DNA of 63,984 bases, filler included, from Stramenopiles sp. TOSAG23-2 (taxonomy: Eukaryota): the NCBI GenBank assembly GCA_900128395.1. It is 5 parts of 5 records of this genome, joined end to end, with 100 filler letters (N's around TTAATTAATTAA, not from the genome) between each part and the next. Parts side by side here need not be neighbours in the genome. Positions count along the whole stretch, not along the records: positions 1 to 12,924 come from LT649827.1; 4 more parts are not named here. One strand, written 5' to 3'. The translations under genes were made by a program, and so were the position numbers. The first letter of the stretch is position 1. The number at the start of each line of letters is the position of its first letter. Below, piece after piece: positions 1 to 63,984 of this stretch. Under the pieces are notes generated by a model. That model was not told the DNA's origin. It worked only from the letters and a program-made list of their open reading frames with translations, and ran no database searches.

Positions 1-1086
1 ATTAATATTAACGACTGGATAACTAAAAATGACTTTTTTATTTTTTTTAGTTATTATTCTATTATTCGTAATTGTAGTGATATATTTTCGAAAAATACAA
101 TGTGATCTTCGTAATACTTTTTTACCTATTATTATCATTACTTAGTAAAAACCGCAAAGAAAAAAAACAAACAAACAAACAAACAAACAAACAAATTGTA
201 CGTATATATGTATCTATGTATCTATTTTCTTTTTCTTTCTTTGTATAAATTGCCACATCAATCTAGATATCATATTCTATCATATATATTAATTCAATTA
301 ATATACAAAAAACTAAAACGTAGGAATGAGAGAAGCTTTTTTTTGTTCTTTTTCGGGGCCGCACTTCCAATACTCTTTTTTTTTAAAGGTTTTTATATTG
401 CACAAACATATTATATAAACATATATTATACAATGTTAAAAATATTTATATATATCGGATATATTGATATAAAAATAGAAAAAATTGAATATTAGTCTTT
501 TAACCTACAATGCTATGTCTATCCTGTGTGTATATGACCTAAAAAGAACATGAATAAAATCAAAAGGGAAAAATCGTTAAATACATCACATTTATAATAC
601 TGGCGATGGGGCATACGGTGTCACATGTTGTTCAAACATTCCTTGCTTGAGTAAATGTTTATCTTTTTTCTGTATTCCGTTGGTGCTTTTTTGGCGGAAA
701 AGTATTGCATGGCATGTCTCAGAACAGAAATAGTGATAAATTTTTTAAAAAGCATGACATTTATTTTAAACTATTCTAGATAAAAAAATTTTAATTTGCA
801 ACACCTTAATAGAATAATAATTAAGGATGGTTCAAAAACAGTTAAAATAATGCTAGCTACAGTACTGTAATGATGTGTCATCCAGTGTTATAATATATTC
901 AACAAACCATCATCACTATAATAGTAATACGTGCATACGTTCAAATATATAAATTATACATTTATAATAATCAAATAGAAAAAGAAGTTTTGATCTCATT
1001 CACTGTACTGTATTATTGTGTGAATCGGTGTACTTATCATCATATATATATTTTGTAAATACATATATATACATGTATATATATTT

Positions 1087-2653
1087 ATGATGGATCAATC
1101 CAACAACAACAACAACCAGAAAAATAGAAATACATGGCATATTTCCTCAGATGATTCAGAGGATGAATCAAATTCTAGCTCTATGAATCCTTTACCAAAC
1201 CCAACTATAAATATGTATAATCAACATAAAGCGGATGCGTTAGTACAGAAAAAAAATAAAGCAGATAGATATGATTTACCAAAACAATCTACGTGGTTCT
1301 TCTCTACAGTGTTAATATGCACGATTGCTGTTATGTGCGTTAGTACAGAAAAAAAATAAAGCAGATAGATATGATTTACCAAAACAATCTACGTGGTTCT
1401 TCTCTACAGTGTTAATATGCACGATTGCTGTTATGCTGGAGCGATTTATTATAGTGTTCGATGGGATGGGTGAGAAACACGAAGCATTTTTACATATTGA
1501 AATTTTTTCCTGTGTTTTATTATCATTTCTATGTTGTGGAATGATATATACATCCTTTGTTTATTTAACCAGGGTGAATGTATATATGCTGTATAATTAT
1601 TGCATTATGCATTTCATGCTACTGGCATACAATTCATTATACGTTGTAATACCGTCTGCGCGCTGTTCGCAAAATGATAATATTAACAACGTATGCCCAA
1701 TAACATTTTATATTTTACTCGTATTTACAGGTATTATAATTTATTTTGTATATCGTATACATGAGGATATGGCATGGTTATTTTTTAAACGTGTTGGTGC
1801 GTTGCCGAAAATGAGGAGATTATATAGTACGTATTTATTAGTACGAAGCTCTACTTCATTAAATGTTATATGTGCACTTTTGATTACGACATCTACTTGG
1901 AAATTTACAGTGTTGAATAAAGTTGATTTAGGAAATATCATTGCATTGATTATTGTAACATTAGCATTATTAGCAACTGAATATTTGGGACGATATTATA
2001 TGAAATTTGGAATTGAAAACGAAGATAAACAATTAGTACAAAGAAGTTTTTATTTAAGTTTATTTCTACCAATTTATACTATCTACTCCATAGTTGTTGG
2101 GGTATCTGCTTGGGAAAATCGATTTAATGCGGTGTTTACCGTCACAAGTGCTGAGAAAGCAGCAGAGGAAGGGGAAAAGACAAATGATTATGGTGTGCAT
2201 TATGCAAATGAAATTTTATTTGGTATTGCATTGAGTGTATTTTTAGGAATGATGGTATTTATTATGCGAATTAGAACATTTTTAAAAATGAAATACTTAC
2301 AAGCAAATTTCGGGCAAGGTTTACCAGAGAAAGTCTTGAATGATAACTTTTTCTTTACTGTTTATGACTTATTACCACTTTTGGAACGATTTCGTCCTAA
2401 TAAACATATTAGCAGTGGTAAATTAAAGGCAAGGCAAAGGGAGAATGATAAATTAGAAGCTGATGATGATGGTAGCTTTAAAATTAGAACCGTATCTGGG
2501 ACGAATTTAATTGATGTTAAGATTGATACTGATGCTAATAAATCACCTGCAATGAATGGTGCTGTGGAATTTTACCACCAGCACCTCTTGCACCATATCC
2601 TAATGATGAAGGGACAATTAAATTTGCACGTTGACCCAGACTCATTTGCATGA
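1087..2653 (+). CDS. Multi-pass membrane protein, UPF0658-like; split by a 100-bp duplication and with a chimeric 3' end
   Basis: ORFs 1087-1359 and 1325-2653 join in frame if one copy of the perfect repeat 1236-1335/1336-1435 is removed. About 7-8 hydrophobic segments. The motif DMAWLFFKRVGA...RRLYSTYL resembles the W..YK.I.AD...R.Y..YQ motif of the UPF0658 family. Sequence after about 2570 is antisense FKBP coding sequence. Confidence 0.6.
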
Positions 2654-4655
2654 CACCTTGATCCCATCCTTTAATAACTTGACCAACACCTATTGTAAAC
2701 ACGAATGGAGAATCACGATCTCTGGATGAATCAAATTTTTTACCATCTGCTTTTAATGTACCTGTGTAATGCATTGTTAACTTATCACCTTTTTTTGGAA
2801 ATGTTTTTCCATCCCCTTCTGTTATTGTCTCCAATTCAACACTTGGTGGATCACCTCTTTCTTCAATTGCTTTCATGATTTCATCTAATTTTTTACATGC
2901 CTCTTCTCTATCACCTTTCATAGCATTAGCTTTTGCCTCTTCAATTAAACGTTGAATTGGTAAATCTGGACGGTCAAGTGCAAAAATTGCACGTTGCAAA
3001 TGGCTCCATGCAGCCATGTTTGCAAACCAAGATTTGTCTGCAATACTACCGATACGCAATGCTTCAAGAAATTGCATCGTTGCTTCGATTAGTTTTTTTT
3101 GATCCCCTAGTGCTATACCATGATTTACACGGACACGAATGTACGTTTTATTCAATTCAATAGCAACAGTGTAACTTTTAATAGCTTCTTCAGGTCTGCC
3201 AGAATTAGCAAGTGTTGCACCTAATTTATTCCACAAGGTACTATCATTTGGTGAAAGTTGACATGCTTTGTTTAAAACTTCTGATGCAGCTTGACGATCA
3301 CCAGCAACATTGTAAAGGACACCTAAAATTTCTAAAGCTTTTGAATCGTTTGGAAATTTTTCAGTAACTTTCAAATACAACGAAATCAATTGTTTATTAT
3401 CAATTTTTTCCTTATCAACACTATCAAAACCTTCCATACCAGCCCCTTTTGTTAATACCCAATCAAGCAAATTTTTAACTGCCATTGCACTTTGGCCTTC
3501 GTTAAATGAAGCAACTGCTTTACCAGGCAATGCTTTAAATAATATACTAGTTTCCGTCAATGCTTTGTCACTATTTGATGTTATTGCTAAATACGATCGC
3601 ATTGCAAGGTTGTCATCGTCCATATCAGCATAGCATTGTCCAAGCATCAATAACGCTTCGTTTTTCTCTTCCAAAGCATCGTCGGCAGCATTTTTTGCAA
3701 CTCTTGCATACATTCTAGCAGCATCAATGGAATTGCCACCGTCATATATTACTTTCGCAATATTTAATGTAGGAGTACGTCCATCATTTTCATCGCCACA
3801 GTCAACGGTACTCAAATCAATTGGTTTTGGTGGATCTTTGCGTCTTGGTTGACCACCACCACCACCACCACCTCCCATCATTTGTTGCTGTTGTTTTTGT
3901 TGCATGACTTGTTGCAAAACTTTTATTTGAATCATTGGTTTCATATCATCCAATGTTGCAGCAGAGAAAAACGCATCCTTTTCTTCAGCTGGTAATTCTT
4001 GTAATTTTTTTTGCCATGCTTCAGCAGCTGGTTTCAACTCTTTCATCTTTTCCATTGCTTTGTCCATATCAAGTGCCATTAATTCTTGTTGCATTTGTTG
4101 CGCATATTCTTGAACTTCCTTCTCCATTTTTTCTCTTTTTTCAACTTCTTCTTTTCCATACAATGCAACCATAAAACTTAATTCTTGTTGCATTTGTTGC
4201 GCATATTCTTGAACTTCCTTCTCCATTTTTTCTCTTTTTTCAACTTCTTCTTTTCCATACAATGCAACCATAAAACGTCCCTTTTCAATTTCACAAAACA
4301 TTTTGTAACGCTGCAACAATGCCATATCTTTTTTTTCATTGACATAATGTTTCATTGCCTTATCTAAATAATCTTCATCAATTGTTGAAGATTTTTCACT
4401 CTCTGATAAAACACATTTGGCCCAACGTTGGTTATATTCATCTTTCAGGCGTTTTGATAAAATTTCAGCTTTTTCTTTCATTCCTAAACTTTTATCAATG
4501 TCTGCTCCCATGACTTCCAAATATTTGTCACTAACTAAAAATTCTTCTGCGGAACTTAAAAAATTCTCTAGTTGTTCTTTCGTACATGGTGGTGCTTCTG
4601 TTTTGGATGTTGTTTCTTCCGTATTACCTTTTTGCTCTGATGCTATAGATGCCAT
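2535..4655 (-). CDS. PEX5-like TPR protein with a C-terminal FKBP-type PPIase domain (last FKBP strand missing)
   Basis: LGVLYN...LSPNDSTLWNKLGATLANSGRPEEAIKSY..AIEL...YIRVRVNHGIA matches the PEX5 TPR5-7 signature. HYTGTL..GKKFDSSRDR..PF.FTIGVGQVIKGWD...LGYGARG is FKBP12-like. Contains an in-frame 99-bp duplication at 4079-4276. Confidence 0.85.
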   Translation of the reverse strand: MASIASEQKGNTEETTSKTEAPPCTKEQLENFLSSAEEFLVSDKYLEVMGADIDKSLGMKEKAEILSKRLKDEYNQRWAKCVLSESEKSSTIDEDYLDKAMKHYVNEKKDMALLQRYKMFCEIEKGRFMVALYGKEEVEKREKMEKEVQEYAQQMQQELSFMVALYGKEEVEKREKMEKEVQEYAQQMQQELMALDMDKAMEKMKELKPAAEAWQKKLQELPAEEKDAFFSAATLDDMKPMIQIKVLQQVMQQKQQQQMMGGGGGGGGQPRRKDPPKPIDLSTVDCGDENDGRTPTLNIAKVIYDGGNSIDAARMYARVAKNAADDALEEKNEALLMLGQCYADMDDDNLAMRSYLAITSNSDKALTETSILFKALPGKAVASFNEGQSAMAVKNLLDWVLTKGAGMEGFDSVDKEKIDNKQLISLYLKVTEKFPNDSKALEILGVLYNVAGDRQAASEVLNKACQLSPNDSTLWNKLGATLANSGRPEEAIKSYTVAIELNKTYIRVRVNHGIALGDQKKLIEATMQFLEALRIGSIADKSWFANMAAWSHLQRAIFALDRPDLPIQRLIEEAKANAMKGDREEACKKLDEIMKAIEERGDPPSVELETITEGDGKTFPKKGDKLTMHYTGTLKADGKKFDSSRDRDSPFVFTIGVGQVIKGWDQGVMQMSLGQRANLIVPSSLGYGARGAGGKIPQHHSLQVIY

Positions 4656-5171
4656 ATTTTGTATTATAAATATGATTCAAATTACGTGTGCGGTGTTGTA
4701 TAATTGTACTAATTCTTTTTATATATGTGTGTGTGTAGTAGTAGTAGTAGTAGATATATATAATTGTATCCTTGTTCCTTTGATTTATGAATTATTATTT
4801 GATATATATTACTCATAACTACTAATAAAGATATATATGTTATTATGGTTTTTTTTTTTCAGTCTAATGTGGTAGTGTTGGGTTCCCAACAATGCTATTT
4901 CCACCTTGTTCTTAGAAAAACATGAAAAAAACAAATTCGCAACTTTTTTTTGTGTGGATGGTGGATGGTGGTGGATTATTAAGCGGAATTATTAATTAGT
5001 GTACTGTAATAGTGGATAAATAGTATTTGTACGCCTCGTTTGTCAAAGTACTTACAGCCTGGACAGGGCTTAAGTTTTAGTTTCGATTTTGGTCTTTTTT
5101 TTTTGGATTTTGGCACTTCTTTGGATGAAAATAATTTTTTAATGATGCTGGGATGCCATATTATGTATTAA

Positions 5172-5415
5172 TAGTTGAATTATGTGTCCAACTAACTTGC
5201 AGTTTGCATAATTTATGCGGTAGATAGATATGGAAGTTGAATATAGGTTACACAAGTTGTTAAAATAGGTTCAAGATTTATATATATATATATAAGTTGA
5301 ATACTTTGAATAGCTATATTAGTTGAATACTTTGAATCGGTATAAGTTGAATAGCTTGAATAGATATAAGTTGAATACTTTAAATAGATATATATGATAT
5401 AAGTTGAATTGAATA
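5172..5415. repeat. Cluster of AGTTGAATW motifs upstream of the esterase
   Basis: Seven copies at about 5173, 5235, 5295, 5321, 5345, 5369 and 5402. Confidence 0.75.
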
Positions 5416-5519
5416 GATAATTATATTTATATAGTTAAATAGTAGTTTACAAAAAAGAAGAAGAAGAAAAAAAACGTGTATTATTATAAATATACATTAT
5501 ATACGATAATAATAATACA

Positions 5520-7271
5520 ATGTCATCAAAACCACAAATAAAAGTGCAACAAGGCATAATTGAAGGTGTGCATAATAATGAGAATCATGTAATTTCATTT
5601 AAAAATGTGCCATTTGCAAAACCACCAGTCGGAGAATTAAGATGGAGAGCACCGCAACCACCATTATCTTGGTCGGGTATTCGTGACTGTACAAAGCCTG
5701 GTAAAGCTTCATTGCAAGATGCTGCTTTTGATCCACCAGGTACAGTTGGAAGTGAATTTACAGCAAATATTTTCAGAATTGCAGGTGTTGACCCAAAAAA
5801 CTTTTCTCGTGTTTCACCTAGTGGATATAGTGAAGACTGTTTAATATTAGACATTTATGCCCCAGAAGAATCAATATTATTAAAAAATCAACCTTCATTA
5901 CCAATTATGGTTTGGTTTCATGGCGGGGCACATCGTAGCGGAAACTCAAGTGGGTATGATGGAAGTACGCTTTGCCAAACAGGGAACAAATGTATCGTTA
6001 TCTGTGCACAATATCGTTTAGGTTTATTAGGATTTTTTACGCATCCAGAGTTAAACAAAGAGCAAGGTGGATATTCTGGTAACTATGGGTTGATGGACCA
6101 TGTAGCTGCATTGGAATGGGTACGAGATAATGCACATACCTTTGGTGGTGATAAAAACAACGTCTCAATATTTGGTGAAAGTGCTGGGGGCAGTAGTTGT
6201 ACAGCTTTGATGGTTGCACCCTCTGCAAAAGGACTATTTCACCGTGCAATTTCTCAAAGTGGAACAGGAGTTCGAGTTGCTCAAGCAATTGATGAACCGA
6301 AAGGCTTACAAGGGTCAAAAGATAAAGGCATCATGCTTCAAAATGCGATGAAAGTGAATTCGTTGGCAGAATTGCGGAAAATACCTGGAGAAATATTGAT
6401 GAAAGAAGCATCAAAATACGGCACAAACCGAATGGTGCAATTAGCTGCACGCGGTGGTGTGACTGCAGATGGAAAATTTTTACCAGAATATGGCATCGAA
6501 GAGGCGTTTAAACGTGGGGAACATCATAACGTGCCATTTATTGTTGGTTTTAATGCTTTAGAAGGTGGTAGTTTCTTCCCTGTTATGCCTGTACCTGCAC
6601 CTGAGGCATTTGCATTGGAGACAGTACGGCACATGCCGGTGAATACAAAGGTCAAATATGATGCTGTTATGAAACACTTAACAAATAATAATCAACTTTT
6701 GGAAGAACGATTGACTGAATTGTTTTCGCGACATATAAAAAAAAGTGGAAGCACCGACAAAGATGTGATTACAATTCAAACCATTATGAATGGAGACACT
6801 TTATTTGGTGCACCATCGGAATTGTTAGCCGCGCATGGAGCAAATGCATATAAAAAAATGCCTGGAAAGGCACCAGTTTATATGTATGTATTTTCACGAA
6901 TTCCCGATGGGGAATTTGGTCCAAAAATTGGTGCATTCCATGCTGCTGAAATAGACTTCGTTTTCGGTGGTGGATTAGGTATGAGTAAAGGATTGCCTGC
7001 AAAAGGTGATGACAAGTTGAAAGAAGTAATGTCGAATCATTGGGTAGAATTTGCTCATAATGGCAAAGTTAAAGGATGGGAACCGTATGATGCAAGTTTA
7101 CAACGTTTTATGGAATATGGTCAAGCTGGTAAACATGGTATGACAGTAGATACATATATGAATGAACGTTTTGCATTATTGGAGGAAGCAAATTTAATTG
7201 GTGCGAAAGGGGAAAAATTAGCAAGGGTTAAAAACACAACCGAAAAAGTTGCTGTTGGTGCAAAATTATAA
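5520..7271 (+). CDS. Type-B carboxylesterase (COesterase family), predicted peroxisomal
   Basis: VPFAKPPVGELRWRAP, SEDCL, WFHGG, nucleophile motif GESAG, Glu in NALEG and His in AFHAAE. C-terminal -AKL is a PTS1. No signal peptide. Confidence 0.93.
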   Translation: MSSKPQIKVQQGIIEGVHNNENHVISFKNVPFAKPPVGELRWRAPQPPLSWSGIRDCTKPGKASLQDAAFDPPGTVGSEFTANIFRIAGVDPKNFSRVSPSGYSEDCLILDIYAPEESILLKNQPSLPIMVWFHGGAHRSGNSSGYDGSTLCQTGNKCIVICAQYRLGLLGFFTHPELNKEQGGYSGNYGLMDHVAALEWVRDNAHTFGGDKNNVSIFGESAGGSSCTALMVAPSAKGLFHRAISQSGTGVRVAQAIDEPKGLQGSKDKGIMLQNAMKVNSLAELRKIPGEILMKEASKYGTNRMVQLAARGGVTADGKFLPEYGIEEAFKRGEHHNVPFIVGFNALEGGSFFPVMPVPAPEAFALETVRHMPVNTKVKYDAVMKHLTNNNQLLEERLTELFSRHIKKSGSTDKDVITIQTIMNGDTLFGAPSELLAAHGANAYKKMPGKAPVYMYVFSRIPDGEFGPKIGAFHAAEIDFVFGGGLGMSKGLPAKGDDKLKEVMSNHWVEFAHNGKVKGWEPYDASLQRFMEYGQAGKHGMTVDTYMNERFALLEEANLIGAKGEKLARVKNTTEKVAVGAKL

Positions 7272-7750
7272 AAAATGTTCGTGGTGTACGAATTCGTAAT
7301 TTGGTTCATACGTGAGAACTCTTGTTGTAGTTGGTTACAAATTTTTGAAAGAATAAAATATAATACGAAGTATATAAGAGGTAATATTGTGTGTGTAAAA
7401 AATACATTTTATGCATATGCATAAAATAATTGATGTGGGTTAAAATCTAAGAGGTTATATTTCGTAAAAATAAAATTTTACTTCCCATGGTAAATAATAT
7501 GCTCAATACTCAATCACAAGAAACAAGAATAATATTCTATCCTACTATAATGAAAAGCTCTAATGCACGTTTGCAAACTAATACGTACTCCACAAGCACG
7601 AGTAGGTTTCTATCCTTCCATCTTCGTTCGTTGAACATAATACAAAAAAAATAAATTATATATCATACGAGATCTCGAAGTATACACATATATAAATACA
7701 TATATATATATCCTAAAAACAACAACATAGATAATCATTAATATTGGCAA

Positions 7751-9964
7751 CTATTGTTTAGACAAGGCTAAGAAAAATCGTCTTCGCTGCTGATGGCCTT
7801 GCCATAAGCGGTCAAAGTATGATGATGCGTTAATATTTGCTACTCCACAATCAATACCAGGCAGACCTTCATACAATAATATCTTATTCTTTCTAGATAT
7901 ATCATGTACTCTATAATCTTTATTTTTGTTAATTACCGTGGAGGATTTCAATACATGATTTAAATTATCAACAATTTTTAATAAAAACTTTGCATACCAT
8001 TCATTATCAGTCAATATGGTCATAATACCATCGTCCGTTAATGCGTTTGCCATCGATTTAAAAAATTCCCCGGATAATAAATGTGACGATTGTGAATCAT
8101 GATCTTCACCTTTCTGTTGTGGTGGTTCTGGATAATTGACAAAAATAAACTTTGCACAACTTGATTGAATATGCAATGGTAGTATTATACTAGCATCACC
8201 ACTAATTATGGATAAGTTATGACAATTATCAAACATCGAGCGGCAAAATATTTGATAAATACGATCGTGTCGTATTTCCATAGATACCCAATCAGAACCA
8301 GGATCATTTTTTGCTTGACTAACAACCCATTCACCAGCACCGGAACATATTTCAATTTTAACAGGGCGTTGCTGTTGTTGTTCTTGTTGTTGCTGTTGCT
8401 GCTGGTGGTTTTGCTTCTTATTACTGCCTTTTTCATCACTAATACTGCCATACATTAAAGTTTTTAAATTAATTTTTTCTGAATTATTATCCAAAATACT
8501 AGTGAAATGATTTAAAAATTGATTTTCATTTAATGAATATTTAGCTATTAGAGTTTTTAAACCAAAACCTTCATATAAACCATCGCAAAGTACATGGGGG
8601 AAGGAATTATCATTGTTACCATTATTATGATAATTATTATTATCGTCGTCGGATAATAATGTTCCATTTCTTACTAATGGAATTACACAGGTACGCTTTA
8701 AAAATGATATTAATATATCTATTTGTCTTTCATTGTTTATATTCTTCTCTTTTTGTAACTTTACATAATCCAACATCATTTCTATTTCTTCCCGCATTTC
8801 ATGTCGTCGATGTTGTTTAAATAATTTTAAAGATTCATTACGAGTATCGCTAGAAGCTTGGGAACCCCAACCACGCTTACCACCTTTAGTTTGACTTGCA
8901 TTTTTTTTATCATCAAGCCTTTTTTTGGTCGTTATCATTGTCGAAGAAGAAGATGATGACGACGACGTCTCTGTTGCTTGATTTTCTTCCATCTCTTCCT
9001 CTTCTTTCAGAAACAACAATGCTTTCTTTCCAGTTTTATTAGATGCTTTCCAACGACCTAGTATTGCATTACAACGACACATACATAAGTATAATGCTGG
9101 ATTGTTACATATAGATAAATCATTATTTGTTTTTGCTTTTAATCTTCCAACCATAGTATTAACAACTTCAATTTTTAATCCACGGCATAACAATGCAATT
9201 ACGTATTCCCATGAACTTGCATCAGGTATTATTTCCCATTTTTTTTCCATATTATGTAATATATCCAATGCTTTTGATACTTTGCCAATTAATATACAAC
9301 CACGTAGAAGAGTATTTCCAGTGCGTACGTTTGGGACTATCCTGTTTGCTAGCATTTTATCCGCAAGCTTTAAACCCTCGTTTAGCCTACCTTCATTGCA
9401 TAAACCTTTTATCACTGTTGTATATGATACAATATCTACTAGATTCATTGATGCTAAGAGTTTCTCCGCAGATGCAACGTCGCCACATCTTACATATGCA
9501 TTGATTGTTGCAGCATATGTGTGAGAGTTTGCTAAACCACGATTTTTTGCATTGTTAAATGCAAGTACTGCTTCATTCAATTGTTTTCTAGATGCAAAGA
9601 CAGCTATTGATTTATTAATTTTCACAGTTTCAGGGGATGTTTTTTTTAATTTTCTTTTCTTTGAATTTTTATTATTCTGATGATTTCCGTGAATCATAGA
9701 TTGATTTTTCTTATATTCATTATTGTGATTGTTATTTTTAGATTCTTTTTTATTTTTCTTGTTATTACTGTTTGGAAATTTAAATACCATTTGTTGAGGT
9801 AAATTGTCTATAATAGATTGATTTTTTTTATATTTATTATGGTGATTGTTATTTTTGGATTTTTTTTTATTTTTCTTGTTATTACTGTTTGGAAATTTAA
9901 ATACCATTTGTTGAGGTACACCGTCTAAAGACGACGTCCCTCGTTTCTTTCTTTTCTTTCCCAT
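7751..9964 (-). CDS. PPR protein with a C-terminal TrmB-like tRNA m7G methyltransferase domain (PPR-TGM type)
   Basis: PPR motifs TYAATINAYVRCGD, SYTTVIKGLCNEGRL and PNVRTGNTLLRGC. SAM-binding region IEICSGAGEW...SMEIRHDR...GDA...VNYPEP...LTDN is TrmB-like. Basic Lys/Asn-rich N-terminus with a 117-bp duplication. Confidence 0.85.
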   Translation of the reverse strand: MGKKRKKRGTSSLDGVPQQMVFKFPNSNNKKNKKKSKNNNHHNKYKKNQSIIDNLPQQMVFKFPNSNNKKNKKESKNNNHNNEYKKNQSMIHGNHQNNKNSKKRKLKKTSPETVKINKSIAVFASRKQLNEAVLAFNNAKNRGLANSHTYAATINAYVRCGDVASAEKLLASMNLVDIVSYTTVIKGLCNEGRLNEGLKLADKMLANRIVPNVRTGNTLLRGCILIGKVSKALDILHNMEKKWEIIPDASSWEYVIALLCRGLKIEVVNTMVGRLKAKTNNDLSICNNPALYLCMCRCNAILGRWKASNKTGKKALLFLKEEEEMEENQATETSSSSSSSSTMITTKKRLDDKKNASQTKGGKRGWGSQASSDTRNESLKLFKQHRRHEMREEIEMMLDYVKLQKEKNINNERQIDILISFLKRTCVIPLVRNGTLLSDDDNNNYHNNGNNDNSFPHVLCDGLYEGFGLKTLIAKYSLNENQFLNHFTSILDNNSEKINLKTLMYGSISDEKGSNKKQNHQQQQQQQEQQQQRPVKIEICSGAGEWVVSQAKNDPGSDWVSMEIRHDRIYQIFCRSMFDNCHNLSIISGDASIILPLHIQSSCAKFIFVNYPEPPQQKGEDHDSQSSHLLSGEFFKSMANALTDDGIMTILTDNEWYAKFLLKIVDNLNHVLKSSTVINKNKDYRVHDISRKNKILLYEGLPGIDCGVANINASSYFDRLWQGHQQRRRFFLALSKQ

Positions 9965-10919
9965 CTACGTATTTCTTGTTTTCAACATGTATTCATTTAA
10001 TCACACGGTGGATATTGCTTTTCTCTTTCACGTCCTTTGCAATTAATACTATAAATATTATTAGAAGAAGAAGAAGAAGAAGAAGAAAAGCAACAAACAA
10101 CAACAATAATTTAAATCGTGTTCGCGTAGGCGCGTAGGGGTGATTTTGGGGGAGTATACGAAGGTCAGTACTTACACCGAATTCCCATATGGTCTTTTGC
10201 TATATGATTTAGTAGTCTTAGAAATCGTACCACTCCGTTCCTGAAGTCGGTTACAATGGGGCAAGAGAGAAGGGTCGGAAAAATATCAAAAAAAAATTTT
10301 TCCTGTTGTGCCATCATACTATATGTCCGCAAGGGATAGCATGTCACTCAGTTATGTGGTGAATGAACAACTTTTTCCACCAAAATAGCGTTTTTTTTGT
10401 AAATCGGGATGATAGAGAAAATGTGTTTTACATACTTAATTCGTCGAAAATTAATATATTTTTGCTTTGTTAATAATCTTAGGACATGTTGTATACATTT
10501 GTTGTACCTAAAATGGTATTATCTTTAGCTAAATGTCAGTACGTATAGGTTTTGTATTAAGGAAATACAAAAAATTATAGAAGAAAGTGGATAGAAATTA
10601 GAAAAAATACCAAGATATTGAAATAACCGCAACAATTGGCAAAAAATTACAAGAAACCGAGGATTTTGTAAATAAAGTATTAACAAAAATTTAATAGCAC
10701 AATAGTGTATTTTTAATATTTAAGGATACCAGACGATTTAGAAACACAGCTGGACAGGTGATAGAAATAAGAACAAATTGAAGTATAAAAATATCTAATT
10801 GGTGCAATTGAAATAATGTTTTGTGTTTACACACTTATAGATGTATGTACATATTATATAAAACAATTACAAATAGCATTATATAACATACATAAACAAC
10901 TACTATATTAAAAAAAAAA

Positions 10920-11591
10920 ATGGCATCTACAAGCAAACAACATCATCATTTAAAGTATTTAAAAACAAACTTAAATACATTACCACTTGAAAAAAGAATA
11001 CAATTAATTGAAGATAAACAACAAATATCAGATACATTATATCGATATGCAGCAGGATTAGACTCACAAGATTGGGTATTATGGAGAAAATGTTTCACGG
11101 ATAAAGTAGTTTTTGATATGCGTTCTATCATGCCATGGTGGAGAAATACAGAGCGTGATAAACGGCGTGCAACGTCTGCGGATAAAAATGTTGCTGGTAT
11201 TAAAATACAATTTGCTGGTTTATCAAATACACAACATTTATTAGGAAATCATCGATATATTGAGTTGGATGTGAATTTTGAGGATGGTACAGGTACAGCA
11301 CGTGTTATATCAACAATGCGAGCGGAACATTGGTGTCCAGAAGCTGGGGAAGGGAAAGATCGATACACAATGCTTGGTTATTACGACGATCGCTTAATAC
11401 GTGTACCAGAAACTGGTGAATGGAAATTATGTGAAGTACAATTAAATGTTACACGTGTTGAAGGTAATCCAGAAGTAATGAAACTTGCAACTAAAATTGG
11501 TAAATTAAAATCAAAAACATTACCAAATACTGGTGGTAAAAATGCATGGAATATACGAAATGGAAAATCAACAATTGAATCAAGGTTGTAA
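10920..11591 (+). CDS. SnoaL-like/NTF2-fold protein (LinA/BaiE/scytalone dehydratase-like), predicted peroxisomal
   Basis: EDKQQISDTLYRYAAGLDSQDW...CFT, TQHLLGNH and GYYDDRL...WKL are typical of the SnoaL_4 family. C-terminal -SRL is a PTS1. Confidence 0.85.
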   Translation: MASTSKQHHHLKYLKTNLNTLPLEKRIQLIEDKQQISDTLYRYAAGLDSQDWVLWRKCFTDKVVFDMRSIMPWWRNTERDKRRATSADKNVAGIKIQFAGLSNTQHLLGNHRYIELDVNFEDGTGTARVISTMRAEHWCPEAGEGKDRYTMLGYYDDRLIRVPETGEWKLCEVQLNVTRVEGNPEVMKLATKIGKLKSKTLPNTGGKNAWNIRNGKSTIESRL

Positions 11592-12001
11592 AAAAAACAA
11601 ATTTTGATTTGTTGTGTGTATATATATAATATATATTAATATTGACGTCCATTTGATAAATTACTTGTAACATGTTTAATCTCGTATATGTACGTATTCG
11701 TTTAGTACGACAAAGTATTTTCTTTTTCACACCGCCTCTCTTTTAATTCTCCTTTTCACACAAATCTCACGCTCTCTCTTCACTTTCCTCCCATAATGGT
11801 TATATAAACGTCTTTCTTTATTATGTACTATACGTAATTTCAAGAAATTGTTTACATTGTGTGTGTGTGATGTGTGTATAAATGCACCAAATGCATCTTA
11901 TATATATATGATAAATACTCTTGTCGCATTTCTACGATATTATCACCAACAACAACGCACAAGATACGTACATCTTTTTGTGTGTTTCACAACAACAATT
12001 T

Positions 12002-12924
12002 CTACTGTTCCTCCCATGATGGTAAACGTTTTTCATACATTGATTTTGTTCCTTCACTTGCATCTTTTGTACAAAATATTTGAATCATATTCTCTTCTGC
12101 AAGTTCATATTGTTTATTAAGATCCAAACCAATATATTTCGATGATTCAATGAAACCACGTTTACCTAATTCAATATTATATGATGTATGAATCAATTGA
12201 TTTGTTATTTGTTCTAATGTATCATCAATTGATAATAATTCATCTCCATCATCAACACTTGAGGATGATCCTTTATTCTCACTATTATTATTATTACCTT
12301 CTTCTTTACATAAATAATTAATCAAACCAACACGATATGCTTCATATGCATTGATTTTCTTACCAGTTATTAAATATTCTAATGTTTTATTGTAACCAAT
12401 ACGATTGGAGATGGAAACACTTGGCGTGCTACAAAAACGACCACGTTGACTACCTGGTATACTAAACTCCGAATTAGTAGTTGCTAAGATAATATCCGTC
12501 GATGCAATTAATTGCAATCCACCACTATAACATTTTTGATTATCTACAATTGTTATTGTTGGTTGTTTTAAATGATGTATTTTCAAATTTAATAATGTAC
12601 ATGTATGAAATATATTTTTTAAATATTGTTTATTATCTTTATCATTGTCATAATATAATGAATAATTCTGTTTCTTATCAAATAAATCATTGACATCATG
12701 CCCTGAAGAGAACCAATTAGTATTGGTGTCATTATTATTATTGCATTTTTCTGCTTTGAATATTAATGCACGTACATTCTCATTATTTTCTATTTTAGTT
12801 TCAATAGTTGAAATTAAATTATTCATTAAATGTAACGATAATGGATTTGTACGTTGGCTATTTGTTAATGTTAATGTAGCAATGTTAGTAGTTTTACATA
12901 TATTCAATTTAAATAAATTCATAT
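12002..12924 (-). CDS. Enoyl-CoA hydratase/crotonase family protein (ECHDC3-like), probably 5'-truncated at the contig end
   Basis: NPLS..LM, FSSGHD, GGLQLIASTDI, FSIPG..RGRFCSTP, A.EAYRVGLIN and EG...EKR.P.W. Confidence 0.88.
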
Positions 12925-13024
12925 NNNNNNNNNNNNNNNNNNNNNNNNNNNNNNNNNNNNNNNNNNNNTTAATTAATTAANNNNNNNNNNNNNNNNNNNN
13001 NNNNNNNNNNNNNNNNNNNNNNNN
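12925..13024. other. Artificial contig linker
   Basis: N44-TTAATTAATTAA-N44, which has stops in all six frames. Confidence 0.98.
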
Positions 13025-14073
13025 AATGAATCATTAATCGTTGATACAATACTATTACTATGATCTAATCTGTTGTTATTGTTTTCAATTGTTTCCTTTT
13101 CAAATTTATTCTCGTTGTTGTTATCATGCTCAGTTTTATTTAGATAAATATGTATTACATTGGTATTATTTAATAAAGCTTCCCATTGAGATTTATAATA
13201 TACAAAAATACTATCTAATTTCGTTTCATCGGTATTGTTATTTTTAAAAGATAATGATGGTGGAAATAAATGATAAACTTTTGATACATCCTTATGATTT
13301 ACATTAAAATATTCAATAGTTGCTTTGATACAATCAATTGATATACAACATTCAACTATAGCAGTTTTACTATCTTCACATCCAGGGTCCTCACGATCAT
13401 GCAAATTTTTGTTTTTTTCTTGTTTTTTTAATTCACAAACATATATATTAACTGGTGGTAAAAAAGGTGTTGTAAGAGGTAAATTTAAGTTTTTGATTGA
13501 AGTCGCATCTGCCGTATCTTTTTTGTATTTTTTTCTCAATGGTTCTCCTTCGTTTTTCTCTTTTCTATTGCGGTCATTGATTATACTACCAATGGTCACA
13601 ACTATAATTTCGACGAAATCGTCAGAATGAACGATCAAAGGCTCGCTATTTATGGGAACGTCACCAATAATATTTACTTTGGGCCAATTATTTGGAAAAA
13701 ATGGTCGGCAAGAATTAACATATTCACAGGTACCAACAGGTCCATGTACCATCAAACTTTCACTTCCAACACCACCAAGACCTAAAACAAGGCCAGATAA
13801 CCCTAGATACCGATCTGTACACATGGATGTAAAAAATAGCTGTCCAATATGTTTCAACTTTACCTTTTTTTCTTTGAAACTTCTTTGTAAACCTTCTGAT
13901 GAATTAAATAGATATCCTTGTACACGTTTTACCTCCCCACCTAGTGCTTGGCGTTTGTAAATTGAAATTAAAATTGTTGGGCCAGTTCCATATTTTCCAC
14001 TGGTAATAACTTCGCTTTGTACTGTTGCCATGGCACCATGAGGTGATAAATATTTTGATACTATGTTTTTCAA
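13025..14073 (-). CDS. tRNase Z (ELAC2/Trz1-like) N-terminal fragment, 3'-truncated; the first ATG is at 14031
   Basis: YLFNSSEGLQR...KVKL..I..LFFT...GLSGLVL...VHGP matches the tRNase ZL N-terminal pseudo-motif region. Confidence 0.75.
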
Positions 14074-14546
14074 TGTAATATATTATATTTCATTCAATTT
14101 AAAAAAAATAAATATATTAGTCGTCGAAAATTAATGATTTGTTGCATGTAGTGGTCGTCTATTATTATTACTATGTATGTGAAATAATTGTATTATTAAT
14201 ATTAATACAACAATATATTCAAATATATTATTATGTGTATGATTTACTTTTACTCTCTCCACTATATATATATTATTTATTTTTTCTAATTATAATAAAT
14301 TATTCAATCTGGCAATAGTAGGGTGCTAGGTGTGCGTAGGAATAATTATTATTATTAAGCAACCACCTGGCCAGGCTGGCAACAACTGATGTGCACATGT
14401 GTGTGGTGCACATATTATTAAAATTAAAATATACATATTATTGTATTAGATATTAGTATATTACTATTTACACAGTATATCTTTTATAATTTTTCCATAA
14501 GAATAAATAAATTCTAAATGTAGAGAGAAGGAGAAATAAATAGAAC

Positions 14547-15884
14547 ATGTGCAAAATGGCTCTGTTTTTGAACATATATTGTTCCGTATTTATCCTGGTG
14601 AACTACTATGTGAATGCAAATGACAATGATGGTAAATTTGATATTAAAATTGTAGAAGGATTACCAAAGAAAAAAAATACATATTCACATTCATCTACGC
14701 CAGTATTGCCAACTCCATCTAGAAAGCCACATACGATAAGCCCGTCAACTCCTTCTGATTTTTTGCATCTTGATGGCAAATGTTTTTCTGAGAATATTGG
14801 AAGGTATGAATATAAAGTTTGTCCATTTAGAAATATAACACAGCTTGACAAGCAAACAACGTGGAATCCATTCTATGGTATATTAGGCTTATGGGGTAAC
14901 TGGAAAGATGAAGATATTGAAAATAGCGAGGATGCGTTTAAAGTCCAAGTTTATAATGATGGTACACCTTGCGGTGGTAACATTAAACGCAAAGTACAGG
15001 TCAATTTGGTATGCAGTGAAAGATATACGATATCAAACGTTGAGGAACCACATACGTGTGACTATACATTGACATTTGCACTTCCAGAATCTTGCAATTT
15101 AACACAATCGACATCAGCAATTAACGAAACTATAATAGTCAGCAATGATAGTGAAGAAAATAATATTGAAAATGATGAAAATGGAGATGATAATAATAAT
15201 ATTGACGCGAGCACTGGCAATAATATAGGGATAAATAATATAGAAAATGATGAAAATGGAGATGATAATAATAATATTGACGCGAGCAATGGCAATAATA
15301 ATAAGGATGATGATAATAATAATAATGGTAATGAAAATGAAAAACAAGATAATAATTATAACGATAGTGAGGAGGTGGATATAATTGAATTTGAAAGTGA
15401 TGTGGGGATTATGTATGAACTTACCCCTCAATCAAACGTAGAAAATATACAAACACCTTGGTCTAGTTTTAAAGAGGCACAAATTGTTCAAATTGATGGC
15501 GATGGTGACTGTGGCTATGAAAGTGTATCATATGCACTGAAGGACTTATATAAAAAGAAAAACAAAGATATTCCAACTGGTTCAGAATTACGTCAATTAG
15601 TCGGTCTCAATCCGCTTAAACCACCCAATTTAAATAAGGCTACATTTGAGAAAGCTCGTAAACGCAGTAAAAACAATGAATGGGCAGAGAATGACGAATT
15701 AGCAATACTTGCTTATCTATATAATACTTGCATTGTTGTTTACCAATCTGGTGTTTCAGCTACTTTTGATCGATGGTCTATCATCATGCCTGATGTCAAT
15801 GAGTGTGAAAAAGATCAAACGATATATTTATATAACACAAAACGTTTGCATTTTGACGTCCTGGTTAATTTAAAGCCCGTGTAA
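14547..15884 (+). CDS. Signal peptide + MRH domain (GlcNAc-1-phosphotransferase gamma-like) + Asn/Asp linker + OTU-like cysteine protease domain
   Basis: GKCFS...YEYKVCPFRNITQ...WNPFYGILGLW...DGTPC...R..V.L.C...EP.TC.Y is GNPTG/PRKCSH-like. DGDGDC...WAENDE...HFD is the OTU catalytic pattern. Confidence 0.8.
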   Translation: MCKMALFLNIYCSVFILVNYYVNANDNDGKFDIKIVEGLPKKKNTYSHSSTPVLPTPSRKPHTISPSTPSDFLHLDGKCFSENIGRYEYKVCPFRNITQLDKQTTWNPFYGILGLWGNWKDEDIENSEDAFKVQVYNDGTPCGGNIKRKVQVNLVCSERYTISNVEEPHTCDYTLTFALPESCNLTQSTSAINETIIVSNDSEENNIENDENGDDNNNIDASTGNNIGINNIENDENGDDNNNIDASNGNNNKDDDNNNNGNENEKQDNNYNDSEEVDIIEFESDVGIMYELTPQSNVENIQTPWSSFKEAQIVQIDGDGDCGYESVSYALKDLYKKKNKDIPTGSELRQLVGLNPLKPPNLNKATFEKARKRSKNNEWAENDELAILAYLYNTCIVVYQSGVSATFDRWSIIMPDVNECEKDQTIYLYNTKRLHFDVLVNLKPV

Positions 15885-16549
15885 AATAAAAATGGATATA
15901 AATAAAATATTTGTTGAATCATTTTCTGTACGTTTGGTATAACACAGTGTACAACACAACATACATTGCATATTTATATATTACTTCGTATATTTTATTT
16001 ATATATATATATATATATAAATAAATACTTGTAAAATATTAAAAATACTTTTTTAATCAGTATTATATGCATAATAGTACTCTGTCATGAGCAGTATTCA
16101 GTATTTCACTAATAGCTACGTACCACGTGTATTATATTACAGTATAATATAAGACTGTGATGCACCTATAATAATACAGTAGCTATTATTAATTTATTAT
16201 ATATAATATTAGTATCACCACATCACACCACCAGCTTTTTTTTTCACACCACCAGCTTTTTTTTCACACCACCTGCATGCTGGTATGCTCTGGGCCAGCC
16301 AGGCCTTCCGGCCTTCTCTGGACACCAGAGGCATTTCCTGGTCCAAATCTACGTTTTCCCATGAAAGCTAAGCCAGGCCAGCTGCTATACTAATACTCGA
16401 AATAACGTACATCTTTTTTTCTTCTATTAATTATTAATTATATTTATACTACTGTTACACTTTACACTTTTTATTCACATGTATGCATATATAATGTACA
16501 TGTACATAAAATTACATTGTTGCACTAACCACGTGTAAATAAGTGCATC

Positions 16550-19500
16550 ATGCCCATCAAACGAGGGAAGAAGCAGAAAAAGAAGAAGAAAAAAGCATTT
16601 CTTAAAGCTGTCGATGACTTTGTCACTTCGAATACAGTAGAAAAATTCGATGTTTTAATTCGAATCTGTGAAGAAGCGAAAGAAAGATTTTTGATTGAGT
16701 TACTAGATAAATATCAATGTTCAAATGAACAAATGATAGAGATTTTCGTCTCCAAACATCCCGCGTTTGCTTTAGCTCGGTTTTGTGCTGTCCTGAAAAA
16801 AAATACATTAGCTGCTGTCCTCTTGTCTAAATCCCACGAGTTATTTCAAGCGTTAGCTGATGATTGGGAGCATCCTGAAGAAATAACAGATAAAGAAGCA
16901 AAAGTAAAAAAAGCGTTTGAAACCATAAAAAAGAAAGACGTCATCAAGGCTATCATTGAAAACGTAAACAATATCAATGTTGTAACACGGCATATCGTTG
17001 CAAGGTTCATCCTATTGAGGTTAGAGAATGGCGATTTATCACAAACTGACAGTTTGTCTTTTACATTAACAAGAAAACTAGGAGAAAATCATGCAATATT
17101 ATCGTCTTGGGTTAAATTCTGTAGGAACGATGACCAAAGCCCACTTGGTGTCACAACCATGAGAGGGTTATTCTTGTTAGCCAGAGATAAGGTATTGAAG
17201 GAAACAATATGTGATATTGGTGGTGTAGAGGGTTTCATAACTAGATATGATCGACAAAGTGAACGAATATTTAATCTAAGAAAAATTGCAGCTGAGAAAC
17301 AAATTATTAAAGATAAAGCAATTGCAACTTCAAACAAACGTAGAAAACAGTTATTAGTAACAAAGGAAATACTATCTGACGCTGAAACAGAAGCAATGCG
17401 AGGATTAAAGGAGGCCAAATTACAAGTGAAAAAAATCAAAATGACATTGAAAAAAGAAGAAAAGTTGTATAAAGATGGAGCAGAGGCAGAGCAAAGTGCT
17501 ACTTCTATATCTGCCGATGCTGATTTAGCAGTAAAAATGGCAATTGAACAATTTATCATCATCATTCGCTGTATAGGCATGCTGGTATTAAATAGACCGG
17601 AGTTACAGTCTTTGGTATTAGAATATGAAATATTTCTAGATATTTTAGAAATTATACGTGTTGAGTCGGATGATTTGCAAAAATACGCATTAGAAACTCT
17701 AGGTGCATGTGCAGATAAATCTACAGATTGCCAAGTTGAGTTAAGAAAAGCTAGAGGCCTGGAAACTGTCTTGGCTCAATTAAATGATAAAGAAAAGTCA
17801 CCCAGTTACCGTGTTTTAGCATCTAATGTTTTATACCAATGTATCGATGGAAATAGTGAAAGTGGTGATTATGTATGCGAATTAGGTATATTGCCTGGTT
17901 TGTGCCAAATGTTACATACGTTACATGAAAATATCCATAAGCATGAGAAACGTGTCATGGAAAAAGCAGATGATGGCGATAGTGATGACATGATGGAGGA
18001 GAAAGAAGGAGGTGATCCTTTAGAAAGTGTAGAATGTGGCGTACGGATCCTAATGACTTGCGCTACATCCAATGAAAAAAATCGTAATCAAATCTTATCT
18101 CAAAACGTTGTATTGCCATTGTTAGCCTTGACCAAATCTTCAATAGTAAGCATTGTTTTAGTCTCTACGCAATGTCTAGTAAATTTATTGGATGGGAGTT
18201 CATCTACACAGCAAGTATTAGTCGATAACGATGGAATTTCAACATTGTTAGCTTTGTTACAGCGATTTGATGAAAATACAAATTTAACAATTGTGCGGTG
18301 TGCAGCTAAAGCGTTATATGTTGCTATTGAAAAACATTCGGAAGCACAACTAATGGCGCGTGATGTTGGATGTATTGAGTGTATTTCAAATATATTGAAA
18401 ACCACTTCTCTTGATGAACTACGTATGGACATGAATAAATTGATAGCCGTGGCGACTGATTCATGTGAAGAGAATCAAAATGAAATATTGCATTTGGACA
18501 CTTTAAAATCGATTGTCGTATGTTGTGCTCATAGTTTCGGTACATCAGAATCACGTGCAGCTGCTGCGTGGGCATACGGTTGTGCAGTGGAGAAACATGT
18601 TGCTTTAAAGTTAGACGGGTGTCGTATTGGCGCCCCAACGACTTTAGTAGAATTGATTTCGGAAGGATTGGCTGAGGAGAGAACTTCCGCCGCTATTGGT
18701 TTATCAAAAGCGATGGAAGATGATTTATTATCAAAAGATTTAACATTAAAAAGCAATGGTATGTATGAGTTAATTCGTTTATTAAAAGCAGATTCTGAAA
18801 ATGAAAGATGCGCTGCTACTGTGGCCCTCTTAAATTTATGTAGAAACAGTAACCATTGCGTGCAAAAATTTCGTAATGCGAACGGTTTGGAACCGCTTGT
18901 AGATATGTTAAATGTAAAAGAAAGGAGTTTAAGAGAAAGAATAGCATGTGTTAAATGCCTTACGGTTTTGATTATTGGTAGCGTGGAAAATAAAGAGAAA
19001 ATATCTGCATATGGTGGGATACCCGCTCTAGTGCAAATTTTATTACATGGTGAAACGGAAAATTGCGTTCAGTTTGCATTGATATACATAACACGATGGG
19101 CTTTTGTTAGGGATGGGCAAGACGAATTGAGAGAGGAAAAACAAGGAATCATTCCGCGCATAGTTGAACTAGTAAAAAGTACAAATGAATTGACGCAACG
19201 TACTGCATGCCATTGTGCATATCAAATCTCCAAAGGAAATCTTGAGAATCAATCTTTGTTAATACAAGGAGGAATTGTTCCATTGTTAGTATCCATGGTA
19301 AGACCTCCGATGAGTGTTGGTCCACAAACTGCTTCTTGGTGTATAGCTGCACTGGGTGAGATTGCACAGGATGATGGAAGTCGTGACGTATTAAGGAACG
19401 AGGGGGCAGCAGCATGTTTAATGGATCTAGGTACAAGAGCGGAAAATGAATATTTAAGAAGAAGTGCTAGCGAAGTTTATGCGGCATGCACAACACCAGG

Positions 19501-20008
19501 TTGGACATTTGCTGACGGTACACCTGAATTCGATTCACAACTTTCTATATCGAGTATATCTAGCAAACCATGGATACATGGATTGCAGAGTAAATCACGC
19601 TTGAAGGAATTGCTTAAAATTAATGAAAACACAGATGAAGATGAAGAAGGAATTGTTGGTTTAACTGGTTTCGGGGATGAATTTTTAATTTCGATTGAGC
19701 CACCTCCATCAATGACACAACCAAAAAATTCAGATCCTAACGTTCGACCAAGCAAAATACCAAAATATTATAGATCTACATATTGTGGAAAAGATTACAA
19801 AAGGCAAGAGGATATAAATGCAGCTGAAGTTCGAATTTTTAGAAGTAATAATAGCATTTCTGCTCGAGGCAGTATCAGTAGCAGTAGCAGTAGTAGCAAT
19901 AATAGCAGCCATGGCAAACGTAATACAACACCAAATAGTAAAAACAAAAATAATACTAGCAATATTGTTGTCAATAAAACTAAATCGCCATACTTAGTTT
20001 CCGCTTAA
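16550..20008 (+). CDS. Large armadillo-repeat protein
   Basis: 1152-aa ORF with repeated GGIPALVQIL, GGIVPLLVSM and NGLEPLVDML ARM-type motifs, and a low-complexity C-terminus. Confidence 0.85.
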   Translation: MPIKRGKKQKKKKKKAFLKAVDDFVTSNTVEKFDVLIRICEEAKERFLIELLDKYQCSNEQMIEIFVSKHPAFALARFCAVLKKNTLAAVLLSKSHELFQALADDWEHPEEITDKEAKVKKAFETIKKKDVIKAIIENVNNINVVTRHIVARFILLRLENGDLSQTDSLSFTLTRKLGENHAILSSWVKFCRNDDQSPLGVTTMRGLFLLARDKVLKETICDIGGVEGFITRYDRQSERIFNLRKIAAEKQIIKDKAIATSNKRRKQLLVTKEILSDAETEAMRGLKEAKLQVKKIKMTLKKEEKLYKDGAEAEQSATSISADADLAVKMAIEQFIIIIRCIGMLVLNRPELQSLVLEYEIFLDILEIIRVESDDLQKYALETLGACADKSTDCQVELRKARGLETVLAQLNDKEKSPSYRVLASNVLYQCIDGNSESGDYVCELGILPGLCQMLHTLHENIHKHEKRVMEKADDGDSDDMMEEKEGGDPLESVECGVRILMTCATSNEKNRNQILSQNVVLPLLALTKSSIVSIVLVSTQCLVNLLDGSSSTQQVLVDNDGISTLLALLQRFDENTNLTIVRCAAKALYVAIEKHSEAQLMARDVGCIECISNILKTTSLDELRMDMNKLIAVATDSCEENQNEILHLDTLKSIVVCCAHSFGTSESRAAAAWAYGCAVEKHVALKLDGCRIGAPTTLVELISEGLAEERTSAAIGLSKAMEDDLLSKDLTLKSNGMYELIRLLKADSENERCAATVALLNLCRNSNHCVQKFRNANGLEPLVDMLNVKERSLRERIACVKCLTVLIIGSVENKEKISAYGGIPALVQILLHGETENCVQFALIYITRWAFVRDGQDELREEKQGIIPRIVELVKSTNELTQRTACHCAYQISKGNLENQSLLIQGGIVPLLVSMVRPPMSVGPQTASWCIAALGEIAQDDGSRDVLRNEGAAACLMDLGTRAENEYLRRSASEVYAACTTPGWTFADGTPEFDSQLSISSISSKPWIHGLQSKSRLKELLKINENTDEDEEGIVGLTGFGDEFLISIEPPPSMTQPKNSDPNVRPSKIPKYYRSTYCGKDYKRQEDINAAEVRIFRSNNSISARGSISSSSSSSNNSSHGKRNTTPNSKNKNNTSNIVVNKTKSPYLVSA

Positions 20009-20243
20009 ATTTTTCTCTAAAAGATAACATATATCATATGTTATATGAGTGTATCTGGAAAAATGTATAATATAATATACATCTAAATTTATCAACTATA
20101 TATACGAACGTATATATATATAATGTAATGTATTACAATTTTATACGTAGTATTATACGAACACTCGTCCCTCTATTTTATCAAAATAAATATGACAAAA
20201 TTTAAAAAATATATATTTACAAACTTTGACCACCATTCTGTAT

Positions 20244-20570
20244 TTATTCTGTCATCATCTCTTGAAGCTTGTCATGTGTACTTCGTTGTTTTTCTATACT
20301 TTTTTCAACATATATTACATTTCTCAAAAATTCCAGCTGTTTCTTTTCTGGGTGTTGCTTTGGTGATATCTCCTCGTTTAAAATCTGTTGGAGTATTATT
20401 TTTTCAAATTCTTTCAAATTTCTTGATAAATAAATTGTCTCTTCCGTAACTTTTTTATTAAATGTCCAATGCCGACTATTGTTATATTTTTTTGGCGAGG
20501 ACGAAGAAGACGAAGACGAAGATGTTGAATTTACCCGTGGCATCTTGATAGTGGTTGTTATTGTTTTCAT
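20244..20570 (-). CDS. Small hypothetical protein
   Basis: 108-aa ORF with a Ser tract and charged helical composition, divergent from the kinesin gene. No family recognised. Confidence 0.45.
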   Translation of the reverse strand: MKTITTTIKMPRVNSTSSSSSSSSSPKKYNNSRHWTFNKKVTEETIYLSRNLKEFEKIILQQILNEEISPKQHPEKKQLEFLRNVIYVEKSIEKQRSTHDKLQEMMTE

Positions 20571-21469
20571 TGTTTGTGTAGAAAGAATTATTCAGGTCGT
20601 CATCTAAATTATATTTATTTGTATTGTATTTTAAAAAAACAACTACTTGCTACTGTGAGATGGAAAGTTTAGTTGCATGCTTTATTATTACCAGCAACAG
20701 TTCAGAGGTTTAGCATCTTTACCAGTTTACAGTGTATTATTGTACCTTCTTACCAGGTAATAGTCGTCTACTACAGTATATACCAGGTTTTATAGATGTA
20801 GTATTTTTTAAAACGATCTAGATCACTCCATGCTATTTCCATACTAATTGAGATATTAAACAAATTTAATTTTCTTCTTTTTTCTCTTTTTTCTCTTTCT
20901 CGTTCTAAACGATCTGTAATGTAAAGTTGTTAATTGATGTTAATTACATCCATTATATTACGTTTTGTTATATATTTATATATATATATATACATAAATA
21001 TATAAATAGTATGTACAAAAATCACTAAACATGTACATATGTAAAATCCTACACCAGGATAGTAGTCGAGTACACAGTTCAATAATTCTAAAAATAAATA
21101 CTGCAATGTGTACGTGCTATTTGGCCCGTCAAAAACACGAAAATAGCAGGTACATAGGATTAAAATTGAAAAATGCCTTCCCACACCATTATTACTGTGC
21201 CTGCCGTTATTTCATTATATTTATTACAGTTCGAAGTGCAGTACCACCAGGGTACATATTTCAATCATCAGAAAACTCTGATTCAATTGTTACTGTACTA
21301 ATGAGTACGTAGTACGCACGTACCACAGTTTAATAAAAAAAATATTTAATAATATATTCAAAGAAAATGGAAACAAAAATCATACAGAAATAATTAAGAC
21401 AATCATTATATTTATCATTCATTCTCATATTATAGGAAGGAACGAACGAGCACACATTAAATACAAGCG

Positions 21470-24400
21470 ATGGGTGCTGCAGAATCAAATCCAGTCAGAA
21501 ATTTAGACAAGCGTACTGCAAGACGAACTTATCGTGATGCTTTTAGAGGTGCCGTAAAACGTTACAGAACATCAGCAAGAGTTGCAGAACAATGGGCATA
21601 TCTAGGCGAGGAAGGTGAAAAAGAATGGGACGAAGGTGCGTTAAAGGTTTGTGTCAGAAAAAGACCGATCTTTAAGCCTGAAATACAAGGAAAAGAATTC
21701 GATGTGTTGACGGTGACACACAATAAATTAATCACTGTACATGATGCACGAATGCATGCAGATATGCGTCGACAGTTAATGAATCATCATGAATTTATTT
21801 TTGACCGTGTTTTTACTGCAAAAGCTAATAATGATGAAGTGTACCTAGATACTGCTGCACCATTGGTAAAAGTAGCATTAGAAGGGGGATTTGCAACTTG
21901 TTTAATGTATGGTCAAACAGGTAGCGGAAAAACGTATACAATGACCTCTATCTATGAACGTGCTGCGTTTGAATTGTTTGATTCTTTAAAGGAAGGTCAA
22001 ACTGTTTCTGTTTCTTTCGTTGAAATTGCTGGTGATAAATGCAATGATTTATTTAATGGTTTTAAGTCGACACAGCTATTGACTGGGAAGGATGAGAGTG
22101 TACATGCATTTCCAGTGGTTGAACCTGTAGTTGCAAATGCTGATGATTTATTGGCCATGATCAATCACGGATGTGGAATTCGTACAACAGAAGCAACTGG
22201 TGTTCACGATGCTTCTAGCAGAAGCCATGCTATTTTGCGTATATACATTCAAAGTGGTGGTGGAGGAGGAGGTTTCCCAGGCAACCGTGAGGAAGAAGGC
22301 GTCTTGACCTTAGTAGATTTAGCAGGATCAGAACATCGTATAGATTCGATGTATCATACTGCTAAATTGCGAAAGGAGGGTGGTCAAATCAACGCATCGT
22401 TGATGGCGTTGAAGCAATGTGTACATGCAAAAGCAGCCGGGAAAAATGCTAGTCACATATATAGAAAAAGTAAGCTTACTATGGCATTAAAAATGTCATT
22501 TATTCTTCCATCCGCAAAAACTGTTGTAATAGCCACAGTAAGTCCATCTAGTAAAGATACGGAACATTCTTTAAATACGTTGCGCCATGCTTGTGTAATG
22601 GATGGGCAATCAAAAAAAGAGACTAACAAAGAGTCAAAAAGTTCCCATATTGAAGGTGGAAATGTACGGACGGTGCGTGTTGGTGTAGTTCAAGTTTCAA
22701 AAGAAGCTAGGAAAATGAAAGTAATGAATGCTCGAGAGAAAGATAAATTGCTTAGTAATGGTAATACATTTGGCCATGGAGCGGCCCATACTGAATGGGC
22801 GAAAGCACCTACTGAAAAAGAAATTGAAAAGCAGCATCGCTTATCGGAACGGGCGGCGTTTAAGAGACTAGCAACAAAGCATAAAGAATTGTTGAAAAAA
22901 TTTCGTGGTCGCCTTGGACGAGATCCAAGGCAAGAGAAACGATTGCAAACATATCCACAGGAAAATATAGCTTGGTGGGGTAACAAGGAGGAAAACAATA
23001 ATAATAATGTATCGTCTGTAGATCAGCAATGGGTTGAAGCTGATATACATCAACTAATTGAAAATGATTCTCATCGACAAGGAAGAATGGTATTTCAAAA
23101 TAATAGAAATAGCAACAACAAGAAAAAACTTCCATTGGCACCACCTCATGTGTATAGAAAATTGAAATCAATTATATTCAATGATGTAAGCTTACATATT
23201 AATGTTAAAAAACGACAATTGAAAAAATTGTTGAAAAAGAAAGGCTACTCATCGGATGTTCCTGAATTGAGAAGAGATTACGTAGCAGATGTAGACGATG
23301 ATAATACTTATGATGATGATTACAACAATGTTCAAACTCAAAATGATATAGTAGAAGAACATATACATTCCAACAATAATGATAGTAATATGAAAATCAA
23401 TTCTCGCTCTTTCAATGTGCAAAATATAACATTACCAAGTTCACAAAATAATTACAATGCAGGTGAAGCATTTATACCGTCAGAAGATTTTACTGGTTTA
23501 AAAGATGGTTATGCATTTAAGAATGGGCACTTAGGCGTTGGTTATTATCTTGAAGGTTCATCGAATAATAATAACAACAATAATAATGGTAGTAGCAATA
23601 ATACGGGTATTGATTATGTCAACGTTGTAGAGGAAGATCTTCCATATGGTGGAGATATAAATGAAGCTATGCGATTGCAAGATCGCGATGCTGTACGTAA
23701 AATAATGGCAACCCGCAGTGATTATCGTTCAGATAGTAGGAATTCAGATGTTTCAAGCGGAAACAAGGAAAATGGTACAGCTTCTCACACAGCCACACGG
23801 CAACAAGCATCGTTATTTAAACAAGTGAATAAAAAACCTGCAAAGTCACGACATCAATTAGCGAGGGAAAGGCGACAAAAACAAATTGAAAAAGAGCAAG
23901 CTGCCCTTAGGAAGAAGCAATCTTCAAGTAGAAGTGGAGGGGGTGGGTCACTTCATGATGAAATAGAGGCGTTAGAGATTGAAATTGCAAATGCTACTAC
24001 TGCTGCATCAAAAGTTGGTTTGAAAAAACGATTAGCTCAGAAAAAAGCTGTTTTAATTCGGCAAGAAAGAAAAGCTGGTCAAGCAAGAAGAGAAGCAGAA
24101 AGAGCAGCTGAAGCAGAAAGGCGTAGGAAGAAACAATTGGAAAAATTGCAATTAGAAAGTGATGATGGTAATAATATGATGAACAATGAACAGGTTTCTC
24201 CTTTATCGCGTGCAGTTGCTAATCATGATTCGATGATGCAGCAACAACAGTATAATCTTCCACCACAAAAATACCAACAAGGTTATGCACCACAACAATG
24301 TCAACAACAATTACAACCTCCTCCACAATACCAGTATAATCAGGAACAACAACAACAATATCAATATGGGAAGCAACAGGATTATGGACAACAGCAGCAG

Positions 24401-24673
24401 CAGCAGTATGGTGGTAGTTACAATCAACAATATAACCAACCACAACCATATAGTCAACAGCAACAACAACAATATGCTCAATCACCATATTATCAACAAC
24501 AACAAGGTGGTAACAATAACAATAATAATTTTCAAAGAGAGGTAGATGCTGATAATTGGTCGCCTGGTGATTGGAGAAAGATGTCAGCATCGTATAACAA
24601 TCAAAATCAAAAAGGCGGTGTGAGTAGTGCACCATTTGCTAATGATTATACATGGGATAAAGAAAGATATTAA
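21470..24673 (+). CDS. Kinesin motor protein (kinesin-13-like) with a long low-complexity, Q/Y-rich tail
   Basis: KVCVRKRP, FDRVF, P-loop GQTGSGKT, SSRSHA, LVDLAGSE, IN.SL.ALK.C and EHSLNTLR. Confidence 0.93.
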   Translation: MGAAESNPVRNLDKRTARRTYRDAFRGAVKRYRTSARVAEQWAYLGEEGEKEWDEGALKVCVRKRPIFKPEIQGKEFDVLTVTHNKLITVHDARMHADMRRQLMNHHEFIFDRVFTAKANNDEVYLDTAAPLVKVALEGGFATCLMYGQTGSGKTYTMTSIYERAAFELFDSLKEGQTVSVSFVEIAGDKCNDLFNGFKSTQLLTGKDESVHAFPVVEPVVANADDLLAMINHGCGIRTTEATGVHDASSRSHAILRIYIQSGGGGGGFPGNREEEGVLTLVDLAGSEHRIDSMYHTAKLRKEGGQINASLMALKQCVHAKAAGKNASHIYRKSKLTMALKMSFILPSAKTVVIATVSPSSKDTEHSLNTLRHACVMDGQSKKETNKESKSSHIEGGNVRTVRVGVVQVSKEARKMKVMNAREKDKLLSNGNTFGHGAAHTEWAKAPTEKEIEKQHRLSERAAFKRLATKHKELLKKFRGRLGRDPRQEKRLQTYPQENIAWWGNKEENNNNNVSSVDQQWVEADIHQLIENDSHRQGRMVFQNNRNSNNKKKLPLAPPHVYRKLKSIIFNDVSLHINVKKRQLKKLLKKKGYSSDVPELRRDYVADVDDDNTYDDDYNNVQTQNDIVEEHIHSNNNDSNMKINSRSFNVQNITLPSSQNNYNAGEAFIPSEDFTGLKDGYAFKNGHLGVGYYLEGSSNNNNNNNNGSSNNTGIDYVNVVEEDLPYGGDINEAMRLQDRDAVRKIMATRSDYRSDSRNSDVSSGNKENGTASHTATRQQASLFKQVNKKPAKSRHQLARERRQKQIEKEQAALRKKQSSSRSGGGGSLHDEIEALEIEIANATTAASKVGLKKRLAQKKAVLIRQERKAGQARREAERAAEAERRRKKQLEKLQLESDDGNNMMNNEQVSPLSRAVANHDSMMQQQQYNLPPQKYQQGYAPQQCQQQLQPPPQYQYNQEQQQQYQYGKQQDYGQQQQQQYGGSYNQQYNQPQPYSQQQQQQYAQSPYYQQQQGGNNNNNNFQREVDADNWSPGDWRKMSASYNNQNQKGGVSSAPFANDYTWDKERY

Positions 24674-24862
24674 AGAGAGAGAAAAAGAGGTCTGATGATG
24701 TGCGTGAGAAATTTTTAATAAATTGCTTACTTTAATTTCGTAATGCTATTGTCTTATTAAATAATTATTTACTGTACGTTTGAATATTTAACCAAAGAAG
24801 AACATATATTTAAATACCAAAATACAAATATACACGCACACACATTTTATTTTAAATCTATC

Positions 24863-25414
24863 ATGAGACTAAATACATTATCTCAAAGACAAATATTGAT
24901 ATTTTCTCTCTCTATTAATAAAATATGTTTATCATCTTTTAGCATTAAATTACGTACAAAACATGATATGAACAAGATGTCACACAGGACGTCATTACAA
25001 GACTCTGTATTGTCGATTAGAAAAACGATAGAAAAATCTCGATTTGCATATAGAAAAGCTGAGACTTTAGTTTTAATTAAGAAGTATCCATTTACAATAA
25101 AGAAATTGGATGCAGTTCGAAGTAAACCTTGTTTTCCATTGAAACGACATGTTTACTTTGATGAATATATAGGTTCATCGATATTTTTAGTAAAATCGTT
25201 AAAAAAATATAAAATTGATGATCGTAGATATTATGAAAAGGATTTTTATAAATTTCAACCGACGAAACAAAAGAAATTTTTTATTGGTAATGATATAAAG
25301 GATGCAACTGATAGCATGTATGAGAAAAGAAAAGCAAATTATTTCCTCTTGCTTTTTCTTTTTCTTTGTCTGGGTATTCTTCTGTATGTCATATATTTGT
25401 GTGTGTGTGTGTGA
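24863..25414 (+). CDS. Hypothetical protein with a possible C-terminal membrane anchor; start uncertain
   Basis: 183-codon ORF in AT-rich DNA with a hydrophobic end. No family recognised. Confidence 0.35.
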   Translation: MRLNTLSQRQILIFSLSINKICLSSFSIKLRTKHDMNKMSHRTSLQDSVLSIRKTIEKSRFAYRKAETLVLIKKYPFTIKKLDAVRSKPCFPLKRHVYFDEYIGSSIFLVKSLKKYKIDDRRYYEKDFYKFQPTKQKKFFIGNDIKDATDSMYEKRKANYFLLLFLFLCLGILLYVIYLCVCV

Positions 25415-25936
25415 TTGGTGACATTTACAAACCTGGCTAGAGCTAACCGCTAGAGCTAAGTACTCATACGTAATGATGTACTCATACTGTACTTGTTGCA
25501 GTTGTTTGCAGTTACCATAATACAGTAGCTAGCTAACGTTTTTTGTTGGAAATATCAATCTTCCATCTGGGCTGGGAAAGCTCGAAAAATCTGTATATCG
25601 AATTTAAGGATACACTGCCCTATATAAAAGGCATGTCTAAAAGAGATTTTAAGGTCTAATTATAATTCTAGAATAATCACAGCAGCGCAGTATTTTTTGA
25701 TAATATTCATGCTTGTTATTTTATGCATTTTTATATAAGATACATCATATAAATAGTCATCTATATATAATACAATATTATGGTATTAATACATATGTTA
25801 ATGTAAAAATGAAAGATATCTATCCTTCGAAAAGAAACAGAAATTCAATATAATAATTAAAACATATATCCATCATAATTATAGTTACACAATAAAAGTT
25901 TCGAAATTTAAACAAAAGAAAAAATATGATTAAATT

Positions 25937-26036
25937 NNNNNNNNNNNNNNNNNNNNNNNNNNNNNNNNNNNNNNNNNNNNTTAATTAATTAANNNNNNNN
26001 NNNNNNNNNNNNNNNNNNNNNNNNNNNNNNNNNNNN
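25937..26036. other. Artificial contig linker
   Basis: N44-TTAATTAATTAA-N44. Confidence 0.98.
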
Positions 26037-27799
26037 TGCCGCTGGGACTTACATGAGTGCGACACTTTCGGTAGATATGTGGGACAAAGAAAAAGAAGGC
26101 TATGATTATGACACTGGTCAGTGCTCAATAGCAATGTGTGGACATTATACTCAAACTTCTTGGGCTACTAGTAGCAAAATAGGATGTGGTATTACTGAAT
26201 GTGACGATATTCAAGGTGCAGGATTTGGAGGCATACACGTAGTGTGCAATTATGCTCCAGGTGGAAATGTCAATGGCCGTAAACCTTATAAAAAAGGTGA
26301 ACGTGGGACAAATTGCGCAGATGGATTAGAAGCGCAAATGTATATGAATTATGGTAAATTGTGTGCTGCTCCAGGTTCATTGAGGGAATCATCAAAAACA
26401 ACAAGTGAGGTACCAAGTTTTGATGCATCTCTCCTAACGGATAAAGGATGTTACCTTTCTAAGGATTGCGGTACGCCGTTGCTTTCTGATGGCTGGATAA
26501 TTAAAGCAAGAGTGAGGAAAATTAATTCTGAAATTGAATTAATTGGTGAAGCGAACTATGAAAGTGGATCAATTGGTGGTGCCATTGTTATTTTAATTAT
26601 AGCTGTCTTCTTTTGTTCCATGGGCCATCATGCAAGAATAGAAGGAACTTTTGCTCGAAAACTTGATTTTGCACATCGATCAGGAATATTTTCTGCAGAA
26701 TTCCCTAAAGATTTGCAGCATGCACGATCTCGAAGAAATTCTATGGTCAACAAAACACACAAAATACTATGTTTCAACAGTACTGATGCTGCCTTTCAAA
26801 GAGGATTATTCCTTACGCTGTATATTTTTCAGACAATCTGCGCTTTAATTGTGTTCTGTATTATTTTTGCAATAACTGATTTTTGGGCAAGCTGGTTTGC
26901 TCAGTTTTGGATCACATCGCATATAATTATATTCATTGAGTCAATATTTAAATGTTTTTTTTGTTTTCAAAAAAGAATCCATATATAAATTGAAACAAAC
27001 TGCTTTCGTAGCACTATTTGATATTTCACTTTTAGTTTTAATTGGCATTTCGTGTATAACTATTTCTTCCGTAGAAACGAAGAATTTCAATACGTTGCCG
27101 AAAACACGTTGGGTAGTTGTCGTCATATTTGCATATTTAACGTTCGTATTAAGTGGTATGAGCACATTCTTCTCTTACTCAACTTGGCACATTGCAAATG
27201 CACCAGATTTTGGTATTGGAAAAAATTTAAGGAATCATCGTGGTATGGCAGACGGAGTGATGAAATGCCAACGTATTTTCCAAGCAACTGTATCTTTGAT
27301 TGTATTTATTCTTATTCTAGTATCACCGTTTTATCAAGTATATACTTCCGCTGTAGTTTGTTGTGTCATTTCATTTTTACAAATGGTTTTAGCAAGTGTA
27401 GAATTTGGGGCCTCGATAATAGACAAGGATAAGCGGAAAAAATATTTTGGTGAAGATAAAGTTCACTTTTTCATATTTTTCGCATGTGATGTGATAAGTA
27501 TGGTATCAATGTGCTTATTGGGATTGGGTATAGGTGATGTTTTAAAATCAGACACAGCATTAGCAGCAAGTGGGCTGTGTTTCATTCTATTTGTAAGTTA
27601 TGCTATTACAACTGTTTTATTGTTTTTAGCATTAAGAGGTGATTTGCCAAGTTTAAGTAAGCCAGAAATACCAGTGGTAGGAGTCTGTATTGAAGAAACA
27701 GATATGGCTGGAGATGCACATAACGCAAAATCAAATGCTGTGAATAACAACGTACAAATTGTCGAAGTTTCTTCTGTTGTGATTAAAGAGGATAAATAG
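26037..27799 (+). CDS. CAP/SCP (PR-1-like) domain protein with a multi-pass membrane C-terminus; 5'-truncated and frameshifted at about 26955-26962
   Basis: CGHYTQ..WA....IGCG...VVCNYAPGGN is the CAP signature. ORFs 26053-26988 and 26936-27799 join if one T is removed from the T8 run. About 9 TM segments in two similar four-helix blocks. Confidence 0.75.
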
Positions 27800-28267
27800 T
27801 AGTGTTGCGTATCTAGAAAAAGATTTTAAATATCCGTGTTTCGATGTAGTTTGTTTTGTGTTCTAATTAAAATATTTTTTTTAAAAAAATGCTAAAGTGA
27901 TAGTTCAGACAAAGTATGAATAAAACCTTAAAAACGTACAGTCCGGAATGACACATCCTCACATCCTCACAGCTAAAATTAACCGTTATGCACATACAGT
28001 TTGCATTTTTATGCCCAATGCACTATCAATAAAAATATACATTTCTATATATACATCTATGCATGTCATAATTTAATAAATGCGAATGAGTATGTACATT
28101 AAAATAAAAGTATCAGAAAAAGATTGCGACATTAATTCTTTTTTTTTCATTTTCCTTCCCTATAGCAATTGCAAAGTGATCACACATACGTACAGACAGA
28201 CAGAGATACATACATATATAAGACGCATAACCATAATTTGATATAATCAAAAAAAGAAGTACAAATC

Positions 28268-29291
28268 ATGAAACAACAAGTAGGTAAAAAAGTACATTTA
28301 AAATTAAGTCTTCATTTGGATAATACTGATAAATTAAAAAATGCAATAGTAACGAAAGAAATACATTATACGAAACAAAATTTACAATCGATAAGTAACA
28401 ATAAAAGAAATAAAAAAACGAAAAAAACGTTGTCAAACATTACCTAAGAAATTTCTCGACCAATTTTATGAAAAAATATGGTCCCTTTGCCTGAGTCGAC
28501 AACATGATGATAATGACGAGGATACAATGACAACTGAAAAACAGGTGAATATAACAAATGCTCGAAACGATATACGTAGAACATATGATATACCTACAAA
28601 AGCAGAACGCCATGCCAAAAAACTGATGCCATGGGAGTTGATGAATGGAGAATTGCCTCAATTAAGACAAATGGATGAAGAGGATGAAAATTATTATCAA
28701 TTTGTAAATTTAGATGGATTGTTGAAACCATTATTATTATCGAAGGAAATCCATAATAATGATGTTAATACTAATAATAACATACATGTTGAAAGGCGTG
28801 CGGTAGTATATCATATCATGAAAAATGTAAAAGCAGGTGAAGGGGGGCTATATGAAACCGCATTGTTACAAAATATAGAATTGAGAAAACGATTGAATGC
28901 AGCAGGAGAACGAATAAATTATTTAGAAAAAGAAAATGAGGTTATTTTTCGAACAGCTGAGGAACGTATTGAAGAGAATGCAGAGATGATAGATATAGTT
29001 TTAAAACGGAATAAAGAGAAATTATTAGAAGCACAAGAAAAAGCAGAGCAAGCCAAAGTTGCTGCTTTAAATTTAACAGAATCGTTGAAAAATGTAAAGC
29101 TGGAATTGGAAAAAACGAAAAAGAAATTAAATAAAAGCATAGAACAACGAGAAAAACATGTAAAGGATTTAAGATTAGCAAAGAAAGAAAATGATAAAAT
29201 GACTTTTGAATTAAAAACAAAATATTATGAAACAAATGCACAGCCAAGTTTATGGGAATTAACATCAACAAAAAAACAGAGCAATAAATAA
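28268..29291 (+). CDS. Coiled-coil hypothetical protein, probably frameshifted near 28412-28427
   Basis: The frame from ATG 28268 stops at 28447. The frame of ORF 28527-29291 is open from 28395, and removing one A from an A7 run joins the two. Heptad-rich C-terminal half. Confidence 0.55.
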
Positions 29292-29561
29292 TCATAACGA
29301 TAAAAAACAAACGTCGTAATAGCAAAGATAAGCAGAAATATAATGAAGGAGAGAATATTCTCCTTGATGAAGGAGAAAAAAATGCAAATGTGTTATAAAA
29401 ATATACTCGTACACGAGTATATGAGAAAGTAGAAGATGTGTCCGAAATGCAACAGATGTGTGAGAAGATTAAATAAAAATTTGCGTAAAAGACACATGTT
29501 GTTTTTAAAAAAATACTCGTACAACTTTATAATATATTGGTTTTTATTGGTGCTTTTCTTC

Positions 29562-30599
29562 TCAAACTTTTTCTAAAAATAAAGCTCCACGAAATCCTCT
29601 GCTATCAATACCAATTTTAAATACATATCCATTATTACGTAAATATTCTGCAGTCGTATAAAACAATACACCTTCCGCTTGATGTCCTTCTTTATGATGC
29701 CCTGTACCAGTAATTATCCAAATATTATTATCACCTTTATATTGTGGCAATACAACATTTAAGACTTTTTCCACTTCATATTTTGCAATAAAATGTAAAT
29801 CTATACATCGATCAGATGAATTTTCATTTACTTTACCAAAACGTTGTAATGGATTTGAAATTTCTAAAAAAACATTGGAATCTCGATTTCGTTGATCTTG
29901 CCAAAGTTCTATTGGAATTTCAACACTTTTTATTCCTTTAGTTAATATTGTTTTCTCCTCTTTTGTATAGTTGCGTCTTCCAGATTTGGATGCTTGATCA
30001 AATAAAGAAGATGTTGTTGATTCATAATTCATGTTATTATTGCTATTGTAAGCTTGATATGTTTGTGAATAATTATTATAATTACCAACATTTGTATTAT
30101 TCATGGTATTATTATTATTTACTACTTGTTGTTCTTGTTTTGGCCATTGTTGTGGTATCAATGTCGGATCGTTGTTTTTATTATTACTGTTGTAAATATT
30201 GTTTGATGGTGTCCATTCCATTGCGTTGACCGAAGCCGAGGAAAAAGGATTGACTTCAGGATGAAAATATAAACAACCTGCTTGTCTACACTCACTACCA
30301 AATCTACAAGGTTGTGATGCAAACATTGATATGAATGAAGCAGCTTCTTCATCATTTGGATGCCTCATCGTGCATCGTTTACCATATGGGCATATATCTG
30401 CTAGGTATGCCAAACATACCTTGCGATTATCAACGGGAATACATTTTTTTCTCTCATGTCGATATATACATGCTTTACCACGGTTACACGCGCTGCCATA
30501 TTTACACAATGGCATTAATTTTTTAACATTATTATTACTATTATTATGATTACCTTTTTTTTTTTTCGGTCTTAAATATATTCCATGAACACGTTGCAT
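29562..30599 (-). CDS. CCCH zinc-finger (x3) + Smr domain protein
   Basis: CKYGSACNRGKACIYRH, CLAYLADICPYGKRCTMRH and CRFGSECRQAGCLYFH. Smr motif IDLH...WIITGTGHH. Start taken at MQRVHG (ATG 30599). Confidence 0.85.
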   Translation of the reverse strand: MQRVHGIYLRPKKKKGNHNNSNNNVKKLMPLCKYGSACNRGKACIYRHERKKCIPVDNRKVCLAYLADICPYGKRCTMRHPNDEEAASFISMFASQPCRFGSECRQAGCLYFHPEVNPFSSASVNAMEWTPSNNIYNSNNKNNDPTLIPQQWPKQEQQVVNNNNTMNNTNVGNYNNYSQTYQAYNSNNNMNYESTTSSLFDQASKSGRRNYTKEEKTILTKGIKSVEIPIELWQDQRNRDSNVFLEISNPLQRFGKVNENSSDRCIDLHFIAKYEVEKVLNVVLPQYKGDNNIWIITGTGHHKEGHQAEGVLFYTTAEYLRNNGYVFKIGIDSRGFRGALFLEKV

Positions 30600-31001
30600 G
30601 TTTGTGGTATATCTTTCTTCTTTTTTTTTAAAATAAAAATATAGAAATAAAAATAAAAAAACAAAATAGAAATATACTAAATGTTTGCGTATACAATAAT
30701 ATATTATATATATAGATGGAACGATGAAACAACTTGTACGCAAAGAAGGGAAATTGTTTTATATGTAAATTATGTAGTAGTACTAGTACTGCAACTACTT
30801 TTTTGCGAAGAAGAATAATTTTATTATGGATGAGACGTGGATGCGCATCGATTGGATACAAAATTGGTATTCTAATTTCCTTTTCAAGTATAAATAGCAA
30901 CGCTATACGATAATATATTGATATACTAAAAAAATATAATAAATATTTTATGATGCAGATGAGACATCAGAAAAATATATATATATTTCCAAAAATTATT
31001 T

Positions 31002-32450
31002 TTATAAATGTGATCGGAACGATTCAGTAGCAAAGATTGAATTCAAACCAGGACCTCTTGTTACCCATTTTTCATCCACACCAGCTTGTTGTAAATGTGG
31101 ACGGTATTTTTCCAACGCTTTATGATGCAATGCAATCACATTGTATGGAGTGAAATTAATTTCATCTTGCGTTTTTGCTGCACGATTTACATATTTAGCA
31201 AGTACTTGACGTGCAATCGTAACTTTATGTACCTCTGTTGGTCCATCAGCAATACCTTGTACATGGCCAGACATCAAATAACGAGTAAATGGCAATTCCC
31301 AGCTAACACCTAAGCCACCATGCAACCTCATGGCATGCGTAACAACAATATCGATAACTTTTGGTACCATTGCTTTGACGGCAGCAATATCTTTTCGTAC
31401 TGCACGATAATTTTTTGGATTTTGATCAATCAACCATGCAGTACGTAAAACAAGCAATTTAAATTGTTCCAATGCCATCCAACAATCAGCAACTTTTTCT
31501 TGTGTCATTTGTTTCAATGCCAATTTTTCCCCTTGCGTTGTGCGGCTTTGTGCACGTTCACACATCATATCAAACGCTCTTTTGCAGGTACCAATAGTAC
31601 GCATACCATAATGAATACGCCCACCAGATAAACGAGTTTGTGCAACAAGGAAACCTTCCCCACGTCTACCTAATAAATGATCAAATGGTACACGAACATT
31701 TTTATATTCAACATAACCATGATCACCACCTGGTAAGCCTCTTTCAGGATCATGTAAATCCAATTCATGGATACCAGTACCAACATTACGCAAAATTGTT
31801 ACACCAGGTGTAGTTGCTGGAATAATAAACATGGACATGGATGAATGCCTACTTGCTTCTGGATCTGTCACTGCCATCATTAAAAAGAATGCTGCATATT
31901 TTGCACTTGAAGACCATAATTTTGCTCCATTAATAACCCATTCATTTGTATCTGGATCAAGTTCAGCACGTGATACGAATGTAGTTGGATCAGCGCCACC
32001 TGCTGGTTCGGTCATGGAATAGCATGAAGATATTTTATCTTGTAATAATGGTTCAAGGAATTCTTTCTTTTGTTTTGGTGTTCCATAATGTGCAAGAATT
32101 TCACTATTGCCAGTATCAGGTGCAGCAGTTCCAAATACTTTTGGTGCACAACGAGAACGTCCAAGTATAAGGTTCATGCAAGCTAATTTAAATTGACCAT
32201 AGCCGGGACCACCAAGTTCAGGCCCTAAATGACATGCCCATAAACCTTGATCTCGCACTTTTTGTTGCAATGGCGGGAATAAAGCTGCACGTGCAGGATG
32301 GGTCGTATCGTATGGCGAAAATCCAAATGTATCAAGTGGCTCTACTTCCTCTTTGACAAACTTGTCCATCCACTTTAATTTTTCAATAAATTCTGGCTGA
32401 ATGCCGAATAATTTCAAATCTCTGCCGATAAATTCATCAAAATCTTCCAT
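31002..32450 (-). CDS. Acyl-CoA dehydrogenase (ACAD10/11 / FadE2-like), predicted peroxisomal
   Basis: APDTGNSEIL..YGT, SMTEP.GGAD, INGAKLWSS, AQTRL.GGRIH, HGGLGVS and IADGPTEVH. C-terminal -SHL is a PTS1 variant. Confidence 0.93.
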   Translation of the reverse strand: MEDFDEFIGRDLKLFGIQPEFIEKLKWMDKFVKEEVEPLDTFGFSPYDTTHPARAALFPPLQQKVRDQGLWACHLGPELGGPGYGQFKLACMNLILGRSRCAPKVFGTAAPDTGNSEILAHYGTPKQKKEFLEPLLQDKISSCYSMTEPAGGADPTTFVSRAELDPDTNEWVINGAKLWSSSAKYAAFFLMMAVTDPEASRHSSMSMFIIPATTPGVTILRNVGTGIHELDLHDPERGLPGGDHGYVEYKNVRVPFDHLLGRRGEGFLVAQTRLSGGRIHYGMRTIGTCKRAFDMMCERAQSRTTQGEKLALKQMTQEKVADCWMALEQFKLLVLRTAWLIDQNPKNYRAVRKDIAAVKAMVPKVIDIVVTHAMRLHGGLGVSWELPFTRYLMSGHVQGIADGPTEVHKVTIARQVLAKYVNRAAKTQDEINFTPYNVIALHHKALEKYRPHLQQAGVDEKWVTRGPGLNSIFATESFRSHL

Positions 32451-33011
32451 ATTTCTTTTTTGTTTCTGTTGGTTGGTTTTATTATTTGTGTTTTTTGTTG
32501 TTTTAGTAGTAGTAATAATATCTGTTCGTTTTAGTAATATAACTGTTTCTGTATACTGTGTTTCTGTATGTATCTAGATATATATTGATGTTGATGGTGT
32601 CCTTCTATATCAATTGTGATTATATATATACCTCTGATAAGATTAATAAATATATGTGTAAAATCTCCTCTGGTTGGACGGGTGAAGTGCATTCGTAATA
32701 TTGTACCTGTGGTATTCTAACGATTCATATATATAGGCAATAATTTTTACAATTACATATGAGATTTGTACAAAACAATGGCACCAGGTGATAATAAAGG
32801 TGATAATGATGTTTGTGAATTACTATTAAAATTTCCAGTATTATTAGCTCACCAGCTCAATGCCTTGATGATGTAGATGACGTTTTACTAGTAGTATTTA
32901 TCGGTCTCACGTTTGCAAATAAATTGTTGGATGTCGAATAGAATCAAAAATGAACGTGTGCCTGAATGCATGCTTGTTAAAGTACCCCTGAGACATTTCA
33001 TCAATGACATT

Positions 33012-33300
33012 CAGCCCAGCCAGAGAGGGAGCAAAGAGTTTACATACTGTAAGCTACCCAGCTACCACCTGGTGGTAGTATAATATTAATATCCTCCTAT
33101 TTACAATTGTACTTCTCTTTGTTGCCACTTTTGCCACCAGCTTTTGCGGGCTTGCCAGCTTGCTAGCCCAGCTAGCTCTAGACTAGCCAGGCTAGCCAGC
33201 TAGCGGGCTTTCCTTGTCAGAATACTGGCAAGGAAAATCTCTGGTGTCCAGAGTAGGGCTAGCCTGGGCTAGAGCTAGCTTGCCCAGGGCTTGCTCCTTG
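33012..33300. promoter_or_regulatory. GC-rich CCAG/CTAG/AGCT island between divergent genes
   Basis: Dense GCCAGC/GCTAGC/CCTGG words in otherwise very AT-rich intergenic DNA, with similar islands at other 5' regions. Confidence 0.45.
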
Positions 33301-33878
33301 CTATTTTTTTATTTTTTACCAATCTATCTTAATTTTATACTTATTAGACTATATAAGTTCAAAATAGCTAAAAGAAAGCCTATTATCTATTATCTAGTAT
33401 CCTCGTATGCTTAGATAGAGCTATTTACTGTATCCTATACGAGTATTTAAATATACAGTAGAATTTAGAGCTACGACGTATATCTAATCCAAAACGAAAA
33501 ACGCGATGATAAATGATGATACGCACATTAACATACCTGGTATGATGAATGATGATAAAAATACATGTATAACATAAACACACATTTCAATACATTAACA
33601 TGTAAACCAGTAACAGACACTGTCCATCAACGCCACCTTGTATCGATTTGCAACATTTATACCTGTTAATCGAAGCAAACATTCTTTCCTTAGAGCGGAT
33701 GTAATATCAAAGATACTAAAAATAATTGTAACTGTATTATTATAATTATAAACAATTAAATAAATATATAGTCTTCTACAAATCTTTAATATTATTAAAA
33801 ACATTTAGAAATTCGACTAAACAAGCATCAAAATTCAAAATAGTATTAATTCTTTATTGTTAAAATTCTGTTATTATA

Positions 33879-34313
33879 ATGCCGACCGATTCATCAGTAG
33901 TAGAATGGATGATACCTAATAAGAAAATGATAGAAGAGCTCATGGAGACTGATATCGATGCAGCAAATATATTAGATCGTGAAACAAGTGAGAAAGGCAA
34001 AAATGGGAAATACAAGCTGGAAGCTGCGGAAGGGAATTCAATGTTACTGATCAAATTATTAGATTGTCAATTATACGGGATGGCAAAAACGTTTCTGAAA
34101 GATCTTAATCCACGTTATACGTATGGTTTTGATGAAAAAAAATACAAATATGAGAAAGAGAAGCACTTGGATACTTCTCATGTATTGAATAATAGTGTTC
34201 CTAAAGGCAAAAAGGCAGAGGATTATGAAGAAGAATTAAATGAAAGATTTGCTACTATGCTACGGTTAGAGGATGCAGGCGTAGAATTGTCATCTTCAGA
34301 GGATGATTACTAA
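33879..34313 (+). CDS. Hypothetical acidic protein
   Basis: 144-aa ORF with coding-like composition. No family recognised. Confidence 0.55.
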   Translation: MPTDSSVVEWMIPNKKMIEELMETDIDAANILDRETSEKGKNGKYKLEAAEGNSMLLIKLLDCQLYGMAKTFLKDLNPRYTYGFDEKKYKYEKEKHLDTSHVLNNSVPKGKKAEDYEEELNERFATMLRLEDAGVELSSSEDDY

Positions 34314-34888
34314 TACTGCGAGTAGTTACTCCAAAGTGAAGATAAGATATAATTAAATAGAATAATCCAAATGAGATTAAGATGGTGTGGTGGATTAAAT
34401 TAGAGATTTTTCATCGCAGCTTTACACTAGCAATATTATTTACTAGTCGTAAAATATTTCCTATCAAAAAGTATCAAAAAGTACCAATAACCATAATTTA
34501 TACTTGAAAGTGGAATTAGAATATGATACTACTAGTATATAGTTTAGCCAGGTTTAGGTTAGCTTTATTTTTATGCTGATTCCGACTATTTGACGGCATC
34601 ATCAAAATGGGCCACCTGGAAAAACACGACCCCCCCCCCCCCCCCCCCCCCACCAAAAATACCTTGAAAACGCGAAAAAAGAAGTAGTGAAAAAAACAAA
34701 AAAACAACAAAAATCTGCAATTTTCAAGCCTCATCTTTCAGGTTATTTTAATTTGTTGTAGAAATATAATAGCTATAATATATTGTTTTTTTTAAGTTGT
34801 TTGAAGAAATTCCACTGTTGTCATCACCACGACAGCGTTTATTGTTGATATTTGAAAAAATAAAATTTTATATCTCTCTTTAAAAAAG

Positions 34889-37243
34889 ATGGGGAATAGT
34901 AGTATTAATTTAATGCCATCTTGCCATGGTTCAACAATTATAATAGTTATATTTGTATTTCAAATATTTTTTTATGGTGTAATATCAGATAATAATGATA
35001 TTGATAAAATGAAACCAGTTGAAGATTTAGTGCAACGAATTATTCCGCAGTATGCTGATCAATTTTCGTATATATTGAACAGCAATGAACTTGGAAATAA
35101 TGCTGCTTCATTTTGTATACTTTCAGGTAACAATGGTAGTACTATTCAAATCCAAGGATCAGATGTAATTTCTATTGTCTCTGGTATAAATTTTTATTTG
35201 AATTTTATAAATGCTTCAATATCATGGGATGCCACTGGTGGAAATAATTTAGAAGATGCTCTACCACCTCCGAATGTACCGCTGCCAAAATTGGACCAAA
35301 AAATGTGCCGCGAAACTACTTTTGAACATCGATACTACTTTAATGTGTGTACATATGGTTACAGTATGGTGTTTTGGGATTGGATGCGATGGGAAAAAGA
35401 ACTTGATTGGATGGCACTGCACTCAATAAATACTCCATTAGCAAGTCTTGGAACGGAATATATATGGGTAAAAGTATTCCAAAATGACTTTGGTATTTCA
35501 ATGGAAGAACTTTCAGACTTTTTCCCTGGCCCTGCATATTTACCGTGGCACTGGATGGGCAATTTAGATGGTTGGAACGGGCCTTTACCATCCAGTTGGA
35601 TTGAACGCGGTCGCATGTTGCAACATAAGTTTTTGTCTCGTGCACGATCACTTGGGATGTTGCCAGTCTTACCAGCATTTGCTGGGTTTGTACCAAGTAT
35701 TCTGAAAAAGAAATTTCCAAATGCAACTATTCATGATGCATCAGGGTGGGGTGGCTTTAACCCTACAAGTTATTTAGATCCAACTGATCCTTTGTTTCAA
35801 CAAATTGGCGCTGCGTTTGTACGAAGAGTATGTGAAGAATATGGATGTGACGAGGAGCAATGGTTTAGTGCCGATCCATACAATGAGCTTACGCCACCAT
35901 CAACAGATCCTGGTTATATTAAGAATGCATCCTCTGCCATTTATTCAGCTATTGCAGAGGGTATAGGTGAAAACAAAAAGGCAATATGGTTGGCCCAGGC
36001 TTGGATGTGGGAAAGTCGGCCACAAATTTGGGGAAATGTACAAATTGAAGCATTTTTAAATGGCCCGCCTCTAGGTAATCTTGTAATGTTAGATCTATAC
36101 GCCGAGGTAAAACCAATTTATGTTAAAACAAAAGGGTTTTTCAATCATCCATGGATCTTTTCAACAATCTTTAATTTTGGTGGTAGGTCTGGGCTGTATG
36201 GACGTCTAGATACACCAGGCGGAGTTGCTGTGACAGATGCAGTGGAAAAAGCATTATTAGAAAATAAGACGCACAAAGTTTCAATACACGGTTTAAAAGG
36301 CTTAGGAGCCGCCCCAGAAGCCATAGAAACGGATCCAATTATGTATGATATATTATTTGCAAGTGTTTGGGGTCCGATAAAAAATAAAGATGAGTTTGTC
36401 AAAAAGTGGGCAATCCGTCGTTACAAAAGTTTTCAAGTACCTATTCCAAACAATGCTCTTCAGGCATGGGCTCTTTTAAAAACCGGTCCATATGCATGTC
36501 AAACAGACCAACAAGGTCCATCCGGTTCATTGATTGCATCACGGCCGGATATAAACATTCCGAAGGTATCTTGCTGTGCACCAACAACAGTATATTACAA
36601 TTCATCCATTTTAGTCGAAGCTTGGCGGCAACTTTTGATTGCTGGGAAAAAAAGCAAGGCATTAGCAAAAAAAAATACTTATTTACATGATGTAGCAGAT
36701 GTTGGTGTTCAAGTGTTATCAAACCTAGCTGTTACTGTCCATTCCAATGTCAATATAGCAATTAAAAATAAAAATCAAACTGGTCAATTTAAAATAACAA
36801 CCCAACGATTTCTGAATATAATAAATGATACAGAAATCCTTACTTCTACTCAAAAAGGCCGAATAATTGGAGAGTGGATTTTAAATGCAAGAAATTGTGC
36901 TGAGGATGGAGATGAAAAAAATGCAGAATTGTATGAGCTAAATGCACGAACACTTGTAACATTATGGGGGGATAAAACATCTCATCTTCATGAATACAGT
37001 TATCGTTTATGGGGTGGCCTGGTATCTTCATTTTATTACCCTCGATGGAAAAAATGGTTTGATGAAGTTGGTAAAGCAATTGATCAGAAACAAATCTTTA
37101 ACCAGACAAAATTTGTTGAAGACATTGAAACATTTGAAGAGGCATGGACACATTCTACAAATGTATTCCCTTCTAAACCATCAACAGATGATGCATTTAC
37201 CGCTTCATTAAAAATATTCGAAAAGTATTACAACAAATTGTAA
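34889..37243 (+). CDS. NAGLU: Alpha-N-acetylglucosaminidase (GH89)
   Basis: RYYFNVCTYGYS..FWDW.RWEKELDWMAL, GPAYLPW.WMGN, LPAFAGFVP, DPYNE, NFGG and LHEYS...WGGLV..FY.PRW. N-terminal signal peptide. Confidence 0.95.
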   Translation: MGNSSINLMPSCHGSTIIIVIFVFQIFFYGVISDNNDIDKMKPVEDLVQRIIPQYADQFSYILNSNELGNNAASFCILSGNNGSTIQIQGSDVISIVSGINFYLNFINASISWDATGGNNLEDALPPPNVPLPKLDQKMCRETTFEHRYYFNVCTYGYSMVFWDWMRWEKELDWMALHSINTPLASLGTEYIWVKVFQNDFGISMEELSDFFPGPAYLPWHWMGNLDGWNGPLPSSWIERGRMLQHKFLSRARSLGMLPVLPAFAGFVPSILKKKFPNATIHDASGWGGFNPTSYLDPTDPLFQQIGAAFVRRVCEEYGCDEEQWFSADPYNELTPPSTDPGYIKNASSAIYSAIAEGIGENKKAIWLAQAWMWESRPQIWGNVQIEAFLNGPPLGNLVMLDLYAEVKPIYVKTKGFFNHPWIFSTIFNFGGRSGLYGRLDTPGGVAVTDAVEKALLENKTHKVSIHGLKGLGAAPEAIETDPIMYDILFASVWGPIKNKDEFVKKWAIRRYKSFQVPIPNNALQAWALLKTGPYACQTDQQGPSGSLIASRPDINIPKVSCCAPTTVYYNSSILVEAWRQLLIAGKKSKALAKKNTYLHDVADVGVQVLSNLAVTVHSNVNIAIKNKNQTGQFKITTQRFLNIINDTEILTSTQKGRIIGEWILNARNCAEDGDEKNAELYELNARTLVTLWGDKTSHLHEYSYRLWGGLVSSFYYPRWKKWFDEVGKAIDQKQIFNQTKFVEDIETFEEAWTHSTNVFPSKPSTDDAFTASLKIFEKYYNKL

Positions 37244-37984
37244 AAAAATAGATTATTTTAACACAATATAAAATAATTCATTTACTATAAGCTTGTATAG
37301 AATAGTTTTTTATAATAAGAGTTTTTTCTCACTTAAAACACACCCATGAGTGCATGACATGCATTCCAAAATTCATTACAAATATGTAGATCTATAATAA
37401 TAATATTTAAAAAATTAACATGGACACACCATTGTAAAGAGAGTATTACTTAAAAAACACCCATGAGTGCATGACATGCATTCCAAAATTCATTACAAAT
37501 ATTATTAATAATATGTAGATCTATAATAATAATATTAATATTTTTTGACGAACAACCAACACAAATCATTTAAAAAATTAACATGGACACACCATTGTAA
37601 AGAGAGTATTTTTTTAAAAAAAATAAAAAAATAATAATGAATAAATCGAACCCGGCTAGTTATAAATATATAGTATATATATATATACATATATACATTT
37701 TTATATCAAACGATTGTTATTCTCGTATCAAGATAATTTAATATAACTATATATATATATGTTAACATTATTTACTGTTCTATATATACATTTTTATATC
37801 AAACGATTGTTATTCTCGTATCAAGATAATTTAATATAACTATATATATATATGTTAACATTATTTACTGTTCTATTTTGATTATTACAATTGTTTGAAA
37901 CGGAGTTTTTACTTACGTGTTATTCGGTTGTTTTTATTATTTATTTTTTTTCATTTTATTTCATCACTTTTAATAAAAGAAATT

Positions 37985-38596
37985 ATGGTTAGGTTTCGTT
38001 TAAAAAATCAAGCAAAAAATTTAGTGGCACGAACACGAACTGCTGCAAGGCATAATATTGTACAAACACCAGCGTGGTTACGTGCAGCAAGTATAACACC
38101 ACCACCACCATTACCACCAGCAAAGAAAGTAAAACGATTCAATTTCCCATATCAACATTTAGCAGATGATTTTGCAAGGAAAAATCCAGCATATAGAAAT
38201 GATGCTGATCGAGTTGCAAGGGACCAATTTGCTTTAATGAGTATGAATCCAAATATGAAAAAAGAAGACGCTTTAAGAGCAGTATTAAGTAAAACAAAAA
38301 TTAGAAATGGTAGGATGATATTCAATTCATTTAATCGTAAGGAATGGTTGTCAGTTGGCGATTCACAAAAATTGCATAGGATGCGAAAAGCATCAGAGAG
38401 ATTATATCCATTTAATGTACAACAGAAACCAGGTGATCCAATAGTTGACGAAAGTTTAAGATCAGGCGTTATTACAAAATTACGTGAATTAAATGTACGT
38501 CAAGAGAAGAAAATGAGAAAGTTGGCTAGTGAAACTATAGAATCAGCAAAAGTTGATGGTAGGATTAAAGAAGATAAATCTATGACATGGGATTAA
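37985..38596 (+). CDS. Basic protein, possibly mitochondrial ribosomal protein mS23/Rsm25-like
   Basis: P.W......PP...F.FP...L...F...NP resembles the mS23 N-terminal motif. Start taken at MVRFRL. Confidence 0.45.
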   Translation: MVRFRLKNQAKNLVARTRTAARHNIVQTPAWLRAASITPPPPLPPAKKVKRFNFPYQHLADDFARKNPAYRNDADRVARDQFALMSMNPNMKKEDALRAVLSKTKIRNGRMIFNSFNRKEWLSVGDSQKLHRMRKASERLYPFNVQQKPGDPIVDESLRSGVITKLRELNVRQEKKMRKLASETIESAKVDGRIKEDKSMTWD

Positions 38597-38942
38597 TAAT
38601 TTTAATATATATATATATACGAACTCGTGTGGATTGAAATTTTTGTCGCAGCAAAAGTTGATGGTAGGATTAAAGAAGATAAATCTATGACATGGGATTA
38701 ATAATTTTAATATATATATATATACGAACTCGTGTGGATTGAAATTTTTGTCGCATCTCTCTCTCTCTCTCTCTCTTCGTACTATGATTATCGATCATAT
38801 TATATATATGTGTTTTTCTCTTACTCATATGTTATATAAAATTCTTTTACTCCCGTTTATTAACATCTCAAATCAAAAATGATTTATAAATTTTAGTAAA
38901 AATTATTTAGTATTCAAAAGATGTTTCCTCTGTCTGTGATTC

Positions 38943-39042
38943 NNNNNNNNNNNNNNNNNNNNNNNNNNNNNNNNNNNNNNNNNNNNTTAATTAATTAANN
39001 NNNNNNNNNNNNNNNNNNNNNNNNNNNNNNNNNNNNNNNNNN
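38943..39042. other. Artificial contig linker
   Basis: N44-TTAATTAATTAA-N44. Confidence 0.98.
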
Positions 39043-39826
39043 CTGTAGTAAATGCCATGATTTGTTTTAAATTTGGTCCATTATCTTTTTCCATCCACTG
39101 CTTATGTTTTGACCACCATGGTATTACATCTTGTGGCTTACTGTTTAAACTGAAATTTCCTAAATTGTATTTATTATTTATATTTTCAAGTACACGATAT
39201 ATTGCATATGCTGTAATACTTTTTGTACATGAATGAATGGTCAAACGTGTATTCAGATCAATCCAAGGTGCAGATTGCAAATTTAAAAAAATTCCATCCT
39301 TATTTCCCAAGACTAAGAGACCATGTCGTGCATTTGTATTTTGAAGTTCTTGTTTTATACTATCAAAATTTTTCGTTTTTACAGCTTCAGGCACTTTATC
39401 TTGTATTGCCAAGCGTATTGTATTTGCATATTGCGGACCCATAAAAAATAAACCAGCAAATATATTCCCATCAACAACAACTACCCACTGTATAAAAACA
39501 CTAAATGGGACAAGAAGACATAGCAAACAACATGCCAATTTAAAAAATTTAGTTTGTTTTGTACTATGATTTACATTAGGTTGCATTGCTACTTCTGCTA
39601 GTGGTGTTGGTGAAACACGATTATTTATTGAATTGTTGATATTATTATTACTATTACTCACAATTATTTGTTGTTGCACTGGAAGTGGTACATTCACTAC
39701 ATCTCCAGCTTTTACTCCATTCGGTATGGTAATTGTAACCATAGTCATTTGTATACCATTATTTAATGGTATTTGTAAATTATCACCAGCTTTTGCATTC
39801 TGTGGAATTTTCACTTGCATATTCAT
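39043..39826 (-). CDS. Membrane-anchored serine hydrolase (beta-lactamase/PBP-like fold), 3'-truncated
   Basis: SxxK motif in IHSCTKSITA, followed by LKQIMAFT. N-terminal paired V.IP....AGD motifs and one TM segment. Confidence 0.65.
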
Positions 39827-40183
39827 AATAAGATTAAATGTTTATATATATATATATTTGCTTGCCTGGCTTGCTAATAATTAGATGATTATATTCAAGA
39901 TTAAATTTCACACAATAAAAAAATATATAAAATATACGAAAACGTAGCGTGTACAAATAATGTTTTTATATATATATATATATACTCTGAATATCTATCT
40001 ATCTCTAAATACTATATATCTATCTTCCGAATGTACATGTTTGTTTCTATATATATATATATATATATATATATGCCTCGAATGATTAGTATATTCAAGA
40101 TATTATATGAATAAATACAATTTATTCTATACATATATTTATGCACAGTTAAAGTTGAATATGGGTAGTACGGAGATTATATT

Positions 40184-40418
40184 ATTTCAAAATGACGCTT
40201 AATTTAAGTACTTAAATTACTATACTAATTTATGCATATTTGATAGAGAGGTAATGGATATTACAAATAATCCCCAAATAGCCAATAGTTATTTTGATGA
40301 ATAAACTAAGAATATCCGATTTTTTGGTAATATCCAACACCTCTATCAAATTAAAATATATTATACATAAATTAGTATACTACTAAATTAGTGCTTAAAT
40401 TAAACGTCATTTTGAAAT
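40184..40418. repeat. Long imperfect inverted repeat (foldback, MITE-like)
   Basis: Four blocks pair in nested order: ATTTCAAAATGACG/CGTCATTTTGAAAT, TATACTAATTTATG/CATAAATTAGTATA, ATTTGATAGAG/CTCTATCAAAT and GGATATTAC/GTAATATCC. Confidence 0.85.
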
Positions 40419-40504
40419 CCACTAATAATCCTTCTCATTTACAAGGTATCCCAAGGCACCAAGGTACTGTATATGCATTTATCATACGAATTCGTACGAA
40501 CATT

Positions 40505-41449
40505 TTATGACAATGGTTGGCTTTCATCTCGATCAATATTAACAGCAACAATTTCAAGTGGAGCATTTACTGTCTTATCAAAATACATATTACGACCGGC
40601 TTCCAACATAGCTTTATAATCTATAAACGCAACTTGTCCAACACTTGAATATTCAATAGCTCGACCTTTTTCATTTAATCCATATTGCTCATGAAATGGT
40701 CGTTGGCTAAGTTTGTAACAATTAGCACAATATGCAAAATCAACCAATTCGCACATATAAAAGTTTTTTTGTAATTTTGTTAAACAACCGTCACACCAAA
40801 ATCCATTTTTATATTTTGTATTTTGAATATCATCTTTTTTTACCATATCATACCTATGCTTTTCAACAGATTTGCCATATCCTTTTGGCATTCGAGCAAA
40901 GTTTCGAATGACTGGATGAATTCGGGTACCAGTAGGACTGCAGCATATTACAATCGGAAATCGATTTGATTCTTTTGTCATTTGAGAAATAAAACCAGGC
41001 AATGTGGTACAATATTCTTTGAAAAAATATGACAATTCATCAGCAACAAAATTATGATTGTCTTGCTTTTTTTCTGGACCCCATACCATCAAAAACATTC
41101 TATCATGTGATTTAGCTTTTTCGCTGCATAAATCAGTAAAAGTACATTTAGAAATGATGAATAGTGCCCCTTTACCATATGTTTCATATGAAATTGCAGC
41201 AAAAGTATTAATTTGTGAAATATATTTTATAAGAAACCGTTGCATATCTTTATTTATTTTTTCTTTTGTTTTAATGGACATATCACCAATTTTATCTGTA
41301 ATATCAGCATGAACGACGGCTGTTTTCATATTTTCTTCTCTTTCTTCTTCAGTTACTAAACCAGCATTTTGTGATGGATTTTGCAATACTTCTAATACCT
41401 TTGTATTTACTTTTTCTACATTATCTTCTGTATCAACTATCGCAGACAT
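40505..41449 (-). CDS. Hypothetical protein with a ZZ-type zinc-finger-like motif
   Basis: WCDGC...FYMC...DFAYCANCY in a 314-aa ORF. Confidence 0.65.
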   Translation of the reverse strand: MSAIVDTEDNVEKVNTKVLEVLQNPSQNAGLVTEEEREENMKTAVVHADITDKIGDMSIKTKEKINKDMQRFLIKYISQINTFAAISYETYGKGALFIISKCTFTDLCSEKAKSHDRMFLMVWGPEKKQDNHNFVADELSYFFKEYCTTLPGFISQMTKESNRFPIVICCSPTGTRIHPVIRNFARMPKGYGKSVEKHRYDMVKKDDIQNTKYKNGFWCDGCLTKLQKNFYMCELVDFAYCANCYKLSQRPFHEQYGLNEKGRAIEYSSVGQVAFIDYKAMLEAGRNMYFDKTVNAPLEIVAVNIDRDESQPLS

Positions 41450-41849
41450 TATTGGATGAGAAATATTATTATTAATTATTATTGATTTAATATATAAATA
41501 AATTAAGTTAAAAAATTATTATTTAAATGGTATAATATCTATTGTATCGATGGTATTAATCTTTTTTATGTATATAAATAAATTAAGTTAAAAAAATTAT
41601 TATTTAAATGGTATATTATCTATTAATATATTGATGATACTATTATCATTATTATTATTTATGTATATGATTTACTTTTACTCTCTGTGTTGATGATATC
41701 ATTCTTTTTTTATTTATATATATATTATTATTATATATATTAGTACTATCTATTCATCCAGTCGTCTTCTTACGTAATAGCCAGATAGCAACCTTACAAG
41801 TATAGTCGTCTTATAGTGTCTGGCGGCAGACGACCAACAGTAGGTTAAT

Positions 41850-42232
41850 TCTGGCGTGATGCTATATTTGCCTGTATTTAAAAAAATAAAAAAATCGATT
41901 TTTTATTTTGTTAGATTTGTATTACCAAGAGTTGGCACGGCTATAGTCATGCTATTTGCCAACAAAATCGATTTTTTATTTATTATATGATTTCCAGATT
42001 GATTACCAAGATTTGGCACGGCTATTATAGTCATGCTATTTGCCATTTATTATATGATTTCCAGATTGATTATTAATTGAATTAATACCAAGATTTGGCA
42101 CGGCTATAGTGATGCTATTTATATTTGCCAACAAAATCGATTTTTTATTTATTATATGATTTCCAGATTGATACCAAGATTTGGCACGGCTATAGTCATG
42201 CTATTTGCCAACAAAATCGATTTTTTATTTAT
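41850..42232. repeat. Minisatellite, about 81-86 bp unit, 4 copies plus a degenerate one
   Basis: TACCAAGA.TTGGCACGGCTATAGTCATGCTATTTGCC recurs at 41923, 42004, 42086 and 42172. Confidence 0.9.
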
Positions 42233-42612
42233 ACTTCTTACAGTACGAACAACACTTCAATTTACCTTAATTTATGCAGTCAAAAAGTCAAAATCGAGGA
42301 GCTATAAAAATGCCGTCTAAAAAGTGGAGGGCGTCGTGCACTCGTCGATATAAATCATTTTATCGAAATATATTTCACGGGTATTAGCATGTGAATACCA
42401 TGTGATCCACTTTGAGGATAAAATATATTATCTTAGATGTAAAATAGAAACAAACACACATTGATGTATCAAAAGTGGAAACTCCATTCGTGAAAAGAAA
42501 AAACACTATTCTTAACAAATTATAACAATTCATATTAACTTGTAGATATACATATTTATATATACATAATTGTTAATAACTATATATAGATATAATATAA
42601 AAAAAAATAAAT

Positions 42613-44634
42613 ATGAAATTGTTTTTGATTCAAATTATCAACATCCTTATCGGAATAACGATGTGTATAATAGGTTTTGCTATGGCTAAAAATTTAAAAA
42701 CTTTTTCTGCCACTGCTAAACAAAAACTATTAGTCCATCAAAGTCCATCATCATCAACAATATATCATGACAAAGATGATGAAAGAATACATCAAGAATT
42801 GTCAATTTTAATTGAAAAGTCTGCTTCTACTGCAGAAGCGGCTGAAGCTTTACATAATCATGGAAGTATAAATTTTTTGTCTACTAGTTTACGAAAACAT
42901 GCTGGTTTATCTTTAGACCAAGTATTAATTGACTTACACCATAAAAATAAACAACGCGTGTATAAAACGAAAAGTATAGGTAAATGTGAACCTACAAGTT
43001 GGTTGCATTACACGTCATGTATGGGTAACAATGGAAATTGTCGTTCTTCAAAACATCACCCGTGCAAAGGCTTATGTCGTTGCAATACAGTTGGTATGGA
43101 TGAATGTGAGTGTGTAAAAAGTTTGAAAGAACCTATGGTAGAAGATGATACAAATGCTTTTGTTAAAACTATACACCGTGCATCAAAGGATATGATTGAA
43201 ACGGGCAAAGCATTAATTGAGGATGTCAACGATGCAGTTGATTTTACTAAAGAAGCAGTTGGTGCATTGGTTGATAAATCCATTAAAATTATTAAGGATA
43301 GCGTGAAAAAGAAAGTAAAACTTGCAATGAATAAAATAAGCACAACTAGAGAGGATGTTGATAAACAACGGGCGAAAGTGAAAGCAATACGTTTATCTTA
43401 CAATAATACGAAACATCATAGAAGGGAACAGACAAGATTGTTTAAAGAATTGACACATGAAATTGGCGTCTTAAACGGAATGGAACAAATTTTAGCAATG
43501 AAAAATATTTTAAAACTGGTAAAAGAATTTTTTATTGGTGCTAAAAATTTATTATTACCAGATTTATTTGTCTTAGGTGCAAGTTATACAAGTTCAGCTG
43601 CACATGCAGCTGGTGTGGAACAAATTGTTGATTTTCGTACTCGTGAAATGAAGGCATTTACATTTGGCGGTTATTCCGTCGGTACAAACCAACTTCGTCT
43701 TCAATTAAGTGGTTCTGCATATATAGGTGTTGGATGGCAACATTCGTTTTGGTGCAAACATTTAAATGAAAAATATAGTGGATTATTTAGAACGTTAGAT
43801 ACTTCTGTCTCCATACCAGGCATTACTAGTTTACCAGGTTTTGCATCTATTTCTGTTGGTGGAGTGCTGGGAATTAGTGCTGGTGGTTTAGGTGTTTTAA
43901 GTAAATGTTGTCCATTGAAAGATTATGTGAAAACATTATCATTTAGTGTAAGTGCCAGTGTTGGCTGGGGTTTACCAATTTCTGGAAATGTAGGTTGCAC
44001 AGATTACCACAGCGTGAAAGATCACAAAGGGTTCAATTCTTGTAGCCCAAATTTACATTCATTTTTGAAACAATTATTTTTAAAATCACCAGCTTTGGTT
44101 TTATCTCCGATTAATGCATTGATAACGTTAGGATTAGCATTTGCAAATGACCATCGTGCCGTGGCTGAAGATAATTTTTGCCATGGACCAAGTCTACATG
44201 TATGTCCGTGTAATGGATTGCCAGAAATCATTGATGGTTGCGGTGATCGTCCAGAAAATAGTCGCTGCGATGCTTTAGGTAACATGCGTCTTTTTAAGCA
44301 ATCTAATTATGGAAAACATTCAAAGAAATGGACAAAAGAGACACTAGATATTGTGAAAGAATATGGTTTAACTAGTAAAGAATTTTTCCACAAAATATTT
44401 GGTCATAAAGAAGAAAGCATTTGTGAACGCAAGCCAGAGTTGGTAAAAGGAAACATTAACAAAGATGTGAAATATATGCGTGTCATGTTAAAAATGCCCA
44501 AAGGATTGACGAAATTAGCATACTATGATGAAGAGGTAGAAAAAGCAGTGAAACAATATAGGATCGAACATAAGTTATCTCATTTTAAGCATTTGGATAA
44601 GACATTTTGGGATAAACTGTGTGCGGAATATTAG
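42613..44634 (+). CDS. Secreted Cys-rich protein with a C-terminal peptidoglycan-binding-like domain
   Basis: Signal peptide, Cys cluster, helical segment and a Gly/Ser-rich beta region. The C-terminus LVKGN..KDV..MRVML...YDEEVEKAVKQY...HKL....LDKTFWDKL resembles PG_binding_1. Confidence 0.7.
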   Translation: MKLFLIQIINILIGITMCIIGFAMAKNLKTFSATAKQKLLVHQSPSSSTIYHDKDDERIHQELSILIEKSASTAEAAEALHNHGSINFLSTSLRKHAGLSLDQVLIDLHHKNKQRVYKTKSIGKCEPTSWLHYTSCMGNNGNCRSSKHHPCKGLCRCNTVGMDECECVKSLKEPMVEDDTNAFVKTIHRASKDMIETGKALIEDVNDAVDFTKEAVGALVDKSIKIIKDSVKKKVKLAMNKISTTREDVDKQRAKVKAIRLSYNNTKHHRREQTRLFKELTHEIGVLNGMEQILAMKNILKLVKEFFIGAKNLLLPDLFVLGASYTSSAAHAAGVEQIVDFRTREMKAFTFGGYSVGTNQLRLQLSGSAYIGVGWQHSFWCKHLNEKYSGLFRTLDTSVSIPGITSLPGFASISVGGVLGISAGGLGVLSKCCPLKDYVKTLSFSVSASVGWGLPISGNVGCTDYHSVKDHKGFNSCSPNLHSFLKQLFLKSPALVLSPINALITLGLAFANDHRAVAEDNFCHGPSLHVCPCNGLPEIIDGCGDRPENSRCDALGNMRLFKQSNYGKHSKKWTKETLDIVKEYGLTSKEFFHKIFGHKEESICERKPELVKGNINKDVKYMRVMLKMPKGLTKLAYYDEEVEKAVKQYRIEHKLSHFKHLDKTFWDKLCAEY

Positions 44635-45068
44635 AAAAAGGAAAGAAGAAGAAGGAGGAAAGATATATATGTATATATATATATTGAAGAGAGAATACGA
44701 AAAGGGCTTTGTGTGTGTGTACACGTATCATATAAATTTTTGTGTTAAAATATATTTTTATATTAAAATAAAAAATAAAATTGAAAAATGAAAATTTATA
44801 TTTTTTATTTTATCTCTCTCAAGAAGTCATATTCAATGTAAACGCAGTATGAAACAATATTGAATCGTAAACATCGACGAAGTCCAAAATTCATTCTGTG
44901 CCCTCACTTTGTACTAATTGAAAATGTAATACACTAGTGTATAATATAATATATATATGGTACGAACGTATATGATGCATAAAATTTAATTTTACTCCAC
45001 ATCTCCTCCCTCAACTCTCGGCCTATACTAGTAACATATACTTCGTATCATATTCTCCCACATCTCTC

Positions 45069-48000
45069 TCAAAAAATCATATTCAAGATAAATTGCATTG
45101 CAAATGTAAATGCAGTATTAAACAATTGAATCGTGAACATCGAAGTCCAAAATTCATCTTTGCCCTCACTTTGTACTAATTGAAACAATTCACATAATGG
45201 CGGAAAGCCGGTACTGGCTCCAAAATATAAAACATATGCAACTAATCCTGAATAAAATAATAATTTATTCTTCGTCAATGGTTCCATATGTGGTTTGCCA
45301 CTATAATTAACAAAAAATGAGTTTAAAACCATAGTGCAAGTAATTAAAAAGATTCCACTGCTTAAAATATTTGGTTCAAAATCACCATCTCGTTCCATTG
45401 TTGCATCATATGGCAACGTATATCGTTTACAATCATTTAAAACGTAATATAAAGATGTAAAATTTATAATCGTTTGCCCAACAACAGATAATATTTGCTT
45501 CGTTTCAAATATACTTTTTGGAGGTTTCGATTTATCCAAAACTTTAGTTGGCTTGCTTAAGCTATTGAAGAAAAACATAAAGGATATAATCAATGCAAAA
45601 ATTGTAGCTTGTTGGTCTCCTTGCTTAACACCGTGCAAGTACAATGCACTTAATGAATATGCAGAAACTAAGCAATTGATACCTAATATCTTGTACATTT
45701 GTATCGTCGTTGCTAATGTACTACGCCCATGACAAACTACATCAATTACGCAATGAATCGATGAAAATTTTGACGTAAATGGCGCTGCAAGCGATGCATT
45801 GCTTAATTTTTGTGCAGTATTGTTCATATTTATTTCCTCTTGCATTGCTTTTAATCCCCTAGACATGTTATTACTAGTTGGTGACTCTGTTACATTGTTC
45901 ATAATGCTCACTCCAACATCTGCGCGTTTTAATGCACTGACATCGTTGGTACCATCACCGCACATTAATGTTGTCCCAATTTTTTTAAAATAGATAATCA
46001 ATCGTTCCTTATCAATCGGTGATACACGGGCAAAAACATTTGCATATTTTGTCGCTTCAATTTTACCATTATTATCTAATTTGGAAAGTGCACTTCCACT
46101 TATACACAAAGCATAATTTTTAGAATGGTCATTATGTAATTTTTCAAACATTTTATGGTCCGTATATTTCATAGTTGCTTGAGCAGGATCGTTGCTATTT
46201 ACGGATATCCACATTAATTTCTTTGTCGTTTTATCCATTTTCAATATTAACCAAATTGGATTGGAAGATAAAACTAAACCGCTACGAACCGCAACATCGC
46301 ATGCGGTATATTCATTATCACCAGTGATCATAATGATACGTTCCATTGCATCATGTAGATGCAAAAGCGTTTTCTTCGTCTCTTTTTTCAATGGAGATGT
46401 CATTACTAGAAAGCCGGGGCAATTTAAATTTTGTTCAACATCTTCGCGCTTTAAACCATTACAATCGCTTCGACTCGTATTGTCACTCATGTAACGATAT
46501 CCTAGTGCTAAAACACGTTTACCTTCTTTCGTATGCGTTTCAAATTGTGTTTTATATATTGCATCTGTCTTTGCATCCCGAGAGGATAATAACGTTTGTA
46601 TAATTTCCGGAGCGCCCTTTGTAACTATTAAAAATTTTGTTTTGTTGTTATCCTTCAATGTTACTTTCACGATACATGACATGCGTTTTAATGCCGATGA
46701 AAAATTAAAACGTCTAATTATTTTTATAGATTTAATTGTATTATTATCATTCGCCAATTGTTTTGAACCGGCTAAAATTTCGCCGTTTTCTTTCAATTTA
46801 AAACCGACGCTGCGCAAAATAGATTTTTCCATTGAATCACCAACGATTTTACCATTGACATTTGCCAGTCCATGGCAGCTAGCGCATATACACCATGTTT
46901 CCACGGACGCTTTGGTTATCTTAATCATAGTTGCAACATCATTCTTTCTCTCCTTTACCACAGAAGGAGGTTCTTGTTCTTTTGGTAATGGCAATGGTAC
47001 GGTACCTTCAACTTTTACTTCATCCGCGGTTAACGTACCAGTCTTATCAAAACAACAAATGGTAACAAATCCAGCGTATGGTATTCTCCATTGTTCGGAG
47101 ACAAAAATTTTAATTCGTTGCAAAGATGCAATGGATGTAGTAATGTTCAAAGATAATTGCATAGGCAATTCTGGTGGAATCACGTTTGTAACTATTACAA
47201 TACAATGTAAAAATAGTTTCCATCGATTGCCATAGCGATCATTTAAACTATGTATCATAACATGGCGTGAAGCAAGAATTGCGAAAAACAACAATACTAA
47301 TAAAAATTTGATAGTGTCAAAATCAATCTCTGCATTTGTATCGCTATGGAAAAAAATACTACGCATGATTTCTCCTTCTTTTGTCATAAATCCAGTACGT
47401 ATGCAATATGCTACACAACGATCTTTTAATAATTTATTACGTTTCTTTGGTGCATCTGTTTTCACGCTACTACCATTCTCATTACTATTACTGTTATTTA
47501 AATTGTTTTTTGGGCAACGTGTTATTGTCGTACCAGCATACAATGTATGATTGGATGATGTTGCATTATTACTACTTGTTGTAAAATCACATGGTGTCTT
47601 CCATTTATAATCGGATTCTCCCGTAAGCATTGCTTCATTTACAAGTACACTACCATTCAATAATACAGCATCACATGGAAATGTTTTATTATTACTATTA
47701 TTTCCACCATTACTACTATTATCAGTTAGATTATCGTTACCTTTGTTATTATTATTATTGAAAAATGTTTTTTTCACATCAATTAAATCTCCAGGTAATA
47801 TATGATGGCTACTTATATCTACCCATGTATTGTTTCGATATACACATACTTTATATGGATCTTTTAACATTTGTTCCATTTCTTGAAACCCACGATAACG
47901 TTGTATGCTAACAGTCATTTCAAATATCAATATCATTGCAAGCGTAACCAATGAATAGTACCAATATTCATCCAATGCCCATAACGATACACAAAACACT

Positions 48001-48758
48001 TGAAAAATGAAAAATGGCGATAGTAATTGTCCAAATAAAACATTTAAATATGGACGTTTTGGTACACTATATTTATTTGGACCAAAATCTTTTTGCAATG
48101 GTTTGACTTTGTTATCGGATAAGCCATTATAATTAGATAATAGGCTTGTCAAATTTAAACTTTGAATCACTTTGTCATTATTAATAGGTTGAAACATTTC
48201 CATTTCAATTTTATTAAATTTATTATTGCTTGTACGTGTATATTTTTGTTTTTGATGGAAAAAAAATTGTTCCTCCACCACTGTTTCCTCGTTATCAACT
48301 GCGGTGATGATAGTATTATATATTGTACATATCATTTTATTGCCTTTATTTGGTGGTGGTGTAATCAATACATGTGTACCTCTTTTCAAAATCTTTTCGC
48401 TCTTGTCTTTATTATTATTATCACCACAATAACGATATCCAATAATTGCATCAAACTCCACTGACCACATTCTAATTAAAAATGTAAATAAATGAATAAT
48501 ACAAAATGTAACCATAACACCCATAACTTGATATTTATTTGGAAATGCAATAGCCAAGTATCCTTCGTCGTTTAATACAGCAATATAATATATAATCACT
48601 AAAATAATATCCACAACAACAAATGGAAATACATCTAAACGTAATAATGTCGGACGTTGTTCCAATATTTTAATAGATATTTTATTATTTAATAATTCAT
48701 TAATTTTCGTCAATTCCACCGCATCATTAACTGGATTTTTATTAATTGTTTCTACCAT
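45069..48758 (-). CDS. P5A-type P-type ATPase (Spf1/ATP13A1-like)
   Basis: FQVFCV.LW.LDEYWYYS, LTGES, PPELPM, DKTGTLT, KGAPE, MITGDN, GDGTNDV.ALK.A and ASLAAPFTSK. Confidence 0.95.
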   Translation of the reverse strand: MVETINKNPVNDAVELTKINELLNNKISIKILEQRPTLLRLDVFPFVVVDIILVIIYYIAVLNDEGYLAIAFPNKYQVMGVMVTFCIIHLFTFLIRMWSVEFDAIIGYRYCGDNNNKDKSEKILKRGTHVLITPPPNKGNKMICTIYNTIITAVDNEETVVEEQFFFHQKQKYTRTSNNKFNKIEMEMFQPINNDKVIQSLNLTSLLSNYNGLSDNKVKPLQKDFGPNKYSVPKRPYLNVLFGQLLSPFFIFQVFCVSLWALDEYWYYSLVTLAMILIFEMTVSIQRYRGFQEMEQMLKDPYKVCVYRNNTWVDISSHHILPGDLIDVKKTFFNNNNNKGNDNLTDNSSNGGNNSNNKTFPCDAVLLNGSVLVNEAMLTGESDYKWKTPCDFTTSSNNATSSNHTLYAGTTITRCPKNNLNNSNSNENGSSVKTDAPKKRNKLLKDRCVAYCIRTGFMTKEGEIMRSIFFHSDTNAEIDFDTIKFLLVLLFFAILASRHVMIHSLNDRYGNRWKLFLHCIVIVTNVIPPELPMQLSLNITTSIASLQRIKIFVSEQWRIPYAGFVTICCFDKTGTLTADEVKVEGTVPLPLPKEQEPPSVVKERKNDVATMIKITKASVETWCICASCHGLANVNGKIVGDSMEKSILRSVGFKLKENGEILAGSKQLANDNNTIKSIKIIRRFNFSSALKRMSCIVKVTLKDNNKTKFLIVTKGAPEIIQTLLSSRDAKTDAIYKTQFETHTKEGKRVLALGYRYMSDNTSRSDCNGLKREDVEQNLNCPGFLVMTSPLKKETKKTLLHLHDAMERIIMITGDNEYTACDVAVRSGLVLSSNPIWLILKMDKTTKKLMWISVNSNDPAQATMKYTDHKMFEKLHNDHSKNYALCISGSALSKLDNNGKIEATKYANVFARVSPIDKERLIIYFKKIGTTLMCGDGTNDVSALKRADVGVSIMNNVTESPTSNNMSRGLKAMQEEINMNNTAQKLSNASLAAPFTSKFSSIHCVIDVVCHGRSTLATTIQMYKILGINCLVSAYSLSALYLHGVKQGDQQATIFALIISFMFFFNSLSKPTKVLDKSKPPKSIFETKQILSVVGQTIINFTSLYYVLNDCKRYTLPYDATMERDGDFEPNILSSGIFLITCTMVLNSFFVNYSGKPHMEPLTKNKLLFYSGLVAYVLYFGASTGFPPLCELFQLVQSEGKDEFWTSMFTIQLFNTAFTFAMQFILNMIF

Positions 48759-49270
48759 TTTTTTTTTATAAATAAGAACTTTTTGGTTTTTTTTTTGTAA
48801 AAGTTATATTTATATGTATGTATAAAACAAACAAGATAAAATTAATAAAAACAAAACACAATTTAACGCTTGCCCTGAAGAAACAATCGATATATTACGA
48901 ATAAGAAACAACTATATAGTAGAATGCATTCCCAAGAATCTCGTTTTTTTGTAATCCATAGTACTATGCCAGTATGTATTACCTGTAATATCTAATTTTG
49001 TGGTTTAATTATTTGTTGGTGACATAAATTATTGGTGCGCCTTCATTCATTTTCCATATCTACCTATCAAATGACAAAAAGTCTATACTTGAACGGGAAA
49101 GAATGATATAGAATATATCAAGAGAAAATGCTCATCGATTTCCCCTGAAATTACAGTACTTTAAGGTAGAAGTCCAGGGAAGGTTTAGGTTAAAAGTGAA
49201 AATATTAAAAAAAAAAAAAATGAAAATACCAATGTGGAGGTTTTTATATATAATAGTAAATATACATTGT

Positions 49271-49834
49271 TTACGATTTTGATTTCTCCCAAACATTTCC
49301 CGCTTTGATTGATTTCGACTCTTTCTTTTTTGATAAATCACTAGCATCGCGTTGTTCTGGTGTTACTTTGACTCGTGTATCTAATTCTTTCTCCTTTTTC
49401 TTTTTTCGTATCCCTTCTAACCATTCATCAATAATTGTTGTATCTACATTTGCAACTGTAAGCGACTTGAATTCGCCAGAATTACCGGTTTCTACATTAA
49501 GTTTCTCACTTAATGTTTGATCAATAGCACAATATATATCATAGCTTGTTTCAGATTGTAAATTTCCAATTGTATAAATTGCCTTTTTGTCTCCATTTAT
49601 TGTATAATTTAATGTCGAAACAAGGTTAAATAAATTATCATTAATATCTTGAACTTGTGTACCCTCGCGAAAGGCTGCACACTTAATACTATAACTATTT
49701 TGCAGTTCATCTATTTCTACTGTAATCGAAGTAGCCGTATCTTCTCTCTTCCGTAGCTTAATTGCTTGGATATTCACAACATATAACAATAACATGCATA
49801 TGTTGATTATTATGATTAAAATTGAAGATCTCAT
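49271..49834 (-). CDS. Secreted hypothetical protein with an FnIII-like segment
   Basis: Signal peptide. I.NLQSETSYDIYC resembles the FnIII L.P.T.Y motif. Confidence 0.55.
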   Translation of the reverse strand: MRSSILIIIINICMLLLYVVNIQAIKLRKREDTATSITVEIDELQNSYSIKCAAFREGTQVQDINDNLFNLVSTLNYTINGDKKAIYTIGNLQSETSYDIYCAIDQTLSEKLNVETGNSGEFKSLTVANVDTTIIDEWLEGIRKKKKEKELDTRVKVTPEQRDASDLSKKKESKSIKAGNVWEKSKS

Positions 49835-50594
49835 TTTTATCTATCTTAAAAAAATAATATTCGTATGTAGGATGTATGTGTGATATATATATTGTAATAT
49901 TAAATGAATACGTTTAATATTGCAATGTTTTAATTGGTTTTGTTATATAATAATTAAATAATGTCAATTCAATATTGGTTTATATAATGAATGATCTACA
50001 CTTTTCGAACGATTCCTTTTCTTTTTTGTATTTTGCACATGTGTGTCGTCTATAATTCTATGTTTCCTTCTTTTTGTGCATTTTAAAGAGCTTTCGTCAC
50101 ATGTTCTTCATCATCATACATAATTGTTAGTGCTGTGTAGCACTAATTAGTAGACAATTAGACTAATAAACGTTTTAACTTTAACTGACCGGCTGACCGG
50201 CAACAATCTCGAAATTAGTATAACAATTTAGTATACAATATCGTATTTTGATAGGAAAGGAATTGGGCACACTTTATCAGTTTTCTTCGGTTTTATACCA
50301 CCTGTTGTGTTGGTGGTGAACTGGTTGGACAAAATATATATTTTTAGAATACTAATTCAACAGACGACTGCTCTCTCTTTCTTGCCTAACCTACTGTAAC
50401 GCAGACTAAAAAAAGATACAATGTTTTTTATTTATATAAGAAAACCTTAAATAATGGCTCGGGACACTCAAGAAACAAATAGAAGAAAGAATATAATAAT
50501 ACAAAATTAAAATACATTCTCTTACTCTTTTACATAGAGTTTCACTTGTATATAGCATGCAAGCGGGCAAGCCTTACCACCCCCACACCCAGAA

Positions 50595-50836
50595 AACCAT
50601 CATGTAAGGAATGTGCCTCCGGGAAGTACAACCCAAATAAAGCATCAATAAGTGCTAGTTCATGTACGAATTGTGTTGCTGGAAAATACTCTGGAATCAG
50701 TGGCGCAACTACATCTGGCCAGTGCACGGATTGTACCGCTCTGGTAAAGCTTCTAGTTCTCCTGGTGCAATATCCATCAATGCTTGCAATCCATGTGTCG
50801 CTGGAAAATATTCAAATACTGCTAGGACAACATGCC
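50595..50836 (+). pseudogene. Frameshifted fragment of a Cys-rich surface protein (CxxC.AGKY repeats)
   Basis: CKECASGKY...CTNCVAGKYS...CTDCT continues in another frame as SGKAS...CNPCVAGKYS...TC. No credible start or signal peptide. Confidence 0.6.
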
Positions 50837-50998
50837 TATTTACCATTTTATTCATACGCATTTTCACATTTTACTCTATCTCTCATAATATGCTACTCCT
50901 CCAAAAAAAAAATAGAGAATACAGATCACATTGATAAATATAATATATGATTATGATATATATATATCAATAATCATATATAACGATTATTATTATAT

Positions 50999-51430
50999 TC
51001 AACCCATTACACAATCATCCAACGTATCTTCATAACAGAACGATACGGACATCGTGGTAGCAGTTGAAGACATTAATGCTGTTGATGCACATTTGCCATT
51101 TGAATGCTGGAAAGAGTACGCTTGTATACCTTCCATGTCAGTATTTGTCATGATAGCATAGCCACCACCCTTGTCGCCAACATAGGATGCATATGCTGCA
51201 CTTCCTTCAGTCATTGTGCCGAAATTTTGAACATAAGTTTGATTAAAATTTCCCCATACTTTCATACCTTTGCATTCGTAGTTCATTACGATTGCGCCAT
51301 GGGTATCGGTTGGTTGCGTTTTTGCCATAACGCAGGCATTTGTGTCTACAGTAACGCTCTCACAGGTAGGTGCTGCATTGGTTGTTGCAATTAAAGCAAC
51401 CGCAATTAAAAAAAGTACTGTTGTTTTCAT
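50999..51430 (-). CDS. Small secreted Cys-containing protein
   Basis: MKTTVLFLIAVALIATTNA signal peptide (ATG 51430), six Cys and higher GC than its flanks. Confidence 0.75.
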   Translation of the reverse strand: MKTTVLFLIAVALIATTNAAPTCESVTVDTNACVMAKTQPTDTHGAIVMNYECKGMKVWGNFNQTYVQNFGTMTEGSAAYASYVGDKGGGYAIMTNTDMEGIQAYSFQHSNGKCASTALMSSTATTMSVSFCYEDTLDDCVMG

Positions 51431-51896
51431 TGTTTTCAATTTAAATTCAGGGTTGTATATTATTCTTTTTAAATTTTGTAATAGATATATAGTATTATTC
51501 AAAAAAAATTCAACACAAACGTTTCTTTTTATTTGTGTTAAAGTTTATATAATATAATGAACGATAATAATATTGTTTATTTGTTTATATATGTTTTTTT
51601 TGTTTATATTTTCTTTTTTTGTTTATGTCTAACACCTACTAAGTGGCTAAAAATATTAAATATATAATAATAGTAGGTATTACAGTATTATATTATTCGG
51701 GAGGAAAAAAAGAGAAGATTCAAATTGTAGGTGGTTATGGTGAACGACGCGTGCTGTGGCGTGCTGGGCGTGCCAGCGTGCTGGCGTGCCCAATTCTGTG
51801 ATTCGTGATTCTGCGTTAGTCGGCTGAGGTATGTAGAGATCTTGCTGTGTCCATGCTAAATTTGGCGGATCATCACAATTCATACTCTAAGAAGGC

Positions 51897-51996
51897 NNNN
51901 NNNNNNNNNNNNNNNNNNNNNNNNNNNNNNNNNNNNNNNNTTAATTAATTAANNNNNNNNNNNNNNNNNNNNNNNNNNNNNNNNNNNNNNNNNNNN
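51897..51996. other. Artificial contig linker
   Basis: N44-TTAATTAATTAA-N44. Confidence 0.98.
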
Positions 51997-53048
51997 TTTA
52001 TTTGTATTACTTGATATATATGTGTCTACTGTAAATATAATATCATATGTATGCTCTGATGTAGTAAAACACATATCTCTTATTAATTTTCATTGTTTAT
52101 ATCTGTCTGTGTGTGTAATATCCTCGTATATAATAATTATACTGTATACATGAAGAGTGCAATCCAGCAATAGTCGTCTAGAAGGGAGAGCCAGGGAGAG
52201 CTGGAGAGGTGGTGTTGTGTTGATCGTGATGCAGCCTTACAAATTAACACTATACAATATTCACTATTCACTATTTAATAGGAAAGTATTAGGTATATTA
52301 ATATACCAGATTTTGCAAGAAGGATTGTGATTGAAGAAGCGGAAGACGTTATTAGACTACTAAATTTATACCTATTTATGTGTAATATGTGTAATTTTTT
52401 CCATGTATATTACTTGTAATTTTTTCCCTGTATATTACTTGTAATAATTATACATGTAATACAAGCTGGCCCGGCAGATTATTAAATGCGGAAGAGGCGG
52501 AACGAAATCATTAGGATAGGAATAGCATTATATTAGAGTTGAAGGGTAGGGTTCAATGGGACCCAAATTGGATCAAAATATGCCGATTATTGATATTATT
52601 AATATACAAATATCCGCTTTTATTTTGTAAAATGGCATATTTATTCATTTATTTATTTTAAAAAAATGAAATAACAAAATCCTTTTTTGAAATTCATTTT
52701 TTTTTTTTAAATTACGTTCCGCTTGATATCGGTCCCACTAAGTGACTTATAGTGCATTAATTCTATTAATAAATGTATTTAGAAACAATTTAAATTGGTC
52801 TGTGGTAGGTTCAACCGTTGTTGAATGTTGAAATATTTCTTTATATATATATATATATAATTTGTGGGTATTTAGGAATTATTAAACCTTGTATAATATT
52901 TATTTAATAGAAAGTTCAATATATATATATATATAGAGAGAGAGAGAAAGAAAAAAATAGTGGTGTATCGAATTATATTTTTGAATTTATTTATATTTAC
53001 ATTTTTTGTACGTTTTTCCATATTTTTAATAAATAAATCAAAATAACC

Positions 53049-56042
53049 ATGTCCAATAATCAACAAGAACAGTCGTCTAAATCAAATGAATCATCGTCTA
53101 TTAACGAATCGGATTTTGCAGCTGCGATTCAATCACACAATAGCTCCAGCATAGAAGATTACAATGTATTGAAAGCTATTGGTAAAGGAAAATTTTCTGT
53201 CGTATATCGTGCAATAGAAAAAACAAGTGAAAAAATAGTTGCATTGAAACGAATTGCTATTGTTGATATTACAGATGAAAGACAAAGACAAAAAACATTA
53301 AAAGAAGTACGTTTATTGCAACGTTTAGACCATCCAAATATTATTAAATACTTAGATGCGTTTATTGATGAGCATGATTTAATTATTGTATTTGAATGGG
53401 CAGAAGCTGGCGATTTAAAACGACAATTAAGAAAAGCAAGGGAGAAAAAAGTTAGATTTGATGAACGTTTAGTATGGCGTTATTTTTCACAAATATGCAG
53501 TGCAATACAATATATGCATAATATGCGTGTAATGCATCGTGATTTAAAACCAGCAAATATATTTTTAACAGCAAAAGGTCAAGTAAAAGTTGGTGATTTA
53601 GGTTTAAGTCGTGCAGTAAGTTGATCTTGTATCTATATATTGTATGCATATCTATACACACACATATATATATCATCTAACATTTGAATATATATATATA
53701 TACACACATATACAATAAACAAAAAAAAGTTATCTGAAAATACAATGCAAGCACATTCAAAAGTTGGTACACCATTGTATATGTCCCCTGAAGTATTACG
53801 TGGTAAAGGTTATGCATTTAAAAGTGATGTTTGGAGTTTAGGATGTATATTATATGAATTAGCAGTGTTAAAATCACCATTTAAAGAAGAAGGATTAAGT
53901 TTATATGGTTTATTTCAAAAAATTAATAAAGGTAAATATCCAGATGTACCTGCACCATATAGTGATGAATTACGTACAATGGTACATCGAATGTTAGATG
54001 TAGATGTATCAAAACGTGCAACGATTGATGATGTTTGTAATGTATCTAAAAAAATGAGACGTATAACAGAGGAAGCAAGACGTAAACGAAAAGAACAAGA
54101 AGCTGCATTAAAAGCTGAAGAAGCTGCGAAAAAATATGTACAAAAAATTGAAAATAGTAGTGGTGGTAGTGATAATAGTAATAACAATAGTCCAATAACA
54201 ACAAAGGAATTGAACGATAATTATAATAATAATAATAATAATAATACGGATGAAGGCAAAACAAATCATCATACTACTGATAAAAACAATGAAATGAATA
54301 ATAATAATAATGATAGTAATAGTAATACAACTGCTAGTTCAAAATATTCTTCACCAATACGACAAAATGGAAATAACAATAATAATAATAGAATGGAACG
54401 ACGAGCAACTAGTAGTGAACGTAGACGACATAAGAAAAAACGTAATAATGGACCTGTACGAGCAACACCACATCCACCATCGTTTGAACCATCTACTACT
54501 ACAAATAATAATAATAAGAACAACAACAATAGCAGTACGGAAAAAAAAAGAAATATAAACAATATGGCAATGTTATCGCCTGAAAAATACAATCCAAATT
54601 ACAATGGAAGACAACAACAACAACAAGGGCAATCAAAATCAACCAATATTTCTACTTCATCAAATAATTCATCTACAACAGCTTCATCGTCATCTTCCTC
54701 CTCATCCCTTGCACAAGCGACGTCAATCTTATTAATGGAAGAAGCACTTGAAAAATTAAAAGTATTAGGTGATTCAAAATATACAAAAATACAATATACA
54801 CGTGTATATTTTGCTATTGATACCAATAGTAAACAAAATAAAAGTGGTCATAATTTTAATAATCGTTACAATCAATTTCAAGATTTTATACATTTAGCAG
54901 CAGATTTATTAAATGAATTAGATCATCATGTAGATGAAGATGTATTGAATGGGATGCAAAATCCATTGCATACGGTACGTGAAATTTTGGATAGTATGAT
55001 CAAAGTTGGTTTTCCATCAGATGCAGCTGGCGCATTATCCATCACTGCATTAACGCGTGGATATGGGCATGAAGTATGTACAACATTAAATTGGCTATTA
55101 GATCAAGTCTTAAAACGTCGACGATTTAAATGGCGTAGACCAGAATATCCACAAGAAGGATTTGCTATTGAAGCAGAAGTTGATATGGATGCAGAAATGA
55201 ATCATGATGACATGCGAAAAAAAAGTAGTAAGAAAGGTGGTGGTGGTGGTGGTAAAACATCAATAGACAATATAGAGGAAGAAGAAAGTATGAATAAAAA
55301 GAAAGACGACGACGACGACGACGAAGAAGAAGTATTATATAGTGAAATGATTCGTGAAAAATCATATAGTTCCAAACATGATAATGATGATGATGATGAT
55401 GAAGATCGTGAAAAAATGAATAGTGAAGTTGATCCATTAATATGGAAAATTGAATTAGAACGTGTACGGCCACGATTAAAAGTACATAGTATTACTAATG
55501 CAAAAGAATGGCGTACGCATATTGAGCAAAGTAATATACATAGTAACATCGTATCAAATACATTGCCAGATGCAAAACGTTTATTAAATCGTATAACAGA
55601 AAATGTAAAAGATTCCTTAGAACGTGTAACATCACGTGAAAAATATTTAAACAATACATATGAAAAATTAGTAAAGGATTATCAAATTATTATGAAGAAA
55701 ATGAAAGCAATGACATCACGTCAACAAGATACAGGTGATAAAGTTAGTGAATATACAAATGAATTACAAGAAGTGACGGATAAATTAGATATTGTGAAAA
55801 GTACGATGGAGGAACGAGGTAGTAGCATGACAGACACATCACCATTAGTACGTATGAAACGAGCATTGAAACAATTAAAAGAGGAAATTGCTGAAATGGA
55901 TTTACGTATGGGTGTTTTAAGTCATACATTAATGGCAGCAAAAATACGCCATCGTGAAGCAAAGGATGTTATTATCAAGTCAGGAGGGGGCATGAAAACG
56001 AATGGTGGGAGTGAAGATGATGATGATGATGAACATTGGTAA
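53049..56042 (+). CDS. NEK6/7-like kinase fused to an IFT57 domain; exons 53049-53615 and 53730-56042
   Basis: GKGKFS.VY, VALK, HRDLKPAN and GDLGL. The intron 53616-53729 (GTAAGT...CTAAC...AAG) restores DLGLSRA-LSENTMQAHSKVGTPLYMSPE. The C-terminus MEEALEKLKVL, GYGHEVC, WKIELERVRPRLK, KEWRTHIEQ, SREKYLN and ERGSSMTDTSPLV is IFT57. Confidence 0.92.
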
Positions 56043-56260
56043 AAAAATTTGGGATTTAGGGGACTTCTTTTTATTATTTCTAAAATATATTACGAAGTAT
56101 AATATATGTGTGTGTTGTGTGTAAAATTCTTTTTTAAGACGAACCTTCGTAAAATATATATACGTATATATATACGACTTCGTATATATTATCCGATATG
56201 CGGATACGAGTATATATGATACGAAAACACGTATTTTATATAATATCATCTCATCATCTC

Positions 56261-57212
56261 CTATTTACCAGTTTGAAATCCAAGATTTGTTAATGCACGT
56301 TCAGCTTGTGCGCGTATCCTATCATGACTACTATTTGCTAATTGTTCCAATAAATCCACGCCATCGTTTTCCAAAATAATTTTACGATTATTGGAGCATA
56401 CAGATAAATTTCTTAATGCCCTGCATGCTTGTGCTTGTAATTCTTCATTACGAGAACGTACGCAATCTAATATTGGTTCCAGTCCACCATCTGCGTATGC
56501 GAAAAATAATATGAAATGGCAAATTGTATATGTTAGATGTGGAGAAATTTTTTATAGAGGGAAATAGAATGTACTTACATTCACCTATTGCTATTTCATT
56601 ATCATCGTTCACTGCCAAGTTTGCTAATGCTGCAACAGACTCGACACGTACTGCTTCTGTTGATCCAATCGTTAACCGTATCAATGGTTTAATCCCACCT
56701 TTCTCTGCTATTGTTGCTTTGTTATCTGAATTTACTCCTAAGTTTCTGTAAGCGTTTGAAAAATAATAATAATAATAACAACGTGTTAGAAGAGAGAATA
56801 TTTTTCTTTACAATATTCAGGGGAGGGAATGAGGATTCACTTACGCTAATGCCTTTGCAGCTTGACGCTGTATATGTGAATTAGTGGTTTCCAATAATTC
56901 AATTAACATTTCTACACCACCTTCATTTGCCATTTTTATTTGATTATCAGCGTTCACGCTGAGGTTTGCCAAAGCATGTGCAGCTAAACGTTGTACTTCA
57001 TGATCAGTAGAAGCTACTAACGGAAGTAATAATTCTAAACCACCTAATTCTACTATTTGAACTTGTCGCTCTGGCTTTACCGCTTCATTGGCTAATTTTT
57101 CAGCTACTTCTCGTTGTAAAGATGTATCTGCACCTTTTGCATAATGTATTAATTGACGTAATTGTGTACGTAATTGTTTTGTAAATTTTGTATCTTCTTC
57201 GTAGTTTGACAT
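56261..57212 (-). CDS. Short Vac8-like armadillo-repeat protein (254 aa); exons 57212-56845, 56745-56579 and 56490-56261
   Basis: EVQRLAAHALANLSVN, AALANLAVNDDN and ACRALRNLS. Two GTAAGT...CAG introns (99 and 88 nt) give a continuous 765-nt CDS. Confidence 0.88.
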
Positions 57213-57485
57213 TTTTTTATTTTTTATAAAATAATAATTAAATGGGAATAATTATTTGAAAAATGAGAAGAATGCTAAAAAAAAAAAAAACAAAAAAAAA
57301 CTGAATAATTGACAACAAATAAAAATACAAAAAATAACGTTGTAAATGGAAATCGATTATTATTATTATTATTATTATACACGGTGTTTTACAGCTATAT
57401 ATATATATATACTAATTCTATTTTGCTTTTGTGATAATACTACATATACACACATAATATATATGTGAATCGGTGCATTTTTAAT

Positions 57486-58073
57486 AACGTTTTTGTGGTG
57501 GTTTTGTACGCTTTTTGTACTAAAAGAATACAATAAATTGACCTATGGGATATCACTCACCTGCCAATTCTATTCGCTTACTAAACGTTTTTGTAGTGGT
57601 TTTGTACGGTTTTTGTACTAAAAGAATACAATAAATTGACCTATGGGTACATTACTCGCCTGCCAATTCTATTCGCTTACTAAACGTTTTTGTGGTGGTT
57701 TTGTACGCTTTTTGTACTAAAAGAATACAATAAATTGACCTATGGGTACATCACTCGCTATTCGCTTACTAAACGTTTTTGTGGTGGTTTTGTACGGTTT
57801 TGGTACTAAAAGAATACAATAAATTGACCTATGGGGATATCACTCCCTATTCGCTTACTAAACGTTTTTGTGGTAGTTTTGTACGCTTTTTATACTAAAA
57901 GAATACAATAAATTGACCTATGGGGATATCACTCGCTATTCGCTTCCTAAACGTTTTTGTGGTAGTTTTGTACGGTTTTTTGTACTAAAAGAATACAATA
58001 AATTGACCTATTGGGACATCACTCGCTATTCGCTTACTAAACGTTTTTGTGGTGGTTTTGTACGGTTTTTGTA
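57486..58073. repeat. Minisatellite, 89-99 bp unit, about 6.4 copies
   Basis: AACGTTTTTGTGGTGGTTTTGTACG...AAAAGAATACAATAAATTGACCTATGGG...TATTCGCTTACTA recurs at about 57486, 57584, 57683, 57772, 57861, 57950 and 58040. Confidence 0.95.
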
Positions 58074-58811
58074 ATGATTATTTATTACAATGCTATCAAA
58101 TGGACGAAGCAGATACAGGGATACAGGGATATCGTAGTTGGTAGTATATATATAAATATATTATATATTATATTATTATGTCCATATCCTATATTATTGC
58201 ACTATATTATTGCCTGGATTGCCAGGATTGCACTATATTGTGTCACATTGTCACAGCAGTCAGCAAAGTGATAGCTACAATATTGTATACTAGAATACAA
58301 CAGTTTGTACTAATATATTTTGTAAAAACGGCCGCTATACCCGGACTCGAATCTTCACAGTTGCAGAATATTTCTTTTGTTCTTTCGTATAATGCTATTT
58401 GCATGTTGTTTAAAACCGGAACCGAAATTGAAGTTGGGAGACCATACGTATATAATCCGGATAAATACATGTTTATGAAATTGAAATACAAAACGGTACA
58501 GTATGAAAAACAATGAATAAAATGGGATACCAAAAAACATATATGATATGTTTTTGTAAATCGATGCTCCTTTCTTACAGCCATTTAATAAACAACATAC
58601 AGAATGGATTCTCTCCACTTCTCTTCTCGATGTTGAGAAAGATATAACTTTTTAAAAGAAATGACGTCGTATTCAATCGTTCGTTGTTGAAGATAATTTA
58701 CGGAATTGATGAAAAAAAAGATATTGACCAGAAGACTCCAACAACAACAACAACAACAAAAGTTGTTAATAATTCTTCCATTAAAAGAAATTACTTCAAC
58801 AATTTAATTTT

Positions 58812-60308
58812 ATGAAAAATATGACGACTAATAATACTATTGGCAGCAGTTGCATTTATAAGATGGCGTTTTTAAGAACGTTACCCAACAATAAATATTT
58901 AGAAAAACACAACAATCAAATTCTGTCATTACTTGATGCTACTTTTCGTGGTATCGGTCAAGTTTTTTTCATGAATTCCCCTATCACTGGTTTATTTTGT
59001 CTTATTGCTATTATGGTTCATAATCCAATTATGGGTCTTGCAGCATTTTTATCATCTTTTCTTGCAACGTCATTTGCAAAACTATTAGATTTTAATAAAG
59101 ATTTGACTGCAGCTGGTATATATTCATATAATGCTTGCCTTTGTGGATGTGCGCTGATTGTATTTTCTGGTAATATTATTGGGGCATGGGTTGGGATTAT
59201 TATTACATCCATGTTATCCGTATTAGTAACACAATGTGTCGCGAATGTAAGCGTGCCAATAGGCATTACACCGTTAACATTCCCATTTCAAGTGTCTACA
59301 TGGTTATTTCTATTAACTATACAAGTTTCTAGCCATACAACAACGCGTTATGGCTTGGTACCTGCTTTAAATAACCACATATCGAACACAACGATTGTAA
59401 CAAACGCAGCGATTTATACTCCACAAATTTATGATGGCAATATGTTCATATATAATATTTTGACTGGTATAGCGCAAACATTTCTAGTAAACAATTGGAT
59501 TAGCGGAGTATTGATGACTATTGGTATATTTCTTTGTTCCCCAGTAAGTTGTTTTTGGACAATATTTGGTTCAACCGTATCGACACTCGTTGCAATGGCG
59601 TTAGGGGCAAGTGTTGAAAGTATCAATGCTGGATTGCATGGATACAATGGGTCATTAGTTGGAATTGCATTAGGTGGTTTTTTTATTGTACATGATAATG
59701 AAAAATCCAATGGTGGTCGATACAAACATTTATTATTAACATGTTTTGCAATTTTAATTACGCCTTTCTTCACATCTGGAACTGCTGCTTTTTTTACACC
59801 AGTCGGCCTACCAGCGCTCACATGGCCATTTACAATCGTAACATGGATCATGATGATAGCTCTAAAAGATATATCTGGTATTAAACATGTACCTATAGCA
59901 CAATTATCATGCGCTGAAGATCATTATGAACACTATGATGCGATATTTAAGAACGATGAAGATGATGCATCGACATTGTTAAATAATAAAAATAATGATG
60001 ATGATGTAAAATCAATAGAATCAGCAAAAAAGAAAAAAATAATTGATAATGATGAATTTGACATAGAAAATCCATTACGACTACGTAGTGAATTGTCTAT
60101 TGAAGAAGAAAAGGATGCAATCACAACATTAAATGTCATAAAACCAGCAAAAGATAATAAAAATAAAATTAATAATGATAATGACGATGAAGATAATAAT
60201 AACAGTAATAATGATCCTCCGCCAAGACAAAACATTCGCCTAGTTGCAGTTAAACGCATGAAAAAAAATAAGAGTTTTGATGATTTGCGTAAATTAGATA
60301 AGAAGTGA
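58812..60308 (+). CDS. Urea transporter (UT/SLC14 family)
   Basis: Internally duplicated halves RGIGQVFFMNSPITG / TGIAQTFLVNNWISG, GIYSYN / GLHGYN and LTFPF / LTWPF. About 10 TM segments. Confidence 0.92.
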   Translation: MKNMTTNNTIGSSCIYKMAFLRTLPNNKYLEKHNNQILSLLDATFRGIGQVFFMNSPITGLFCLIAIMVHNPIMGLAAFLSSFLATSFAKLLDFNKDLTAAGIYSYNACLCGCALIVFSGNIIGAWVGIIITSMLSVLVTQCVANVSVPIGITPLTFPFQVSTWLFLLTIQVSSHTTTRYGLVPALNNHISNTTIVTNAAIYTPQIYDGNMFIYNILTGIAQTFLVNNWISGVLMTIGIFLCSPVSCFWTIFGSTVSTLVAMALGASVESINAGLHGYNGSLVGIALGGFFIVHDNEKSNGGRYKHLLLTCFAILITPFFTSGTAAFFTPVGLPALTWPFTIVTWIMMIALKDISGIKHVPIAQLSCAEDHYEHYDAIFKNDEDDASTLLNNKNNDDDVKSIESAKKKKIIDNDEFDIENPLRLRSELSIEEEKDAITTLNVIKPAKDNKNKINNDNDDEDNNNSNNDPPPRQNIRLVAVKRMKKNKSFDDLRKLDKK

Positions 60309-60390
60309 TATATTTTTTTATTAAAATGCAAACAATGAAGAACAACATGTATATATAATAATGTCGTTCGTAAAAAAACGTTTTGTTCTT

Positions 60391-61554
60391 TTACTCCAAA
60401 AGCTTGTGTTCATATTGCAGTAAGGAACAAGAAAAAATATGTAATATAATAATAAATAATACGAGTCGTAAATATAATAATAATAATTGTAAACTTGACG
60501 GTGATAATAATATTTGATCTTCATCCTCAATCGTATCGTTGACACGATGGTACATGGTTTTGAATTTTTCTGCTTCTTCTATTTTATGCTTTTTATATTG
60601 TATAACAAGAAATATTAAACATGTCATACACATCGCAGCAGAAAATCCAGAGATTAGACCATATACTATTAATTGATCTGTCATATTATTATTATTATTA
60701 TTATCATCATCTCCATTACCACCTATAACTATATGATCTGGAATTAAACTATAACACATACCATTTGTAACATTACATGTTGTATGTTCACGTTCGCATT
60801 TACATGATGTACACGATGGTCTCGGTGCGATTGGTAATGTAGTACATTCGCCCAGTACACATTTGTTTTCTTCATAACATGTATTTCCACCATCTGGTGT
60901 GGATGCTTTATTACATGTTTTTTTTGGTGTAAAGCAATTTTTTTCCTTTTCATTACAAGTATTATTACAAAATTGTTGATTTTTAATACACGGATTACCT
61001 AAATGTTTCGAACATTGTGATATTTTCGAAGTTGCATCGTATATGCATGCGTCTTCTCCATTGCAAAAGATGCCGTCATTACATTTGGTACCAGTCGGTG
61101 CTGGTGTCCATTTGAATTGATCTACAACAGGTTGACATGACCTATATATACAGTAATTGTCGTTATATAAATAATATAATGTTAGTTAGATTTTTGTTTA
61201 TATTATAAATGATTGGTTTGATTTACGATATAAAATTTATCCTTCTGAATCAATTACTTACATTTGACAAACACTTTTACCAGTACTATGTTGTGTAAAT
61301 AAATGATTTTTCTTTACACAAAAATTTCTTATATAACAATATTCATTTGAAGATGGTACGCAACCAACATTATCAACACATTTTGTACACGTTGGGTCGC
61401 AATAATCGGTTTTATTTCCAGCATTCGTACATGGAATGTAATCCCCATGAACTGCTGTACTACTACACGTAATAATTGTTAAAATTACAATGAATACACA
61501 ACATATGACATAAATATTCGACTGCATTTTGTTATTGGCACTGTATCGCTTCAT
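60391..61554 (-). CDS. Cys-rich type I membrane protein; exons 61554-61262 and 61141-60391
   Basis: Signal peptide. The intron 61142-61261 (GTAAGT...CTAAC...TAG) joins in frame to CNDGIFCNGEDAC and further Cys repeats, then a TM segment (LIVYGLISG...FLVI). The tail is affected by the 44-bp inverted duplication. Confidence 0.8.
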
Positions 61555-62393
61555 TTCAGTTATTTTTTCACGGTTATTTTAATAGTTGTCCTTTCGATCA
61601 ACGTGGTTAAAATTGTGATTATATTTGTGTGTATCGGTGTGTCTGATGGCACGTGCGGCACAACTATTAAATTTACGTCACAAAATTGGTTCAAACTGAA
61701 ATAAATTTAATTTAATTATATATATAAAATATAATAAAATAAGTATTCACCGTACCTATGCAGAATCAAAACTACCAGGATAGATATGTCACTGAGAATG
61801 TTAATAACAAGAACAACAACAACAACTTGAAACAGAGAGAATTACGATTTGCATGCATTAAGAGAAGCAAACATGTTTGATCGGTTCAACCAATATGCTT
61901 CTACATCGAATGTATTTTAAGTCGTTTTTCTAGGCGTGACGCGTGACGAAGCGATTTACATTCAACCTTGAAATAGCATCGACATAGCACTGTACTACAA
62001 ATTTTTCATTTTCGAACAAGTTTTTTTAAAACGGTACACTATTGAAGTATGGAAAATAGCCATATTGCCCCATTGTTGAATTCCGCCTAAACTCTTTCAT
62101 GTTCCTATTAGGGTACCTATTATAAGGTATATTGGTAAATCTAAAAATTGAAACTTGAGATATGGAGAAGAAGAAGCCCGACCTGGCCGAGCCCCTGCCA
62201 GCCTGGCGAGGCATATATATTAAATAATCACAATCTATAAATCAAAATCATATATATCACACAAATATAATGATGGTTAAAATCTAAGTTATAATATTTT
62301 TACACTTCTCGTGTTAAGTACTCTCACACATATATATATACAGTTATACATACATATACATAAACATAAATACATATAGATACACTGTAAAAG

Positions 62394-63984
62394 ATGATGA
62401 GAAGCATAGGTATTGTTTTAACAATATTATTAATACATCTACAATATGTATCATTATCTCTGTTTCATCTATTCTTGTGGATGAAGATCAAATATTATTA
62501 TCACCGTCAAGTTTACAATTATATTTAATTAACCCAACAAATGAAGAAATAATTATAAATAATGAAAAACAATATTTTTTCCATACCTCTATTGGTATAA
62601 TATTTAAAAATCCAAGAGTAATGAAAAGTTTTGATAATATTTGCCATGATTGTACCTTATGTTTTGGTACTGCTCGTTGCAAATATCTTTATGATGATGA
62701 TAGCGATGATACGTTTTCCGCGTATAAACCTATAAAACGTTTAAATGTTCCAATATTTGACTTTCAAAACAATAATAATAATAACAACGTTGTAAATATA
62801 ACTTTGCGTAATGGTTGGAAGGTGTTGACATCAATAGAATATAATTTCAGTTTCAAATATTACAAGGACAAAGACATTGTTATCGATACTGATATTAACG
62901 ATCATAGTATATTATTGAATGATGATACAATGGTTGATGTAGAAACAAGAAGCTTGAAAAATATACCTACCCCTCCAACAATATTATCTTCAACACAAAT
63001 ATTATCATCGTTATCGTCCATAGTTCCTGGTTTGAAATTATCCTTTGAATATCCTCCAAACGGCGTTGTTGTACGAACACCTAAAATGATTGTGAGTATG
63101 GCATTGAATGTTGAAGATGAAGATGCATTTAATAAGAAATATAATCCTATCCAAGATTTTTTATATGTCTGTTTTGATTTAGAAAAAAAAACTAATTTAT
63201 TAAATGTAAAACCAATTTCAAAATCTGGAAAATATAGTCGAGATTTTTGTTCTGAATTTAATGAACCTGGTATTAAATTATCTGGATTAGGCGATGGGAT
63301 GTATGCATTGACAGCATGGCTTGTTGATAATTCCACTGGAAAATATATGGATGTTATAACCAAAAACGCATCAAGCATTTTTGAAATACGCTGCAAATGT
63401 GGACAGAAAGAAACATGGTTTGCTGATGGACCTATGCCACCATACTTGCCATATGCAGAACGATTTAAAAATTTACCTACAGGACATACCGCAATACCAT
63501 GGAAACATGATAATTCACAATTATGGTTGCCACCATATAAATTATTACCTCCAACTGTTGCCAATGCATGGCATCGTGAAAAGCGAAAAGTGACTCTAGT
63601 TGTCGGGGTAAAAGTTGCTGCAACAGCTTTTGATTATCGCAGTGCATTGCGCGAGACATGGTTTAATCGCAAAAAAGATCGGAACGATTGTGCTTTTTGG
63701 TTTGTAATTGGTTATCCAGATGAAAACGAAAATAAGAAATTATCAAAAGACGTCATTCAGAAATTAATTGAAGAAGCAAGGACATATAATGACATGTTAT
63801 TAGGACCAAATCCTGCGTTTTTAGAAGCAAATTTGCCATTTCCGTGGGTCTTGTTTAATGTGAAAGATTCTTATTACACATTAGTAGAAAAGACGGTCAC
63901 ATTTATGACATTTGCAAGCATGACTTATAATTTTAAATATCTTTTCATGTGCGATGAAGATATTTATTTACGGGTTGATATCGA
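62394..63984 (+). CDS. GT31 (Galactosyl_T) glycosyltransferase with an N-terminal extension; runs off the window, 5' structure uncertain
   Basis: A long open frame absent from the ORF track (no stop in the window) reads LVVGVK..A..FDYRSALRETW...FWFVIG...EEARTYNDML...DSYYTLVEKT...FKYLFMCDEDIYLRVD. ATG 62394 is out of frame with it, so a frameshift or an intron (for example 62410-62486) is needed. Confidence 0.8.

Follow-up and report, generated by a model that had tools for sequence, protein, structure and literature searches.

A gene near the start of the window (the whole stretch analyzed, 63,984 nt, from Stramenopiles sp. TOSAG23-2) encodes a helical N-terminal domain, a PEX5-type TPR and an FKBP12-like domain in a single chain. 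This fusion protein, not the neighborhood of its gene, is the main novelty and the stronger finding; no such PEX5-FKBP fusion was found in the literature searched. With roughly even confidence, it is read here as a general PTS1-directed folding co-chaperone and not a docking receptor, its linkage to neighboring genes being incidental. Positions 1–12,924 are one whole contig (G000:C1621, ~12.9 kb), with these features:

2564–4655, minus strand: PEX5-like TPR-FKBP fusion gene (TPR + FKBP_C ORF), ATG at 4655, true product about 677–679 aa
3870–4600 (approximate bounds), minus strand: all-helical N-terminal domain of the fusion, of no known family, holding a false 99-nt duplication
2961–3827, minus strand: PEX5-type TPR domain of the fusion
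2564–2846, minus strand: FKBP12-like peptidyl-prolyl isomerase domain at the C-terminus, with its final residues in the missing 1,090 nt
2564, no strand: collapsed assembly, lacking about 1,090 nt
4656–5519, no strand: head-to-head spacer between fusion and esterase genes, 864 nt
5520–7271, plus strand: type-B carboxylesterase (COesterase, GESAG motif), C-terminal PTS1 -AKL (ends -GAKL)
7751–9964, minus strand: PPR and Methyltransf_4 (TrmB-like) gene, no PTS1, syntenic in contig L008
10920–11591, plus strand: SnoaL_4/NTF2-like protein, C-terminal PTS1 -SRL (ends -ESRL)
12002–12922, minus strand: enoyl-CoA hydratase (ECH_1), no PTS1 (ends -WEEQ), closest solved relative human ECHDC3

The genes, their spacings (864 nt head-to-head; 3,648 nt from the esterase end to the SnoaL_4 gene), the -AKL and -SRL ends, the ECH gene convergent with SnoaL_4 and without PTS1, and the PPR gene in between are all as given in the preliminary description, the PPR gene additionally carrying Methyltransf_4. 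Only 2 nt separate the start of the ECH gene from the contig end; the gene is probably 5′-truncated, and the protein may lack part of its N-terminus.

Assembly artefacts within the fusion gene are limited to its last codons in the window (2535–2563) and a 33-aa repeat. Two sequencing runs, from two studies (X1 and X2), contain at 2564 a further 1,090 letters that the contig lacks. Contig L009 shows what this ~1,090-nt stretch encodes: the FKBP end proper, an OST3/OST6-like gene of 148 aa, and the end of a membrane-protein gene; with the OST3/6-like gene inside this stretch, the locus comprises seven genes. Two exact duplications of 99–100 nt (1236–1335/1336–1435 and 4079–4177/4178–4276) are skipped in the runs, and the second, which produces the 33-aa repeat, is missing from homologues too; both are false. 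The FKBP_C domain is complete (PF00254, E 1.4e-29), its full end being seen in P0001, L006, and L009.

That the fusion might be an assembly chimera is ruled out by full-length homologues and independent contigs that carry it. A misjoin of the fusion and esterase genes is likewise ruled out: the same adjacency is found in L007/L008, from a 66%-identical relative, and is therefore real. No listed run piece spans 4146–5482, where depth is low, and the spacer departs from the same-species contig L006 beyond 5025; it is probably polymorphic. In one RNA run (X15), consisting of contigs only and unable to rank genes, the fusion, esterase, PPR, and membrane-protein genes are each covered in part, with no depth over SnoaL.

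The fusion occurs in five full-length 90%-clusters (about five at species level, 59–95% identity) and a partial sixth, and on independent contigs L006–L010. In a profile search of 1.84 billion representatives, the only family members among the best 150 rows were P0003 and three fragments, the remainder being multi-stretch matches. No PTS1 was seen on the fusion itself, all complete homologues ending -ELLKIN. The same genome also has two canonical PEX5 genes and Pex14.

The best natural PDB sequence matches of the TPR are to PEX5 (3cv0, E 1.9e-23), and PEX5 TPRs also lead the Foldseek rows (3cvn, E 1.4e-11). Human PEX5 pocket residues are numbered here with an isoform offset. Equivalents of human N415, N526, N534, N561, and R520/557 are retained along with the acidic TPR2 patch, and the N568 position is Asp (residue roles and numbering from excerpts of PMC9328179 and PMC4900764). 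A predicted complex of the TPR with esterase residues 544–583 scored 0.78, against 0.35 for the best of three controls; the pass mark of this model is reached by 51 of 78 solved pairs and 2 of 108 mismatched pairs. Runs of the model shared at least 57% of contacts, partner pLDDT was at least 48, and the modeled contacts pair G-A-K-L with N109, N200, K201, N208, R231, N235, D70, and D72. A like complex has already been solved, so the docking model shows likeness. The earlier view of the TPR as PEX5-type is borne out, and, with its main pocket residues kept and -GAKL docking in the model, the fusion TPR probably still binds PTS1. One pocket Asn changed to Asp, together with a very long branch, makes both altered specificity and long-branch attraction possible.

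The best single-domain PDB match of the C-terminal FKBP is FKBP1A, and its scores reach 117 bits to FKBP12 vs. 88 to domain 1 of wheat FKBP73. In a tree of 24 rows (a motif-based cut lost 11 and kept 30, and 6 near-duplicates were then dropped), the fusion TPR falls in a single branch together with P0007, P0238, and P0286 (support 100/99), all three of which carry FKBP52/62-like N-termini before a PEX5-like TPR. The alternative of grouping it with the PEX5s of this genome, along with P0243, their sister, is rejected (p-AU 5.6e-6), and the branch of the fusion family measures 1.48 changes per column. Given the higher FKBP12 score of the C-terminal FKBP and its identity of 45–47% to the first FKBP of these relatives, the joining of FKBP to the TPR probably happened twice. 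Nothing like the N-terminus of the fusion is present in the N-terminal-FKBP relatives, and an Atlas search with P0286 as query returned only generic TPR/immunophilin clusters.

The N-terminal domain sets the fusion apart from a canonical receptor. WxxxF/Y motifs, of which the canonical PEX5s of this genome carry two and three, are absent from six of six family members, as from three of three N-terminal-FKBP relatives. Residues 21–220 are predicted to be folded (pLDDT about 80–93); searches with the domain gave no Pfam or Atlas match, no Foldseek E below 0.001, and a best Z of 7.8 among 48,161 chains. A weak BART row (E 6.6) also appeared. In the predicted structures, a folded helical domain replaces the disordered docking N-terminus of PEX5.

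As a co-chaperone, the fusion would act in the cytosol, where its TPR ring would grip newly synthesized peroxisomal enzymes by their C-terminal PTS1. Cargo so held beside the FKBP isomerase could be assisted in folding or assembly, presumably through PPIase activity, and would then be handed to canonical PEX5 for import. Of the “dedicated receptor or chaperone” proposed earlier, “chaperone” fits better than “receptor”; “dedicated” is not supported, unrelated genes being equally syntenic. A broader possibility, offered tentatively, is that a PEX5-derived branch in marine eukaryotes constitutes a hitherto undescribed class, “PTS1-directed immunophilins,” joined to FKBP at least twice (FKBP52/62-like and N-terminal in three proteins, FKBP12-like and C-terminal in the fusion lineage), serving as a pre-import folding checkpoint and sharing a divergent promoter with a client.

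However, the family retains a Cys near the N-terminus as well as a reversed YxxxW, which could still permit docking and recycling. All six members have the invariant Cys24 and YxxxW at 74–78, and the PTS1 pocket is retained, as might be expected of a second specialized import receptor like Pex9 or Ustilago Pex5a, taking a subset of PTS1 cargo with no special tie to its neighbors. Docking would then be via YxxxW or canonical PEX5 and recycling via Cys24, with FKBP aiding cargo folding or release. Cargo-selective paralogues have precedent (excerpts of PMC8172628 and PMC9133605), and the portion of PMC6203080 on diatoms and haptophytes describes PEX5s without WxxxF/Y that are nonetheless taken as receptors, Pex14 being missing there too. 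But the fusion N-terminus is predicted to be folded where that of PEX5 is disordered, its YxxxW lies within a long helix, the context of the Cys, a candidate ubiquitin acceptor (EPPCTKEE), is unlike the canonical GQGCSVDG, and no counterpart of this N-terminus exists in the N-terminal-FKBP relatives. A bulky C-terminal domain would also be unusual in a receptor that cycles (an excerpt of PMC4900764 mentions a bulky tag at the C-terminus). A receptor of this kind is unlikely, and the co-chaperone reading is preferred.

The preliminary description started instead from the neighborhood, proposing a PEX5 gene clustered with its PTS1 cargo. Both PTS1s look real, since orthologues with different upstream sequence end -SRI (the esterase orthologue in L008; the SnoaL_4 homologue P0237, while P0236 ends -VKK), and esterase and SnoaL are, from sequence, probably true peroxisomal proteins. 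They are possible clients of the fusion among an estimated 300. Of 278 gene ends called across 64 stretches (650,660 nt), 6 carry a strict PTS1, or 2.2% (95% CI 0.8–4.6%), after an intron filter and with 32 short loci excluded. At this frequency, the probability of at least two of six neighbors carrying PTS1 is 0.66% (0.09–2.8%) for a single locus whose pattern was chosen after sighting, rising to 2.0% when all three PEX5-like genes are considered and to about 10% for an assumed set of 15 peroxin genes. The pairing is thus uncommon, but there is no sign of general PTS1 clustering: none of the 64 sampled stretches has two PTS1 ends, with 0.2–0.6 expected by permutation of the filtered ends (one observed and 0.84 expected for 313 ends without the intron filter). 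No PTS1 end lies in the 10 kb around either canonical PEX5. Co-location seems to exceed chance only mildly.

Synteny was compared in two relatives, SnoaL lying outside the L007/L008 contigs. At 66% identity the esterase stays head-to-head with the fusion and ends -SRI, and an MsrB gene ending -NKL lies two genes downstream. Together with the single-locus probability of 0.66% and the docking of the esterase tail in the model, this favors a selected, co-regulated unit, in which the fusion would be the dedicated receptor or foldase of the esterase, and perhaps of SnoaL, under a shared bidirectional promoter. Unrelated neighbors (the PPR-methyltransferase, OST3/6-like, and membrane-protein genes) are equally retained there, however, and in a 55%-identical relative (L010, one 3.7-kb contig) the fusion persists with ArgJ upstream in the esterase’s place. 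Compared with the relative, the spacer shows no conservation (score 30 vs. a shuffled 95th percentile of 32), and no conserved bidirectional-promoter element in it rises above shuffles. One PTS1 in two flanking genes has a chance of about 4%, and a second given the first, 10%; at least six other carboxylesterase loci exist elsewhere. A co-regulated unit is accordingly quite unlikely, and the clustering of a PEX5 gene with PTS1 cargo is a weak reading. The ester-hydrolysis/dehydration module proposed with it is not supported: the ECHDC3-like ECH has no PTS1 and no visible PTS2, no shared pathway is evident among a generic carboxylesterase, a SnoaL-like protein, and this ECH, and we know of none common to them. 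Esterase and SnoaL probably lie near the fusion by chance, through ordinary gene-order conservation.

FKBP12 is a channel or receptor modulator, and a fusion co-opted in the manner of TRIP8b would use its pocket for the SKL-like C-terminus of a non-peroxisomal client (a channel, receptor, or signaling protein), which FKBP would regulate, with no peroxisomal role. This is improbable: the long branch, the N568-to-Asp change, the absent docking motifs, and vertebrate PEX5R/TRIP8b, which has the same fold and binds HCN channel tails (4eqf; excerpt of PMC8172628), are compatible with it, but the many PTS1 proteins (about 2%) would compete for an intact pocket, a true PTS1 tail is accepted in the model, and no client is identified.

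As a gene neighborhood, the locus resembles fungal-type metabolic gene clusters in its adjacent enzyme genes, shared compartment and one divergent gene pair; it differs in having no common pathway, interspersed unrelated genes, linkage lost in L010 and an unconserved spacer. If upheld in longer assemblies, the cluster idea would give an unusual pair of targeting factor and cargo in a protist, but on current evidence it is a minority reading.

As a protein, the fusion shares with FKBP51/52 and plant FKBP62/73 the combination of FKBP and TPR in one chain and a co-chaperone logic; P0007, P0238, and P0286 are such TPR immunophilins extended by a PEX5-like TPR. The TPR of FKBP51/52 and plant FKBP62/73 is a three-repeat Hsp90-binding clamp, whereas the fusion has a PEX5-type TPR and carries its one FKBP12-like domain at the C-terminus. 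Proteins enter peroxisomes in folded form, and to our knowledge it is poorly defined how the folding of cargo is coupled to its loading on the receptor in the cytosol. One natural chain that combines a PTS1 pocket with a prolyl isomerase, apparently assembled twice, points to a step that couples the two.

With PEX5 (human 1fch/2c0l, Trypanosoma brucei 3cv0/3cvn) the fusion shares the TPR fold, the WNKLGATLAN motif, four pocket Asn and the Arg, and the predicted PTS1 pose. Identity is about 25–30%, however, and the fusion has a folded N-domain without WxxxF/Y, Asp at N568, a C-terminal FKBP, and a tree branch separate from the two canonical PEX5s of its genome. PEX5R/TRIP8b is a vertebrate HCN-channel subunit from an independent duplication, with no FKBP domain that we know of. 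It shares a PEX5-type TPR able to bind PTS1-like tails (4eqf), its import role being unproven in the source excerpted. Saccharomyces cerevisiae Pex9 and Ustilago maydis Pex5a are likewise extra PEX5-family proteins beside a general receptor, Pex9 also being without the usual disordered N-terminus (excerpt of PMC8172628). They are shown importers with no isomerase domain mentioned in the excerpts, whereas the fusion, known here from sequence, is no recent in-paralogue. It adds a third fate of PEX5 paralogues, beside Pex9-type receptors and TRIP8b.

Window positions 1-12924 are an entire contig (G000:C1621) of a eukaryotic assembly of 32.8 Mb in 9,146 contigs, the window being several contigs joined with N-spacers. 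The contig is AT-rich, its genes are mostly single ORFs, and most of the sequencing runs in which it occurs are marine. Every ORF, strand, distance, and protein C-terminus given for this locus in a preliminary description was reproduced.

Genes at the locus, from ORF calls and domain matches
ATG at 4655, minus strand: TPR + FKBP_C fusion
5520-7271: COesterase, C-terminal -GAKL
7751-9964, minus strand: PPR + Methyltransf_4
10920-11591: SnoaL_4, C-terminal -ESRL
12002-12922: ECH_1, C-terminal -WEEQ

At position 2564 the window lacks 1,090 nt that are present in contigs from two sequencing runs (X1 and X2, two studies), and the run contigs skip exact duplications of 100 and 99 nt found in the window. 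In L009, a same-species metagenome contig, the missing stretch encodes the genuine end of the FKBP, an OST3/OST6-like protein of 148 aa (Pfam E 4.7e-5, short of the curated threshold), and the last part of a membrane protein; with the collapse resolved in this way, the locus comprises seven genes, and the fusion protein is ~679 aa, ending -ELLKIN. The membrane-protein gene (window 1081-2564, plus strand; L009:2472-3890), which both the collapse and the false 100-nt duplication disrupt in the window, encodes 472 aa that resemble a multi-pass membrane protein and match no Pfam family; in a relative it is ~80% identical (the fusion is less conserved) and inverted. The PPR gene encodes a Lys/Asn-rich N-terminus, then PPR repeats joined to a Methyltransf_4 domain of TrmB type, an arrangement shared with the relative's contig L008 (71% over 637 aa); the protein is possibly an m7G methyltransferase guided to RNA by its PPRs. 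Between this gene and the convergent esterase gene is a short high-copy repeat (window ~7517-7620) at which contigs end, with a summed depth of 1,500-4,400 in three DNA runs and also seen in an RNA run; it may represent either an RNA or a small mobile element.

The fusion architecture, a TPR region followed by an FKBP12-like domain, is common to five full-length clusters (59-95% identity) and a partial sixth. By both sequence and fold, the best natural matches to the TPR are PEX5. Aligned to human PEX5 via the genome's canonical copies, it retains equivalents of N415, N526, N534, R520/557, and N561, residues that PMC9328179 and PMC4900764 describe as contacting PTS1, and TPR2 likewise retains an acidic patch; at the position of N568, every aligned family member has Asp. 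A model of this TPR with esterase residues 544-583 scored 0.78 vs. 0.35 for the best control (51 of 78 solved pairs reach the mark, as do 2 of 108 mismatched ones), with contact agreement of at least 57% and partner pLDDT of at least 48, and placed only G-A-K-L, in the known PTS1 pocket. Because PEX5-PTS1 structures exist, the model shows likeness, and neither binding nor preference for the neighboring esterase.

Residues 20-228 are predicted to fold into a helical domain (mean pLDDT 79), for which sequence and structure searches found no family. A Cys at about residue 24 and a reversed YxxxW motif are retained in it, and WxxxF/Y is absent in 6/6 members; the canonical PEX5s (L002, G000:C673, and L003, G000:C725; one with an intron) have Met/Gln/Gly-rich N-termini with three and two such motifs, respectively, and Pex14 is encoded in the genome. 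The fusion might be a cargo-selective second receptor, which seems rather unlikely to us; its lack of WxxxF/Y is not decisive, since diatom and haptophyte PEX5s likewise lack the motif, and Pex14 is missing there too (PMC6203080).

The genome has three PEX5-family genes, the fusion included. In a TPR tree (IQ-TREE, LG+G4, 24 rows, 299 columns), the canonical PEX5 pair falls with the PEX5s of Pythium and Nannochloropsis (100/99), which points to a probable stramenopile. The fusion family is joined (100/99) by three metagenome proteins (P0007, P0238, P0286) in which multiple FKBP domains and a block of TPRs precede a PEX5-like TPR, and which have no WxxxF/Y. A tree uniting the fusion family with the canonical PEX5s and P0243, sister to them, was rejected (p-AU 5.6e-6). 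The fusion family branch is long (1.48), and long-branch attraction could conceivably lie behind its grouping with the three proteins; motifs preceding TPR1 are common to both in the alignment. The FKBP at the fusion's C-terminus shares 45-47% identity with the first FKBP of these relatives and is nearer to FKBP12, so FKBP seems, from sequence comparison, to have been attached twice to one PEX5-like TPR branch. The recurrence of this pairing makes the strongest case that the two are functionally linked.

The reading we favor, with perhaps an even chance of being right, is that the fusion is a cytosolic PTS1-binding co-chaperone whose neighbors are incidental; the architecture, pocket residues, tree, and synteny are observed, the binding is modeled, and activity and location are inferred. 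Its PTS1 pocket would tether newly made matrix enzymes close to the prolyl isomerase, and these would then pass to canonical PEX5.

The preliminary description proposed instead a dedicated receptor or chaperone clustered with its cargo. PTS1 frequency was estimated over 650,660 nt, made up of 60 10-kb stretches taken from contigs >25 kb together with the four remaining contigs of the window, and excluding 32 short loci. Strict PTS1 ([SAC][KRH]L) stands at 6 of 278 gene ends, or 2.2% (CI 0.8-4.6%), a rough rate, since the simple codon model and intron filter used miss short last exons, and ~twelve times the composition expectation (0.19%); a broader set gives 10/278. The probability of at least two PTS1 ends among six neighbors is 0.66% (0.09-2.8%) for the strict and 1.8% for the broad set, and that of such co-location 2.0% over three PEX5-like genes and ~10% over an assumed 15 peroxin genes. 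None of the 64 sampled stretches has two PTS1 ends (0.2 strict or 0.6 broad expected), and no PTS1 end occurs in the 10 kb around either canonical PEX5 gene. The pattern is uncommon, though picked post hoc from a scan of very many windows. Elsewhere in the window, an ORF on another contig (31002-32450, minus strand) has a strict PTS1 end (-SHL).

One metagenome scan (234 pattern matches) yielded five loci: L006 and L009 from the same species (99%), L007 and L008 from one relative (66%), and L010 (55%; one 3.7-kb contig). The gene order in L007/L008 is PPR-methyltransferase, esterase, fusion, OST3/6-like, MsrB, and the flipped membrane-protein gene. A receptor-cargo cluster is favored by the esterase there, still head-to-head with the fusion and ending, after a short last exon, in -SRI, which we take to be a PTS1 variant, and by the MsrB, ending -NKL. 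Against it, three unrelated genes are kept equally well, the head-to-head spacer has no element conserved with the relative (score 30; shuffled 95th percentile 32), and in L010 the intact fusion has ArgJ upstream, on the same strand. The SnoaL position falls outside the L007 and L008 contig ends; three SnoaL homologs end -SRL (P0235), -SRI (P0237), and -VKK (P0236). The MsrB (SelR; L008:8645-9289, minus strand), not found at the corresponding place in the window's species, has a presequence-like N-terminus, and dual mitochondrial/peroxisomal targeting is possible. The window's spacer contains four degenerate tandem units of 24-26 nt (5286-5393); L006 past 5025 is unrelated to it, which suggests a polymorphic insertion.

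The esterase is a type-B carboxylesterase, matched about equally by mammalian CES and p-nitrobenzyl esterase, with at least six further family loci in the genome. The SnoaL protein was single-copy in the genome search, its sole structural match being the uncharacterized 4gb5. The ECH, as described, lacks a PTS1, and no PTS2 was found in the residues present (it starts at the contig edge); its closest match is human ECHDC3, a mitochondrial protein. No pathway evidently links the three, and the suggested ester-hydrolysis/dehydration module is not supported. The cluster interpretation is partly supported at best, and we think it improbable; a TRIP8b-like co-option of the fusion is also doubtful.

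No receptor-cargo gene cluster was found in the literature at the level of titles and abstract openings, and no PEX5-FKBP fusion in full-text searches of open articles; "FKBP" does not occur in PMC6203080. Extra PEX5 paralogs are themselves known, including Pex9 and TRIP8b (PMC8172628) and Ustilago Pex5a/b (PMC9133605), and beside these the PEX5-FKBP fusion is a new variant within the PEX5 family.
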